Of a stretch of DNA of 64,000 nt, positions 1-64,000 are shown in pieces. Source of the stretch: Promethearchaeota archaeon (GTDB lineage: Archaea > Asgardarchaeota > Lokiarchaeia > Sigyniarchaeales > SOKP01). Below the pieces are notes generated by a model. It worked only from the letters and a program-made list of their open reading frames with translations. It had not been told where the DNA came from and did not search any database. The stretch is taken from NCBI GenBank assembly GCA_030603385.1, contig JAUVXW010000001.1, positions 249,785-313,784 of the forward strand, written 5' to 3'. The translations under genes were made by a program, and so were the position numbers. The first letter of the stretch is position 1, and every line of letters begins with the position of its first letter.

Positions 1-1671
1 GGTACGAAAGATTTAACCATAAAAAGTGTTGAAGTAAATGGAATTGAATATGATTTTGTAATGCGTGAAAGTGGTGATCCTACTATAGTCGAAAGTGGTG
101 ATTCAGAAATGGTTTGGGTAGACATTAAATCGAAGGGTACAACTTTTCAGGAAGATGATGTTGTACATATTAATGTAACTGCAGAATCTGTAGCATTACA
201 AGGAAAAAAATATGAATTTTCGAATGTTACGAAAAATTTCTTTGTAAAAGAACCGGAACAAGGCGCTATTAGAATTAATAAGGAAAACAGTAAAGTAATC
301 CAAAAAGATTCTTCAACAACTGACATATATCTTGAAGTAGAAAACATTGGAGATACAATTGAAGTCTTGGAAAGGTTCTATCTCAATACCGATACTGTAG
401 AAAATAGAATTAATCCTAATAACATTGATTATCTAAGTGGTTCATCTATTTTAAAACCAGGAGAAAAAGTAGATGTATATATAAATGATGTTTTTACTGA
501 CTTTTACCCTATTAGGAATTATAATAAGATTGGAGTTGCCAGTCCTAATAATGTAAGTGATGAGGTGTTATTTACTTCAACTATGGAAAATTATTCTATC
601 TCTATCTTAAGTAAAGAGAGAATAATCTCCCCCGAAGCTTTAGCAGCAATTAATAGTAATGATAGAAAACATATTCCTATTAATTTCAATTTGTCTCATG
701 GCTTTACTTATGAAAATGGAAGTACAATACTTAAAATTAATGTGAAGAATACTGGAGATATTATATTTGGGATAGATTCAATTTATTTAACAGAATCTTT
801 GATTGAAGTTGATTTTGCTGATTTCTATACAGAAAGTGGAAGTCTACTTTTGGATAAAGACGATGAGGATTTTATAATTATTGAAGCAACTGACTATGGG
901 GATTTTGAAATCAATGATGAGATTTTAGTTTGCATCACTGGAAGCTTCGGGACAACAGTGACTTCAGATATAGGCTATATTCATACAATAAAAGATGAAC
1001 CAGATATTCAAATAATTGAAAATATCGATAATACAATGACATCCTATATTTATGCAAATGAAACGGGGAAATTAGTAATTAAGAACACTGGAGATGAAAC
1101 AGTAACAATTGATAAAATATATGTAAATTCCTCTTTAACTAGTAATGTTACATATCTCTATGGAAATCCTTCTTTAGATGTTCAAGAATGTGCAATAATA
1201 TCATTCGATATTCCGAACTTGATGATAAATAAATCAAATGAGATGATTGTAAATGTTACAACAGCAATTCCATCAGTATATACTAATACAACATTAAATG
1301 CTTATGTGGATCCCGTATATTATGATATAACAATTGATGATGATGGCACTTCTATAGAAAGTTCTTTTAACATGACTTTATTATTTACTAACACTGGAGA
1401 GTTCAATGTTACAATTGAGTCTGTTTATGTAAATGATACTTATATACCATTATCTCAACTTTATGCTTATTTTAATGATACTTGGGTACCATTAACTAGT
1501 AGTAATATAGAGGCTTTTGAAATTGGTGCTGGAAATTCAATGGAATTAACAATCAGTGTTAATGATCTCGAATTGATAACAGGACTAACGATTAATGTTG
1601 ATGATGAAATAGTAATCACTATACGAACAGAAGAAGGTGCGGAGATTATTCATGAAGAAATTGTTACATAA
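1..1671 (+). CDS. Secreted/surface protein with tandem Ig-like (archaeal pilin/CARDB-like) beta-sandwich repeats, 5'-partial
   Basis: Frame is open from base 1, upstream of the ORF-track start at 61. Recurring V/I-x-N-T-G-D...I-x-x-I-Y-V-N motif (ENIGD, KNTGD, KNTGD, TNTGE); acidic, with many N-x-S/T sequons. Confidence 0.55.
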   Translation, partial: GTKDLTIKSVEVNGIEYDFVMRESGDPTIVESGDSEMVWVDIKSKGTTFQEDDVVHINVTAESVALQGKKYEFSNVTKNFFVKEPEQGAIRINKENSKVIQKDSSTTDIYLEVENIGDTIEVLERFYLNTDTVENRINPNNIDYLSGSSILKPGEKVDVYINDVFTDFYPIRNYNKIGVASPNNVSDEVLFTSTMENYSISILSKERIISPEALAAINSNDRKHIPINFNLSHGFTYENGSTILKINVKNTGDIIFGIDSIYLTESLIEVDFADFYTESGSLLLDKDDEDFIIIEATDYGDFEINDEILVCITGSFGTTVTSDIGYIHTIKDEPDIQIIENIDNTMTSYIYANETGKLVIKNTGDETVTIDKIYVNSSLTSNVTYLYGNPSLDVQECAIISFDIPNLMINKSNEMIVNVTTAIPSVYTNTTLNAYVDPVYYDITIDDDGTSIESSFNMTLLFTNTGEFNVTIESVYVNDTYIPLSQLYAYFNDTWVPLTSSNIEAFEIGAGNSMELTISVNDLELITGLTINVDDEIVITIRTEEGAEIIHEEIVT

Positions 1672-1825
1672 GAGACACCGCGGATATACTTCAATTTTTT
1701 TTTTACTGCTTTTTTTTTAGAAAAAATCAAAAGATATTATTCATTAGAATATCTATAGACTTATCTTTTATATATTATATTTTGTATAAATTAAAAATTA
1801 ATTAAACATAATAAGTAAAAGTTAT

Positions 1826-3862
1826 ATGATTATGGACTTTCAATTACAAACTGATTTTGAACCTGCTGGTGATCAACCCTTAGCTATTCAAACTCTAACC
1901 AAGAATATTAAAAATGGTAAAAGGTTTCAAACCTTATTAGGTGCCACTGGGACAGGAAAAACTTTTACAATTGCTCAAATAATACAAGAAGTTCAGAAAC
2001 CAACATTAGTAATGTCTCCTAATAAAACATTATGTGCTCAATTGTATAATGAGTTTAAAGAACTCTTTCCTGAAAATGCCGTTCACTACTTCGTTTCTTA
2101 CTATGATTATTATCAGCCAGAAAGAATATTTCATTAAGAAATATCTCTGGAAGCATATATGCCTGTTTCAGGGATGTTTATAGAAAAAGACTTCAGTGTG
2201 AACGAAGAAATAGAAAGATTACGATTGGCTGCCACTCACGCTATCAGAACAAGAAAAGATGTTATAATAGTTGCTTCTGTTTCTTGTCTTTATGGAATTG
2301 GGAACCCGGAGGTTTGGACAGCAGTTTCTCTCAGTTTAGAAACAGGGCAAGCTATTAACCGAGGGGAAATGTTGAAAAGACTTATTAGTATTAATTATGA
2401 AAGAAATAATATCGATTTTAAACCAGGTATAGTAAGGGTAAGAGGAGACATTATAGATATTTGGCCAGCATATTTAATTAATGCTATACGAATTTCACTT
2501 TTTGGGGATGAGATTGAATCAATTCAAGAGATACATCCAATTTCAAGTGAAGTATTAAATGATTTACCTAATTGCCGAATTTTCCCTGCTACTCATTTTA
2601 TAATTCCAGAAGAGAATAAAGTTAAAGCTCTTGAATCAATAAAGATTGAATTGAAAGATCAACTTGATAAATTTAGGAAAGCGAAAAAGTATGCCGAGGC
2701 ACAGCTATTAGAAAGACGCATTAAATTTGATCTGGAAATGTTAAGAGAAATGGGTTGGTGTAAAGGTATAGAAAATTATTCTAGGCATTTAGATAGAAGA
2801 GCTCCTGGTTCTCCTCCCATGACATTAATCGACTACTTCCCAGAAGATTTTCTTATTGTAGTTGATGAATCTCATGTTTCAATTCCTCAAATTCACGGGC
2901 AAATAGGTGGAGATAGATCTCGTAAAAAAAATCTTGTGGATTATGGTTGGCGTTTACCAAGTGCCTATGATAATAGGCCCCTTACTTTTGATGAATGGGA
3001 AGATAAAATTAAATACTCAATCTTCATGAGTGCTACACCCGGAGATTATGAATTAAAGAAAAGCGGGGAAATTTCAGCAGAACAAATAATTAGACCTACT
3101 GGTCTCGTAGATCCTCAAGTTGAGGTAAGACCTGCGAAGAATCAAATTGATGATTTGTTAGGAGAAATTAGAAAAGTCGTAGACAATAATGGTAGAGTTT
3201 TAGTTACTACACTTACAAAGAGAATGGCTGAAGATATTGCGGATTATTATTCCGAGTTGGGGGTTAAGATAGAGTATTTACACTCAGAGGTAGATACTGT
3301 AGAAAGATTTGAGATTTTAAGGCAATTAAGATATGGAACTCATGATGTCATAGTTGGGATAAATCTATTGAGAGAGGGATTAGATCTACCTGAAGTTAAA
3401 TTAGTTGCGATTTTAGATGCTGATAAACTTGGATTTCTACGCGATAAAAGGTCTTTAATTCAAACAATTGGAAGAGCTTCTAGAAACGTAGAAGGGAGAG
3501 CAATTTTATATGGGGATAGAATGTCTGAAGCGATGAAAACGGCAATAGACGAGACCAATAGGAGGAGGAATATACAGATTGCGTACAATGAGAAAAATAA
3601 TATTACACCCCAAACAATTAAGAAAAATATTTTAAAATCTTTATCTGAGGAAAAAGAATATAAAGAAAGAGAAGTGAAAAGATTAAAGCAAAGCGTTAAA
3701 GCGAAAATAGAAAGATTACAAGAGGAAGGGGATATTGAGATTGTGATTGAATATCTTGAAAATAAGATGTATATGGCTGCTAAGGAACTTCGATTTGAAG
3801 ACGCAGCATATTTGCGTGATAAAATTAAGGAGATAAAAAAGGCTTATAAAAAAACATCATGA
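1826..3862 (+). CDS. uvrB: Excinuclease ABC subunit B, interrupted by a 30-nt candidate BHB intron (exon 1 1826-2122, exon 2 2153-3862; 668 aa when joined)
   Basis: PAGDQP, Walker [20 protein letters not shown]|AYMP...IEKD beta-hairpin, [27 protein letters not shown]-terminal UVR domain. ORFs 1826-2137 and 2159-3862 are in the same frame, separated by one TAA inside the insert. Confidence 0.95.
2123..2152 (+). other. Candidate bulge-helix-bulge (tRNA-endonuclease-type) intron in uvrB mRNA
   Basis: CCAG (2117-2120) pairs with CTGG (2147-2150), flanked by 3-nt bulges AAA (2121-2123) and AAG (2151-2153). Inner hairpin ATATTTC/GAAATAT has the loop ATTAA, which holds the stop. Cutting after the 2nd nt of each bulge gives CCA GAA|GCA TAT = P-E-A-Y. 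Confidence 0.8.
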
Positions 3863-3903
3863 AATTTATCTTTTAATATTAACTGATTAAATTAGGAATC
3901 ATT

Positions 3904-3972
3904 ATGAGCGAGAATTCGATTATTATCAAAGGAGCTAGACAAAATAATCTCAAAAATATTAATGTCATTTAA
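3904..3972 (+). pseudogene. uvrA: 5' stub of a uvrA gene (22 codons)
   Basis: Translates MSENSIIIKGARQNNLKNINVI*, matching the N-terminus of the intact UvrA at 24485 (MPDYIVIKGARQNNLKNIDV); lies 41 nt after the uvrB stop. Confidence 0.8.
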
Positions 3973-4068
3973 ACTCTCTTAGTCTTTTATAGTTGAAAAA
4001 GCTATATATAAAAATAATCTATATATATCTATTGAATAATATATTCAAATTAAAAAAAGGAGAAAAAA

Positions 4069-4830
4069 ATGGTAAGTGATGTTTTAATTTATGAAGTTAA
4101 AGATCAAATAGCATACATTACATTAAACAACCCAAAGCGAAATCTACTAGACCCTCCTTTATGCAAAGCTTTGGGAGAAGCATGGGAGCATTTTGCGGAT
4201 GACCCCGAAAGCAGAGTAGCAATTCTCAGTGCAAATGGTCCGGACTTTAGTTTTGGCGCAGATCTTAGACACAAGGGCTTATTAAAAGATCTTCGTAAAG
4301 CATTTCCCCCGAATGGTACCAAAATCCTGAAACCCATCATCGGAGCTGTCCATGGAACTGTTGCTGGAAGTGGATACGGAATTGTAATTCGCGGTACAGA
4401 TATAACCTATGCTACAGAAGATACACAGTTTATCTTTGGAGAAGCCTGGGTCGGAATAGTTGGTGGAATTTTGGAATATTCACCTTACATGCCCTTTAAG
4501 ATAGCTATGGAATTTTATATGGGAGGGCAACCAATGAGTGGTAAACGGGCTTATGAAGTGGGGTTAGTCAACCATGTAACAAAAAATAGACAAGAACTCA
4601 TGGAAGAAGCTACCAAAATGGCTGAAATACTACGTGACAATGCGCCATTAACATTAAAAGCGATTAAATACGGGCACTACAAGAATATGGAGCCTGCAGC
4701 AAGAAAAGCGACGCGTTTAGCGCAGGAGGAATTTAATGCGTTTATTCAACCTCAATTAGATAGCGAAGACCTGCAGGAAGGTATCGCAGCGCTTAAAGAA
4801 AATAGAAAGCCAATATTTAAAGGACGCTAA
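4069..4830 (+). CDS. Enoyl-CoA hydratase/isomerase (crotonase) family protein
   Basis: AYITLNNP, FSFGADL, KPIIGAVHG, AYEVGLVN, C-terminal EGIAALKENRKPIFKGR; AGGAGA RBS-like site upstream. Confidence 0.9.
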   Translation: MVSDVLIYEVKDQIAYITLNNPKRNLLDPPLCKALGEAWEHFADDPESRVAILSANGPDFSFGADLRHKGLLKDLRKAFPPNGTKILKPIIGAVHGTVAGSGYGIVIRGTDITYATEDTQFIFGEAWVGIVGGILEYSPYMPFKIAMEFYMGGQPMSGKRAYEVGLVNHVTKNRQELMEEATKMAEILRDNAPLTLKAIKYGHYKNMEPAARKATRLAQEEFNAFIQPQLDSEDLQEGIAALKENRKPIFKGR

Positions 4831-5090
4831 CAACTTGGATCGGTATTTTTTCTCGAGACAAGAAATAAAAGAACTATTAAGAAGATCGGTAAGAATTGGC
4901 ACTGATTTATTATTAGTTCTCTTACTATTTTATTTTTGAAACTACTTTCATTTTGAATCTGGATGAACATGTATATACCCTAATAGTTATTCTTATTAAC
5001 AAACGTATCTATAAGAAAAAAAAATGTTTATTGGATATCTTAGCGTTTGTTTTAATTTAAAAAAACCTAAGAATTTAACTTAAAAAAAAA

Positions 5091-6200
5091 TTAAATTAAA
5101 CTAAAAAGATCTATGCTTATTCCTTTAGGGTATTCGTCTCTTTCTTTGACCATTTTAATTGCGTTATTAGGACAATTCACAGCACAGATTCCACATCCTA
5201 TACACACTTCTTCTCTGACTTTCATTTTTTCGTCTGATAAATCCGGTTTATTTGGCCAAATATGATAAATTGCTTCATTTGGGCATTTTTTCATACATGT
5301 TTCACATTTTGTACAGAGTTCCATATCAAATTCAGGAGTAAAATTGGTTTGATTTACACCCTTATAATGATGTAATTTTGCGGGGAAAAGTACTCCACAA
5401 TGGCAACTGCAACAATTACAAATCCACCTTGAGGTGTCCTTACTGGTATCCGCAACAGTATTATGAACAAGTCCCGCTTTCTCAGTATCTCTAATAAAGT
5501 CAATGGCTTCTTCCTTAGTTAATCTTTTTGCCCCTTGAGCGATCTGTCTTTCGGCTGCTTCTCCAGTTAAAAAACAACCCATTTCAGCAGGTGCTAGTTC
5601 ACAGGGCTCACCCGTATATTCACCAATTAACCGACATTGACAAGGAATGACAGCAAAAGATTTATTTTTATCGATCATATCTTTAACTACCTCAAAAGGA
5701 AGTACTTGAGTTTGAACATCTAAAGATTTATTAACTTTAATTAACTTCTCCTCAGAGTCATATGGAAGCAAAGGACGGAATCCTCTTCTGATATTATCAA
5801 CTTCTTCTAAATCTGGTGTCCTATTCTTAAAAATGTATCGGTAAATCTCCGCAACTTTGTGAAGATTTTCTTGGGAATCCTTACGTCTTATGAAATACAT
5901 TTCAAATATACCCGGTACAAGAGGTATTAATCTATAATCTGAACCAGATTTTAAAATAGTACCATTTCTTGCCGATCTTCTTAATATTTCTTCTATTTCT
6001 TCTTCTGAAATACCTGATTTTTCCGCTAATTCTTTTCGTGAGATTTTTATACCAACATTATTAAATTGAGACAGAATTTTAATCTCATCTTCGTCCCAGA
6101 AAATTTTCATTAGTTTGTATACTTTTTTGTGTTTAGGAGCAGTTATTCTTCCAATTTGTAGTTTTTGTCTTACAATTTCATAATAGTCAACTTCAGTCAT
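5091..6200 (-). CDS. 4Fe-4S ferredoxin-domain protein with N-terminal HTH-like region
   Basis: CQCR, ICNCCSCHC and two CxxCxxCxxxCP motifs (CTKCETCMKKCP, CIGCGICAVNCP). Confidence 0.8.
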   Translation of the reverse strand: MTEVDYYEIVRQKLQIGRITAPKHKKVYKLMKIFWDEDEIKILSQFNNVGIKISRKELAEKSGISEEEIEEILRRSARNGTILKSGSDYRLIPLVPGIFEMYFIRRKDSQENLHKVAEIYRYIFKNRTPDLEEVDNIRRGFRPLLPYDSEEKLIKVNKSLDVQTQVLPFEVVKDMIDKNKSFAVIPCQCRLIGEYTGEPCELAPAEMGCFLTGEAAERQIAQGAKRLTKEEAIDFIRDTEKAGLVHNTVADTSKDTSRWICNCCSCHCGVLFPAKLHHYKGVNQTNFTPEFDMELCTKCETCMKKCPNEAIYHIWPNKPDLSDEKMKVREEVCIGCGICAVNCPNNAIKMVKERDEYPKGISIDLFSLI

Positions 6201-6416
6201 AAAATAATTGAGGTTTGTATATATTATAAATTTTTCATATTAACATGAAACTTAATTTTTAAGATTTCAAAATCTGTTTTAAGGAAAAAGCATGAGTTTT
6301 GCATACGAATTTTTCTTATCTTTCTATTGTTTTTATCCTTTTTAAGCTTCCTAGAGTTTATTAAAGCTTAATAAATACCATTTATCAGGAAACTTAAGAT
6401 TATAGGTTTATAAAGG

Positions 6417-6432
6417 AAAAAAAAAAAAAAAA
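6417..6432 (-). terminator. Oligo-T tract (16 T on minus strand), probable archaeal terminator of the SBP gene
   Basis: A16 run on the + strand about 26 nt past the stop codon of 6459-8630(-). Confidence 0.5.
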
Positions 6433-6458
6433 ATTAATTTTGAATTTATTATAAATTC

Positions 6459-8630
6459 TTACTTCAACATATGTTTCTTTTTTCTTATAATAGTGTATCC
6501 GATTCCGAGAATAGCTATTAATGCAGCAGGTAAAACAATACTAACTGAATAACCTGGGATCAATGCTTTTTCACGCTCACTTGGTGCGTATTTAATCAAT
6601 TCATAATGCATGAAACCCCAATACCAGCTATAATCCCAATTTTTATCGACGGCATGCCCAATCAGATCATTTGCTAGATAAATCTGTGGATATTGATAGT
6701 TTTGAGCCCAATCACATAGTTTATTATATGAATCCTGTCTTGCAGTACTGGTTTGAAACCACATTTGGGCTATTAATTCATCACAAGTTGTATTATAGTT
6801 AAAGCCCATATTCATAAATCCAGTGTATGGAAAAAATTGATTGTCAGCCAAGTTATTACCTTTATAATAGGCTTGAATGTAAGCAAGAACGTTTACTCGG
6901 GTATAATACCATTTTATTGCAAATCCATCACATGTAAACCAAGGAAATGACCAAGAACCACCGGTCATTGAAGTATAAGTATCAGGATCATTTTTGGTAA
7001 GCGTTATACCACATCCAATATCCCTAAGACTGGTTGTCATCAAATTTTTAGTTTCTAAATGAGCGTCATCGTAACTATAATCCATTTTATAAATAGGGTT
7101 GTTATCTGCTATATAATTCCATTCTGGTGTCGAATTAGAAAGATCTAGGTTTCTATCAGCACATATTGGTCCCCAAAATAGATCATCGAGAAGGGCTTGG
7201 CGTGCTATGTCGAGATCATGATAAGCAAGCGGTATGGAGCTATTATAATATACATTGTTTTTTGGAAGCAATCCTCCACCACGCTCTACACGATCATCAA
7301 AAGCAACGGTTACGTATGTATCATAATCAAATGCATAAGAAATCGCTTTCCTAAACGCACGATTCACTCCCTGTGCGTTTATCGTGCCATCTGGATTCAT
7401 TATTCCTGAAATCTTGAATGGCCACTGGAGACCTGGGTAAATGCTAGTCATAGGGATGTTAAAATCATCAAAATACGTTTTCATAAATGTTTCGTTGATG
7501 CAATTTAAAATGACGTTTTCTCCATAATTTTCAAGACCCATAGGTATATATCTTATATCAGGGGCAGTAATCATATCCTCATAATTAAGAGGTTCCCATG
7601 CACGGTCATAAGCCCAGTCAATTTCTCCAGCAACTATAGCAGTACTTCTTGCTTGATATCCATCTTCGCTGTGGGCAAATGTAGCTAGTGCAACATATGG
7701 AATCATATGCCAACCCTCAGCTTGTGAATCAGTAGCGTTCCACCAATCATCAAATCTAGTCATTGTACCAATACCACTTCCAAGGTTATGACCTACAAAC
7801 TCATACGGACCTGTACCTATCAGATGTCCAGTTTCGTATCCCTCCATTATAGTATCTTCATTGGCTTTATACGCCTCCATTGAGATCATCCGTAATCCTA
7901 CAGCTCCGCTGAGATAACCTGGGCCAGTACGCCAATCATTAAAAGAAATGTTTACCTTTCCTCCCGATTGTATATTATCTGTGATTGTCACACCTGCAAT
8001 CCGGGGAAAGCGGCTAACATAATCTCCAGAAGCCCCAAATTCTGCATAAGTTGATGGCACTCCAGAAAACTGCGTAACATTCCAACCGTCTGTTTCATAA
8101 TCTGCCCAATCATCTACTTTTAACCACCAAGTTGTTCTCACACTAATTAAACTTTGTGGAATAGACGATGGGAGAATACCACTGATATTTCCTGTAATTC
8201 TCATAACTCTATCAATATTCCATTTACATACTGTAGCATTCCAATCTGAGCCGTCATGGAATTTAACATCTGGTCGAAGGGTTATCTCCATTGACTTTAT
8301 TCCCGCATAACTCATAAAACCAGCCATATTCATTTCATCTGGTCTATCTTCAAATTCCCAGCTTGTTGCAAGTACTGGGTCAAATTCGCTATAGTCACCA
8401 TTCCAACCATCTCGAGGTGAAAATAACGCTTCAATAGCGCTAAACATATAATAATCACCAGTACTGGTCACAAAACAAGTTGGGTCCCAATTGGCTATGG
8501 GTCGTGCTCCACAAGCACCCACAACAAAAATAGGTATCTCATCCTGAGCGTTTACTGTTCTAGGTATGAATGGGAGTAACATAGAAGTAAGACAAAGAGT
8601 TAATATTAATCCTTTTGAATACTTTCTCAT
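6459..8630 (-). CDS. ABC transporter substrate-binding protein (Opp/Dpp family 5) with C-terminal IPGY-TM-basic sorting tail
   Basis: Signal peptide; LATSW, LRPDVKFHDGS, IGTGPY, FRKAISYAFD family-5 motifs; tail IPGY + hydrophobic helix + RKKK. Confidence 0.9.
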   Translation of the reverse strand: MRKYSKGLILTLCLTSMLLPFIPRTVNAQDEIPIFVVGACGARPIANWDPTCFVTSTGDYYMFSAIEALFSPRDGWNGDYSEFDPVLATSWEFEDRPDEMNMAGFMSYAGIKSMEITLRPDVKFHDGSDWNATVCKWNIDRVMRITGNISGILPSSIPQSLISVRTTWWLKVDDWADYETDGWNVTQFSGVPSTYAEFGASGDYVSRFPRIAGVTITDNIQSGGKVNISFNDWRTGPGYLSGAVGLRMISMEAYKANEDTIMEGYETGHLIGTGPYEFVGHNLGSGIGTMTRFDDWWNATDSQAEGWHMIPYVALATFAHSEDGYQARSTAIVAGEIDWAYDRAWEPLNYEDMITAPDIRYIPMGLENYGENVILNCINETFMKTYFDDFNIPMTSIYPGLQWPFKISGIMNPDGTINAQGVNRAFRKAISYAFDYDTYVTVAFDDRVERGGGLLPKNNVYYNSSIPLAYHDLDIARQALLDDLFWGPICADRNLDLSNSTPEWNYIADNNPIYKMDYSYDDAHLETKNLMTTSLRDIGCGITLTKNDPDTYTSMTGGSWSFPWFTCDGFAIKWYYTRVNVLAYIQAYYKGNNLADNQFFPYTGFMNMGFNYNTTCDELIAQMWFQTSTARQDSYNKLCDWAQNYQYPQIYLANDLIGHAVDKNWDYSWYWGFMHYELIKYAPSEREKALIPGYSVSIVLPAALIAILGIGYTIIRKKKHMLK

Positions 8631-8686
8631 ATTATTAATTCGCCTTATATAATTATTTTATATATTTCGATTTTTTTGTTAAATTT

Positions 8687-8707
8687 TAAATTTACTAAGT
8701 AAATTTA
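8687..8707. promoter_or_regulatory. Palindromic operator TAAATTTAC-TAA-GTAAATTTA
   Basis: Perfect 9-bp inverted repeat in the divergent SBP/permease intergenic region, abutting a TTTAAATA TATA-like box on the minus strand. The same motif precedes both GRE genes. Confidence 0.65.
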
Positions 8708-8864
8708 TTTAAAGGTTATGATTATAATATATTTAAATATTTCTGAAAATGACCAACAAAATATAAAAAATTAAATCATAACGAAGCGAAAACTTTAAGA
8801 AAATTAAAAAATTTTTAATTTAATTCTATAGAGATGAGAAAAGACGGCTAGACAAAAAACAAAT

Positions 8865-9911
8865 ATGATAAAATATATCCTCAGACGGATATTAATGATG
8901 GTACCAATGCTTTTTCTTGTTCTAACTTTTGCCTGGATTTTGTCGCATGTGATGACTGTAAGCCCAGTTACCAATAAATTAAGTGGATTAGTCGAACCTG
9001 AATTCATCGAAGCAGAATTACAGAGAATTGGCTATTATGATCCCTGGTATATTCAACTTGGTGCCTATTATAAAAATTTTTTTACAGGAAATTGGGGTAA
9101 CTCTTACGTAATTCGAGATGGTGAACCTGTATTATCATTTGTTTTAGAAGTATTTCCAAGAACATTAGAATTAATGATAATTCCGATCGTAATAAGTCCT
9201 ATTATTGCAGTTAAGCTTGGATTATCATCCGCAACCCATAAGGACAAATCAAGAGATATTTCCATTAGAACTATTGCAATTTTTGGAGCTGGGTTTCCAG
9301 TGTTTTGGATTGCTACTTTGCTCCAGCTCTTCTTTGGTTATTATTTAGACATTTTTACATACGGAAAGTTAGATTTACCCATTATGTTCATTAATAAACC
9401 TGGATTATCAGCTCCTGTACCAGATGGTGCATTTAGCACAGGATTTCGTATTATTGATAGTTTCATCTATAATGATCAAATATTTCTTTGGGATACAATA
9501 GCACATTTATTTATTCCAGCTCTTTGTTTAACTTTTGTTTCATTGGCTTCTATTACAAGGCAAACCCGATCAAGTATGTTAGACGTTTTAGATCAAGATT
9601 ATATTAGAACTGCGCGGGCCAAAGGTGTTTTAGAAAAGGATGTTATAAATAAACATGCCCTTCGCAACGCTTTATTACCTACCAGTAATCTTATTATAGG
9701 AGGGACCGCAACGGCATTGTTAGGATCTTTTTTTATTGAAGTAACTTTTGCCTATAACGGTTTTGGATATTATATGGTGAATTCTATATTCGCAGGGGAT
9801 TATCTGGTTATTAACGGACTCTTAGTATTTGCAACTATCATACTTATTTCAGGAACATTAGTTGCAGATGTAATGTATACTATTATTGATCCTAGAATAA
9901 CATACAATTAA
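8865..9911 (+). CDS. dppB: Peptide/nickel ABC transporter permease (DppB/OppB-like)
   Basis: MIKYILRRI, PRTLEL, TRSSMLDVLDQDYIRTARAKG, HALRNALLP, IDPRI. Confidence 0.92.
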   Translation: MIKYILRRILMMVPMLFLVLTFAWILSHVMTVSPVTNKLSGLVEPEFIEAELQRIGYYDPWYIQLGAYYKNFFTGNWGNSYVIRDGEPVLSFVLEVFPRTLELMIIPIVISPIIAVKLGLSSATHKDKSRDISIRTIAIFGAGFPVFWIATLLQLFFGYYLDIFTYGKLDLPIMFINKPGLSAPVPDGAFSTGFRIIDSFIYNDQIFLWDTIAHLFIPALCLTFVSLASITRQTRSSMLDVLDQDYIRTARAKGVLEKDVINKHALRNALLPTSNLIIGGTATALLGSFFIEVTFAYNGFGYYMVNSIFAGDYLVINGLLVFATIILISGTLVADVMYTIIDPRITYN

Positions 9912-9926
9912 GATAAAATTGAGAGG

Positions 9927-10931
9927 ATGTTGAAGATTACAGAACAAGCTTTTATAGAGGATATAGCTCATAATCAATCTAAATCACTAACGAAAGAGAA
10001 ATTTATTCGATTTTTAAGATTTTATTTAATTCCTGGTTGGCGAGATCCTGAATTTGCTTCTCAAGAATATGAAGCAGAAAAAATAAAATCTAAAAGGAGA
10101 ATGTTTAGACGCCTTCTTAAACCTCTAACAATAACAGGATTCGTAATGATTATATTCATTTTAATATTAGCAGTATATGCTCCTTGGTTAACTCAATATA
10201 GATTAGGTGAAATTATATCACCTTATTATCCTCCCGGAGGAAATCCTTTTGATGATCCATCACCAGAACATCCGTTTGGGACAACAAAGTATGGATATGA
10301 TATTTTAGCAAGACTTATTTGGGGAAGTAGAACTACACTAGTAATGGCAGCAATCCCTGTAACCATCGCTATTGGAGGAGGTATTCTCTTAGGAACGATA
10401 TCAGCATATTTTGGTGGAATTGTTGATTATCTTATGATGCGTTTTGTAGATTTAATGTATGCATTTCCGAATTTGATTCTTGTCATCATAATTGTTCCTA
10501 TATTGGGACAAGCATTATTAACTAGTCTTGTAATTTACGGAATTCTTTTTATACCATACAATATTAGGTTTATGAGATCACTTGTTTTACAGGTAAAGCA
10601 ACTGGAATTTGTTCAAGCAGCAAAAACGGGTGGTGCGCAAAAATTCAAAGTGATGTTTACACATATTGTACCAAATGCAATATCTCCTATATTAATAGCT
10701 TTTTTTGGAGGTGCAGCAATTGCAGTATTAGGTCTAGCAGGTCTAGCTTTTATAGGAATTGGAGATCCAACTGTTGCTAGCTGGGGAACCGATATTAATT
10801 GGGCAAGAGCTTCATTTAGCAATTTCAATGCAGCTGTTTGGCCCGGATTATTTATAGGAATAATAGCTATAGGGTTTATGCTCATAGGAGATGGACTGCG
10901 AGATGCATTAGATCCACGATTAAATATATAA
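9927..10931 (+). CDS. dppC: Peptide/nickel ABC transporter permease (DppC/OppC-like)
   Basis: HPFGTTKYGYDILARLIWGSRT, EFVQAAKTGG, HIVPN, GDGLRDALDPR. Confidence 0.92.
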   Translation: MLKITEQAFIEDIAHNQSKSLTKEKFIRFLRFYLIPGWRDPEFASQEYEAEKIKSKRRMFRRLLKPLTITGFVMIIFILILAVYAPWLTQYRLGEIISPYYPPGGNPFDDPSPEHPFGTTKYGYDILARLIWGSRTTLVMAAIPVTIAIGGGILLGTISAYFGGIVDYLMMRFVDLMYAFPNLILVIIIVPILGQALLTSLVIYGILFIPYNIRFMRSLVLQVKQLEFVQAAKTGGAQKFKVMFTHIVPNAISPILIAFFGGAAIAVLGLAGLAFIGIGDPTVASWGTDINWARASFSNFNAAVWPGLFIGIIAIGFMLIGDGLRDALDPRLNI

Positions 10932-10971
10932 AAAAGAGGGATTAAAGGTTTTAGATACAATATATGAAGCT

Positions 10972-12870
10972 GTGTATGGATTAAATTATGGAATGGCTTT
11001 TGTTGAATCTATTATTGCGACATTGATTTTATTCCTAATTTTAAATATTATCAATAACCAAATTCCTGAAGAACAACAGATCTCAAAAAAATTCCATAGA
11101 AAAAGTTCAGCTGTAATTAGCATCATACTTTTTGGTATAATATTTGGCATTCGGTCTATTTTTGAAACTCTAGGGACTTTTTTTTACTTGTTTTTAATTT
11201 TCAATAATGATGCTTTATTATTTGCACTAATGACAACAATTTTTTATTTTCTGTATATAGAATTAGTGTTCAAGCAAAAAATATTTGGCCCTATAAGAGA
11301 GGATCTTTTAAGTACTCCATTTTTTAGAATTTTTAGAATATTCATCAGATTAATTTGGATAATTGCCGCAATATTCTTCTCAATTCCTCTCCTACAAATT
11401 AATATGAATAATCCTGACATTTTTAACCTCGGGTTTATATGGGCAGCTTTAGCTGTTGCATTTGATATTATCATCACGATTATAATAAATAGAATTCGTT
11501 CAATTGAGAAGCGTATCCCTAAAGAAATTCTTAAATATTGTATGTTTTCTGGTGGACTCATCTCGTTTGGAATTTGGTCAATACAACTAATAATCTTTGA
11601 ATTGTATTTGAATAGATTATTTGGATTAATGCTGTTTGAACAAGACATTCGTATATTATTCGGTGTGGTTAGTGGTATATATAGTTCTATATTTTATTTA
11701 TCTTTGAAAAAGAAATTTATGCCTACTGCTGAGGAAAAAAGCAAGTTAAAAGTCCAAAAAGCACTTGAAATAGTTCAAAAGCAAACTGTAAAAGATTTTA
11801 CACCAAATGGGAATCATGCGATTCTTGAAGTGAAAGATCTCACTACTTACTTTCATACAGAAGAGGGTATTGTTCGTGCAGTAGAAGGTGTTTCTTTTAA
11901 AATGTATAAAGGAGAAGTTCTTGGACTTGTGGGTGAAACTGGCTGTGGGAAATCTGTAACCGCCTTATCTATTCTTCGACTAATTCGACCTCCTGGCAAA
12001 ATCGAGAAAGGCAATGTTATTTTTAGAGGGGAAAAACTATTAATAAAACCTGAATCAGAAATGCTAAAATATCGTGGCAAAGATATTACAATGATTTTTC
12101 AAGATCCACTAAATTCTCTTAATCCCGTTTTTAGAATAGGTAAACAAATCTCTGAAGTATTTTTATTGCATATGGAAAATGAAATGCTTGCTGAAGCTTC
12201 CAAATATCCCGACAAAACCATACTTGGTATTGCTCGAGAATGGAGTATAGACCTTTTAAGAGAATTAAATATACCCTTTCCTCAAGTAATTATTGATCGA
12301 TACCCCCATGAATTGAGCGGAGGAATGCGACAAAGAGTTCAAATTGCTATGGCTCTTGCATGTAGACCTAAATTATTAATTGCTGACGAACCTACTACTG
12401 CGCTAGATGTCACAATACAGAACCAAATTCTTAAACTGATGAAAGAACTTCGTAAGAAATTTAATACAACTATATTATTTATTACTCACGATCTTGGAAT
12501 TATCTCTAAAATGTGTGATCGTGTTGCTGTGATGTATTGTGGATCTATTGTTGAATATGGAAATATAAAAAAACTATTTACTAAACCTTATCATCCATAC
12601 ACGAGAGGGCTTATAGCTTCTGTCCCAGTTATGAGGAAAAGGCAAAAAGAACTTAAAGTTATACCTGGAATGGTACCAAATTTGATTTATCCCCCTTTAG
12701 GATGCAGATTTCATCCTAGATGTCAATTCTGTTTCGAGCCTTGTGATTCAAAAGCTCCAATCCAAATTGAGGTTGAACCTGGATATTTTGTAGCATGTCA
12801 TCTTTATGATCCACAATATAAAAGTATGGCAGAAATTTCTATAAAGAAAGTAGAAGCGAGATTAGAATAA
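10972..12870 (+). CDS. Peptide ABC ATPase (DppD/OppD-like) with an N-terminal multi-TM domain
   Basis: GETGCGKS, IFQDP, YPHELSGGMRQR, LIADEPT, HPYT, GCRFHPRC; the first ~270 aa are several hydrophobic helices. Confidence 0.88.
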   Translation: MYGLNYGMAFVESIIATLILFLILNIINNQIPEEQQISKKFHRKSSAVISIILFGIIFGIRSIFETLGTFFYLFLIFNNDALLFALMTTIFYFLYIELVFKQKIFGPIREDLLSTPFFRIFRIFIRLIWIIAAIFFSIPLLQINMNNPDIFNLGFIWAALAVAFDIIITIIINRIRSIEKRIPKEILKYCMFSGGLISFGIWSIQLIIFELYLNRLFGLMLFEQDIRILFGVVSGIYSSIFYLSLKKKFMPTAEEKSKLKVQKALEIVQKQTVKDFTPNGNHAILEVKDLTTYFHTEEGIVRAVEGVSFKMYKGEVLGLVGETGCGKSVTALSILRLIRPPGKIEKGNVIFRGEKLLIKPESEMLKYRGKDITMIFQDPLNSLNPVFRIGKQISEVFLLHMENEMLAEASKYPDKTILGIAREWSIDLLRELNIPFPQVIIDRYPHELSGGMRQRVQIAMALACRPKLLIADEPTTALDVTIQNQILKLMKELRKKFNTTILFITHDLGIISKMCDRVAVMYCGSIVEYGNIKKLFTKPYHPYTRGLIASVPVMRKRQKELKVIPGMVPNLIYPPLGCRFHPRCQFCFEPCDSKAPIQIEVEPGYFVACHLYDPQYKSMAEISIKKVEARLE

Positions 12871-12896
12871 ATAAAAATTGGAGGTTATTTATAATC

Positions 12897-14615
12897 ATGG
12901 TTGATTTAATGGAAATTATCGTTATTCCTGTTATTCTATTCATAATAGGATTTCTTATAATGAGACGGGTTGCACAAGGAAAGAGATGGGAGAATTCAGT
13001 GAGAATTACACTCTTAACAAATTTGATTTGGTTAGTTTTCAGTATACTTTTGACTATTATTATTTTAAATTCTTTTGGTGATTCCCCTTTATTTAAAATT
13101 TTATTAATAGCGATACTCATACCAGTTGGTATATTAATACTTTGGGGATTTTATAATAAAAATTTTTTCGAGTCATTTGAAGTCATTGGTCTTATCCAAG
13201 GTGCTTTACTTATAATATCATTGTTTTTAAGTAGTATTCAAGGAATTTTGAAAATATGGGTAATTGAAGGAAATGATGATTTAGATGGTTCTAAATTTAC
13301 ATTTGCTTTTGCTTTTCTCTTTCTTTTTGGGCTATCTATTTTTTTTGCTTATTGGGGAGATAAAATACAATTAGTTAAATTCAGGGTAACTTTTGCTCTT
13401 GGCAGTATAGTACCCGGATTGTATTATTTAATATATACATTTATTATTCAGCAGGAAAACTTTTATGATAATATAGTTGATAATCTCTTAATTAGCTTTA
13501 CAATTGCAATTCTTTCTATTTTAATAGTAAAAAAAATTGCATACCAAACAATACAGTTCAAAGAAATCAGAGCTTTAACTGTCCTTGAGAAAGGTAAACC
13601 ATTACTAAAGGTAAAAGATCTTAAAGTTCATTATCCACTCTTTAAAGGAACCCTTAAAAGACAAATTGGAGCTGTTAAAGCTGTTAATGGGGTCTCTTTC
13701 AGCATAAAAACCGGTGAAACACTCGGTTTAGTTGGAGAAAGTGGATGTGGGAAAACAACAATAGCAAAAGCAGTTTTAGGTTTGGTAGAAAAAACGGAAG
13801 GAGAAATGTTTTTCCAAGATCTTGAGGAGCCAATCCCTCCTGAATATTCATCTTATATAAGACATAAAATACAAATGGTTTTCCAAGATCCAGATGCATC
13901 CTTGAATCCACGTTTAAAAGTAGTTGACATCATTTCAGAACCTCTTAAGAATTTACTTGGTATTACTAATAAACTAGAAATCAGAAAACGCATTTTAAAA
14001 TTGTTGGATGAAGTTTCCTTAAAACGAGAGCATATGGATCGCTATCCTCATGAATTTTCTGGTGGTCAAAAGCAAAGAATCGTTATAGCAAGAGCATTAG
14101 CTTGCAATCCCGAGTTGATAATTTTAGATGAACCTACTTCTGCTCTTGATGTATCAGTTCAAGCACAAATCCTTAATCTTCTTAGAGAATTACAAGCAGC
14201 ATATGGGTATGGATATCTGTTTATTACTCACAATTTAGCCGTTGTAAACTATATTGCTGATCGCGTAGCCGTAATGTATCTTGGCAAAATTGTAGAAGTT
14301 GGAAGTAAAGAACAAGTTTTTTCAAGACCAACTCATCCTTATACTCAAGCACTTCTTGCTTCACATTCTGACATTGATCCTTACAATCAAGAAATCAGTT
14401 TTGTTATCGAAGGTGAAGTACCAAGCCCTATAGCACCTCCACCAGGATGTGCGTTTAACCCACGTTGCTCTTCAGATGCGCGTACAAAAGAATGTGAAAT
14501 TGATTTACCTCATAAAATAACAATCGAGGAAGGTCATTCCATCTGGTGTGTAAATCCTCCTACATCAATGCAATCAGAACTTCAAGAATCTAAAGAGAGT
14601 TTATCTCTTGAATAA
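12897..14615 (+). CDS. Peptide ABC ATPase (DppF/OppF-like) with an N-terminal multi-TM domain
   Basis: GESGCGKT, VFQDP, YPHEFSGGQKQR, LDEPTSALDVSVQAQ, GCAFNPRC; the first ~230 aa are hydrophobic helices. Confidence 0.88.
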   Translation: MVDLMEIIVIPVILFIIGFLIMRRVAQGKRWENSVRITLLTNLIWLVFSILLTIIILNSFGDSPLFKILLIAILIPVGILILWGFYNKNFFESFEVIGLIQGALLIISLFLSSIQGILKIWVIEGNDDLDGSKFTFAFAFLFLFGLSIFFAYWGDKIQLVKFRVTFALGSIVPGLYYLIYTFIIQQENFYDNIVDNLLISFTIAILSILIVKKIAYQTIQFKEIRALTVLEKGKPLLKVKDLKVHYPLFKGTLKRQIGAVKAVNGVSFSIKTGETLGLVGESGCGKTTIAKAVLGLVEKTEGEMFFQDLEEPIPPEYSSYIRHKIQMVFQDPDASLNPRLKVVDIISEPLKNLLGITNKLEIRKRILKLLDEVSLKREHMDRYPHEFSGGQKQRIVIARALACNPELIILDEPTSALDVSVQAQILNLLRELQAAYGYGYLFITHNLAVVNYIADRVAVMYLGKIVEVGSKEQVFSRPTHPYTQALLASHSDIDPYNQEISFVIEGEVPSPIAPPPGCAFNPRCSSDARTKECEIDLPHKITIEEGHSIWCVNPPTSMQSELQESKESLSLE

Positions 14616-14773
14616 ATTAGCTTTTTATTCCCTCTAGGTTTTTTTCATTTATTATATCTTAAATTATAGAATAAAAGAATTTTCGAACTTAAGGAATAAC
14701 TTTATTACAAATTAAGACAAGGAAGAAAAGTACAATGAATTAAATTTTATACATTATTAACTTATTCCTTAAA

Positions 14774-14794
14774 TAAATATACAAAGTAATTTTA
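14774..14794. promoter_or_regulatory. Degenerate copy of the operator (TAAATATAC-AAA-GTAATTTTA) upstream of GRE1
   Basis: Two mismatches to the palindrome; ends 29 nt before the ATG at 14824 and overlaps a TTAAATA box. Confidence 0.55.
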
Positions 14795-14823
14795 AATAGT
14801 ATAAAATCAATATTTATGTTAAT

Positions 14824-17253
14824 ATGGTAGTTCAAAATGTAAAAATGACACCTCTTCAAGGGATTCCTACAGAGAGGGTTCGAAAAATTAAGGACAAAAT
14901 GTTGTCACAACCCTTCGAATATGATCTTAAACGAGCACGATGCTATACAAGAATTTGGAAACAAATGGAAAATTCTCATCCATATATAAAAAAAGCCAAA
15001 GCATTAGAAGAATTCTTACGTTGTCTTCCTATAAGGATTGATGACGATGAGCTTCTTGTAGGAGTAAAATCTAGTAAAATAAGAGCTGATCCTTTCGAAA
15101 TAGAACTTGGAAGGCATGTTCGGACCTATGATTTTCTCTTAAATGATTCAATAGACGAAAAAGCTAAAGAGTATTTCCGTAGACATAATCCTATCCTTAG
15201 GCGTTATGTCCCTTTTTCAGAACAAGAGCTTAACGAGCTGAAAAATGATATTATCCCCGTTTGGAAAGGAAAAACATTAGCTGACCGAAAGAGAGAGCTC
15301 TGGAGGGAAGCAGGCTTACTTAAGGAGAAAAAGGGATCTATAGAAAGAGCTATGAGTTGGATCAATCCATTTTATGCGGAAATGCAAGGCCATACCATTC
15401 CAGGTTATAGACGAGTTCTTAAAATAGGATTTAAGGGAATAGAAAAGAGAGCGACAGAAGAACTTGAGAAACTTAAAGATACTGATGAAGATTACGAAAA
15501 TCGCAGAATCTTTTATGAAGCAGTTCAGGTGTGTGCAAGAGCTGTTTGTGATTATTCTAATCGTTACGCAGATCTAGCGATTAAAATGGCAGAAAACGCA
15601 TCAGAACATAGAAAAGCAGAACTTTTAGATATTGCTGAACGAGCAAGGCGAGTACCAGCCCTCCCACCAAGAACCTTCATGGAAGCACTTCAATCGGTAT
15701 GGATGACCAATGTCGTTATGGAAATGAGCTATGGTGAGGGCAATATTTTTTCTCAAGGACGCGTAGACCAATATCTTTACCCATATTATGTCGCTGATTT
15801 AGCCGAAGGACATATTACTTATGAGGAAGCTCTAGAAGCAATTGAGGAATATTTAGTTAAACTTGCTTCTGTTGTTATCGCAGGACAAAATAATATAACT
15901 ATTGGGGGATTAGATAAAGATGGAAATGATGCTACGAACGATGTGTCATACATGTTTCTCGAGGCTATTGCAAATGTAAAAAGTCTGTTGAATACATTAT
16001 CGATACGAATCTCTTCCAAAACGCCCCGAGATTTTTTAAAAAGAGTAATTGAAACGTATCGATTTACAGCAGGAATGGGGATTCATAATGATGAAATATT
16101 AGTACCACAACTTCAAAAAGATGGGTATTCATTAGAAGATGCCCGTGACTATTCACTTGTGGGGTGTGTGGAACCCCATGGTACTGGTAATGATTTTTCC
16201 TATACAGCAGGCAATGGTGTTCGGTTATCAATTGTTTTACATTTGGCTCTAAATGAAGGACGGATTCTCGTGGCAGGAAATCGTCAATTTGGTGCAAAAA
16301 CTCCTGATCCAAGTACTTTTAAAACTTTTGAAGATGTGAAGCAGGCTTTTGTAGATCAGTTTTCATTTGGAGTAGACTTAGTTGTGAAAAAGGCAGAATT
16401 AAAAGATCGAGCCTTTGCAGAAGGTTTTCCTTCCCCATTACTTTCATCTACAATAGAGGGATGTCTAGAGAGTGGAAAAGATGTAACTCGAAATGGAGCG
16501 CGCTATAATAATAATCCGATAGGTTGCCAAGCATTAGCAACTGTAACTAATTCACTAGCAGCAATTCGCTGGGCAGTATTCGAAGAAAAATTATTGACAA
16601 TGGGAGAATTAGCTACGCATCTCCGTAATAATTTCAAGGGAGCAGATAAACTTAAGGAACTATTAAGAAACAAGGCTCCCAAATATGGTAATGGTGATGA
16701 AAGGGTAGACGAACTAGCAAAATGGGTGGCGAATACTTTATGTGATATTGTGAGAAAACATCCTGCTAGAGATGGTGCCGGTATATATCGCCCATGCCTT
16801 GTATCTTCTGGACTTAATATTCTTGAAGGTAGAATGTTAGGGGCAACTCCCGATGGAAGATTATCTGGTGAAGCTGTATCTAATGGTATATCTCCCGCAA
16901 ACGGCACAGAGAAAAATGGTCTTACCATGACACTTCGATCAGTAGCTTTCGCAACAAAAAACGCTCTTCTAACCGATGGTGCAACAATGAACATAAGAAT
17001 CAATCCCAGTTTAATAGAAACAGATGAGGGTGTAGATAAATTAACTTCTATTGTTGAAGCTTATTTAGAATTAGGAGGAAGAGAGCTTCAGATTAATCCA
17101 ATAAGTTCAGAAACATTGAGGGACGCGCAAGTTCATCCAGAAAAATATCCTGACTTGTCGGTTAAGGTCACAGGTTATTCTGCTCGTTTCATAGAAGTGG
17201 GAAGAAGTCTCCAGAATGACATCATCGCCCGAACGGTATTCAATGAATTATAA
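14824..17253 (+). CDS. Glycyl-radical enzyme (PFL superfamily, single-Cys GCVEP type), paralog 1
   Basis: GRVDQYLYPYY, Cys loop VGCVEP, PKYGN, ATPDGR, C-terminal Gly loop DLSVKVTGYSARF; 809 aa. Confidence 0.92.
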   Translation: MVVQNVKMTPLQGIPTERVRKIKDKMLSQPFEYDLKRARCYTRIWKQMENSHPYIKKAKALEEFLRCLPIRIDDDELLVGVKSSKIRADPFEIELGRHVRTYDFLLNDSIDEKAKEYFRRHNPILRRYVPFSEQELNELKNDIIPVWKGKTLADRKRELWREAGLLKEKKGSIERAMSWINPFYAEMQGHTIPGYRRVLKIGFKGIEKRATEELEKLKDTDEDYENRRIFYEAVQVCARAVCDYSNRYADLAIKMAENASEHRKAELLDIAERARRVPALPPRTFMEALQSVWMTNVVMEMSYGEGNIFSQGRVDQYLYPYYVADLAEGHITYEEALEAIEEYLVKLASVVIAGQNNITIGGLDKDGNDATNDVSYMFLEAIANVKSLLNTLSIRISSKTPRDFLKRVIETYRFTAGMGIHNDEILVPQLQKDGYSLEDARDYSLVGCVEPHGTGNDFSYTAGNGVRLSIVLHLALNEGRILVAGNRQFGAKTPDPSTFKTFEDVKQAFVDQFSFGVDLVVKKAELKDRAFAEGFPSPLLSSTIEGCLESGKDVTRNGARYNNNPIGCQALATVTNSLAAIRWAVFEEKLLTMGELATHLRNNFKGADKLKELLRNKAPKYGNGDERVDELAKWVANTLCDIVRKHPARDGAGIYRPCLVSSGLNILEGRMLGATPDGRLSGEAVSNGISPANGTEKNGLTMTLRSVAFATKNALLTDGATMNIRINPSLIETDEGVDKLTSIVEAYLELGGRELQINPISSETLRDAQVHPEKYPDLSVKVTGYSARFIEVGRSLQNDIIARTVFNEL

Positions 17254-17338
17254 AACTCAGAGAATTATTTATGGCATTATAAAGAAGAATAGCCAATAAG
17301 AATGTTTCAAAAACTTTTAAATATTTTATTATCATAAA

Positions 17339-17359
17339 TAAATTTACAAAGTAAATTTA
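17339..17359. promoter_or_regulatory. Palindromic operator TAAATTTAC-AAA-GTAAATTTA upstream of GRE2
   Basis: Perfect 9-bp inverted repeat ending 27 nt before the ATG at 17387. Confidence 0.65.
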
Positions 17360-17386
17360 ATTAGTAACAAAAACAATATTCAAATT

Positions 17387-19837
17387 ATGGTAGTTCAAAA
17401 TTTAAAAATGTCACCTCTTCAAGGAATTCCTTCAGAGAGGGTTCGAAAAATTAGAGATAGAATGCTATCTTGCCCTAGAGAACTTGATATTGAACGCGCA
17501 CGATGTTACACAAGAATATATAAACAAATGGAAGACTCTCCTCCGTGTATGAAGAATGTTAAAGCATTAGAAGAATTCTTACATTGTCTTCCTATTAGGA
17601 TTGATGAAGATGAGTTTCTTGTAGGAGTAAAATCTAGTAAAATACGAGCTGATCCTATCGAAATAGAACGTGGAATGCGTGCCAATATTTTTGGGTTTAT
17701 CCTTAATGATTCTATAGATAAAAAAATAAGAGATATGTTCAGCAAGAATTTTACTTTTATTAATCGATATGTTCCCTTAACAGAGCAAGAACTTGATGAG
17801 TTGAAAAATGAAATTGTCCCCTTCTGGAAAGAAAGAACAGTAATGGCCCGTAAAATAGAATATTGGAAAAAAGCAGGTTTAACTGAGGAATCAAAGGGTT
17901 CTATGGATATTGCAAGTGCTTTTGGGGTTTCTAGAGGTGGTACTGATTTATTTGGATCTGCTGTGGGTCAAGGACATGTCGTTCCGGGATATAGACGAGT
18001 TCTTAAAATGGGATTTAGAGGAATCGAAAAGATGGCCGAAGAAGGACTTGCGAAACTCAAGGAGACAGATGAAAATTATGACCATCGCAAGGATTTCTAT
18101 GAATCAGTTGTGTTGGCAGCAAGAGCGGTTTGTGATTATTCCAATCGCTATGCTGATCTCGCAATGGAAATGGCGGAAAAGGCACCAGAAACAGGAAAGG
18201 CTGAACTTTTAGAAATTGCTGAACGTGTAAGACGAGTACCAGCCCTCCCACCAAGAACATTTATGGAAGCACTTCAATCAATATGGATGACTAATGTCGT
18301 TATGGAAATGAGCTATGGTGAAGGAAACATATTTTCTCAAGGACGAGTAGACCAATATCTTTACCCATATTATGCCGCTGATTTAGCCGAAGGACGTATT
18401 ACTTATGAAGAAGCCTTGGAAGCAATTGAGGAATATTTAGTTAAACTTGCTTCTGTTGTTATCGCAGGACAGAACAATGTGACTATTGGGGGATTAGATA
18501 AGGATGGAAATGATGCCACTAATGATGTGTCTTATATGTTTCTTGAAGCTATTGCAAATGTAAAAAGTCTATTAAACACGTTATCGATACGAATTTCATC
18601 CAAGACACCCCATGATTTTGTGAAAAGAACTATTGAAGCTTTTAAATATACCGCTGGAATGGGAATTCATAATGATGAAGTTTTAGTACCACAGCTTCAT
18701 AATACTGGATATTCATTAGTAGATGCCCGAGACTATTCACTCGTAGGGTGTGTAGAACCAACGGGCACAGGGAATGATTTCTCTTATACAGCAGGTAATG
18801 CCATTCAGATTTCAATCCTTCTTAACATGGCATTAAATGAGGGACGTACAATTTTTTCAGGAAATCGAACTGTTGGAGCAAAGACACCCCCTCCCAGTTC
18901 TTTTAAAACTTTTGAAGATGTGAAGAAGGCTTATGTAGACCAACTTTCTTTTGCAATAGATCTTACTGTGAAAAAGGCGGAGCTAAAGGATAAAGCATTT
19001 GCTGATTATTTACCTTCCCCGTTGCTTTCATCTACAATAGAAGGATGTCTAGAGAGTGGAATGGATGCAACTCGAAATGGAGCACGCTACAATAATAATC
19101 CTATGGGTTCACAAGGGTTAGCAACCGTTACTAATTCCTTAGCAGCAATTCGCTGGGCAGTCTTTGAAGAAAAATTATTGACAATGGAAGAATTGGTTAA
19201 CCATATGAGTAATAATTTCAAGGGGGCAGAAGAACTTCGAGAAAAATTACGAAATAAGGCCCCCAAATATGGTAATGGTGATGAAAGGACAGACGAACTT
19301 GCACAATGGGTTGCAACTACCCTATGTGATCTTACAAGAAAATATAAAGCGAGGGGTGGTGACGGTATATATCATAATTGCCTTGTATCTGCTGGAACTC
19401 AGATTAGGGAAGGCAAAGGGTTAGGGGCAACTGCAGATGGAAGATTAATTGGTGAACCTGTGGCGAACGGTATTTCTCCTGCAAATGGTACAGAAAAGAA
19501 TGGTCTTACTATGGCACTACGATCAGTAGCATATGCAACGGGTGAACCTCATCTAACTAATGGAGCATCAATGAATATAAGAATCAATCCCAGCTTAATA
19601 CAGAAAGACGAGGGAGTCGATCAATTAGCTTCTATAGTAGAGGCTTATTTAGAGTTAGGAGGACGAGAGCTTCAGATAAATCCAATAAGTTCAGGGACAT
19701 TAAGAGACGCACAAGCTCATCCAGAAAAATATCCTGACTTATCAGTTAAGGTCACAGGCTACTCCGCTCGATTCATAGATATCTCTAAAGAGTTACAAGA
19801 TGATATTATCGATAGAACCGTTTTCAGTGAATTATAA
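17387..19837 (+). CDS. Glycyl-radical enzyme (PFL superfamily, GCVEP type), paralog 2
   Basis: Same motifs as paralog 1 (VGCVEP, DLSVKVTGYSARF); long near-identical stretches shared with 14824-17253. Confidence 0.92.
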   Translation: MVVQNLKMSPLQGIPSERVRKIRDRMLSCPRELDIERARCYTRIYKQMEDSPPCMKNVKALEEFLHCLPIRIDEDEFLVGVKSSKIRADPIEIERGMRANIFGFILNDSIDKKIRDMFSKNFTFINRYVPLTEQELDELKNEIVPFWKERTVMARKIEYWKKAGLTEESKGSMDIASAFGVSRGGTDLFGSAVGQGHVVPGYRRVLKMGFRGIEKMAEEGLAKLKETDENYDHRKDFYESVVLAARAVCDYSNRYADLAMEMAEKAPETGKAELLEIAERVRRVPALPPRTFMEALQSIWMTNVVMEMSYGEGNIFSQGRVDQYLYPYYAADLAEGRITYEEALEAIEEYLVKLASVVIAGQNNVTIGGLDKDGNDATNDVSYMFLEAIANVKSLLNTLSIRISSKTPHDFVKRTIEAFKYTAGMGIHNDEVLVPQLHNTGYSLVDARDYSLVGCVEPTGTGNDFSYTAGNAIQISILLNMALNEGRTIFSGNRTVGAKTPPPSSFKTFEDVKKAYVDQLSFAIDLTVKKAELKDKAFADYLPSPLLSSTIEGCLESGMDATRNGARYNNNPMGSQGLATVTNSLAAIRWAVFEEKLLTMEELVNHMSNNFKGAEELREKLRNKAPKYGNGDERTDELAQWVATTLCDLTRKYKARGGDGIYHNCLVSAGTQIREGKGLGATADGRLIGEPVANGISPANGTEKNGLTMALRSVAYATGEPHLTNGASMNIRINPSLIQKDEGVDQLASIVEAYLELGGRELQINPISSGTLRDAQAHPEKYPDLSVKVTGYSARFIDISKELQDDIIDRTVFSEL

Positions 19838-19886
19838 ACTGTACTTTAAATTTAATACTTAAAATTTTCTTTTTATTTTTTGAATT
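19823..19886 (+). repeat. Imperfect direct repeat, copy A (GRE2 3' end plus T-rich terminator)
   Basis: TTCAGTGAATTATAAACT...TTTCTTTTTATTTTTTGAATT; the last 21 nt are identical to 22204-22224. Confidence 0.6.
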
Positions 19887-20150
19887 CAGATAATTTTCAA
19901 TATTAGAGATGAGATGTTGTCTGCAGAGGAAATACTATAAAACTTTAGACTGCTATAAGACATTTAATGATCGTTGAACATTTAAATATTAATATCAATT
20001 TTTATGAACTCTATGTATTTATCTTTCAATTTTTTACTGGAATTTTGGAACTTGATGAATATTTGCATGGTAGATATTGTATAGCTAAAAATTATTAAAA
20101 TAAAAAATTATAACTAAATGAAAAAAAAAAGTGTATTATTATAAAAGCAA

Positions 20151-22165
20151 ATGAGTCAACTGAATCAAGTGATCCTCTTTTCAACGAGCCATATATAGAT
20201 ATTGATGAGTGGTGGGACGAGCCCGTACGCCATCGATACGTCCATGGCGGTTTTAAAGGCACCGATGCCAGATTTTCTTTCTATTTCCCTCCGAAGGAAC
20301 AATACGAAGGTAGATTCTTCCAGTATATCATGGCGATATCAGGTAACGAGAAGGCTGCACAATCGCCAGAATATCCTGATCCCAGCTATGCGTTAGGTTT
20401 TGTCTTCGAGAGTGGTGCTTATTTTCTGGAATCAAACCTGGGGAGAAAGGACATGTTTCCTGGCGATGATCCTACCATCGCTGGGTATCGAACAAGTGCG
20501 GCAGTAGCGAAGTACTCGCGCGTTTTGGCCTCTGAAATGTATGGTCCCCATCGCCCCTATGGTTATGCATGGGGCGGTAGTGGGGGAGGATATAAGACCA
20601 TTAGCTGTATTGAAAACACAGAGGGTGTTTGGGACGGTGTGGTGCCATTTATTCACGCAACACCAATGGCCATGATCAATGTATTCTCTGTGCAGGCCCA
20701 TGCGATGCGCATATTGAAAGATAAAATACCCTCCATCGTCGATGCGGTAGAGCCTGGTGGTAGCGGAGACATGTACGCTGATTTAAATGAAGAGGAACGA
20801 GAAGCACTTACCGAAGTGACTAAGATGGGATTTCCACCAAGAGCTTGGTTCAATTACAGGAGGATAGCGTTCGGCTACACCGGAGTCTTAACCACCCTCC
20901 TTGACATAGTGATTAAATGGGATCCAACATATTTTGAAGATTTTTGGAAGGTTCCGGGCTACCTTGGTGCGGACCCACCCGAGTCACTCCTGCGCGCCCG
21001 GATCCAACATGAAACAACAATTAACAAACTTATAATGCCCGAAGATATCAGGAAAATGGGTCAATCACTGTCAATATCTGCCGGGCAAGCGGGTAACATA
21101 ACAGTCCCAGCAGGATTAGTATTCGAAAGCGTGCCTGAGGGTGAAATACAGGGAGCATCATTGTTTTTAAAAAGTGGTGAAGCAGAGGGTCGAGTTGCTT
21201 ATGCTATTGCAGCCTTCGGTAATACGGTAATGCTTGCCTATGGTGAGGAAAACTATCCATATCTAGCAGGTATCAAGGTGGGTGACAAAGTGCTGATTGA
21301 CAATTCTAACTATCTCGCTGCTCAAACCTATCATCGCCATCAGGTACCATCACCTGAATATAAGGTTTGGGATCAGTTCCGAGACGCCGATGGTAAACCG
21401 TTGTATCCCCAACGACCCGAGATATTAGGTCCGCGTCATGCCTATCATGGCGCAGGTTCGGTCCAGACTGGTAAATTTAAGGGTAAGATGATTGTGGTAA
21501 ATACGTTGATGGACGAAGTTGCCTATCCTTGGCAGGCTGATTGGTATCGCTCGAAGGTAAAAGAGGCATTGGGAGACAAATTCGACGACAACTACCGGCT
21601 CTGGTATATTGACCAAGCAATGCATACGCCACCTGTGATCACACCGTTTGAATCCCGTCCAGCAATAACCACCCGAATTATCAACTATGGTGGTATTTTG
21701 CAGCAGGCACTACGGGATGTGAGTGCATGGGCTGAAAAAGGCATTGCACCCCCAGCAAGTACTACATATGAAGTGGGGGATGGCCAAGTGGAAGTGCCAC
21801 CGACCGCTAAGGAGCGTAAGGGAATTCAACCAGTGGTCACTCTTACAGTAAATGGAGGTGAGCGTGTAGATGTCAATGTCGGGAAGAAAGTTAAGTTTAC
21901 CGCGGTTATCGATACACCACCGGATGTCGGTTCGGTAGTTGGTGCGGAATGGGATTTTGAGGGCGTTGGTGACTATCCAATAACCGAGAAACTTAAAGAC
22001 ACCAAAAGCACTCATGTAGAGGTGAAAACCACTTATACTTTCTCCGAACCTGGCACTTACTTCCCGACAATTCGTGTAACCTCGCATAGACAGAGCGATC
22101 CTAAAACTCGCTATGCAAGAATCCAGAACATCGGTCGTGTGAGGGTTGTGGTTACTGTTCAATGA
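20151..22165 (+). CDS. Putative alpha/beta-hydrolase (tannase/feruloyl-esterase-like) with C-terminal PKD/Ig-like domain; start codon unresolved
   Basis: Frame of ORF 20330-22165 is open back to 20114 and reads DPLFNEPYIDIDEW..RHRYVHGGF..RFSFYFPP. G-G-S-G-G nucleophile elbow (YAWGGSGGG), candidate Asp (DEVAYPW) and His (MHTPP); PKD-like WDFEG...TYTFSEPGTY. The ATG at 20151 is one base out of frame. Confidence 0.65.
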
Positions 22166-22224
22166 ATTATAAACTTTATTTAAACTTTAAATATTAACAT
22201 ATCTTTCTTTTTATTTTTTGAATT
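22158..22224 (+). repeat. Imperfect direct repeat, copy B (GRE-like 3' end FNEL* plus terminator)
   Basis: TTCAATGAATTATAA is identical to the last 5 codons of GRE1 (17239-17253) and is followed by the same 21-nt T-rich tract as copy A. Confidence 0.6.
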
Positions 22225-22370
22225 TTATTTTCCCTTCTTAACTAAAATCTTTAAAAACTCACAATTATATCCTTGTTTACAATATGATATGAAATTGATA
22301 TTTTTGTATAAAAATTAAGAAAAAGAGTATTTTGTTATTTAGGTTAATGTACAGAAATTGTTTTTTGCAC

Positions 22371-23318
22371 CTAACGAGTTAAACCCGACCACTTAACGTT
22401 TTTAACTCCAGTACTTTTAGCAATTTTAAAAAAATTTTCCATCTCCTCTTTTGTCATTAATGGTTCATCTTTTAAAGGCCATGACATACCTAATCTTGAA
22501 TATTTAATTTCGCAAAGTTTATTAAAACTTAATAGATCCCATTGATCAGGAATATTATTTAATTCATTTACAATAAATTCTCCAATTCCTTTAACATTCT
22601 CCTTTGTGGCAGTATGGTTAGGTATTATTGGTGTCCTTATCCACATTATTTTCCCATTTTCTTTGATATATCGTGAAATCCATTTAGCATTTTCTAAAAT
22701 TGTTTTATTTGAAACACCTGTATATTCTTCATGTTTTTTAGGATCAATAACCTTTATATCTAAAAGGACTATATCAAGGTAGGGTAATAAATCTTGATAA
22801 ATCTTTTTACTTGAATACCCACATGTATCTAAAGCAGTAGAAATGTCATTTTCCTTACATAATTTTAAAAATTGTAAGAGAAAATTTGGTTGTAATGTAG
22901 GTTCCCCACCAGAAACGGTTATACCTCCTTTTGTTTTATTAAAAAATATTTTTTCTTTCTCTATTTCGTGAAAAAGAACCTCCAAATCCCACCACTTCCC
23001 GAACATAGTTAATGCCGTACTGGGACAGGCTTCTACACAATCTCCACAACTATTACATTTCTCTCTGTTAATATGTAAACCATCTTCTTCAAAAAATAAA
23101 GCATCCTCTTGGCAAGCATCTATACAACTATTGCAACCAATGCATTTACGATCTATCCATTGAAGTTGAGGTTTTTTTGGAATTGATTCTGGATTGTGAC
23201 ACCAAACGCAATTTAAAGCACAATAATTAAAAAAAATTGTTGTACGGACACCAGGACCATCGTCAGTAGCCACTCTCTCAATTTTGAAGATTAAACCTTT
23301 TGATTTTGGCTCTACAAT
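22371..23318 (-). CDS. Glycyl-radical enzyme activating enzyme (radical SAM with 2x[4Fe-4S] ferredoxin insert)
   Basis: KGLIFKIERVATDDGPGVRT, CALNCVWCHNPES, two CxxCxxCxxxC motifs, GGITVSGGEP, ALDTCG. The conserved N-terminus extends upstream of the GTG at 23273, so the start is uncertain. Confidence 0.9.
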   Translation of the reverse strand: MVEPKSKGLIFKIERVATDDGPGVRTTIFFNYCALNCVWCHNPESIPKKPQLQWIDRKCIGCNSCIDACQEDALFFEEDGLHINREKCNSCGDCVEACPSTALTMFGKWWDLEVLFHEIEKEKIFFNKTKGGITVSGGEPTLQPNFLLQFLKLCKENDISTALDTCGYSSKKIYQDLLPYLDIVLLDIKVIDPKKHEEYTGVSNKTILENAKWISRYIKENGKIMWIRTPIIPNHTATKENVKGIGEFIVNELNNIPDQWDLLSFNKLCEIKYSRLGMSWPLKDEPLMTKEEMENFFKIAKSTGVKNVKWSGLTR

Positions 23319-23429
23319 ACACCACCATATTAACTTCTAAAATTCATTTAACAAAAAAATCCAAAAAGTAATTGAAGATCAAAATATTTTATAACTTATT
23401 GTGTAAATTTAAAATCATTTTTATGTTCT

Positions 23430-24173
23430 GTGAAATCAATGATTGATGATAAAAGCATTACTCATGGGAAAAAAAAAACGAGAAGTAGATCACCTGAGAA
23501 GAAAGCACAACAATTTGATAAAATATTAGAAGTAGGAAAGCAATTATTTCAAGAACAAGGACGAGATGGCTTTACACTACGCATACTAGGAAAAAAATTA
23601 AATATGAGCCAACAAAATCTCTATAATTATGTAGAAAGCAAACGAGAACTATGGATTGCAATAAGGAAGAAGTTTTATGAGAAATATAGGGATGAAAATC
23701 GGGATATCATTAAGAATTTTAGTGGTTCAACCATTGATTTATTATTAAAAATTTTTGAACACTTTTTTGAATTTGCCGGAAAAGATTATGCTGCTTTTCG
23801 AATGATGCACATTATCCGTTCTCCTCCATCAGAAAAAGTGGGGCCATTTGAAAAAGAATATAAACAATTTAGCTTTCTAGACGGAACTACTCGCGTAATT
23901 CAAAAAGCAATTGATGAAGGAGAGATCAAAGAAAAAAATGCTGCTTTACTCTCTTTCTTTTTATTTAGTCTATTATTAGGATCAGCTATGATAGAATACG
24001 CCATGCGGGATATTGAAAAGACTAATGATAAAATAGGAAAGGAAGTAGAGGAACACATACAATTTGGAACTCAGAGTTTCACAAGTAAGGAATTTCGGAA
24101 ATATACGTTAAGGAAAATCCAAAAAGGATTAATTGATCCCAATTTAGTAATAGATGAAACTGAATATAAATAA
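23430..24173 (+). CDS. TetR/AcrR family transcriptional regulator
   Basis: ILEVGKQLFQEQGRDGFTLRILGKKLNMSQQNLYNYVESKREL N-terminal HTH; divergent from the activase. Confidence 0.88.
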   Translation: MKSMIDDKSITHGKKKTRSRSPEKKAQQFDKILEVGKQLFQEQGRDGFTLRILGKKLNMSQQNLYNYVESKRELWIAIRKKFYEKYRDENRDIIKNFSGSTIDLLLKIFEHFFEFAGKDYAAFRMMHIIRSPPSEKVGPFEKEYKQFSFLDGTTRVIQKAIDEGEIKEKNAALLSFFLFSLLLGSAMIEYAMRDIEKTNDKIGKEVEEHIQFGTQSFTSKEFRKYTLRKIQKGLIDPNLVIDETEYK

Positions 24174-24484
24174 GAGCCTAAGTATTATTACTATACCTAA
24201 AAATCTTCTTATCAGTATAATTTCCTTAAATAAAAACAAGATAGGATTAATAATGGGAGAGCAAATATTAATAAAACTCCCTAATAATGAACTTCGTATT
24301 ATCTTAAATCGGTCCCTAAAAAAGAATACTAGACATTGATTTCGATGATAATAATTTAAAAAATATATACCGAGTTTCTATATATTATTTTTTAATAGTT
24401 AATACAAGTGTAAGGTTTTAAAACATCTTAGAAAAACTTTTTTGATCCCCAGAATTAAGATATTTAAAAAGAAAATATTTAAAT

Positions 24485-27355
24485 ATGCCTGATTATATCG
24501 TCATTAAGGGCGCTAGACAGAATAACTTAAAGAATATTGATGTAAAAATTCCACGCAATAAGCTTGTAGTTGTAACTGGCATTAGTGGGAGCGGAAAAAG
24601 TTCCTTAGTTCTTAATACCCTGTACGCGGAGGGACAGCGCAGATTTCTGGAATCATTATCAAGTTATGCGAGACAATTCTTGGGTGAAATGGATAAGCCA
24701 GATGTAGATTCAATTGAAGGATTGTCGCCTGCAATTGCAATAGAACAAAAGCCTCTTTCTAAAAATCCAAGGAGTACGGTAGGAACTGTCACAGAAATCC
24801 ACGATTATTATAGGCTATTATTTGCTAACGTTGGTGTCCCACATTGCCCCAATTGTGGAAAAGAAATAAGACCTCAGACACCACAACAAATTATTCAAAT
24901 ACTTCTAAGTTCTATTAAAGAAAATCAGAAATTTATAATTAAAGCCCCAGTTATAAGGGATCGAAAGGGGGAATATAAAGATCTTCTACAAGATTTAAGA
25001 AAGCAGGGATATGTAAGAGTAGAAGTAGATGGGATTCAATACACTTTAGATGAAGAGATAGTGATGAATAAGAATGTGAAGCATAATATCAATGTAGTCC
25101 TTGACAGGCTAGTGATGAGAAAAGATATAAAGACAAGATTAGCTGATTCGATTGAAAACGCCTTAGATCTAGCAGAAGGATTAGTTATTATTGAGGTTAT
25201 TGACGAAGGAGAACAGACATATTCAGAACATCTTGCATGTATTGATTGTGGAATCTCTTTTCCTCAATTAGACCATAAAATGTTTTCATTTAATATCCCC
25301 CATGGAAGTTGCAGATATTGCAGTGGTTTAGGTACAGTTATGGAATTCGATTATGGATTAGTATTAGGAAACGATTTAACTGTACCACTTAACGACACTC
25401 CAATCAGAGACATTCCAGGATTTGGTTCTTTAACTGGATACTCTTGGCAAACTATAATGCAGGTAGCGAGCCATTATGGATTTAATGCTAATAAGACTCC
25501 ATTGCAGGAAATTGAGCCGGAGATGTTACACAAACTATTGTTTGGTTCTGAAAATGAATCAATAAAACTTCATTTTGAAAGTAATGGAAATGATTATAGG
25601 AACCAAAATGGTGAATTTAAATCCTCATGGGATGTTGTCAGACCTTTTGAGGGTATAATTCCAATATTGCATAGAAGATATATGGAGACTCGATCGGAAT
25701 GGGCTCGGGAGGTCTATGAAAATTTTATGAACCGGATAGCGTGTCCTCAATGTAAGGGAAAAAAATTAAAACCAGAGAGCTTAGCAGTAACTATTAATGA
25801 TCTGAACATAGCACAATTATCAGATTTACCCGTAAAGAAATCAACTAAATTTTTCAAATCATTACAGTTAAGTGAAACTGATAAAACCATAGCAAAAGAA
25901 ATATTAAAAGAAATTATGGATAGATTGTCTTTTTTAGAAAATGTAGGTTTAGATTACATTTCATTAAGCCGTCGCTCAGACACTTTATCTGTTGGAGAAG
26001 CAGAAAGAATAAGATTAGCAACTCAATTAGGTTCTAGTTTAGTAGGTGTATTATATGTATTAGATGAACCAAGCGTTGGTTTACATCAACGAGATATAGG
26101 TCGTTTAATAAATATGTTGAAAAAGTTAAGGGATTTAGGTAATACTGTTATTGTAGTTGAACATGATGAGGCAATAATGCAAAATGCAGATCATATTATC
26201 GACTTAGGGCCCTTAGCTGGTGAAAAAGGGGGTGAAATTGTAGCAGAGGGGCCAATGGAAAAAATAATTAAAGCTAATACTTTAACTGGAAGATATCTGT
26301 CAGGAAAGGAAAAAATTGAAATACCTCAGAATCGACGTAAATCGAATAATGAATTTCTTCAAGTTATAGGAGCAAGAGAAAATAATCTGAAGAATATTAA
26401 TGTGAAAATACCCTTAGGGCTATTTACATGTGTAACAGGCGTTTCAGGTGCTGGTAAGACTAGTTTGATTATCGATTGTCTCTATAAAGGATTACACAAT
26501 CTTATAAATACACGTAGTTCAAAAATCAGGGAAGGGGATTTTGATACTATAGAAGGTTATGAAAAAATAGATAAAATGATTAATATTGACCAATCTCCTA
26601 TAGGAAGAACTCCAAGATCAGTTCCCTCAACATATACAAAAGCTTTAGATTACATTAGAGATATTTTTGCCCAATTACCTGAATCAAAAGAAAGAGGATA
26701 TAAAAAAGGTAGATTTAGTTTCAACACTAAAGCAGGTCATTGTAAAAAGTGTAAGGGTACTGGATATATCCTAAAAGAAATGTACTTCTTACCTGATGTT
26801 TATATTAAATGTGATTTATGTAACGGAAAAAGATATAATGCAGAAACATTAGAAATTAAATACAGAGAGAAAACGATTTCAAATGTTTTAGAAATGACAT
26901 TCAATCAAGCTTTAGAATTTTTTGACAGCTTTCCGAAGTTAAAGAGAACTTTACAAACAGTAGTAGATGTAGGTTTAGGTTATTTAGAATTAGGTCAATC
27001 ATCAACTACTCTGAGTGGTGGAGAATCCCAAAGATTAAAAATCGCAAGGGAATTAAGAAAAACTAGTACAGGAAATACTCTTTATATCTTAGATGAACCT
27101 ACAACTGGATTACACATGTATGATATTAAATTCTTATTAGATGTACTTCAAAAATTGGTTGATAAAGGTAACACAGTAGTTATTATTGAACATAACATGG
27201 ATATAATAAAATCTGTTGATTATATTATAGATCTTGGACCTGAGGGTGGAGAAAAGGGTGGAGATATTGTTGTAACAGGCACTCCCGAAGAGATTATTAA
27301 AATAAATCATTCTTTTACTGCTCAGTTTTTAAATAAATATCTAAATAACAAATAA
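24485..27355 (+). CDS. uvrA: Excinuclease ABC subunit A
   Basis: GARQNNLKN, GISGSGKSS, zinc fingers, LDEPSVGLH, second Walker A GVSGAGKTS, LSGGESQR, LDEPTTGLH; 956 aa. Confidence 0.97.
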   Translation: MPDYIVIKGARQNNLKNIDVKIPRNKLVVVTGISGSGKSSLVLNTLYAEGQRRFLESLSSYARQFLGEMDKPDVDSIEGLSPAIAIEQKPLSKNPRSTVGTVTEIHDYYRLLFANVGVPHCPNCGKEIRPQTPQQIIQILLSSIKENQKFIIKAPVIRDRKGEYKDLLQDLRKQGYVRVEVDGIQYTLDEEIVMNKNVKHNINVVLDRLVMRKDIKTRLADSIENALDLAEGLVIIEVIDEGEQTYSEHLACIDCGISFPQLDHKMFSFNIPHGSCRYCSGLGTVMEFDYGLVLGNDLTVPLNDTPIRDIPGFGSLTGYSWQTIMQVASHYGFNANKTPLQEIEPEMLHKLLFGSENESIKLHFESNGNDYRNQNGEFKSSWDVVRPFEGIIPILHRRYMETRSEWAREVYENFMNRIACPQCKGKKLKPESLAVTINDLNIAQLSDLPVKKSTKFFKSLQLSETDKTIAKEILKEIMDRLSFLENVGLDYISLSRRSDTLSVGEAERIRLATQLGSSLVGVLYVLDEPSVGLHQRDIGRLINMLKKLRDLGNTVIVVEHDEAIMQNADHIIDLGPLAGEKGGEIVAEGPMEKIIKANTLTGRYLSGKEKIEIPQNRRKSNNEFLQVIGARENNLKNINVKIPLGLFTCVTGVSGAGKTSLIIDCLYKGLHNLINTRSSKIREGDFDTIEGYEKIDKMINIDQSPIGRTPRSVPSTYTKALDYIRDIFAQLPESKERGYKKGRFSFNTKAGHCKKCKGTGYILKEMYFLPDVYIKCDLCNGKRYNAETLEIKYREKTISNVLEMTFNQALEFFDSFPKLKRTLQTVVDVGLGYLELGQSSTTLSGGESQRLKIARELRKTSTGNTLYILDEPTTGLHMYDIKFLLDVLQKLVDKGNTVVIIEHNMDIIKSVDYIIDLGPEGGEKGGDIVVTGTPEEIIKINHSFTAQFLNKYLNNK

Positions 27356-27444
27356 CTTTTAAAACTAAACTTAAACATAATTCAATATTCATGTAAGTAT
27401 TCATTAAATAATTTTTAATAATTTATTGAGATTCGTGGTATTGC

Positions 27445-29250
27445 ATGGCAGAAGTTGAGAGCAAGATAATTAGGGCACCAATTGTATGCATTTTGGGTCA
27501 TATAGATCATGGTAAAACAACTATTCTTGATTATATTAGAGGAACAATAGTTCAACAAAGAGAAGCCGCAGGAATTACTCAACATATAGGTGCTTCTTAT
27601 TTTCCCATAGAAGATATTAAAGAATTTTTAAAGAAATCTAAACAAGAATTCGCAGAAAAAGAATTTAAACTTCCAGGTATATTAGTAATCGATACCCCAG
27701 GTCACGCAGCCTTTTTAAATTTACGACGTCGCGGTGGTGCGGTAGCAGACATAGCTATCTTAGTAATTGATGTGACTGCTGGTACTATGCCAATAACCTG
27801 GGAATCTGTGAGAATTTTAAGAGATAGAAAAACACCTTTTGTGATAGCAGCAAATAAAATTGATAGAATCTCTGGTTGGAAGTCTCAAAAAGATGCGGAT
27901 TTTTTAGATTCATACAACAGTCAAAAACCTCATGTAAAAGATTTCTTAGATGAGAAAATTCTGCAAATTATGGGAAATTTTTTGGAAGAGGGATTTAAGG
28001 GAATAGAGAGGTACGACAAAATTAAGGATTTTACCAAGCAGGTGGCTATTGTGCCTACAAGTGGTAAAACTGGTGAGGGAATATCCACCTTATTGTTGGT
28101 ATTAATGGGATTGGTTCAACAATATCTAACGAAAAATTTGAAATTTTCAGAAGGACCTGCTAAAGGTGTGGTTTTGGAAGTTAAAAAGGAGAAAGGACAG
28201 GGTAAAACCATGGACGTCTTAATCTATGATGGTGTTATTAATAAGGGAGATGAATTTATCGTTGGGGGTTTAGAAAAACCAATTAAATCAAAAGTAAGAG
28301 CGTTATTAATTCCAAAGCCATTAGATGAGATAAGAGATCCTAGACAAAAATTTGATTCAGTTGAGTTAGTAGCAGCAGCGGCAGGTATTAAAATACTTTC
28401 ACCAAATATAGATGATGTTGTAGCTGGATCCCCTTTTAGGGGAATCGGAGATCCTTCTGAAGAATCTAATATATACAAAGAAGTTGAATCTGAAGTAGAG
28501 AGCATTCGTATTAAAACTGACAAAGCTGGTGTTGTCTTAAAAGCAGATACTTTAGGATCTCTTGAAGCTTTAGAAAATCATTTTACTAAGAATGGTGTGA
28601 AAATCAGCATTGCTGATGTAGGACCAATAAAAAAAGAGGATATAATGAATGCTAATATTGTAAAGGAATTTGACCCTTACTCTGCGGCCGTGCTTGGATT
28701 TAATGTCCCAATACTTCCTGAAGCAAAAGAGCAAGCATTTATTGATAACATCCGGATTTTTACTAATAATGTAATATATCGATTATTAGAGGATTATATA
28801 GAATATGCTGAAATACGAAAAGCCGAAGATACTGCTAAAGGGTTAAGTGAATTAATCTTACCTGCTAAATTAAAAATGTTTCCTGATTATATATTTAGGA
28901 ATTCAGATCCCGCAGTATTTGGTGTTAAAGTTGAAGCAGGTACCTTATATCCTAAAGTCCCTTTAATAACTGATGAGGGTAAGAAAGTAAGGAGAATTCA
29001 TCAAATACAAGATAAAGGAGAAACATTAGAAAAGGCAGAAAAAGATACCGAGGTCGCAATTTCAATTCGGGGTATTGAAATAGGAAGAGAAATTGGAAAA
29101 GATGAAACCTTATTTGTGAATGTCCCTGAGTCCCACGTAAGACAATTAATGGGAAAATTTCTAGATGAATTAACTACAGATCAAAAACAAGTTCTAAGAG
29201 AATTCATCTCTTTAATGCGTAAAACAATTAATCCTTGGTGGGGGATGTAA
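27445..29250 (+). CDS. infB: Translation initiation factor aIF5B (IF-2)
   Basis: RAPIVCILGHIDHGKTT, GITQHIGA, DTPGH, NKID, KADTLGSLEAL; archaeal length (601 aa). Confidence 0.97.
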   Translation: MAEVESKIIRAPIVCILGHIDHGKTTILDYIRGTIVQQREAAGITQHIGASYFPIEDIKEFLKKSKQEFAEKEFKLPGILVIDTPGHAAFLNLRRRGGAVADIAILVIDVTAGTMPITWESVRILRDRKTPFVIAANKIDRISGWKSQKDADFLDSYNSQKPHVKDFLDEKILQIMGNFLEEGFKGIERYDKIKDFTKQVAIVPTSGKTGEGISTLLLVLMGLVQQYLTKNLKFSEGPAKGVVLEVKKEKGQGKTMDVLIYDGVINKGDEFIVGGLEKPIKSKVRALLIPKPLDEIRDPRQKFDSVELVAAAAGIKILSPNIDDVVAGSPFRGIGDPSEESNIYKEVESEVESIRIKTDKAGVVLKADTLGSLEALENHFTKNGVKISIADVGPIKKEDIMNANIVKEFDPYSAAVLGFNVPILPEAKEQAFIDNIRIFTNNVIYRLLEDYIEYAEIRKAEDTAKGLSELILPAKLKMFPDYIFRNSDPAVFGVKVEAGTLYPKVPLITDEGKKVRRIHQIQDKGETLEKAEKDTEVAISIRGIEIGREIGKDETLFVNVPESHVRQLMGKFLDELTTDQKQVLREFISLMRKTINPWWGM

Positions 29251-29258
29251 TCCACTTA

Positions 29259-30716
29259 ATGACATTAAATGATGAACTTTTTGCAGAAATATTAAAGGAA
29301 ATTACTCCAACTCAAAAAGAAATTGCTTTAATTAAAACTATTACTGAGAAATTAAAATTATTATTGAATGAAAAAGTAAAAGAATTAGATATTAATTATA
29401 CAAAGATTGAACCTCAAGGCTCAACAGGAATCAAACAGACACAATTAAAAGATGATTTTGATATTGATCTCTTTATCGGATTAGATTATAAAGATTTTGA
29501 ACCAAAATATAGGGGATTAAGCAAGAATAAATTAAAAAAAGAGTCAAAAAAAGATTTTTTAGGCTTATGTAATAATTGGATAATCCCAAGTTTAACTTTG
29601 AAAGAATTTCACAATCCTCGGTTATTGTATGCAGAACACCCTTATGTAACAGTTGATTTTTATTTAAATGGTGTAGAAATAAAGATTGATATAGTCCTTT
29701 ATTTTGATTTAGATGAAGAAAGAATTAAACAGGAAGGTCCTATAACTGCCGTTGATCGTTCTCCTTGGCATGGGCGTTTTGTAAGAGAGAATCTATCTAA
29801 AGATCAAAAAAATGATGTTCGCCTTTTAAAACAATTTTTTAAATCAAATCATAGCTATGGGGATAAAAGCTCTGTAGGTAAGGTGGGTTTTATAGGGTAT
29901 AGCTCAGAACTACTTATTTATTATTTTGGCAATATAACTAATCTTTTTAAAAATTTTGATAATTTACCTTCGAATCCATTAGATTATTATAAGAGAAGTG
30001 TGAAAGATATACAAAAAATTTTACACTTTCAAAATGATTATTTAATTATCGTAGATCCTATTGATAAAAACAGAAATGTCGGATCAGCTATATCAGAAAA
30101 AGCATATAAATATTGTAATTATAGAATCAGTGAATTTTTAAAAAAACCGAATAAAGATTTTTTTAAGATAAATCCCATTGCAGAAGCAGATTTACAAGAT
30201 TTAAACGATCCCATTCTCTCAAATACATATATCGTAGAGTTAAAAAATTGCGAAAAGGAAATACATTATACAATAAATAGAGATAAATTATATTCATTAG
30301 GGGAAAGCATTGTGGTTAATGGAGAAAAAGAGTTCACTCATGCAGAGAGATTTGGTAATATTATTTTTGAACTATATTTTGAAGATGAAATTGATGAATA
30401 CAACATAGCAATTTATTGCGAAAATCCAGACATTTCCCAAACTTATATTCGTAAAGGTCCTCCAATTAAAGAATCCTTTCATGCAGACAATTTCAAAAAA
30501 AAAAATCCAAAGCATTTTGAAAGAAATGGATATTTATGGGTAGAAACTCGTAGAGGATTTAATAATTTCCTTAAATTCCTAAAATATTTCATTAAAAGTA
30601 AAATCACAGATAACTTTGAAGTACTTAATATTTCTAAATCCTTCAATACAAAAACATCCTCAGGAAAAAAAACAATAACCATTCTTACCGAAATGGTTTT
30701 ACCATTTTATATTTAA
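29259..30716 (+). CDS. cca: Archaeal (class I) CCA-adding tRNA nucleotidyltransferase
   Basis: GST...DFDIDLF, YAEHPYV, AVDRSPWH, GFIGYSSELL, VDPIDKNRNV, GPP. The ATG at 29259 is preferred over the TTG overlapping infB. Confidence 0.88.
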   Translation: MTLNDELFAEILKEITPTQKEIALIKTITEKLKLLLNEKVKELDINYTKIEPQGSTGIKQTQLKDDFDIDLFIGLDYKDFEPKYRGLSKNKLKKESKKDFLGLCNNWIIPSLTLKEFHNPRLLYAEHPYVTVDFYLNGVEIKIDIVLYFDLDEERIKQEGPITAVDRSPWHGRFVRENLSKDQKNDVRLLKQFFKSNHSYGDKSSVGKVGFIGYSSELLIYYFGNITNLFKNFDNLPSNPLDYYKRSVKDIQKILHFQNDYLIIVDPIDKNRNVGSAISEKAYKYCNYRISEFLKKPNKDFFKINPIAEADLQDLNDPILSNTYIVELKNCEKEIHYTINRDKLYSLGESIVVNGEKEFTHAERFGNIIFELYFEDEIDEYNIAIYCENPDISQTYIRKGPPIKESFHADNFKKKNPKHFERNGYLWVETRRGFNNFLKFLKYFIKSKITDNFEVLNISKSFNTKTSSGKKTITILTEMVLPFYI

Positions 30717-30719
30717 AGT

Positions 30720-32051
30720 TTAATGAGTTTCAGGGATTAATATAATAATATTAGTTCCTTTCTTATAATCTCCTTTAACTCTATCTTCAGCCCATACTTT
30801 GCCATTGAAACTTTGAACTACTTCTCTTACAAGTAATAATCCCAACCCAATTCTCTTAAAACTTCTGGGTTTCTCATAAATGTTATAAAAAATATTTTCT
30901 TTCATTTTATCTGGCATTCCAATGCCGTTATCCATTAAATCCATTCTTACATAATTAATTCCTTCTTTCTGTTCCAGATTAATTTTTACGATAACCTCTA
31001 CTTCATGATTATCGTTATAGCGAACTGAATTATTTAAAACTATTCGGAAAACATCAGATAAAATTTCACTCGCCTTTACTATATATGTTTCTTCCTTGGA
31101 ATCGAAAGTAATATTAATTTTCCTATCGGGAAATCTGGTTTTCACATATTCTATAGCATTTCCTAAGACTTCATTCAAGTGTATGGGGGTGTTTTTAATT
31201 TTCCCTATTTCTAGATCTGAGAGTTTTCTTACATTAACTCCCAGTTCTGCGCCCCTGTTTACTTGAGTTTTTGCAAGGCTTAACAATTCTTTAATACTCT
31301 CTTCAATATTATGCTTAACACATTCCTGAGAAAGAATTTCTAAAGAGAATTCTAAATTTTGAAGTATGTTATTAATATCATGCACAAAGAGATCTTTATA
31401 GAATTCTGCTCTATTGTATGCTAACCTATATTTACTTTCAGATCTTACTATTCTGTCCTCAATAACAGCAACAACACCAGTAATAAGCATCACAGTAGCC
31501 ATAACTACTCTAGAGAATTCTAATAATTCATCTGCTCCGGGATACCCTTGATCTCTAAGTATGCTTGCGATTACTTGTAATAATCCAGTACTCAAAATGA
31601 AACACATAAATGCATGAGTTGGCGTTTTCTTTTTTAAATATATTCTAATACTCAAGAATATCGCAATAAGTAATAAAAATGCAATTGTTATTTGTAATCC
31701 TAGTAGAGTCATTTGTTGCTGAAAAAATAATAAAATCATTGGAGCTACTGCTTTCTGAGCGGTTTTTGAAAAGGTTCTATAATATTCATGAGACACGGCA
31801 ATAATAAATAGTATGACACTTAAAGCTGCAAAACTAATACGCATTACTTCAAAAGTATCATATTGTTCTTGAGAAAATAATCTAAAACCTTCAGATAATG
31901 TTGCTGAAATATATGCGAAAAGCCATGAAAATAAATCCCTCCTTTTAAGACATACCCATGCAAAAATTAATGTAGCTACGAATATGACAACAGTTGTCGA
32001 TAAATTCATTACAAAATATTCTTTCAACTCTAAAACCTTAACCCTTTTCAA
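30720..32051 (-). CDS. Membrane-bound sensor histidine kinase
   Basis: Multi-TM N-terminus; H-box FVHDINN, N-box NNSVRYN, DNGIG, GLGL. Confidence 0.9.
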   Translation of the reverse strand: MKRVKVLELKEYFVMNLSTTVVIFVATLIFAWVCLKRRDLFSWLFAYISATLSEGFRLFSQEQYDTFEVMRISFAALSVILFIIAVSHEYYRTFSKTAQKAVAPMILLFFQQQMTLLGLQITIAFLLLIAIFLSIRIYLKKKTPTHAFMCFILSTGLLQVIASILRDQGYPGADELLEFSRVVMATVMLITGVVAVIEDRIVRSESKYRLAYNRAEFYKDLFVHDINNILQNLEFSLEILSQECVKHNIEESIKELLSLAKTQVNRGAELGVNVRKLSDLEIGKIKNTPIHLNEVLGNAIEYVKTRFPDRKINITFDSKEETYIVKASEILSDVFRIVLNNSVRYNDNHEVEVIVKINLEQKEGINYVRMDLMDNGIGMPDKMKENIFYNIYEKPRSFKRIGLGLLLVREVVQSFNGKVWAEDRVKGDYKKGTNIIILIPETH

Positions 32052-32224
32052 ATTTAATGATTAAAATATTAATAGAGTTGACTATTTTAAATCTACCCTT
32101 ATGTTAAAATCGTGAGAAATCCTTAAAGATTAACAGTTTATAGCTTAAATTCATAAAATTTTTATGATTTCACGTATTCTATACTTCAATTATAACAACA
32201 AAATTTGAACAAAGTGAATTAATC

Positions 32225-34477
32225 ATGGTTAAAGTTAAAAATCCAGAGGAGATCGCTCAACTGGTGACTTCTGGCTCATATGAGAAGAAACGTATATTCT
32301 CGATTACGGCACACATAGATCACGGAAAGACAACCGCTACAGATTACCTGTTAAGGCGTGCAGGACTTATGCGCCCTGAAGATGCTGGTCAACTTCAAAT
32401 GACAGACTCAGATGAAGAAGAGCAAGAGAGAGGAATAACGATATTTACAAGTGTAGTTCTCCTTGCATTTAATGACACTAGGAAGCCAGATGACCCTGAA
32501 CCCTATATCATCCAGTTAAATGATACTCCTGGTCATATTAGTTTTACCGGGGAGGTGTCACGGGCTCTCAGAGGTAGCGATGGTGCTATAATTTTAGTCG
32601 ATGCTCTTGAGGGTGTAATGACTCAGACAGAAACCAATATTCGCTTATCTGTAGGTGAGGAATTTTGTAAACCTGTTTTATTTATTAACAAGGTTGACAG
32701 ACTCATTAGTGAACTTAAATTAAGTCCTCAAGATACTTTTGCTAAAATAGATAAAATTACACGCGAAGTTAATGAGCTTATAAAAAAAGTGCGACCTGAA
32801 GGTTCGGGTTGGACAATTGATTTTGCTAAAAATTCCGTTGCTGTAGGTTCAGCAAAACATGGCTGGGGTTTTACTTATGAAATTTTAATTGAAAAAGGTA
32901 TGAAACCTCAAGATGTTTTCGCTAAATATAACGAAGGAGATATAGAATGGTTAAGAGATAATTTACCATTAGACGAGCCTATGTTGAGGATGATTGTTGA
33001 TCATCTACCTGATCCTGTTAGTGCTGCTAAATACAGAATACCCCATATATGGGGAGGTGACTTAAATTCTGAAATTGGACAATCTCTTGTGAAGAGTGAC
33101 CCAAATGGACCCCTTTACGGGATGATTACAAAAATCTTTTTGGACCCTAAGAGGAATTATCAAGCAACACTTATTGGCCGTGTTTTTTCAGGAACATTTG
33201 ACCAATCTGATTCAATCTATTTGCTCAACAGTGATTCAAGCAATCGAGTGAAAAGACTCGGCGTTATGGAGATAACTGATCTTCTGGATATTCCTAGAAT
33301 CCCTGCTGGAAACCTATTTGCATTATTTGGTTTTGTATGCCCTGCTGGGGAAACATTTATGCTCACAAGCGAAGTTCCCAAAGATAAAGAAGAAAGGAAA
33401 AAGTTGCACCCCTTCGAAAAAATTCATTATGCATGTGAGGCTGTTGTGTCAAGAAGTCTCAAACCAAAGGATCCACACGAAATCGATAAATTAGATGAAG
33501 TAGTAGGAAAATGGCTTAAAGCGAATCCAGAAGCAGAATATCGAAGAGACGATGAATCTGGTGAATTTATACTAAGTGGTATTGATCCTCTCCAAATCGA
33601 AATCTTAACTAAAAGGATTAATAAGCAAGTACCAATTTACATTGGAGAACCAATTATCATTTATAGAGAAAAAATTACAAAAAAGAGTCCTGACTATTAT
33701 ACAAAATCCGCAAATACTCATAATCGTATTTTACTGCACATAGAACCATTGGACGAGACTACAGAAAGATTAATCGAAACTGGGAAAGTTAATGATTTAC
33801 AAAATGATAAGGATAGAGCTCAGATTCTCAGAGAAGATGCGGGATGGGATGCAAAGGAAGCAAGACGTATAGTTGATGTTTATCATGGAAGCCTTCTTGT
33901 TAACGGTACTTCTGGATTACAAAGATTTGATCGTGTCAAATCTTATTTGAGTGCTGCCTTTAGAGATTGGCTTGGTAATTGTATTATAGCAAAAGAGCCT
34001 GCTGCTGGCATGAAAGTAGTTTTTACAGATATGACTATCCATGAGGATCCTCGGCATACGCAGTATGGCCAGATTGCTGGAATGGAATTTTCTGCTCTAT
34101 CTTTGGCTATGTTAGATGCAGACCCTCATCTATATGAACCAGTTCAGAAAATAGATATAAAAACACCACAAGGAACTGAGGGAAGCGTCACCTCGATCAT
34201 AAACAAGCGTCGTGGTCGAATAACAAACGTCATTCCTGAGGGTGAATACGTGAGAATTCAAGGTCAGATACCCGCAGCCGAGACAATTGGAATTGCTGAT
34301 GATATTAGAGGCTCAACCCAGGGAAGAGCATTTTTCGGTTATGAATTCAAGGGTTTCGAAAAGGTTCCTGCTTCTTTAGAAGAAGACCTCATTATGGAAA
34401 TCAGAAAACGCAAAGGCATGCCATTGGAAATGCCAAGTCGAAGAAGCTGGGAACGCTTTATTTACAAACGTACCTAG
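32225..34477 (+). CDS. Elongation factor 2 family protein with non-canonical diphthamide loop (probable Asgard aEF-2 paralog)
   Basis: AHIDHGKTT, EQERGITI, DTPGH, NKVD, EF-2 domains to RGSTQGRA; HEDPRHTQYGQ instead of H-R-G; no ribosomal-protein neighbours. Confidence 0.9.
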   Translation: MVKVKNPEEIAQLVTSGSYEKKRIFSITAHIDHGKTTATDYLLRRAGLMRPEDAGQLQMTDSDEEEQERGITIFTSVVLLAFNDTRKPDDPEPYIIQLNDTPGHISFTGEVSRALRGSDGAIILVDALEGVMTQTETNIRLSVGEEFCKPVLFINKVDRLISELKLSPQDTFAKIDKITREVNELIKKVRPEGSGWTIDFAKNSVAVGSAKHGWGFTYEILIEKGMKPQDVFAKYNEGDIEWLRDNLPLDEPMLRMIVDHLPDPVSAAKYRIPHIWGGDLNSEIGQSLVKSDPNGPLYGMITKIFLDPKRNYQATLIGRVFSGTFDQSDSIYLLNSDSSNRVKRLGVMEITDLLDIPRIPAGNLFALFGFVCPAGETFMLTSEVPKDKEERKKLHPFEKIHYACEAVVSRSLKPKDPHEIDKLDEVVGKWLKANPEAEYRRDDESGEFILSGIDPLQIEILTKRINKQVPIYIGEPIIIYREKITKKSPDYYTKSANTHNRILLHIEPLDETTERLIETGKVNDLQNDKDRAQILREDAGWDAKEARRIVDVYHGSLLVNGTSGLQRFDRVKSYLSAAFRDWLGNCIIAKEPAAGMKVVFTDMTIHEDPRHTQYGQIAGMEFSALSLAMLDADPHLYEPVQKIDIKTPQGTEGSVTSIINKRRGRITNVIPEGEYVRIQGQIPAAETIGIADDIRGSTQGRAFFGYEFKGFEKVPASLEEDLIMEIRKRKGMPLEMPSRRSWERFIYKRT

Positions 34478-34579
34478 TATTTTATATTTTTTTTTTTAAA
34501 ATTAATATTTTAGGCTTTAATTTAGATTTAATTGGATAGATTCAATATCTCCAAATGTTCAAAACAAAATATATTAAAT

Positions 34580-35158
34580 TTATGAAAAACTCGAGATTTT
34601 GGCAATCATATATAATTTTCTGACAAGAGCCTTAAAAGCGTCAGTTACACCCTGACCTGTTAGAGCACTTGTTTTATAATAACCAATAAATCTATTATCT
34701 TTAGCAAATTGCTCTACATTACTATCTGATGCTGGAATATTTGGATTTGAAGCTAGTTCACCATTATCGATTAAATCAACTTTATTTCCAAACAAAACGA
34801 TTGGTATGTTTCCACAGTGTTTCTTAAAATCATCAAGCCATTTACTGACATGATTATAACTTTCCGTTTGTTCAGAAGCATGAGAAAATACAATGATTGC
34901 TCCACTACTACCAGTGTAAAACCTTTGACGGAGTGCTTGAAAACTATCTTGGCCAGCAATGTCCCATAGATACAATTCAACTTTATCTCCATCAATAACT
35001 TCTTCATATTTAGAAAACTGGGTTCCCAAGGTTGAAATATATTCTTTCTGAAAAGAGCCTTGCGTATATTTTTTAATTAATGAAGTTTTACCAACAGCAC
35101 CATCTCCGATTACAGTTATTTTAAACCCATACCCTTTTTCAGCATTCAGTTTTTTCAA
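34580..35158 (-). CDS. Rab/Ras-like small GTPase
   Basis: GDGAVGKTS, YISTLG, WDIAGQ, GNKVD, KTSALTG. Confidence 0.93.
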   Translation of the reverse strand: MKKLNAEKGYGFKITVIGDGAVGKTSLIKKYTQGSFQKEYISTLGTQFSKYEEVIDGDKVELYLWDIAGQDSFQALRQRFYTGSSGAIIVFSHASEQTESYNHVSKWLDDFKKHCGNIPIVLFGNKVDLIDNGELASNPNIPASDSNVEQFAKDNRFIGYYKTSALTGQGVTDAFKALVRKLYMIAKISSFS

Positions 35159-35327
35159 TCACCATTTTGTAGTTTCTCTTTCTTAATTAGTAAAAGTAAG
35201 ATGTTTTAAATTTTTACAAAAGAATATCCTATTAAAATTTGATATAATAAATCGAATAACCAATATTAAAAGATTATATTATCAATATATGTTAGAAAAA
35301 CTGCTAAAGCTGAATATAGAAAGAAAT

Positions 35328-35888
35328 TCATATTGCAGCTCGTTGATATAATTTGAATATTAGTGCTTGAAATGCCTCTTTTACATCTTGACCTGTTAGC
35401 GCACTTGTTTTATAATATTTAATAATTTTATTATCTTGGGCAAATTTATTTACATGAACATCTGAAGTTGCATAATTTGGGCTTGTAGCTAATGCATTTT
35501 GGTCAACTAAATCAGCTTTATTTCCAAATAATATAGTAGGAATATTCCCACATGCTTCTTTTACATCCGAGAGCCATTTAGTAACATGACCGTAAGTTTC
35601 AATTTCTTCAGGAGAAAGAGAAAAAACAACAATAGCACCACTGCTTCCTGTATAAAACCTGCCACGTAGAGTGCTAAACGTTTCTTGGCCCGCTAAATCC
35701 CACAGAAATAATTCTACCTTGTCCCCTGCAACATTCGCTTCATATTTCGAAAACTGCATACCTAAAGTTGAAATATAATCTTTTTCAAATGAGTTTGTTG
35801 TATATCTTTTAATTAGTGAAGTTTTCCCGACAGCACTATCCCCTACTATCACAATCTTAAATTTGAAAGCATCACTCAAATGATTCAA
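35328..35888 (-). CDS. Rab/Ras-like small GTPase (tandem paralog)
   Basis: GDSAVGKTS, YISTLG, WDLAGQ, GNKAD, KTSALTG. Confidence 0.93.
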   Translation of the reverse strand: MNHLSDAFKFKIVIVGDSAVGKTSLIKRYTTNSFEKDYISTLGMQFSKYEANVAGDKVELFLWDLAGQETFSTLRGRFYTGSSGAIVVFSLSPEEIETYGHVTKWLSDVKEACGNIPTILFGNKADLVDQNALATSPNYATSDVHVNKFAQDNKIIKYYKTSALTGQDVKEAFQALIFKLYQRAAI

Positions 35889-36275
35889 CCTTTTATTTCA
35901 TTATATGTTTCCTAAATAGTAAAAATGAGCTATTTTAAATTTTTACAATATAATAATTACGAATAATTTTATAGAATGATTTCGAATATTTAGAATAAAA
36001 AAGCATATGATATCGCTATATTCTAAAAATCTAGTTAATTCGATTCCCCTTTTGGAACAACTTAATTCTCCCAAAGAAGAATATAAAATTTCGATTGCAT
36101 ATGGAAGAGTTTATTTAATAAGTCTATCACTTATACTTCTTTTTTTATAAAAATGATAAAAAATGCTTTAAAGAAGATTCTAAAATGGTCTAAAATGTAA
36201 AGATTTAAATATTATGAGATCGAAATTAGTTATTGATTTATTGAAAAATATAATTTAAAAAGAAGTTGATATCCA

Positions 36276-36977
36276 ATGGCTGATTGGAAAAAGTTTATAT
36301 GGGCAGTACCTATTGTTGGTGCTATCATCACATTTATATCAATGGCAATTCCTGCGATTACCACATCGACGTTAAGAAGTGAAATGATGGGACCAGCACC
36401 ATGGGACATGGATTTCTGGTTGATTGGACGTTTCAAGTTTGGGACTCTTGACGGAGGAGTAGATGAACTCTCTGATGTTTTTGGGGGTATATTTTCAGTA
36501 CCCATGGTTGCTTTCATTATTTGCTTTGCTGGTGTATTAATAGGCGCAATTTTAGCTGTAGCATCAGGAGTACTTGGATTTCGTGGAAATTTTAGAAAAG
36601 AAATTGCCCTGGCTGGTGGGGGTTTAATGGTTCTATTTAGTCTTATCTTTATAATATGGCTAGAAGTTGATATGAGCCTCTTTTCTGGTGACTCTGTAGT
36701 TGTCCCTGGGGATGTTTATACTTATAAGTATAACGTGGGTTTTGGAATAATTGGCCCCATTATTGGTGGAGTGCTTTGTATCGGTTCATTTTTTATGGAC
36801 AGAATCCCAACAACGGAACGAATAGTTCCAGAAACACCCAAGCAACCTCAAGTTACAGCTCAACCTCAAGCTGAACCAACTTCAGAAGCAAGGTTTTGTC
36901 CTCACTGCGGCACAGAAGTACCTGGAGATTTTTGTCCAGGTTGTGGAAAACCCTTCCAACCCTTAATTGCACAATAA
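36276..36977 (+). CDS. Four-TM membrane protein with C-terminal double zinc ribbon
   Basis: Four hydrophobic segments, a Pro/Gln linker, then FCPHCG...FCPGCG. Confidence 0.75.
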   Translation: MADWKKFIWAVPIVGAIITFISMAIPAITTSTLRSEMMGPAPWDMDFWLIGRFKFGTLDGGVDELSDVFGGIFSVPMVAFIICFAGVLIGAILAVASGVLGFRGNFRKEIALAGGGLMVLFSLIFIIWLEVDMSLFSGDSVVVPGDVYTYKYNVGFGIIGPIIGGVLCIGSFFMDRIPTTERIVPETPKQPQVTAQPQAEPTSEARFCPHCGTEVPGDFCPGCGKPFQPLIAQ

Positions 36978-37140
36978 AAAAATGATAAAAATCTTAAATA
37001 AATTTAATTTTTTCTTTTTATGATATCATTAATCAGAGAGTTCTTTTGATAAGCAATTAAGATATCCAGAATAATAAAGAATTAAAAAAATTTCCCATTT
37101 AAATATTAAAAATAATTTCTATTGGCGTTAAAATCTCTCT

Positions 37141-37266
37141 TTATTGTAAATTTTCTTTAAGATTATTTTTTAATTTCTCAGCCAAACTTCCTAGTTTATG
37201 AGCAGTCGCAGAAATTTCTTCCATTGAAGCAGTTTGTTGTTCTGACGACGAGTTTATTCCTTCCAT
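37141..37266 (-). pseudogene. C-terminal fragment of a methyl-accepting chemotaxis-like protein (41 aa)
   Basis: Translates MEGINSSSEQQTASMEEISATAHKLGSLAEKLKNNLKENLQ*, the typical MCP C-terminal methylation helix; not in the ORF track. Confidence 0.65.
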
Positions 37267-37364
37267 TATTTCAATTAAAACTAGTTAGATAAATTATTTA
37301 ATTCTATCTCGCTTCACAAGTAGAGTAGAATTAAATATTCTTATGTATTAACCTAAGTTTTAGA

Positions 37365-38081
37365 TTATTGAAAACCAAAAAGATTAATCAATTCCTCTGT
37401 GTTGTCAACTAATATATCTGGATTATGTTCTTGCAAAGTCTCCTTTTTAGCCAGACCAGAAGCTACACATATCATTTTTACATTCGCAGATTTTCCCGCT
37501 TCTATATCTGTTGTCATATCTCCTATAAAGATAGCTTCTGAGGGTTTTATATTCCATTTATCAAGGATTTTTATAATTCCTTCTGGACTTGGTTTCACTT
37601 CTGAAACCTCATTAAACCCTATAATAGTGCTGAAAAATTTATTTAAATTAAACTTTTCTAAAACTTCTTCGGCATATTGGCTTTTGTTATTCGTTAAAAT
37701 TGCTAACTTCAGTTTTTTATCATAAATTTTGCTAATTAACTCATCTATTCCCGTATATATTGAAGATTCAGCATCTTTATACTTATTGAATTGATTAAAT
37801 AAAAATATAGCAATACGTAGTTTTTTAAAATAACTTAATCCTTCTAAAAACCGTACTTGTAACAAATCATATGAATTAAGAAGAATTTTAGGGATGGGGT
37901 AATTTTGGATCTCTTCAATTAGATGAGCGAGTTCTTCCATAATTTCGTCTGTATTTACATTCATTTCATATTTCTCTACTGAATCGTCGACTGCTTTTTC
38001 AATTGCTTCAGAAATATTAAAAATCACACCATCCATATCAAAAATGATTCCTTTATATTTTTCTAAGTTAATTTTTTCCAT
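37365..38081 (-). CDS. HAD-superfamily hydrolase (phosphoglycolate phosphatase-like)
   Basis: IFDMDGV, LTNN, KPSP, IGDMTTDIEAG. Confidence 0.88.
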   Translation of the reverse strand: MEKINLEKYKGIIFDMDGVIFNISEAIEKAVDDSVEKYEMNVNTDEIMEELAHLIEEIQNYPIPKILLNSYDLLQVRFLEGLSYFKKLRIAIFLFNQFNKYKDAESSIYTGIDELISKIYDKKLKLAILTNNKSQYAEEVLEKFNLNKFFSTIIGFNEVSEVKPSPEGIIKILDKWNIKPSEAIFIGDMTTDIEAGKSANVKMICVASGLAKKETLQEHNPDILVDNTEELINLFGFQ

Positions 38082-38182
38082 ACTAAAGTGAATAAATATT
38101 TAGAACAATTTTAATTATACGAATGGCAATATTTTAAATAAACAAGTATCAACTATTATATTTATTAACTTCTCAGTTTAAA

Positions 38183-39067
38183 ATGAACGAAAAAAAAGAA
38201 GAAGAAAACGAAGAGCTTGAAAACGAAGAGGTTGAAGTAGACGACGACGACTTAAAAGTCTATTTAGAAGAAATGAAAGCTTTGGAGACTGATTTTTCTG
38301 ATTTAGAGGATCTAGACATGGAGGAACTTCAAGAAATCCAAGATGCTATTGCTAAAGTTAAAGAAAGCGAAGAAGCACCTAAAATTGAAGTAATAAGTGA
38401 AGAATTAACTGAAGAAGAAATTGAGATTGAGCTAAAGGAAGAAAAAGAGCTTAAGGAGGCAATGGTTACTGACTTTTCAGATATAGATGAAATCGATTTT
38501 GAGGAATTAAAAGATATGCAGGATGCAATCCAATCTGTTAAACAAGATGAAATACAGGGAATAGCTGAGGGAGAGACTGAAATCCAACCGACTCAAGGAG
38601 TTTCTAGAGAATTAGAGGAGAGAATTAAGCAAGAGCTCTTAAAACGAAAGGAAATTGAAGAAGAAATCATAACTCCAGAGAAATTTTTAGATTATATTAA
38701 AAACAAGCGTGATAAAATCTGGTACCATGCCCTTTACTATATTGTTTTTAATGTTGAGGATCATATTGCTTCAAAAATGTTATTATACGATGTTTTAAAA
38801 GAAGTGACGAGTAAATCACCAATCGATCCAATCCCAGAACACCAATTTTATTTTGGATTAGGGTACATCTTACGGTTGAATTTTAATAATAAACAAGTTG
38901 TCAGATTTTTGAAGGATGGGAAGTTTAAGATCAATGTCAATGTTAACAATTTAAAAGAAATGTTAGAAATAGCGGGAGAACCAATAAGTACTCGTCCTGT
39001 TATAAAAGAAGAAGAGAAGAAAAAGATGTTTAAAGATTTTCTAAAGGAAGATTTTTTTGATATATAA
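38183..39067 (+). CDS. Hypothetical highly acidic protein with an internal 24-aa repeat
   Basis: Glu/Asp-rich N-half with DFSDLEDLDMEELQEIQDAI and DFSDIDEIDFEELKDMQDAI; globular C-terminal domain. Confidence 0.7.
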   Translation: MNEKKEEENEELENEEVEVDDDDLKVYLEEMKALETDFSDLEDLDMEELQEIQDAIAKVKESEEAPKIEVISEELTEEEIEIELKEEKELKEAMVTDFSDIDEIDFEELKDMQDAIQSVKQDEIQGIAEGETEIQPTQGVSRELEERIKQELLKRKEIEEEIITPEKFLDYIKNKRDKIWYHALYYIVFNVEDHIASKMLLYDVLKEVTSKSPIDPIPEHQFYFGLGYILRLNFNNKQVVRFLKDGKFKINVNVNNLKEMLEIAGEPISTRPVIKEEEKKKMFKDFLKEDFFDI

Positions 39068-39097
39068 ATTTTTATGATTCTTATTAATTAAAAAAAA

Positions 39098-39724
39098 ATG
39101 AGCGAAAAACCTTCTTTATTAATTATAGGGAATTCAAATGTTGGTAAAAGTTCTATTACAAAATTAATTCTACCGAACCCTAGGGCGTTTAAAGGTAAAA
39201 TTGGGAAATCTCCCGGTAGTACTTTATTGATAAAACCAATAACTCAGCCCAATTCACCTTATAAAATAATCGACCTTCCTGGTTTTGGGTACTCAAAACA
39301 TTCAAGCCACAGACGAGAAGAACATATAAAGAAACAGATTGTTATCCACATCGAAAAGCATTATGAAGACTATTTTTTTGGTTTAGTTGTACTCAATATT
39401 TTAAGGATCGAAGATGAAATAAATAAGTATTTCATTAAGAACAAGAGAACAATTCCATTAAGTTTTGAACTTATCCAATTTTTAAATGAGTTTAAAATCC
39501 CAATCTTGATCATTTTAAATAAGATTGATAAGGTCTCTAATTTTGATAAAAATAAGATTATTAACTTACTTCTAAGGGCTGCTAAAGGATATAACCTTAA
39601 TTTAGTCCACTTAAATAATTATGATTATAAAAATAGCTCTGAAATCCCTTATTTAGAATTTTCAGCATTAAAAAAAATTAATTTAAAAGAATTAAAACTA
39701 GCAATTCAAAATTTTTTAAAGTAA
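39098..39724 (+). CDS. EngB/YihA-like GTP-binding protein
   Basis: GNSNVGKSS, PGST, DLPGFG, NKID, FSA. Confidence 0.8.
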   Translation: MSEKPSLLIIGNSNVGKSSITKLILPNPRAFKGKIGKSPGSTLLIKPITQPNSPYKIIDLPGFGYSKHSSHRREEHIKKQIVIHIEKHYEDYFFGLVVLNILRIEDEINKYFIKNKRTIPLSFELIQFLNEFKIPILIILNKIDKVSNFDKNKIINLLLRAAKGYNLNLVHLNNYDYKNSSEIPYLEFSALKKINLKELKLAIQNFLK

Positions 39725-39727
39725 AAA

Positions 39728-40342
39728 TTATAAACTTTTTAGTTTTATGTGATTAGAGATATGATTTTTCAGTTCAGAATATTCTGTAACAACTGGAAAT
39801 TGTGGAAATTCTTTCTGTACATTTGCAGGGGGTCTAAATAAGATTCCAAAATCGGCTTCTTTTAACATTCTAATGTCATTATAAGAATCACCAACTGCAA
39901 TTACATTGTATTTCAATTTTTTGAGTGCTCTTACAGTTTTCTTTTTCATATCTTTAAGTCTTAAAGAATAATTAATTATCATACCTGTTTTGTCTATTTC
40001 AAGATTATGGCAAAAAATCAAGGGATAATTAAGTTTTTTTGCTAAAGGTTGAATGAACTCTATAAAACTACCAGTTGCAATTATTACTTGGGTATTTGAT
40101 CTAAGCCATTCTAAAAAGTCTAATGCTCCTGGTAAAAGATCAATATCTGCAATTATTTCTTGAATATCTTTCAAAGTGATATTATTATTTCTAAGGATTT
40201 TCAACCTTTGCTTCATAAGTACATCATAATCTGGAATATCTCTAGTAGTTAGTTTGAGTTTATCAATTCCAAAAGCAATAGCAACAGCCTCCCATATCTC
40301 AGGAGTAAGTACACCTTCTAGATCTAAACAAATAAGATACAT
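39728..40342 (-). CDS. thrH: Phosphoserine phosphatase / homoserine phosphotransferase
   Basis: CLDLEGVLTPEIW, TTRDIPDYDVLMKQRL, AVGDSYND, LFRPPANV. Confidence 0.9.
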   Translation of the reverse strand: MYLICLDLEGVLTPEIWEAVAIAFGIDKLKLTTRDIPDYDVLMKQRLKILRNNNITLKDIQEIIADIDLLPGALDFLEWLRSNTQVIIATGSFIEFIQPLAKKLNYPLIFCHNLEIDKTGMIINYSLRLKDMKKKTVRALKKLKYNVIAVGDSYNDIRMLKEADFGILFRPPANVQKEFPQFPVVTEYSELKNHISNHIKLKSL

Positions 40343-40434
40343 TCCATTAGGAATATGGAGGGGATCAATATGAATTTTTTGATTATATGAGAGTTAATTA
40401 TACGTAAAAGAGTGATTTTTCCTTTAAATATAAT

Positions 40435-41727
40435 CTATAATTTTGTAATTTTTGGATCCTTATCTTTATCCCAATTCACAGCAAAAAGAAAGTCTCTACT
40501 TACCTGATTTTTATAAATTATAGGGAATCCACTGATTTCTTCAAATTTAACTGCAAAATCTTCTAAAAATTCGTAATCAGGAAAATAATAGTGCGGTTCT
40601 TTATCACTTTTTAAACGATCTTTTATTGATAAAGCTTTAGCTTGTAATGTAAAACCTTTTATCTCAAAAAAATTCGGATTTGCTTTCTTGATTATATTTG
40701 TATAATTTTCAATGTATGTTTCATCAATATTTAGATTTTTAATAGCCGTTAACCGAATTAATGATCTGCAGGATAATGAATTCAATAGCTCTAAGCTTTC
40801 ATTTAATTTTTTCCAGCCATTTTTAATCATTGGTCGACAAACTTGTTTATATATTTGTTCATTTGGTGCAGGTAGGGTAATATATAGTTGACTCGGTAAA
40901 GGATTCAAATCCTTAATTTTGTCTGGTAGGGTTCCATTTGTGACTATAAATGTTGTCATATTACGATTTTTAAATTCTTGCACAAGTTCAGACATTTTTG
41001 GATACAACAATGGTTCTCCATCAAGAGATATAGCAGCGTGATTTGGTATCATTGCCTCACTATGAGCTTGCATAATCTCATCCGGTGTCGTTAATGCTCG
41101 GTTAATTAAGACTTCTATTTCTTCTCTGGAATCAATACAGCATTGAATATCATCATCCAGTTCAAATCCTGTGAGTCCTTGATTTCTTGGTTTAACGAAA
41201 TTTTGATTTTTTAGAAGATTAATTGCTCGTACAATTTTGGTTTTTGAAACATGAATTTTATTCATTAGAGAATCTAAATTATGTGACCCTTCACCATTCA
41301 ATAACATATAATACAGAATATCAATCATTATTTCATAATTATCGAGATATCGCCTTAGAGGTAAATGATTTTGTATAATATCTTGATGATGGCGAAACAT
41401 TTCACCAACTATATCCTTAGGATCATCGGGTTCAACATTAAACTCACTTCCCAGAGATCCAGTTTCTATATCCCGCCAACAAAATACACATTGGTGATTA
41501 CAAAATGGTAAAGAAGGAGTATTTTGTAAACATCTGTGGCTTTTTATTCCAAAAACATCTTTATAGCAATTTCGGTTATCTCTTCCAGTCATTAATCTCT
41601 GTTCTAACCAATGACAAGGTTTAATGGCGGTATGTTTATTCTTTCCAATGATTCTATAAGTTGTTTTTGTATAGTTCTCGACAAATTCATTAGTAATTCT
41701 GTTATCGACGATGAACCGGTTTTTCAT
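40435..41727 (-). CDS. taw1: 4-demethylwyosine synthase Taw1/TYW1 (radical SAM) with internal insertion
   Basis: HTAIKPCHW, CYK, SHRCLQNTP, CNHQCVFCWR, HAAISLDGEP, FIVTNGT, PSQLYITL, EIKGF. Confidence 0.9.
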   Translation of the reverse strand: MKNRFIVDNRITNEFVENYTKTTYRIIGKNKHTAIKPCHWLEQRLMTGRDNRNCYKDVFGIKSHRCLQNTPSLPFCNHQCVFCWRDIETGSLGSEFNVEPDDPKDIVGEMFRHHQDIIQNHLPLRRYLDNYEIMIDILYYMLLNGEGSHNLDSLMNKIHVSKTKIVRAINLLKNQNFVKPRNQGLTGFELDDDIQCCIDSREEIEVLINRALTTPDEIMQAHSEAMIPNHAAISLDGEPLLYPKMSELVQEFKNRNMTTFIVTNGTLPDKIKDLNPLPSQLYITLPAPNEQIYKQVCRPMIKNGWKKLNESLELLNSLSCRSLIRLTAIKNLNIDETYIENYTNIIKKANPNFFEIKGFTLQAKALSIKDRLKSDKEPHYYFPDYEFLEDFAVKFEEISGFPIIYKNQVSRDFLFAVNWDKDKDPKITKL

Positions 41728-41886
41728 TAAAGAGCCACTTTAAACGTCAAATTCTCAATAGTTTATATAAATAAATGTATTTTATTAAGATATTAAATTA
41801 TATTCTTAAAATTTATAAGTAAATTAATAATTAGTACTAAACTTTTTGAATATAATTAAAACTATGGTTTTGACTAATTAGAATAA

Positions 41887-42783
41887 ATGAAAAAGTGGGC
41901 TTTAATGTTAAATAGAATAAAAAGCGAGGTACTAAATTTAGGATTAAAATTTATAAGCGTGGACGAGAAAATCGTACGTATGTTACTTGAGACTAGTCCT
42001 TCAAATGTAAATGAGATTGTAATTCTCCCTGCTATCAAAATTGTGATGAAAAAAATCTTACAAAAATTACAAAATAAGCGAAACCATGGAAGAGTTTATA
42101 ACGGAGAAATAAATAATGTTAGAGTTAGTGTTATTCGCTCTTTAATGGGGGCTCCTAACTGTGCGATAACAGTTGAATGTTTGAGGAGATGTAAGACAAA
42201 ACTAATAATAAGGGTAGATACATGTGGAGGAATTGAAACGTCCAATATGAAAGTTGATATTGGTAATATCATAATACCAAAGTTGGCATTTTGCGATGAG
42301 GGTACAAGCCCCCAATACATAAGAGAAAATCCGTCATTAGCAAATGATTTAGATGCTATATCGAATCCATTTACGAAATTTCAAAATCTACTAACTGGGA
42401 ATCAAACAATATTTATTTCACGTCCAAATATAAATTTAAATGAGGTATTATTAAATTCAGGAAATGCTCTTTTCACAAATAAAACAATATCAGGGTATTT
42501 ATGGACTACTGATGCCCTTTTCTGTGAAAGCTTGGATTTTGTTAGGGCATTGCAATCAATCAACATTCAAGGTATTGATATGGAATCTTCAATTTTATTC
42601 TTATTAGGTAAACTATATAATTTGAAAACCGCTTCTATCCTTTCTGTAACAGATCTACCTGGACATTTAAAATATGATTTACTTCATTCCAAAGAAATCC
42701 ATCCAGATATGGAAAATGGAATTAATAACTCACTTAAACTTCTTTTCAATTCACTACCAAAAATCAAATCGGATATATTATAA
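41887..42783 (+). CDS. Nucleoside phosphorylase (PNP/UDP family) -like protein
   Basis: MGAPNCAI, IIRVDTCGG, DEGTS, WTTDALF, IDMESS, ILSVTD. Confidence 0.75.
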   Translation: MKKWALMLNRIKSEVLNLGLKFISVDEKIVRMLLETSPSNVNEIVILPAIKIVMKKILQKLQNKRNHGRVYNGEINNVRVSVIRSLMGAPNCAITVECLRRCKTKLIIRVDTCGGIETSNMKVDIGNIIIPKLAFCDEGTSPQYIRENPSLANDLDAISNPFTKFQNLLTGNQTIFISRPNINLNEVLLNSGNALFTNKTISGYLWTTDALFCESLDFVRALQSINIQGIDMESSILFLLGKLYNLKTASILSVTDLPGHLKYDLLHSKEIHPDMENGINNSLKLLFNSLPKIKSDIL

Positions 42784-43010
42784 AATTAATCGATTTTAGA
42801 CACTTATGAATTTTAACAATAGTTTTTATTAATAATTTGTATTCAGTTAAATTAGATTTAGAAGCTGTAAAGATTATTATTTCATTGTTAAAAACCAGAT
42901 GTTAAATTAATAAAAAATTCTGTTGTCTAAAGTTAAACTTTATATTCATTCTTGTAATTATATTATAATCATATATAACAATAGTATTATACAATTTTGG
43001 CGAGACAAGT

Positions 43011-43706
43011 ATGGAGGATATAAGAGATAAATTAAAAGAAAACCGACTTAGGGTCATTCATCTTTTAGCTTTTATTTTTAGCTTGACAGGGGCGATACTT
43101 TTATTTACGACTGATTTTCTAGAATGGTATAATTACCCTGGTGTTTATGGTTGGATAAATATTGATTCAGACGTTTATGGTCCAATAATAACTATGGCCG
43201 CACTCTTTTTACTTATTTGTACGTTCATTAGTATTGTTGGAATTTACAATCCCCTATTCGTTAAAAAAGCAACTCTTCTCCTTGCCGACCTTTTTTCTAT
43301 TATTGTATTTCTCATGTCATTAATGGGTATTATAATTGCTGCTGGCGATTTAGATGTATATACTTCCTGGAATCCCGATGCAGGTTTTTATGGAGCGATT
43401 ATAGGGAGTTTACTTACTATGATCTTATTTGGTGTGGCCTTTTCGATTACGAAACAGGGAAGTATTCAAGAATCTAAAGTTTCTAGACGTATAACTCCAG
43501 TAAGAACAGTTCAAAAGGTGAGTTATTGTCCTAAATGTGGTAAAGAAGGATCTGGAGAATTTTGTGCCTATTGTGGAACTGAAATGAGAAAAGTTCAAGA
43601 ATACAAGCTCCCAGAAAGTGCGGTTCCGAAAGTGGAACACTGTCCTAAATGTGGTAAAGAAGTATCTGGAGGATTTTGTACTTATTGCGGAACAAAACTG
43701 AGATAA
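43011..43706 (+). CDS. Four-TM membrane protein with two tandem double-zinc-ribbon modules
   Basis: Hydrophobic N-terminus; CPKCG..FCAYCG and CPKCG..FCTYCG. Confidence 0.75.
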   Translation: MEDIRDKLKENRLRVIHLLAFIFSLTGAILLFTTDFLEWYNYPGVYGWINIDSDVYGPIITMAALFLLICTFISIVGIYNPLFVKKATLLLADLFSIIVFLMSLMGIIIAAGDLDVYTSWNPDAGFYGAIIGSLLTMILFGVAFSITKQGSIQESKVSRRITPVRTVQKVSYCPKCGKEGSGEFCAYCGTEMRKVQEYKLPESAVPKVEHCPKCGKEVSGGFCTYCGTKLR

Positions 43707-43803
43707 AATGACTCTATGAATGTATTATCTTAATTCTTTCTTTAATTTTTATTAGAATAAATTTATTTACAAAAAAGTAAGTATGCATATCATACATCAA
43801 TGA

Positions 43804-44697
43804 CTAAAGTCCTCGTAGAAGTCTACTAAAATCTGGTTCTTTAAAAAATTCATTATATTTCTTTAATAATTCTATATTTACGAGAAAAATCTTTTTACCA
43901 GATTGACTTTTAGTAGATTTTACTAGATTTAGATCTTTTAATTTGTTTATATGGTATAATATGGTTCCTGAATAGATATCTAGATTTTCTCCTATTTTTG
44001 AAACTTTTACTGATTCATCCTTGAAGATTTCTTCTAATATTTTAGGGTTCAAGGGATTTAAAAAGATTATTTTAAACTTGTCGTAATCTTCTGGTACATC
44101 AGATAAAAAGTAATGAAGAGATTTTCCAATTTTCTTAGACCTTATAAGGTTGAATCTTTCAAGAGTCATTACGTGTTTAAGAAAAGGGGTTCTGGTGATG
44201 TTTAATTCTTTTTCAATTTTATCATCTCTAGCGTGGATTCCCGGATTAATTTTAATGAAGTTTAATATTTTTTCGAGTTTTTCATTAGTAAGTATCTCTA
44301 GTTTTGTACGTCTCTCGTTAGTTACAATCCAAGTCTTTTCTTCTAAGGTCCTTATAGTAAGAAAAATTTCCTCCTTACTATAACCTTTTCTATAAGATAA
44401 TTTTGCTATACATTTTGCATATAGTTTTTCTATAATCGGATATTTTTGTATCTGACTCTCAGATTCAATCTCAAATTCAGCATCATACCGCTTTAATTTT
44501 AGGATATTTTTTGCTATATCTAAAACATCTTTTTCTATTTCTGTTAATTCATCAATTATAGCGTCTTCCTTGAGTTTTTCTTTTTCTTTGTCCTCTCCTT
44601 CCTGTAAAGGTTTAAAATCTAAACGCCTAAATGAACTATCCTCTAAGAATTCTTTTTCCTTTGGTTTTTTAATTTCTCTTCTTCTTTCCAGTGACAT
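43804..44697 (-). CDS. Winged-helix DNA-binding protein (tandem HTH)
   Basis: ILNFIKINPGIH...HVMTLERFNLI and KIGENLDIYSGTILYHINKLKDLNLV. Confidence 0.7.
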   Translation of the reverse strand: MSLERRREIKKPKEKEFLEDSSFRRLDFKPLQEGEDKEKEKLKEDAIIDELTEIEKDVLDIAKNILKLKRYDAEFEIESESQIQKYPIIEKLYAKCIAKLSYRKGYSKEEIFLTIRTLEEKTWIVTNERRTKLEILTNEKLEKILNFIKINPGIHARDDKIEKELNITRTPFLKHVMTLERFNLIRSKKIGKSLHYFLSDVPEDYDKFKIIFLNPLNPKILEEIFKDESVKVSKIGENLDIYSGTILYHINKLKDLNLVKSTKSQSGKKIFLVNIELLKKYNEFFKEPDFSRLLRGL

Positions 44698-44699
44698 TT

Positions 44700-46283
44700 T
44701 TAGCCGTTTTCCTCTAAGAATTGGACAAATTTAATTTGTTCTTGAGCATCCATGTATTTTAATTGATCAATAAGGTTATTAATATACTGTGGTTTGACAT
44801 TGGGGAGTTTTCGAATTCTTTCAATTAATTTTTTAGGAATCTCTTTATATAAATCAACTAAAGCTTCGATATATTTAACTTGTTCTTCTTTAGTTAAGAA
44901 TGCAAGCTCCTCCAATAACTCCCTCTTTTCTTTTTTGGAGATTTTTAAATTAGAAATCTGTTGTCTTAAATCTTTAGATAACACAGCAAATATTTTTGAA
45001 AAATATTCTTTCACTAGTTTTTTATCCTTTTTATTTTTTACAGGCAGAAGAGATTCATGAAGTCTTAATTCAATTTCCTCTTCTTTTCTTTCCTTTTCCG
45101 CCTTAATTAGTATATCTTCTAATTCTCCAACTTTACCTAACTCTTCTTCAATTTTTACTCTTCGGTCAGTTATTATGTCTTTTTCTTTTGCCATGGTTGT
45201 TAATGGAGTTGGTTTAATGATAGGTTCTTTTTGTTCTTCTTTTCTAACTCCAATATCTGGTTTTATTTGGGGCTTAGTCATCCTATAAGCTCCAGGAGTG
45301 TAAACAGGTTTTGCTTCTGTGGGGGGAATTTGAAGTTTATCTAAAGGGGTACCAACAAAAAGGAAAAATATCAGAACTCCTTTTAACAGAATAAAAATTC
45401 CTGAAGCAAAAAAAACAGTCCCCATTACTCCTATTATAATTAATTTAATTGAATCTCCTAGTTCGAACTTTTCCTTTACTTTAATATCTGATTTTAAGCT
45501 TCTATCTAGGATTAACGCCCCAAATGCGAGGAGTAGTAAACCAAAATAGACTACCATGATTATGGGTATTTCAATGGAATAAGGAAATGTAATCATTTCA
45601 GAATCATTTGTTGGAAGATAAATCTTATCTGAATATGCTCTGTAAATTCCCAAAAGGACGATAAAAAACCCTGCTTTGGTAGAAAGATGATTAAGCGAAT
45701 TTTTAGCAAATAAACCATAATCATAAGCATTAAGATCTTTATTCTGTCGATCAGTGACAACATAAATAAAGATAAAAACACCTCTAATGAGGATAATTAC
45801 TCCTGTTCCAAATAGAATGCAACCTAAAATTCCCCAACAAAAGGAATCAAGAAAAATCTCATTATATTTTTTTTCCTTTACTTTTGGTGCAATATATAAT
45901 CGATCATATAATAATAGAAATAAACCAATAAGTCCTAGAGATAAATTATTAAAAAGAATAGAACTCCAATTATCCCAATTAACTGCAATTTCGGCAATCA
46001 TGCCAAAAGAGATAAATGTGAAAATAAATATTGGAAGGAATGATATTTTGTTTAAAAATTGAATAAATTTGTCCAAATTCGAAGATTCTTTCTCAGATAA
46101 AACAACGGAAGGAGTAAATTTTCTAGTAACCGGTGTTTGAGCCGATTTAAATTTTACACCTTCCAAGACAAAAGGAGAACCACACTTTTCGCAATAAACT
46201 TGAATATATTGGTTAATTAAATTAGAAAGTTCAATTGGAAATGCATAACCACACTCTCGGCAAATGAAAATCTTTTTTGACAT
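44700..46283 (-). CDS. Hypothetical membrane protein with N-terminal zinc finger and helical C-terminal domain
   Basis: CRECG..CEKCG, a repeated TM pair (ILFGTGVIILIRG / VFFASGIFILLKG), charged tail. Confidence 0.65.
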   Translation of the reverse strand: MSKKIFICRECGYAFPIELSNLINQYIQVYCEKCGSPFVLEGVKFKSAQTPVTRKFTPSVVLSEKESSNLDKFIQFLNKISFLPIFIFTFISFGMIAEIAVNWDNWSSILFNNLSLGLIGLFLLLYDRLYIAPKVKEKKYNEIFLDSFCWGILGCILFGTGVIILIRGVFIFIYVVTDRQNKDLNAYDYGLFAKNSLNHLSTKAGFFIVLLGIYRAYSDKIYLPTNDSEMITFPYSIEIPIIMVVYFGLLLLAFGALILDRSLKSDIKVKEKFELGDSIKLIIIGVMGTVFFASGIFILLKGVLIFFLFVGTPLDKLQIPPTEAKPVYTPGAYRMTKPQIKPDIGVRKEEQKEPIIKPTPLTTMAKEKDIITDRRVKIEEELGKVGELEDILIKAEKERKEEEIELRLHESLLPVKNKKDKKLVKEYFSKIFAVLSKDLRQQISNLKISKKEKRELLEELAFLTKEEQVKYIEALVDLYKEIPKKLIERIRKLPNVKPQYINNLIDQLKYMDAQEQIKFVQFLEENG

Positions 46284-46360
46284 ACTTTTTAACTACACCT
46301 TAATAATTATGTTTTTGTTTAATTACTTTAATTTTTTTTGAATAGGAAAATGTTAAAATA

Positions 46361-46915
46361 TTAATGAGTTAGAGTTGAAAGTTTTTGAAATTCACTTAGA
46401 TTAAATTCTTTTCCACATTTAACACAAAAAACACTTCCATTTGAAAGTATTTTCTCCATCATTTTTTCTGAAAATCTTTTTCCACATTCATTACAGAATA
46501 GTATATTAGTATTAATTCCGTTGAATTGAATACCAATATGAACATTGTTATTTTCTGTTTGTTTCTTAGGTTTGGGTTCTCCTGAAACTAAATAATAAAA
46601 ACCTTCACATAATTTAAATACCCCCAGACCGATACCCTTAAGGAGATAATAAATCCCCTTAAGGGTGTAGAATATTAAGTATGCAATTCCTTTTATAACA
46701 TAATATATAAGTGTGACTGCTAAAGCCAACAGTGCGATAATCCCTATAATTGCTAATATCTGCCCATAAATCGGTTGAACTAAATACCATTCAATAAATT
46801 CATTATAAATACCATTCAATAAATTCATTATATCCATTTTTTTATACACTTTAAATTTTATTTTACTCTTAAATTTTAGACATTTATCATTGATTTTAAA
46901 AAAATAGGAGTCCAA
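46361..46915 (-). CDS. Hypothetical membrane protein with C-terminal zinc finger
   Basis: TM helix; CNECG..CVKCG. The true start is probably the later Met (MDIMN). Confidence 0.6.
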   Translation of the reverse strand: MDSYFFKINDKCLKFKSKIKFKVYKKMDIMNLLNGIYNEFIEWYLVQPIYGQILAIIGIIALLALAVTLIYYVIKGIAYLIFYTLKGIYYLLKGIGLGVFKLCEGFYYLVSGEPKPKKQTENNNVHIGIQFNGINTNILFCNECGKRFSEKMMEKILSNGSVFCVKCGKEFNLSEFQKLSTLTH

Positions 46916-46966
46916 TGTTTAAAAAAAACTTTTTTCTGAATTTAATCGTCGAAGTTTTCTTAAATT

Positions 46967-47473
46967 CTAAGAATTCAAAATCAGATTATGCCAATTTATT
47001 GCTTTAACCGTTTGATGAAGCATATGATCATCATCTACAATATTATATTCTAAATTAGTAAAAAAATATCGTGCTCTTTCTCGTGCTGGTTTATAGGGAA
47101 CAGTAGTATCATTTTTTCCATGATAAACTATTACAGGGACATCCACAGCTTTATAAAAAGAAGGTTTTAGCTTACGTGAGACCAAAAAAGGGGCTAACAA
47201 AATTAATTTACTAACTTTATATGGCTTACTTAGAGCGATTAGGCTTGCCATCAATCCTCCAAAACTGGAGCCTATGATGATCCAGAATTTTTTTGAATTA
47301 AGAATAGCGTTCAATTCAGCCATTCTATATTCTAACAATTCATACATTGGAATGTTTTCATCGGATTTCTTAAAATCAGGCGTGAGAATATCGGGAAACA
47401 CGCTTTTTAGGAATCTCCCTTTAAATCCTTGGCCTGAACTTTCAAGACCGTGTACAAAAATAATATTTTGCAT
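46967..47473 (-). CDS. YqiA-like small alpha/beta hydrolase
   Basis: FVHGLES, GSSFGG, HGKND, DDDH. Confidence 0.85.
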   Translation of the reverse strand: MQNIIFVHGLESSGQGFKGRFLKSVFPDILTPDFKKSDENIPMYELLEYRMAELNAILNSKKFWIIIGSSFGGLMASLIALSKPYKVSKLILLAPFLVSRKLKPSFYKAVDVPVIVYHGKNDTTVPYKPARERARYFFTNLEYNIVDDDHMLHQTVKAINWHNLILNS

Positions 47474-47515
47474 GAAATATGACTTTTAAGGAATCTTTTA
47501 TGATTTAATTTTCAA

Positions 47516-48577
47516 TTATTCTACTTCATCCTTCGAAAGATAACTATAATCTTCCTCTCTTAACAGTTTCATTTCTTTCTTATGTCCATAATAAATCAAG
47601 ATACCAAACACACTAAAATATATAATGAGAATCAACACTGTAAAGAAATAGTAATTATATGTAAAAGACATAAAATGAAGAGCACTCCCTAAAATGAATC
47701 CTGTAAATAACCTTGATTCAGTACTACTCTTCCTTAACAATAGTCTTTGAGTGCCCCAATCAACAATACACGGGATCGGTAAAATTATTATCAAAATTAA
47801 GGCAATCTCACCGCTAAACTCTACTTGGAAAATCCTTTCTAGTAAGTAAGTTAGAAATAATGAGGATAATCCTCCTAGAATCACTCCTGAACATCTCGAA
47901 CAAAAATATACTTTTGTCCTCCCAAACTTTAGGTAAAACGTATGGTCGGACGCGGAAATTGGATGATGCGTCAAAAACATGTAATACAAATGCTTTTCAT
48001 CAGTAGCAAAAATTTTATCATATAAAACTAATAATATTGGAACTACGAAGACTATTGACATTAGTGCTTGGAAAAAGAATTTAAAACCATAATTGAGTAT
48101 TACAGTCTCAGTGGTAAATTGACCCGGATAAAAAAATATCTGAAATATAATTATGATTCCTGTTATGATAAAAGAATTTATTACTAAAACTAGAAATGTA
48201 TTATAAACTTTTATTCCCTCATGATATTTCAATGGTTTATATTTATAGAGCCCAACCAAGAATCCTAAAATAGCTACAATCAGGCACCACTCAAAATAAA
48301 TCTCATGATAATACGTAATCTGATAAAGTAGTTCAGCTATGAATCCATCTACTAGACCGTGTATAGATCCTGCCAAAACAGAAAGAAAAGTAAATATTAA
48401 TAATGTAATACCAAATCGTATAGTAAATTCTTGATTTTCTACAAAATTAGTTGATATTGATTCAAATGCTTCTGCTATATAGATATATGAAATGATAATA
48501 AATGTACTGATTAATAAGTTTAAAAAAATTAAACGGAAATAGTTCTTTCCCTCTTCTTCTTGAGGAATTTCATTCAA
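47516..48577 (-). CDS. Membrane protein: ECF S-component-like N-half fused to a DUF2085-like C-half
   Basis: Multi-TM; HH...DHT...FCSRCSG and DWGTQ...R..TG motifs typical of DUF2085. Confidence 0.6.
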   Translation of the reverse strand: MNEIPQEEEGKNYFRLIFLNLLISTFIIISYIYIAEAFESISTNFVENQEFTIRFGITLLIFTFLSVLAGSIHGLVDGFIAELLYQITYYHEIYFEWCLIVAILGFLVGLYKYKPLKYHEGIKVYNTFLVLVINSFIITGIIIIFQIFFYPGQFTTETVILNYGFKFFFQALMSIVFVVPILLVLYDKIFATDEKHLYYMFLTHHPISASDHTFYLKFGRTKVYFCSRCSGVILGGLSSLFLTYLLERIFQVEFSGEIALILIIILPIPCIVDWGTQRLLLRKSSTESRLFTGFILGSALHFMSFTYNYYFFTVLILIIYFSVFGILIYYGHKKEMKLLREEDYSYLSKDEVE

Positions 48578-48626
48578 TATAATTAATAACTCTCTTTTTA
48601 TTTTAAACCATTAACTTAATATAGTT

Positions 48627-49286
48627 TTAATTAAAAATCTCATCAAGTTCTTCAATTAGTTGTGTTTTGGTTAACTCAAAACCCTTTCTGAGGACAGTTA
48701 AAATGATTTCCTTCCCTACCGGCACTTTCAATATAGATGAATCACTCTCCACAATTGATATTCCTTGTTCATTATAATCCAATTGACGTATTAGAGCTTG
48801 ATACGCTCTTTCTTTTGTTTTAAAAGTTGCTCTTGATAATTCACTATAATCTTTAATATTCTCATCAACCTTCAAAAATAAAACACTCTCTTCAACCTGA
48901 GTTATAAAGCAATTTTTTGTTACTTCTTTTAATTTTTTATAGTTACGGTGATCCTTCTTACATTGTCTATCTGTTTGATCATTCTCTAAATATATTGGAA
49001 ATTTTCTATTAATAATCCTATCAAAATGTTCTTTTGAGCCATCTCCATTTGTAATTAAATCTTTAGCACTACCAAGTGTAACTCTTATTTGTTCTAATGT
49101 TCCTACTTTAGCATCTTTATCGCTCCAATATTTGTAAAAAGATTTAACGATAGGCTTCACCAAAACATTCAAGACCCCTGTATCCAACTCTGAATCAATT
49201 AAGCCCTTCCCAAAATTAAGAGAAATATCCATTTGTTCAATCATTCTTTTTTCTAAGATTCTATAGTTTCTCTCGATAACATCCAT
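48627..49286 (-). CDS. Hypothetical helical protein, paralog A
   Basis: Clearly similar to 49344-50006 (ERNY, ELDTG.LN, ILK.PVG). Confidence 0.7.
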   Translation of the reverse strand: MDVIERNYRILEKRMIEQMDISLNFGKGLIDSELDTGVLNVLVKPIVKSFYKYWSDKDAKVGTLEQIRVTLGSAKDLITNGDGSKEHFDRIINRKFPIYLENDQTDRQCKKDHRNYKKLKEVTKNCFITQVEESVLFLKVDENIKDYSELSRATFKTKERAYQALIRQLDYNEQGISIVESDSSILKVPVGKEIILTVLRKGFELTKTQLIEELDEIFN

Positions 49287-49343
49287 GTTATTATCTCCAA
49301 TAATATATGTACGAATAAATTTTAGAGTCTTTTATCGGTTAAA

Positions 49344-50006
49344 TTATTTTTGATTATATGTTTCATTTAACGATTTTATAAACTCTACTTTGGTACGCTC
49401 AAAGCCTCTCCTTAATGTTTTCACAATTATCTTTCGTCCTACAGGTATTTTAAGGATGGAGGGGTCCTCCTCTATTATTGTTATACCTCTTTCTGTAAAT
49501 TCCAATTGTTTCATTAAATTTTGTTCAGCGATCTCTTTTGTGCTAAATGCAATACGACATAAATCACCGTAATCTTCTACATCCTCCTTTACGTCTAAAA
49601 ATTTCACTACTTCTTTCAGATAATTTATAAACGTTTCTCTCGCTACCTGTATTAACCTTTCATAATTCTTATGCGAGTGTGAACAGTTGCGTGATGCTTG
49701 ATCGGCATCAAGATACTTTGGAAAATTTTCCTCAACAATCCTGTTAAAATTATGATCATCATTACCATTCATTAATAATTCTTTGCCGGATTCTAAACTA
49801 ACTTGAATTTGTTTTAGCGTCCCTTCTTTTACATCCTTCTTTGACCAATAATCATAGAAGGTTTTAATAATGGGCTTAATTATAAAGTTCAAAATTCCTG
49901 TATCCAATTCAGTATCAATAAGATTTCTTCCTAAAACAATTGAATTTTCCATCTGCTGAATCATTCGTTGTTTAACAATATCATAATTTCTTTCGAAGTA
50001 ATTCAA
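49344..50006 (-). CDS. Hypothetical helical protein, paralog B
   Basis: Tandem paralog of 48627-49286. Confidence 0.7.
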   Translation of the reverse strand: MNYFERNYDIVKQRMIQQMENSIVLGRNLIDTELDTGILNFIIKPIIKTFYDYWSKKDVKEGTLKQIQVSLESGKELLMNGNDDHNFNRIVEENFPKYLDADQASRNCSHSHKNYERLIQVARETFINYLKEVVKFLDVKEDVEDYGDLCRIAFSTKEIAEQNLMKQLEFTERGITIIEEDPSILKIPVGRKIIVKTLRRGFERTKVEFIKSLNETYNQK

Positions 50007-50311
50007 TGTTTAATCTCCACTTAGTTCAAAACAAAAATATAAATTCTCAAACTCAGTTAATTATTATTTAAAGAATTCTATTCTTTTAAAATAATTTCAT
50101 AAGTTTTATACTATTAATTTTATATGATTAACTCTTAATGGATTTTGGGATAAATCATAAAATAAAAAAGAGAAAAAATTAATAAAAAAATAGAAATTGA
50201 TAAAAAAATATTTGAATATTTAGTTATATTAATTATTGAAAACAAATTTAGAGAATTAAAAAAGTCTCTGTAAATTGACCGAGATTTAAGAAGGCGGAGG
50301 AATACAACTTA

Positions 50312-53300
50312 ATGTTTTTCTTTAAGGTATTAATTCTAGGAGATCCAGAAACAATTCATTTTTACGCTTCAAGAGCGTTTGGTGAACCCGGAGAAGATAA
50401 AGAAACATATTTTGAATGGTATAAAGAAGTGAAAATCTTAGAAGACACCTGCGATTTAGAAATTGATGCGATTACAAGCATATCAGCAGATTTAGATGAC
50501 ATAATTCCGATTGTGGATGGGATTATTTACTTTTTAAATCCTCTAATTAAAGAAGAATATGAACTACTTGAAATGGTCTTACCAGATATTTTTTCAGTTA
50601 AACGCGATATTCCTACAATAGTCATTTTTTATGATCAAAATGGTATTCTCCCAATATCTGTGAATGAGCTCTTAACAAATGTATGGGTTAATTATCCTAG
50701 TCTCGAAGCCTTTGCTAATCTAAATCCTAAAGATTTTCATCAAGTACTTCAATCGCTCTGTTTAGCGATGATTAATGGGGAGACTCCGTTAAATATTGAG
50801 AACGCTTGGATGAGATTTCCAATATTCATTCAAATGGCTAATGTTTATTTTAAGGATAAAAATTATTATTATGCCGCTCAAGCAGTAAGAAAAGCAGCTT
50901 TGATTGCAGAAATTTACAATAAAGAGGAGTACTTTATTATAACTGATCAAGCGGCATATCTATATTCAAAAATTAATCTATATTTGGAAGCAAGTCAAAT
51001 AATAGAAAATATAGACCCAATAAAGGCTGTTAATTTTAAGAGGCTGTATGCTGATGCAATGATAAGAGAAGGTACTTTCTATTTTAATAAACATGAATAC
51101 GAAACTGCTGCAAAACAATACGAAAGAGCAGGACAATGGTCTAGTATTGAGTTGTTAGATAAAAAAATAATTGATGAAGCCTTTAGATTAGCAATAACTT
51201 CTTGGATATCGGCTTGTAAGGTTGAGAATGCATTTAGAATTCTTGAAAGCTTATCGCATCCAGAAGCTCAGACAATATTAAAGGAAGTTACAGGCAAAAT
51301 TGGTAATGCTGCAGAATTCTTAGTAGAAACTAATAGATTTGAATTAGCAAGGGAACAACTATATAATGCGATATATAAATATCAAAGAGAAGCACTTTCA
51401 GATGAATTAGAAGAATTAACCATCAAATTAACGAAAATTTTAATTTATATCTTCAAACATCAAGTTAATGTTAAAGAAATTCACGCTGCAAGATATACTT
51501 ATGATGAAATTGAAAATATGTGGGAATCGTATAATGTAAAAAAAACCAATTTAGATGCAACTTTAAAAATCTTAATTAACCTTTTTTTAGAAAAAAATAA
51601 CTTTGGAATAACAACCATACTTATTAATAAGCTAGACTCTTTGATGATAAAACAAGAATTGACCAAATTAAGTGGTGAAATTGAGGATATATATAAAACC
51701 TCATTGAAAAAGGAACTGGAGGAAACTATTAAAAAAGGAGTAGATTTTTTGACTGAATTTGTTGAAGCTGAGTTGGATATTATTGCTGATATGAATAAAA
51801 AGAAAATTGAGGCTGCCAATGAGTTCATTAAACAAGGCAAATATCTTAAAGGAGCAAAGTATTTAATAGATCAGGCGGATTATCTAAAAAAGATAGGAAT
51901 GGAAGGCATAAGGGATCAAATTCTTACAAAATCTTTAGATATTCTCTTAGAAGGTGATATTTTTGAAGAATTTTTCATCACCTTTAGTGAATTATCAATA
52001 GAAATGAAAAAGAAGTACTTAATTAGAGTATTTCCAGTTTTCCTTGACAGATTGAAAGAAATTGAAAAATTGGAGAATTTTGAAAGAATCGCAAGAATTT
52101 TGGAAGATTCTAACAGAATATATCGTAATCACTTGTTTTATGACAAATCCAAACAGATTAGTTTAGTTTATATTAAAATCATTAAACATGAGGCGTTGAA
52201 TCTACTTAGAGTTGAAGAGGATCTTTCAGGAATTAGAAAAGCAAATGAGTTAGTAAAAAAAGCAATTAGTGTCTCAGACGCCTATTTAGAAAAAGAAGAA
52301 ATCCTAAATATAAACTATGATAAAATCTTCAAGAAAATTGCTGAAGTATATATTGATTTAGATGATTTAGCCAATGCTCACGCATATAATGACAGAATTG
52401 AGAATAAAGCATATAAAAAAGAGATTCATAAAATAATTGATAAACTTGAAGCAGAAAGAAGTGCAATTCGTTCTATAAAAGCAAAAGAAACCCGAGATGG
52501 AGCAGTTTTAGAAGAGATGCGTTCTATTATTGAAAATAAGGCTAGAGAGTATCGTCGTTTAGATCAAGAAAAGGAACTTAGGGAAAGAACTGCCAGAAAA
52601 ACAAGACTTTTTAAAGGAGCTTTAAACCATTTAACGAAAAAAGAGTTCGATAAAGCCATTGACTTGTACAAGGATACCATAATTGAATTAAACAGAATTA
52701 AAAAGTACAATTTGGCTGGTGTTTCATTAGCAATAGTTAGTTTATTATTATTTAAAGAAAATAGAGTAAAGGATGTGAGAGAATTATTAGAGGAGACAAA
52801 ACGGAGTTTGTCAGGGTTGGGTATTGAAACTTTTCCAGTCACATTAGTTGAATACATGTTTCAAGCGAACAAGTTTCAAGATGAGCCTAAATTTAATGAA
52901 GCATTATCTTTTTTAAAATATCTTCCATTATTTGATGAAGAATTAAGACTTCTACATGACCAATTTGGTGAAGATTATATAGAAGAAGGAATAATTGAAC
53001 CAGTAGCAGAAACTAATGAAGTATTAACAAGACAGCAAGCAATAGAAATAGATCAAAGATATGGAAAAATAGAGTCAAAAATAGGAGACACTCGACGGGA
53101 GAAAAAAAATTTTCTTAATAAACGAATAGCTACAAAAAGAATTTTTTATAAACCAATTTTTACATTATTGGAAGCACAGAATTTCAAAGAAGCAGCAACT
53201 AAATATTATGAATTAGCTGAAACCATGGTTTCTAGAAGAAAAGATTTTAGAACTAGTTCACTCCTTATCCTTCTACACGGATTATGCTTATTAAAAATCA

Positions 53301-53521
53301 AAGAACCTTATTCTCTCATCAAAGAAAGTATTAACCAGTTTCTAAATAGACGGGGTGTCAATAGAAGATTGGTGGAAGATACATATGATATTATGTTAAT
53401 CCTTTTTATAATTGATGCTAAAGGTTATAACTTGGAAAATTATTTACCAAAAATTAAAGGAATGTTAGAAATCTTACCTCTATTTGAAGAAGAAACCCAT
53501 CTAATAGAGTTTAAAAATTGA
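50312..53521 (+). CDS. Large alpha-solenoid (TPR/SNAP-like) protein with a degenerate small-GTPase-like N-terminal domain
   Basis: FKVLILGD...VDGIIYF...IPTIVI resembles a Ras-fold beta-strand pattern without GKT; followed by helical repeats (AAKQYERAG, AATKYYELA). Confidence 0.55.
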   Translation: MFFFKVLILGDPETIHFYASRAFGEPGEDKETYFEWYKEVKILEDTCDLEIDAITSISADLDDIIPIVDGIIYFLNPLIKEEYELLEMVLPDIFSVKRDIPTIVIFYDQNGILPISVNELLTNVWVNYPSLEAFANLNPKDFHQVLQSLCLAMINGETPLNIENAWMRFPIFIQMANVYFKDKNYYYAAQAVRKAALIAEIYNKEEYFIITDQAAYLYSKINLYLEASQIIENIDPIKAVNFKRLYADAMIREGTFYFNKHEYETAAKQYERAGQWSSIELLDKKIIDEAFRLAITSWISACKVENAFRILESLSHPEAQTILKEVTGKIGNAAEFLVETNRFELAREQLYNAIYKYQREALSDELEELTIKLTKILIYIFKHQVNVKEIHAARYTYDEIENMWESYNVKKTNLDATLKILINLFLEKNNFGITTILINKLDSLMIKQELTKLSGEIEDIYKTSLKKELEETIKKGVDFLTEFVEAELDIIADMNKKKIEAANEFIKQGKYLKGAKYLIDQADYLKKIGMEGIRDQILTKSLDILLEGDIFEEFFITFSELSIEMKKKYLIRVFPVFLDRLKEIEKLENFERIARILEDSNRIYRNHLFYDKSKQISLVYIKIIKHEALNLLRVEEDLSGIRKANELVKKAISVSDAYLEKEEILNINYDKIFKKIAEVYIDLDDLANAHAYNDRIENKAYKKEIHKIIDKLEAERSAIRSIKAKETRDGAVLEEMRSIIENKAREYRRLDQEKELRERTARKTRLFKGALNHLTKKEFDKAIDLYKDTIIELNRIKKYNLAGVSLAIVSLLLFKENRVKDVRELLEETKRSLSGLGIETFPVTLVEYMFQANKFQDEPKFNEALSFLKYLPLFDEELRLLHDQFGEDYIEEGIIEPVAETNEVLTRQQAIEIDQRYGKIESKIGDTRREKKNFLNKRIATKRIFYKPIFTLLEAQNFKEAATKYYELAETMVSRRKDFRTSSLLILLHGLCLLKIKEPYSLIKESINQFLNRRGVNRRLVEDTYDIMLILFIIDAKGYNLENYLPKIKGMLEILPLFEEETHLIEFKN

Positions 53522-54451
53522 TCAGTCAACTATATTTGCATATTTTTGTAAATCCTTTACTCTCATACGAAGTGTAACTTCTGTAACTTTCGCCAGTTGA
53601 CTAATTTCTTTCTGTGTTCTATTTTCACTACATATTTTTGATGCTATATAGATAGAAGCAGCAGCAATTCCTTTCGGGTCTTTACCTGCTGAATTGAATC
53701 CACTATCTCTTGCCTTTTCAATTAATTTTACAGCTATATTTCTACACTGCATTGAAAGCTTTAGTTCTTCATTAAATTTATCAACATATCTATCAGCTGA
53801 AAAATGTTGTACTTTCATTCCGAGTTTTGGTAGAACTTCCATGAGAATTAATCGATAACTTTTAATTACTTTCTTTTTAGGAATTTGTGCAATTTTCGTT
53901 ATTTCTTCAGCAGTTCTGGGTATTCCATGAACTCTTAAAGCAGCAAAAATAGATGCTGACAATAACGTATCTATACTTCTTCCCATAGTTAATTTCTTTT
54001 TTACTGTTTGAGTATATATTCTAAGCGCATCCTCAGCTACGGCATCTGGAATTCCTAATCTTTTTTGTAAACGCTGTAAATTAGGTAAAGCAATCCATAA
54101 GTTTCTCTCATAACTAGTTGTTAAAGACCTATGAATTTTAGCCAATCTGTTAAATTTAGATTTGTATTTTGGGCTTAGTAAAGTGCCTCTAGCGTCTCTC
54201 GATCCTCTGATAATTGTTCTGGGCCCTATTGGGCTATAAACTCTTTCACTACTTTTCCTCTTCTGAATTTCTTCTTGAGTAAAAGCTCTACGAGGACTAT
54301 CGTCAAGAATTCTAGAATATACAAAACCACAGTTTAAACAGACATAAAATCCATCTTCTTCACTTATTTTAGGACTATCACAACAGGATGGACCTTCCTC
54401 CCCACTATCTTCAAAGAACTCATTATCTTTAAAATGAGACGGCATAATCAC
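53522..54451 (-). CDS. tfb: Transcription initiation factor IIB (TFB) paralog
   Basis: Zn ribbon CC..VCLNCG, ERNL, GRS, cyclin repeats, GKDPKGIAAASIY, RTQKEIS..VTEVTLR. Confidence 0.92.
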   Translation of the reverse strand: MIMPSHFKDNEFFEDSGEEGPSCCDSPKISEEDGFYVCLNCGFVYSRILDDSPRRAFTQEEIQKRKSSERVYSPIGPRTIIRGSRDARGTLLSPKYKSKFNRLAKIHRSLTTSYERNLWIALPNLQRLQKRLGIPDAVAEDALRIYTQTVKKKLTMGRSIDTLLSASIFAALRVHGIPRTAEEITKIAQIPKKKVIKSYRLILMEVLPKLGMKVQHFSADRYVDKFNEELKLSMQCRNIAVKLIEKARDSGFNSAGKDPKGIAAASIYIASKICSENRTQKEISQLAKVTEVTLRMRVKDLQKYANIVD

Positions 54452-54641
54452 TTATAATAGTAAAAAATGAATTTGGAATTATTCATTTTAAGTATAAAAT
54501 ACATACTCTATAAAATATTTAAGTTTAATCTATTTAAAACTAAGTTGTGAAAATTTAAATCTAAGTCTTTTTAATTAGTATCATAAAAGTTTAATAAATA
54601 ATAATAAAAACGAAATTAACCTATTAATATTAAAAGAATCA

Positions 54642-55889
54642 ATGTTTTCTATGTCCTCTGAAAGTTCAGATATAATAAAAGTCATTTCCAAATTTTTAGA
54701 CCCCAAATCTGTAAAAATTGAGAAATTAGAAAAGATCGATGACATTTTAAAATTACCAATTCAATCCTACAAATTTATAGATAAAGAAGAATCAACTATT
54801 ATAAAAAATCTATTTGAAATTTCTAAAATTAAAGAAATACTAGAACTAAACAAAGACGATCCATTTGAAAGTTTATCCATATTAGAAGAATCTGAAGAAT
54901 CTCTCGAATTAACAGAAAGTTTAAAGGAAAAAATTGGGGCGCTAAAAAATAAATATCCCACCTTAGAAAATAAATTAAGAAAAGCAGTTACGATTAGTAC
55001 ACTCATAAATAGCCTTTCTGAGGAAACAGAAGCTATTAAAACCGAAACTCAAAAAGTTTTAGTTGCTGGTCTAGATGCTGCAGGTAAAACGTCCTTATTA
55101 TCGAAATTTGGAGGGCGCTTAGGGATAAGTGATATGATTGCTACTCATCCAACAAAGGGTGTAGTTAGGATGAAATTTGGTACTTCTAATTTGAATCTCT
55201 TCATTTGGGACTTAGGCGGTCAAGAAGAATATCGTGAGAGGTATTTAAACAATCCCGAGCAATACTTTATTCAATTAGATCTACTAATATACGTCATAGA
55301 CGTACAAGATCCAGAGAGATTTGAGGAAACTTTAGATTATCTTGATAAAATACTTGACTCACTGGTGATGTTAGAAGAAGCCCCTTATGTGCTATTATTC
55401 ATTCATAAATATGATCCTGATTTAAAAAGAGACCCTAAAATACTCCTTAATATTGAACTCTTGAAAAACGATATACGTGAGCTTCTTAAAAGTAAGAATT
55501 ATGATTTTGAAGTTGAAACATATTTAACTTCTATTTATTCTTTAATTTCTCGCGAACCACAATTTGCGAAATATATAAAAAATTTAATGAGCTCAACTTA
55601 TTCTCTTACAGATCCAACAGTAAAGAAGGTAGAGGGACTTGGAAAAACATTGGAAGAGACTCTTAATGCGGTTATTCGTCTATCTGAGAGCATCTCTACA
55701 CAACTTAATGATCTCGATATTCGTCTCCGTGCGATAGAATCGGGTGCATTTCAAGCAGCACAAGGTGGACAACCACTTGAAATAGCGAATACCTCTTTAA
55801 GTTCCCGTAGAGCTGGAGAGAACTCAAGATTGACAGTTCTTAATGAGTTAAAAGATTTATTTAGTAAAAGAAAGAGCTTAGATCTTTAA
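54642..55889 (+). CDS. Arf/Rag-like GTPase with N-terminal extension and C-terminal coiled coil
   Basis: GLDAAGKTS, PTKG, WDLGGQ, HKYD, TSIY. Confidence 0.85.
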   Translation: MFSMSSESSDIIKVISKFLDPKSVKIEKLEKIDDILKLPIQSYKFIDKEESTIIKNLFEISKIKEILELNKDDPFESLSILEESEESLELTESLKEKIGALKNKYPTLENKLRKAVTISTLINSLSEETEAIKTETQKVLVAGLDAAGKTSLLSKFGGRLGISDMIATHPTKGVVRMKFGTSNLNLFIWDLGGQEEYRERYLNNPEQYFIQLDLLIYVIDVQDPERFEETLDYLDKILDSLVMLEEAPYVLLFIHKYDPDLKRDPKILLNIELLKNDIRELLKSKNYDFEVETYLTSIYSLISREPQFAKYIKNLMSSTYSLTDPTVKKVEGLGKTLEETLNAVIRLSESISTQLNDLDIRLRAIESGAFQAAQGGQPLEIANTSLSSRRAGENSRLTVLNELKDLFSKRKSLDL

Positions 55890-56617
55890 ATTCTCATTTC
55901 TTTTTTTGTAAAATTATTTTTAATATATTTATAGGTAGCAGATAAAAAAATTGCTATACAAATTATGATCCATAAAACAAGATACCAAACATTTTCAAAT
56001 ATCATTGAATTAAATTGTCGATATTCTATGGTATGCAGAGCAAATTGTTCAAAATATTCAAAAATTATTTGAAATATAGGAGCAACAATAAAAACTGAAA
56101 GCAAGAACCCAATTATACCGATAAAATACCCGAATATTACATCCGAAGGATAATGGACACCCAATTGAATCCTTGAAAATGATATTATTATTGCTAGTAC
56201 TTGCATTATAATTATCATAATGGGTGATTTTAAAAAGAAGAGCCCTATCAATAAACCATATGCGACAATATTATATGAGTGCCATGAAGGAAAGCTTTTT
56301 GATCTCGGTTTTATTTGGAGAACTTTGAGTTTATCTTTTTCTAACTTATCAAAAGGTCTTGATCTATTAACCGTTTGTTTAATTGCTAATATTAATAATA
56401 ACCCTGTTAAAAAAATAGCAGCTAAGTTAGCTAGCAAAAAAGGATCATACCAAATAAATAAATAAAAAGCAATTAAAAAAATCCATATTGTTTCTCTTCC
56501 AAAGAAAGATAAAAACTTCAGAATATAAGTGACTGGCTTCCCACCAATACCATTATATTTTACAATTATCTTTTGGTCCCATTCATCGATCCTGTTAGAA
56601 AATTCTTTTAACTCCAT
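55886..56617 (-). CDS. PAP2-family membrane phosphatase
   Basis: KQTVNRSRP, SFPSWH, SRIQLGVHYPSDV. Confidence 0.9.
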   Translation of the reverse strand: MELKEFSNRIDEWDQKIIVKYNGIGGKPVTYILKFLSFFGRETIWIFLIAFYLFIWYDPFLLANLAAIFLTGLLLILAIKQTVNRSRPFDKLEKDKLKVLQIKPRSKSFPSWHSYNIVAYGLLIGLFFLKSPIMIIIMQVLAIIISFSRIQLGVHYPSDVIFGYFIGIIGFLLSVFIVAPIFQIIFEYFEQFALHTIEYRQFNSMIFENVWYLVLWIIICIAIFLSATYKYIKNNFTKKEMRI

Positions 56618-56640
56618 AATGGCTTATACAAAAAATAAAT

Positions 56641-57435
56641 TTAAATTGAATTTAAATATTTATATGCTTCTTTTACATTAGTAATCTGACTTTCAAAATA
56701 ATCTAATGAATGTGAATCAGAACCAACAAAAAATTTTCCTCCTTCCTTCAATAATTGATATATTATCGTTTTTGATGGAAAAGGTCGTCCAATTGGAAAT
56801 CTTTTTCCAGATAAATTGTATTCAATACACAAATTATTTTTTATACATAGGCGCCCTAATTCTAACACTCTTTCTTCCGAGATATCACAATCTTCCTCAG
56901 GTTTTATATCATTTTCATTTATATATCGGAATATAGTATCAATGTGACAAATATTCTTGAAAATTTGGGAATTTATCATCATTTCAGAAGTTTCAAAATA
57001 TTCATCAATAATCTCTTTCATTCTTTTCTTCTCTAAAAATTTGATTAGTTTTTTTTTTGATGTTATAGGGTATCCAGAAATCCATTCATGGATAGTCCCT
57101 CCGATGAAATCTAATTCTTTTTCATAATCATCCATAAATTCTAAAAGTTCTATTTCTCTATCTTTATAATATTCAACCTCAAGTCCACAATATATGAAAT
57201 CGTATGTTTCCTTTATTTCGTCAAGTTCCTCTAAGTAATTATCAATATTCCCATTATAGAAAGGATTTGTTTTATCTTTTTCAATAGAATATAGCTCATA
57301 ATGCTCAAGAAAACAAACATTTATTTCATTTTTTTCCGCTATTTTTATATAATCCTCGAAGTTAGGCCCGTTATCTTCAATATCAGCACTCCATTTAGCA
57401 GTATGAACATGATAATCTGTAAATTTAAACTTCAT
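56641..57435 (-). CDS. PHP-domain phosphatase (histidinol-phosphatase HisJ-like)
   Basis: DYHVHT, LEH, GLEVE, CHID, GSDSH. Confidence 0.85.
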   Translation of the reverse strand: MKFKFTDYHVHTAKWSADIEDNGPNFEDYIKIAEKNEINVCFLEHYELYSIEKDKTNPFYNGNIDNYLEELDEIKETYDFIYCGLEVEYYKDREIELLEFMDDYEKELDFIGGTIHEWISGYPITSKKKLIKFLEKKRMKEIIDEYFETSEMMINSQIFKNICHIDTIFRYINENDIKPEEDCDISEERVLELGRLCIKNNLCIEYNLSGKRFPIGRPFPSKTIIYQLLKEGGKFFVGSDSHSLDYFESQITNVKEAYKYLNSI

Positions 57436-57484
57436 AATTTTACAAGGTGTATAATTAAGGAAGAATAATAAAAATACTGATTAA

Positions 57485-59377
57485 CTATTCAATTGAATCT
57501 CCTTTGTCAAAAAATACTTCATAAAAAAGTTCCTTTTCTCCTTGTTCCGGAGGGGTTATTTTAGTATGCCCTCCCTGTTGTATAATACGAACAGTGCTTT
57601 TATTCTGAATATGAATTGTCCCATAGAATCCTTTTATCCCTCTTTCCTTTGCTATAATAATTAGATGTTGGTAAAGAAATGTCCCTACTCCTTTCCCTCG
57701 ATAGTCTTCTCTTACTAAAAAGCTATATTCCGCTGTATTAAATTTAGGATTCAAATAATAAGTTGCATTTCCAACCATTTCTTCTTTTCCTATTTCACCC
57801 ACAAAAGCCCCTATTGAAAAAATTTTATCGTAATCGATATTTACTTCACCCTGAGTTTTAGAATGTGTAAATTCTTTTCTCATTCCAAAAAATCTCAGAT
57901 ATCTATCTCTCTCATTTAATGAATAGTATAAATCTTTAAGTAATGATTCATCTGTAGTTTTAACTGGTCTTATTCTAATCTTTTCATTATTAAAAGCTAT
58001 ATAAATCGTTTCATATTCAGAAGGGTATAAACATATACGCCCATGTTCATCACATGAAAGTAATTGATCTGAATAAATATAGTTCCATTTTTTAGCATGC
58101 TCTAATAATTCTTCTCGAAAATCTGGATGAGCAACACAAATCAATTCAATCACCCTTTCTCGAATCGTTTTACCATGAAGATATGCCACACCCCATTCAG
58201 TTACAACATAATGTACATCTCCGCGAGACAACATTATTCCAGCACCCTCATCTAAATGAGGGACTATTCTAGATCTTTTACCATCTCGAGATGTTGAGGG
58301 GATAATTATAATTGGTTTCCCTCCTTTTGAAAACGCTGCACCCCTCATAAAATCTATAGTTTCTCCCAATCCTGAATAAAATTTATAGCCTTCTGTTGCT
58401 GCATTTACTTGCCCAGTAAGATCAATTTGTCGAGCAGAATTAATTGAAATCATTTTTTTGTTCATTCCAATATATCTTGGGTTACATACATAATCCGAAG
58501 GATAGAATTCGATAAAAGGATTATTATGGACAAATTTATATAGCTTTTTGGTTCCTAAAGCAAAACTAGTAATAATTTTTTCAGGATGAAAATTCTTTTT
58601 TCTACAAGTAAGAATGCCATCTTCAATAAGTGGAATTATATTTTCTGTTATATAGTGAGAATGCATTCCTAAGTCTTTTTTATCCATTAAATATTTTAGA
58701 GTAGCATTTGGCAAATCTCCAAATCCTATGTGAATTGTAGATTTATTTTCTACTAAATTTGCCAAATTTTGTCCTATCCTTTCAGCAATATCATCTGGTT
58801 CATCAAAATGAAATTCTAACAAAGGCGAATTATTATAAACAAAAAAATCGATTTCTTTCATATGAATAAAACTGTTCCCTAAAGTTCGAGGCATTTGGGG
58901 ATTAATTTCAACAATAGTAATGAATGATGATTGAGCTATTGGCTTTGCGATATCTACATTTATCCCTAACGAACAAAAACCAAAAGGATCAGGAGGTGAA
59001 ACTTGTATGAGTGCGACATCAATGTGTTTTCGACCTGTGATAAATAAAGAAGCAATCTCACTAGCATAAATTGGAGTATAATCTGCTTGACCTTTATTAA
59101 TTTCCTCCCGAAGAGTTTTTCCAATGAAAAATGCATTATGTCGAAAAAGATCTTCAGCTTTATCCTTAAAATATTTCTCAGGTCCAATGGTTAAAAAATG
59201 GAGAATTTCGGTATCTATTAATGTTTCTGAGTTCTTAATTAATTCAGATGTTAATAATTGTGGCTCTGAACACCCAGAGTCTATAAAAACTCTATTGCCT
59301 GGTATAATTTTTTTAATAGCGTCTTTAGCTGTGATTTCTTTATCTTTCCACTTTTCTCGCCATTCTGCATCTAACAT
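57485..59377 (-). CDS. Acetyl-CoA hydrolase/CoA-transferase fused to C-terminal GNAT domain
   Basis: DVALIQVSPPD, GFCSLG, DLGMHS, DLTGQV, DFMRGA, VVTEWG; GNAT part IRIRPV...YRGKGVGT. Confidence 0.9.
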   Translation of the reverse strand: MLDAEWREKWKDKEITAKDAIKKIIPGNRVFIDSGCSEPQLLTSELIKNSETLIDTEILHFLTIGPEKYFKDKAEDLFRHNAFFIGKTLREEINKGQADYTPIYASEIASLFITGRKHIDVALIQVSPPDPFGFCSLGINVDIAKPIAQSSFITIVEINPQMPRTLGNSFIHMKEIDFFVYNNSPLLEFHFDEPDDIAERIGQNLANLVENKSTIHIGFGDLPNATLKYLMDKKDLGMHSHYITENIIPLIEDGILTCRKKNFHPEKIITSFALGTKKLYKFVHNNPFIEFYPSDYVCNPRYIGMNKKMISINSARQIDLTGQVNAATEGYKFYSGLGETIDFMRGAAFSKGGKPIIIIPSTSRDGKRSRIVPHLDEGAGIMLSRGDVHYVVTEWGVAYLHGKTIRERVIELICVAHPDFREELLEHAKKWNYIYSDQLLSCDEHGRICLYPSEYETIYIAFNNEKIRIRPVKTTDESLLKDLYYSLNERDRYLRFFGMRKEFTHSKTQGEVNIDYDKIFSIGAFVGEIGKEEMVGNATYYLNPKFNTAEYSFLVREDYRGKGVGTFLYQHLIIIAKERGIKGFYGTIHIQNKSTVRIIQQGGHTKITPPEQGEKELFYEVFFDKGDSIE

Positions 59378-59480
59378 ACTAATTCCTTCTATTATAACTT
59401 ATTAACCAATTTTTTAAAATTAAAATTTGATATTGATTTCGATAATGGCTTTAATTCTTAATTTTTTACTATTTTAACCT

Positions 59481-59843
59481 TTATATAGATTCATCATATG
59501 ATGTTAAAGTGTATTCAGGCGTTTGTCTCTCTTTGGTAAATTTGAATTTTGAAAAAATAAATGACAATATAACAAAACTACCACTAATGATACTCACTAT
59601 TAAAGGAGGTATGATATAGACAAAATTATGCTCAAAATCTGAAAATAATAAAGGGATGTTAGCCATCACGGAAAATAACGATACAATAAAAATGCTCCCT
59701 CCTAAAACGAATAAGCACATGAAAAAAGTGTGTTTCACTCCATAACTCATGCTATCCGTCATAATACAATCAATACAGATTTCAAAATCATCCTCGAAAT
59801 CCTTTTTAGCAACTTCTTGACCACAAAATTTGCATTTAGGCAT
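59481..59843 (-). CDS. Small hypothetical membrane protein with N-terminal zinc finger
   Basis: CKFCG..CIDC plus two TM helices. Confidence 0.55.
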   Translation of the reverse strand: MPKCKFCGQEVAKKDFEDDFEICIDCIMTDSMSYGVKHTFFMCLFVLGGSIFIVSLFSVMANIPLLFSDFEHNFVYIIPPLIVSIISGSFVILSFIFSKFKFTKERQTPEYTLTSYDESI

Positions 59844-60185
59844 TTTTTTTACTCAATATAATGGATATAACAAAAATGGGATTAATTTATAATATTATTT
59901 AATTACTTAAATTTTTTTTTCGATTGAATTGGATTTTTCTTAATTTATTATTGTTTATACTACAAGACTTAGGTAATTTAATCTAATTAATAGTCTGTTT
60001 AAATTTATTTTTAATATGAGTTTTAACCATTAAAATTATTAAATTGTTTCCAAAGAAAATTAATTTATATGATTTATAGATAAAATGTTTAAATTCCATT
60101 CAATTCTTTTTTGAATTAGAACTATCCTAATTTAATATAAAATATATAAAAAATTAAAACTTGAAATTCAAAAGTGTAAAATATA

Positions 60186-62165
60186 ATGTCTAAAGAAGAA
60201 AGAATGGAAAGTATTCTCACTGAAAATCGTATATTTAATCCTATCGATCTTAATCCCGATTATGCAAAAACTGGAATGTCAATGGAAGAATATCAAAAAC
60301 TATACAAACAATCAATAGAAGATATGGAAGGTTTCTGGGATGAACAGGCAAAATCTTTAGATTGGTTCAAACCATATGATAAAGTTTGGGAAAAAACTGA
60401 TTTATTTCCTGGCAAATGGTTTGTAGGTGGAAAACTTAATGTTGCCTATAACTGCCTAGATAGACATGTGAAAGCCGGGAAGGGCAATCAAATTGCTCTT
60501 ATTTGGGAGGCGGATGAACCTGGGCAAGATAGAAAATACACATATGATGAATTGCTAAAGGAAGTTTCTAAAGTTGCAAATGGAATGAAAAAGCTCGGGT
60601 TACAAAAAGGAGACAGAGTTACTATTTGGTTACCCATGATCCCTGAGCTCGCAATAGTCATGTTAGCCTGCGCTAGAATAGGTGTTATACATTCAATTGT
60701 GTTTGGAGGTTTTTCAAAAGAAGCTGTAAAAGATAGAATTAAAGATTCAGATTCTCGCCTTTTATTTACAAGCGACGAAACAGTAAGAGCTGGAAAGTTT
60801 TATCCTAAATTAGCTGATGTAGTTAAAATTATAGATAATGTTCCAACTATAGAACATGTTATTGTAGTTAAGCGATCTGGAAGAGAAGTCACTCATACAA
60901 ATAAAGATATCTGGTATCATGACTTTATTGAAGGTATGAGTGAAGAAAGCGAACCTGAAGAAATGGACTCTGAAGATACGTTATTCCTTTTATACACAAG
61001 CGGAACAACGGGGAAACCAAAAGGAGTAAAACACACTACTGCAGGATATATTTTATACACCTCATTTACTCACAGAACAGTTTTTAATTACCATAAAGGC
61101 GATATATGGTATTGTACTGCGGATATTGGATGGATTACTGGGCATTCCTATATAGTTTATGGGCCTCTCGCAAATGGTGCTACAAGCCTAATGTTCGAGG
61201 GGGTTCCAACTTACCCTGATGTTGATCGCTTTTGGGAGATAGTAGAACACCATAAAGTTACTCATTTTTATACAGCTCCTACGGCAATTAGAGCGTTAAT
61301 GAGATATGGAGAAGAACCAGTAAAGAAACACGATATTAGTTCATTAAAGGTCTTAGGAACTGTTGGAGAACCTATAAATCCCGAAGCATGGACGTGGTAT
61401 CATAGAGTTGTTGGACAAAACAGATGCCCTATTGTTGACACATACTGGCAAACTGAAACTGGGGGAATCATCATGACACCTATAGCAACCGCAACACCAA
61501 CCAAACCAGGTTCTTGCTGTATGCCTTTCTTGGGTGTAAAGCCAATAATTTTTGACCTTGAAGGAGAGGAAGTCACCGAACCAGATGAAGGGGGATATTT
61601 TGCAATGGCTCAACCTTGGCCAGGTATGTTAAGGGATGTATGGAGAAATACAGAGCGATTTAAATCTACTTATCTCGAAAAATACCCTGGTTATTATTAC
61701 ACAGATGATGGCGCACGGCGAGATGAGGATGGATATTATTGGATTCTTGGACGATTAGATGATGTTATCAAAGTGTCAGGACACCGTATAGGAACGATGG
61801 AAGTAGAATCTGCTCTTGTATCCCATCCAAGTGTTGCGGAAGCTGCTGTTGCTCCTTTTCCACATAAAATTAAAGGACAAGCAATTTATGCATATGTAAC
61901 ATTAATGCAAGGAGTTGAGAAATCAGCGAAGTTATCCAAAGAAATTAGAATGCATGTTAGACAAGAAATTGGTCCAGTATTTCAACCAGATGTCATACAA
62001 TTTGCCGATGCTTTACCAAAGACGAGAAGTGGTAAGATAATGCGAAGAATCTTAAAAGCTATTGCTGCGGGAACAGAAATTGGAAATGTTACAACATTAG
62101 CAGATCCATCAGTCGTGGATGATCTACTTGCTGAACGTAAGAAAATGGATATTGAAATAGGTTAA
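60186..62165 (+). CDS. acs: Acetyl-CoA synthetase (AMP-forming)
   Basis: YTSGTTGKPKG, TADIGWITGHSY, VGEPINPEAW, DTYWQTETG, PKTRSGKIMRR. Confidence 0.96.
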   Translation: MSKEERMESILTENRIFNPIDLNPDYAKTGMSMEEYQKLYKQSIEDMEGFWDEQAKSLDWFKPYDKVWEKTDLFPGKWFVGGKLNVAYNCLDRHVKAGKGNQIALIWEADEPGQDRKYTYDELLKEVSKVANGMKKLGLQKGDRVTIWLPMIPELAIVMLACARIGVIHSIVFGGFSKEAVKDRIKDSDSRLLFTSDETVRAGKFYPKLADVVKIIDNVPTIEHVIVVKRSGREVTHTNKDIWYHDFIEGMSEESEPEEMDSEDTLFLLYTSGTTGKPKGVKHTTAGYILYTSFTHRTVFNYHKGDIWYCTADIGWITGHSYIVYGPLANGATSLMFEGVPTYPDVDRFWEIVEHHKVTHFYTAPTAIRALMRYGEEPVKKHDISSLKVLGTVGEPINPEAWTWYHRVVGQNRCPIVDTYWQTETGGIIMTPIATATPTKPGSCCMPFLGVKPIIFDLEGEEVTEPDEGGYFAMAQPWPGMLRDVWRNTERFKSTYLEKYPGYYYTDDGARRDEDGYYWILGRLDDVIKVSGHRIGTMEVESALVSHPSVAEAAVAPFPHKIKGQAIYAYVTLMQGVEKSAKLSKEIRMHVRQEIGPVFQPDVIQFADALPKTRSGKIMRRILKAIAAGTEIGNVTTLADPSVVDDLLAERKKMDIEIG

Positions 62166-62358
62166 ATCTATATAATTTTTTTTTATTTTGTCTATATCTT
62201 TGTTAACGAACTCAGAAATTTATAGTATTTATTTTTTATAACTTTAGAATCTAATTTGAAAATATCTTCAAGAGCATTCAGATTAAAAAGAAATTTATTA
62301 CTTTTAATATCTTCCTTGCCATCATCAGCTAATAAAATATTAAACTGATAAGTAAGCA

Positions 62359-64000
62359 TTATCTAGTACTCTGAATAAATAATCGTTCTTTGTTCTGCTT
62401 TTTTTCCCATTTTTTACGTTCAGAACGGAGCTTGAATAAATCTATATCTTTGAAAATCAAACCTTCTTCTTTTGCTGGTATAATTCGCTCAGTCCGGTCC
62501 TTTTCCGGAGTATAAATAAGAGACTCTCCAAATTCCCCAATATTAGCGAAAAATGAATAAGCATAGATGGATCTACGGGCATCAAAGTGGGCTGCTTTAA
62601 AATCTGCTGTAACAGGCGTGAAAGCGGGATTCAGAATTATATCAATCGGAGGCTCAAAATTTTTCATTTCTACTCTGAGATCCATGTCAAGGAAATCCCG
62701 ACAAATAACGATTACGATTCTACCATATTCTGTATTGCATATGATTGTTCTCCGAGGTAAACTGCTAACTTCTATTCCTTCTTTAAAACGATTTCCTTCT
62801 CCAGTACTAAAAATTGCGGGGATATGCTTTTCTTGCTCCCAAAGAATTCCTTCTGGTCCAAATACCATACTAATATTTCGTTTTGTTTCTTGGTCGTGAA
62901 AAGAACCTGGAACTATATACATCTTATATAATTTAGTTGGATCTGCTATATCTTCCAAAAATTCACCATAATTTAGATCAATTGTCATTTCAGGGAAGAG
63001 TAAGATATCAACTCCCTCATTATGAGCTCTTTCAATCATAGTTTTGACTTTAGTTCTTACCTCTTCAACTTTATCCTCTCGCAGGCTTAAAAGTCCTGAA
63101 GCTTTCATCTCGTAGAACTCATCTAATATTTTACCAGTCTTGGATACACCTATTTGAGTAATAGCGACCCTACACTCTCTTTTTTGAACTTTAGGATACT
63201 CTACAAACAAGTCTTTATATATAAGCTTATATTTCTGTCTTTCCATTCTCTCTATTACTACTCGTCTTTCTTCTTCAGTGAACTGGCGGGCTTCACTTAA
63301 TCTAGGAGATTGACTGCTTTCAATAGGACAAGAAGGAGCAATTATACCCATAGTACTGCGGGAAATTGATGGTTCCTTTATAGTACTTAAAGCGGAAAAT
63401 AGAATTGATTCTTCCTTCTCTACTCGGTTTAATCTGTCTTGAACCTCAACAACTTTATTCTTATAGCCCGCTTTGCTAAATAGTTCTAAAGATGACTTTA
63501 AATAATTTGATCCAATACCTAATAACCTTCCTTTTTCACTGATATCCGGTTCTTTATCAGCTTGGATTAAGTGCCAAGCAGCATCAAAATAAATCGAAGA
63601 AGCTAAAGCCCAATTTGCTACATTTTCAAAACCACTTTTTCCATAAGAGGAAGCTGCTTTACTTAACATCAACTTTACTTTAGGATATAAATCCATTTTC
63701 ATATTAATATTCATAGATTCATCAAATTTACAACTCAATTCAAGGGCTTGGCAAAATGCTGAATTACCCGAAGCTAATAACTTTAATTTTGTATCAACAA
63801 AGAGGTTACTAGCTTTTGTGAATAGATTTCCAGCATAACCAAACCTTTCTGGTTCTTCAAATTTTTCTGCAAGCTCCATATTTTCCCAAGCTCGACAAAG
63901 ATAATATATTGCTTCGAGCTCCTTTCTTTCTCTTTCTAATTTATATCGTGTACACACACCTCTAAAAACGGATGCTGCAATTGCAAATTTTTCTGCAGCT
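62359..64000 (-). CDS. Helical-repeat protein with C-terminal carbon-nitrogen hydrolase (nitrilase-like) domain, 5'-partial
   Basis: Frame is open to the window end; FPE, EKH and ICRD match the Glu-Lys-Cys triad; the N-terminal part has TPR/SNAP-like helices. Confidence 0.7.
   Translation of the reverse strand, partial: AAEKFAIAASVFRGVCTRYKLERERKELEAIYYLCRAWENMELAEKFEEPERFGYAGNLFTKASNLFVDTKLKLLASGNSAFCQALELSCKFDESMNINMKMDLYPKVKLMLSKAASSYGKSGFENVANWALASSIYFDAAWHLIQADKEPDISEKGRLLGIGSNYLKSSLELFSKAGYKNKVVEVQDRLNRVEKEESILFSALSTIKEPSISRSTMGIIAPSCPIESSQSPRLSEARQFTEEERRVVIERMERQKYKLIYKDLFVEYPKVQKRECRVAITQIGVSKTGKILDEFYEMKASGLLSLREDKVEEVRTKVKTMIERAHNEGVDILLFPEMTIDLNYGEFLEDIADPTKLYKMYIVPGSFHDQETKRNISMVFGPEGILWEQEKHIPAIFSTGEGNRFKEGIEVSSLPRRTIICNTEYGRIVIVICRDFLDMDLRVEMKNFEPPIDIILNPAFTPVTADFKAAHFDARRSIYAYSFFANIGEFGESLIYTPEKDRTERIIPAKEEGLIFKDIDLFKLRSERKKWEKKQNKERLFIQSTR

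Follow-up and report, generated by a model that had tools for sequence, protein, structure and literature searches.

A 30-nt insert in the uvrB gene of a Promethearchaeota archaeon, probably an intron removed by the tRNA-splicing enzymes

The interrupted uvrB gene

The window, i.e. the whole stretch of DNA that was analysed (64,000 nucleotides; G000:C4:249785-313784), belongs to a genome of 3.89 Mb with 30.7% G+C and 58 contigs. The uvrB gene (1826..3862) contains a 30-nt interruption with an in-frame TAA. Its frame runs from the ATG at 1826 to TAT CAG CCA GAA, the insert begins with AGA ATA TTT CAT TAA, and the frame is picked up again at GCA TAT ATG and stays open to 3862. The gene is arranged as follows:

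uvrB exon 1, 1826..2122, + strand: 99 codons with the Walker A helicase region, ending in ...YYDYYQPE (ORF, Pfam and alignment)
Insert, predicted BHB (HBh') intron, 2123..2152, + strand: 30 nt with the TAA at 2135-2137, bridged by independent DNA contigs
uvrB exon 2, 2153..3862, + strand: 569 codons plus the stop, starting with AYMPVSG... (Pfam and alignment)

Removal of the insert leaves 668 codons (99 + 569). Alignment with the solved Bacillus UvrB places exon 1 on residues 5-99 and exon 2 on residues 100-207, the matches of the exons to solved UvrB chains having E-values of 2.5e-39 and 2e-33, and the two exons are joined at residues 99 and 100 with no residue lost or gained. Exon 1 has the Pfam match ResIII/DEAD, which corresponds to the N-terminal part of the helicase, and exon 2 has UvrB_inter, Helicase_C, UvrB and UVR; these domains are collinear with the solved protein. 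The original prediction had placed a stop-containing 30-nt insert at 2123-2152 between intact flanks and had proposed that its removal would restore a UvrB of 668 amino acids; both the reading frame and the contiguity of the exons on the Bacillus protein agree with it.

The insert is present once within the window, up to 3 mismatches being allowed, and the 96-nt region around it has a single match in the genome. DNA contigs of two separate studies run across it with no gap, and the version of a sister species is found on a JGI metagenome contig. Because independent DNA contigs cross it in this way, the insert is real DNA and not an assembly artefact, the alternative that the original prediction had proposed to check and that is rejected here. 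The matches in RNA libraries were two metatranscriptome contigs of a relative (~93% identical), which span only 2593-3690, outside the junction.

Interrupted uvrB genes in related species and selection on them

An insert at exactly this codon is carried by 11 of 110 uvrB loci, which represent 8 distinct species, and is absent from the other 99. In the census of the class, uvrB was found in 143 of 161 genomes and was interrupted in 8 of these 143; all 8 belong to the genus of the window, where they stand among 46 genomes bearing uvrB. The related contigs are from Promethearchaeota/Promethearchaeia MAGs of marine, cold-seep and mangrove sediments. The inserts are 29, 30 or 32 nt long, are always located between E99 and A100, and fall into three types that are unrelated in sequence: type A (29-30 nt) in the genome of the window (G000), G019, G002 and L036, type B (32 nt) in G021, G008 and L037, and type C (32 nt) in G011. 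The eight species are to be counted as approximately three independent insert lineages only. The frame is shifted by inserts of 29 or 32 nt, and both exons are still open and conserved. A short open frame in another genome (G097), considered as a second intron site, proved to be the end of a contig. A pattern scan of metagenomes yielded 80 matches among the loci listed. One of them is a uvrB, L175, whose insert is identical to that of G019; the remaining ones, considered as variants of the insert, were discarded as chance matches, mostly to one gut-bacterial gene.

The interrupted gene is the sole uvrB copy in each insert-bearing genome, a second intact copy not being found. Pairwise comparison of the insert bearers gives dN/dS values of 0.03-0.10 over the whole gene and of 0.03-0.11 when only exon 1 is considered (dS 0.2-1.8), indistinguishable from those of intronless pairs (0.04-0.09). 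The ~668 codons of the eight species contain no additional stops or frameshifts, with synonymous sites near saturation. Purifying selection acts strongly on both exons. The relaxed selection on uvrB that had been named beforehand as evidence against the prediction is absent, and the pseudogene alternative is rejected.

The partner of UvrB is encoded further downstream in the window:

uvrA, 24485..27355, + strand: intact, 956 aa, UvrB partner

An intact uvrC is found on contig C27. The intact uvrA indicates that the excision-repair pathway is kept. A 22-codon uvrA start is located at 3904-3972, and in the closest relative (G019) uvrB and uvrA are adjacent; the remnant is the scar of an insertion or rearrangement of ~20.5 kb that separates both genes. 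Decay of the repair operon, suggested by the remnant, was rejected, uvrA and uvrC being intact elsewhere. The ORF at 27445-29250, taken at one point for uvrC, was identified as aIF5B.

The predicted RNA motif

The end of exon 1 and the insert are predicted to pair in the transcript through the following elements:

Weak outer helix h, 5' strand, 2111..2116, + strand: 4/6 positions pair with 2154-2159
Central helix H, 5' strand, 2117..2120, + strand: CCAG in the exon (the Pro codon plus the G of Glu), pairing with 2147-2150
5' bulge AAA, 2121..2123, + strand: predicted cut 2122|2123; AA|N in 8/8 species
Inner hairpin h', 2124..2146, + strand: stem of 9 positions with 1 mismatch, loop AUUAA at 2133-2137
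Central helix H, 3' strand, 2147..2150, + strand: CTGG, intron sequence
3' bulge AAG, 2151..2153, + strand: predicted cut 2152|2153; A-N|G in 8/8 species

The inner stem consists of a G-U pair, one A.C mismatch and seven Watson-Crick pairs, so that 8/10 positions are paired when the loop-closing position is included in the count, and its 5-nt loop contains the stop. The CCAG/CUGG helix, the AAA and AAG bulges and the inner hairpin are located where the original prediction had drawn them, and the outer helix is as weak as it had supposed. Across species this helix is only 52% paired and displays no covariation, falling short of the outer exon-exon helix that the strict hBHBh' form demands; therefore, the motif is the relaxed HBh' form and not the canonical one.

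Shuffled inserts matched the observed helix and stem at fixed cut sites in 2 of 100,000 cases. The MFE of the region has an unexceptional z-score of -1.29, and in the MFE fold the central helix is one pair longer and the 5' bulge is reduced to 2 nt. Since the z-score is no lower than this, the case for the motif rests on its geometry and on the comparative data and not on fold energy.

Conservation of the pairing and its covariation

A fixed rule was applied to the eight species, by which two stretches of 4 nt are paired, one lying 2 nt ahead of the 5' junction and the other 2 nt ahead of the 3' junction, leaving 3-nt bulges that are each cut after the second base. The central helix so defined is paired at 4/4 positions in six species and at 3/4 in two type-B species, which have a C.A mismatch, and 94% of the cells are paired. 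In G008 and G011, where the junctions are unambiguous, the cuts predicted by the motif coincide with the junctions set by protein homology. Pairing amounts to 72% in register 0 and to 21-48% in slid registers. With the exons held fixed, the shuffle test for helix and stem gave P = 2e-5 for G000, 8e-5 for G008 and 2e-3 for G011, one species of each type.

The central helix is formed by CCAG in the exon and CUGG in the intron in types A and C, and by CCGG in the exon and CCGG or CCGA in the intron in type B. The compensatory change from A-U to G-C involves, on the exon side, a synonymous change of the Pro codon. At this site, each of the four Pro codons occurs among the intronless uvrB genes, and Glu is encoded there by GAA as well as by GAG; in the insert bearers the Pro codon always matches the own intron, and Glu is GAA only. 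The inner stem is 79% paired across species, with 5/6 of the pairs tested changing on both sides, and is asymmetric in G011. Hence, the alignment of relatives that the original prediction had called for did yield inserts at the same codon with covarying pairs, in eight species.

Gain and loss of the insert

In the UvrB tree, types A and B are confined to one clade of 10 species (SH-aLRT 99) that includes three intronless members, L035, L039 and L084, from which the insert is absent exactly. One of them, L035, is the direct sister of the insert-bearing L036. Type C (G011) is placed by itself in a remote subclade, where its neighbours are intronless. Parsimony requires a minimum of four changes, e.g. 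two gains and two precise losses. As judged from these sequences, the intronless sister species represent precise loss of the insert, which makes their junction equal to the predicted spliced product.

Splicing enzymes and other interrupted genes of the genome

The genome encodes two paralogues of EndA (198 and 200 aa), on contigs C44 and C9, both with the N-terminal and catalytic domains (PF02778 and PF01974), and one RtcB on contig C39. Only (alpha-beta)2 and epsilon2 endonucleases cleave relaxed HBh'/hBH motifs, and the EndA of Asgard archaea is of the broad-specificity (alpha-beta)2 type with an L1 loop (PMC5829648). ARAGORN detected only 18 tRNAs in the genome, a count in line with the report that Asgard tRNA genes are heavily interrupted (PMC11291895; bioRxiv 10.64898/2026.10.13.758758).

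Conserved motifs of three further genes of this genome are likewise restored when the cut rule is applied, the cbf5 gene being uninterrupted:

rpoA1 insert, C4:220013-220042: 30 nt, restores YDEDG-L-PIPSGLMD; outer helix 6/7
rnhB insert, C17:18136-18165: 30 nt, restores GIDEAGR|GPVLGPLV; the Pfam match has the TAA inside
psmA insert, C17:41993-42024: 32 nt, helix GUAC/GUAC, restores ADARVL|IDRARVQAQ

A second break in psmA (~C17:42135-42166) was rejected as a further case: the frame needs 29 or 32 nt, and an insert bounded by the best helix has 31. The insert in uvrB would be one member of a population of ~30-nt introns in the protein genes of this genome. A de novo scan of the genome for motif-interrupted coding sequences recovered uvrB and rnhB, and its counts were those expected by chance at all lengths, since the ORF-merging test is swamped by the junctions of neighbouring genes on the same strand; the scan is not usable as a census. 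The original prediction had proposed a search for other split genes repaired by BHB excision; rpoA1, rnhB and psmA fit the cut rule. The possibility that the inserts form a family of mobile sequences was also discarded, since the candidates resemble the verified inserts only in being AT-rich hairpins; the many similar genome copies expected of MITE-like elements were not found.

Alternative explanations

The stop codon and the hairpin could be accommodated without splicing. If the gene were split, an N-terminal piece of ~103 aa and a piece of 567 aa started at the ATG at 2159 would assemble into an active UvrB. An ATG, coding for the M of AYMP, does lie 7 nt past the insert in 8/8 species, and purifying selection on both halves is also compatible with a protein in two pieces. 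However, this methionine is equally conserved in most intronless species, and so its presence is no evidence of a start; the break would fall inside a segment that runs without interruption in all solved UvrB proteins, and in the species with inserts of 29 or 32 nt the first piece would receive differing frame-shifted tails. A split gene, which accounts for neither the helix-bulge geometry nor the compensatory change nor the precise loss, is considered very unlikely. Translational bypass would produce the same protein from unspliced RNA, with take-off at GAA 2120-2122, skipping of the hairpin and landing at GAA 2150-2152, on to GCA. It finds a parallel in T4 gene 60, where, as in uvrB, a short stop-containing hairpin interrupts an intact coding sequence and identical codons flank it, in the case of uvrB in some species: the four with type A have GAA on both sides. 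Unlike in gene 60, the match of take-off and landing codons is not conserved in uvrB, the landing codon being AAA in G021, AAG in L037, GAC in G011 and GAG, a wobble match only, in G008. The direct GAA repeat that the original prediction saw bracketing the insert is, therefore, a property of one insert type. Moreover, the take-off codon is not directly followed by a stop, and the feature that is conserved in uvrB, in a further difference from gene 60, is the exon-intron helix, which bypass does not need. The covarying pairing of the exon CCAG/CCGG with the 3' end of the insert would be left unexplained, as would the recurrence of this geometry in rpoA1, rnhB and psmA, whose junctions fall within codons, and bypass is judged highly improbable.

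The insert could also be a small mobile or palindromic element that inactivated the gene by a hairpin insertion with duplication of a GAA target, uvrB being then a pseudogene. The in-frame stop and the direct repeat of type A would fit this view, and so would the rearranged neighbourhood with the uvrA remnant at 3904-3972. The dN/dS of 0.03-0.10 and the lack of further stops or frameshifts in eight species argue strongly for a functional gene instead, neither uvrA nor uvrC is damaged, the genome has a single copy of the insert, and three unrelated insert types occupy the same codon; inactivation is exceedingly improbable. A different question is whether splicing, if it occurs, is regulated, the intron being excised only under DNA damage so as to gate excision repair in the manner of HAC1/XBP1, as the original prediction had ventured. 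Such a control is conceivable, full-length UvrB requiring removal of the insert, and is without direct support. Against it, equivalent inserts are located in rpoA1, psmA and rnhB, which are housekeeping genes in need of constant expression, close relatives manage without the intron, and the sequence of the stem varies freely if pairing is kept, with no hint of an element bound by a sensor. Gating of repair is thus unsupported and unlikely, and, because equivalent inserts are found in these other genes, removal of the intron is most likely constitutive and not a repair-specific switch.

Proposed splicing of the uvrB transcript

The explanation favoured here, with a probability of about 0.85, is that the uvrB insert is a BHB intron of the relaxed (HBh') form, spliced by EndA and RtcB. 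The original prediction of a BHB-type intron removed by these enzymes is sustained by the geometry shared by eight species, the compensatory changes, the selection on the gene, the precise losses and the presence of both enzymes. We infer cleavage by EndA and ligation of the exons at uvrB as follows. In the pre-mRNA, a helix would form between CCAG of the exon (2117-2120) and CUGG at the 3' end of the insert, and the remaining insert sequence would fold into the hairpin, leaving the AAA bulge on the 5' side and AAG unpaired on the 3' side beside the weak outer helix. A heteromeric (alpha-beta)2 EndA would then cut at 2122|2123 and 2152|2153, after the second base of each bulge. RtcB would ligate the exons, giving ...YYQPE-AYMP... 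within the 668-aa UvrB, so that in the spliced mRNA ...CAGCCAGAA would be joined straight to GCATATATG, and would probably circularise the 30-nt intron.

Comparison with known systems

The pre-mRNA of cbf5, which codes for a pseudouridine synthase, reportedly contains a BHB intron in Crenarchaeota (Watanabe 2002; Yoshinari 2006). The cbf5 introns have often relaxed motifs, and their hosts have hetero-oligomeric endonucleases (Yokobori 2009, PMC2738675). Like the uvrB insert, they are short, are located inside archaeal coding sequence and display a patchy distribution, with gain and loss among related species. The gene and the phylum are different here, uvrB in Promethearchaeota (Asgard) with cbf5 itself uninterrupted, and, unlike in cbf5, a single codon of uvrB has received three unrelated inserts and several other genes carry similar ones. 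Moreover, splicing of cbf5 has been shown experimentally, whereas that of uvrB is predicted here from sequence.

Non-canonical (HBh') introns are reportedly found in archaeal pre-tRNAs as well (Marck and Grosjean 2003). With these the uvrB insert shares the 4-bp helix, the 3-nt bulges cut after the second base, the h' internal to the intron and the weak or missing outer helix, an arrangement that needs an EndA of broad specificity such as that of Asgard archaea. It differs in that the substrate is an mRNA, without a tRNA body to aid recognition, and in that the exon half of its helix is bound by codons (Pro-Glu). In HAC1/XBP1, the stress sensor Ire1 cuts the mRNA at paired stem-loops in a regulated manner and a tRNA ligase, RtcB in metazoans, joins the exons. 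A small mRNA intron excised without the spliceosome and followed by joining through a tRNA ligase is common to this system and to the scheme proposed for uvrB; however, in uvrB the cuts are predicted to be made by the tRNA endonuclease at a BHB-like motif, and no sign of regulation is seen.

Implications

The literature searched documents archaeal protein-gene introns removed by the tRNA-splicing enzymes for cbf5 only, in agreement with the original prediction, which knew them mainly from crenarchaeal cbf5. What is new in comparison with cbf5 is the host gene and its phylum, together with the evidence from related species for repeated gain and precise loss. With uvrB, a second kind of host gene would be known, and it belongs to the archaeal lineage that is closest to eukaryotes. 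The comparative evidence is unusually clean: at one codon, three inserts unrelated in sequence are combined with compensatory pairing and with precise loss. Annotation pipelines will label uvrB, rpoA1, rnhB and psmA of this genome as split genes or pseudogenes, and repair and core capacities of Asgard MAGs will be understated as a result of such mislabelling.

A wider reading, held with moderate confidence and less firmly than that of uvrB itself, is that ~30-nt introns of protein genes that depend on EndA and RtcB form a dynamic, genome-wide population across Promethearchaeota. They would be repeatedly gained (at least twice at the uvrB codon), would change in sequence with their fold preserved and would be precisely lost, and the mRNAs that carry them would be routinely spliced by the tRNA-splicing machinery. 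The system would allow the gain and loss of introns in protein genes to be studied where no spliceosome is present. The Asgard EndA of relaxed specificity apparently acts on mRNAs, which bears on how the eukaryotic TSEN and RtcB reached mRNAs. If this holds true, the closest prokaryotic relatives of eukaryotes would routinely splice their mRNAs by means of the tRNA-splicing machinery.

Inserts in other protein-coding genes

The rule derived for the uvrB insert, a central helix of 4 bp flanked by two 3-nt bulges, each predicted to be cut after its second base, was found to fit breaks in three further protein genes of this genome:

C4:220013-220042, rpoA1 insert, 30 nt, containing a UGA stop; ~29.7 kb upstream of the window
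C17:18136-18165, rnhB insert, 30 nt; removal restores GIDEAGR|GPVLGPLV
C17:41993-42024, psmA insert, 32 nt; removal restores ADARVL|IDRARVQAQ

In rpoA1 the rule restores YDEDG-L-PIPSGLMD; 6 of 7 positions are paired in the outer helix and 3 of 4 in the central helix, the inner stem has 7 bp, and the bulges are ACU and AAU. Applying the same rule showed that rnhB and psmA are broken in the same manner as rpoA1, the central helix of the psmA insert being a perfect GUAC/GUAC; a second psmA break, near C17:42135-42166, gave no clean fit. In the literature searched, cbf5 is the only archaeal protein gene documented with a BHB intron; here cbf5 is uninterrupted, a single open frame of 342 aa (C39:32921-33262). 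The ORF scan also revealed a giant gene on the minus strand of contig C3, with an open frame of >13,900 codons (~42 kb).

The uvrB-uvrA neighbourhood

Directly past uvrB lies a fragment of uvrA, and the intact gene is found further downstream:

3904-3972, uvrA N-terminal remnant, 22 codons (MSENSIIIKGARQNNLKNINVI*)
24485-27355, intact uvrA, N-terminus MPDYIV..., different from that of the remnant

The two are separated by ~20.5 kb of unrelated genes (3973-24484), including those for an enoyl-CoA hydratase, a radical SAM protein, a TetR regulator and a PKD-domain protein, and no integrase was detected among the ORFs tested. In the closest relative, G019, uvrB adjoins uvrA. Two tandem paralogous ORFs of ~810 aa each (14824-17253 and 17387-19837) share 79-83% DNA identity across the stretches compared. 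The ORF 3' of uvrA (27445-29250) was considered as uvrC and rejected, as it encodes the translation initiation factor aIF5B, with GTP_EFTU and IF-2 domains; uvrC is located on a separate contig, C27. Among the uvrB loci compared, L059 (DATKTW010000147.1), labelled 'Candidatus Nanopelagicaceae bacterium', is probably a mis-binned contig, since its uvrB nests within the Promethearchaeota clade.

tRNA genes

In the whole genome (3.9 Mb) ARAGORN detected only 18 tRNA genes, of which 7 contain introns; this suggests that most tRNA genes of this archaeon are too interrupted for detection.
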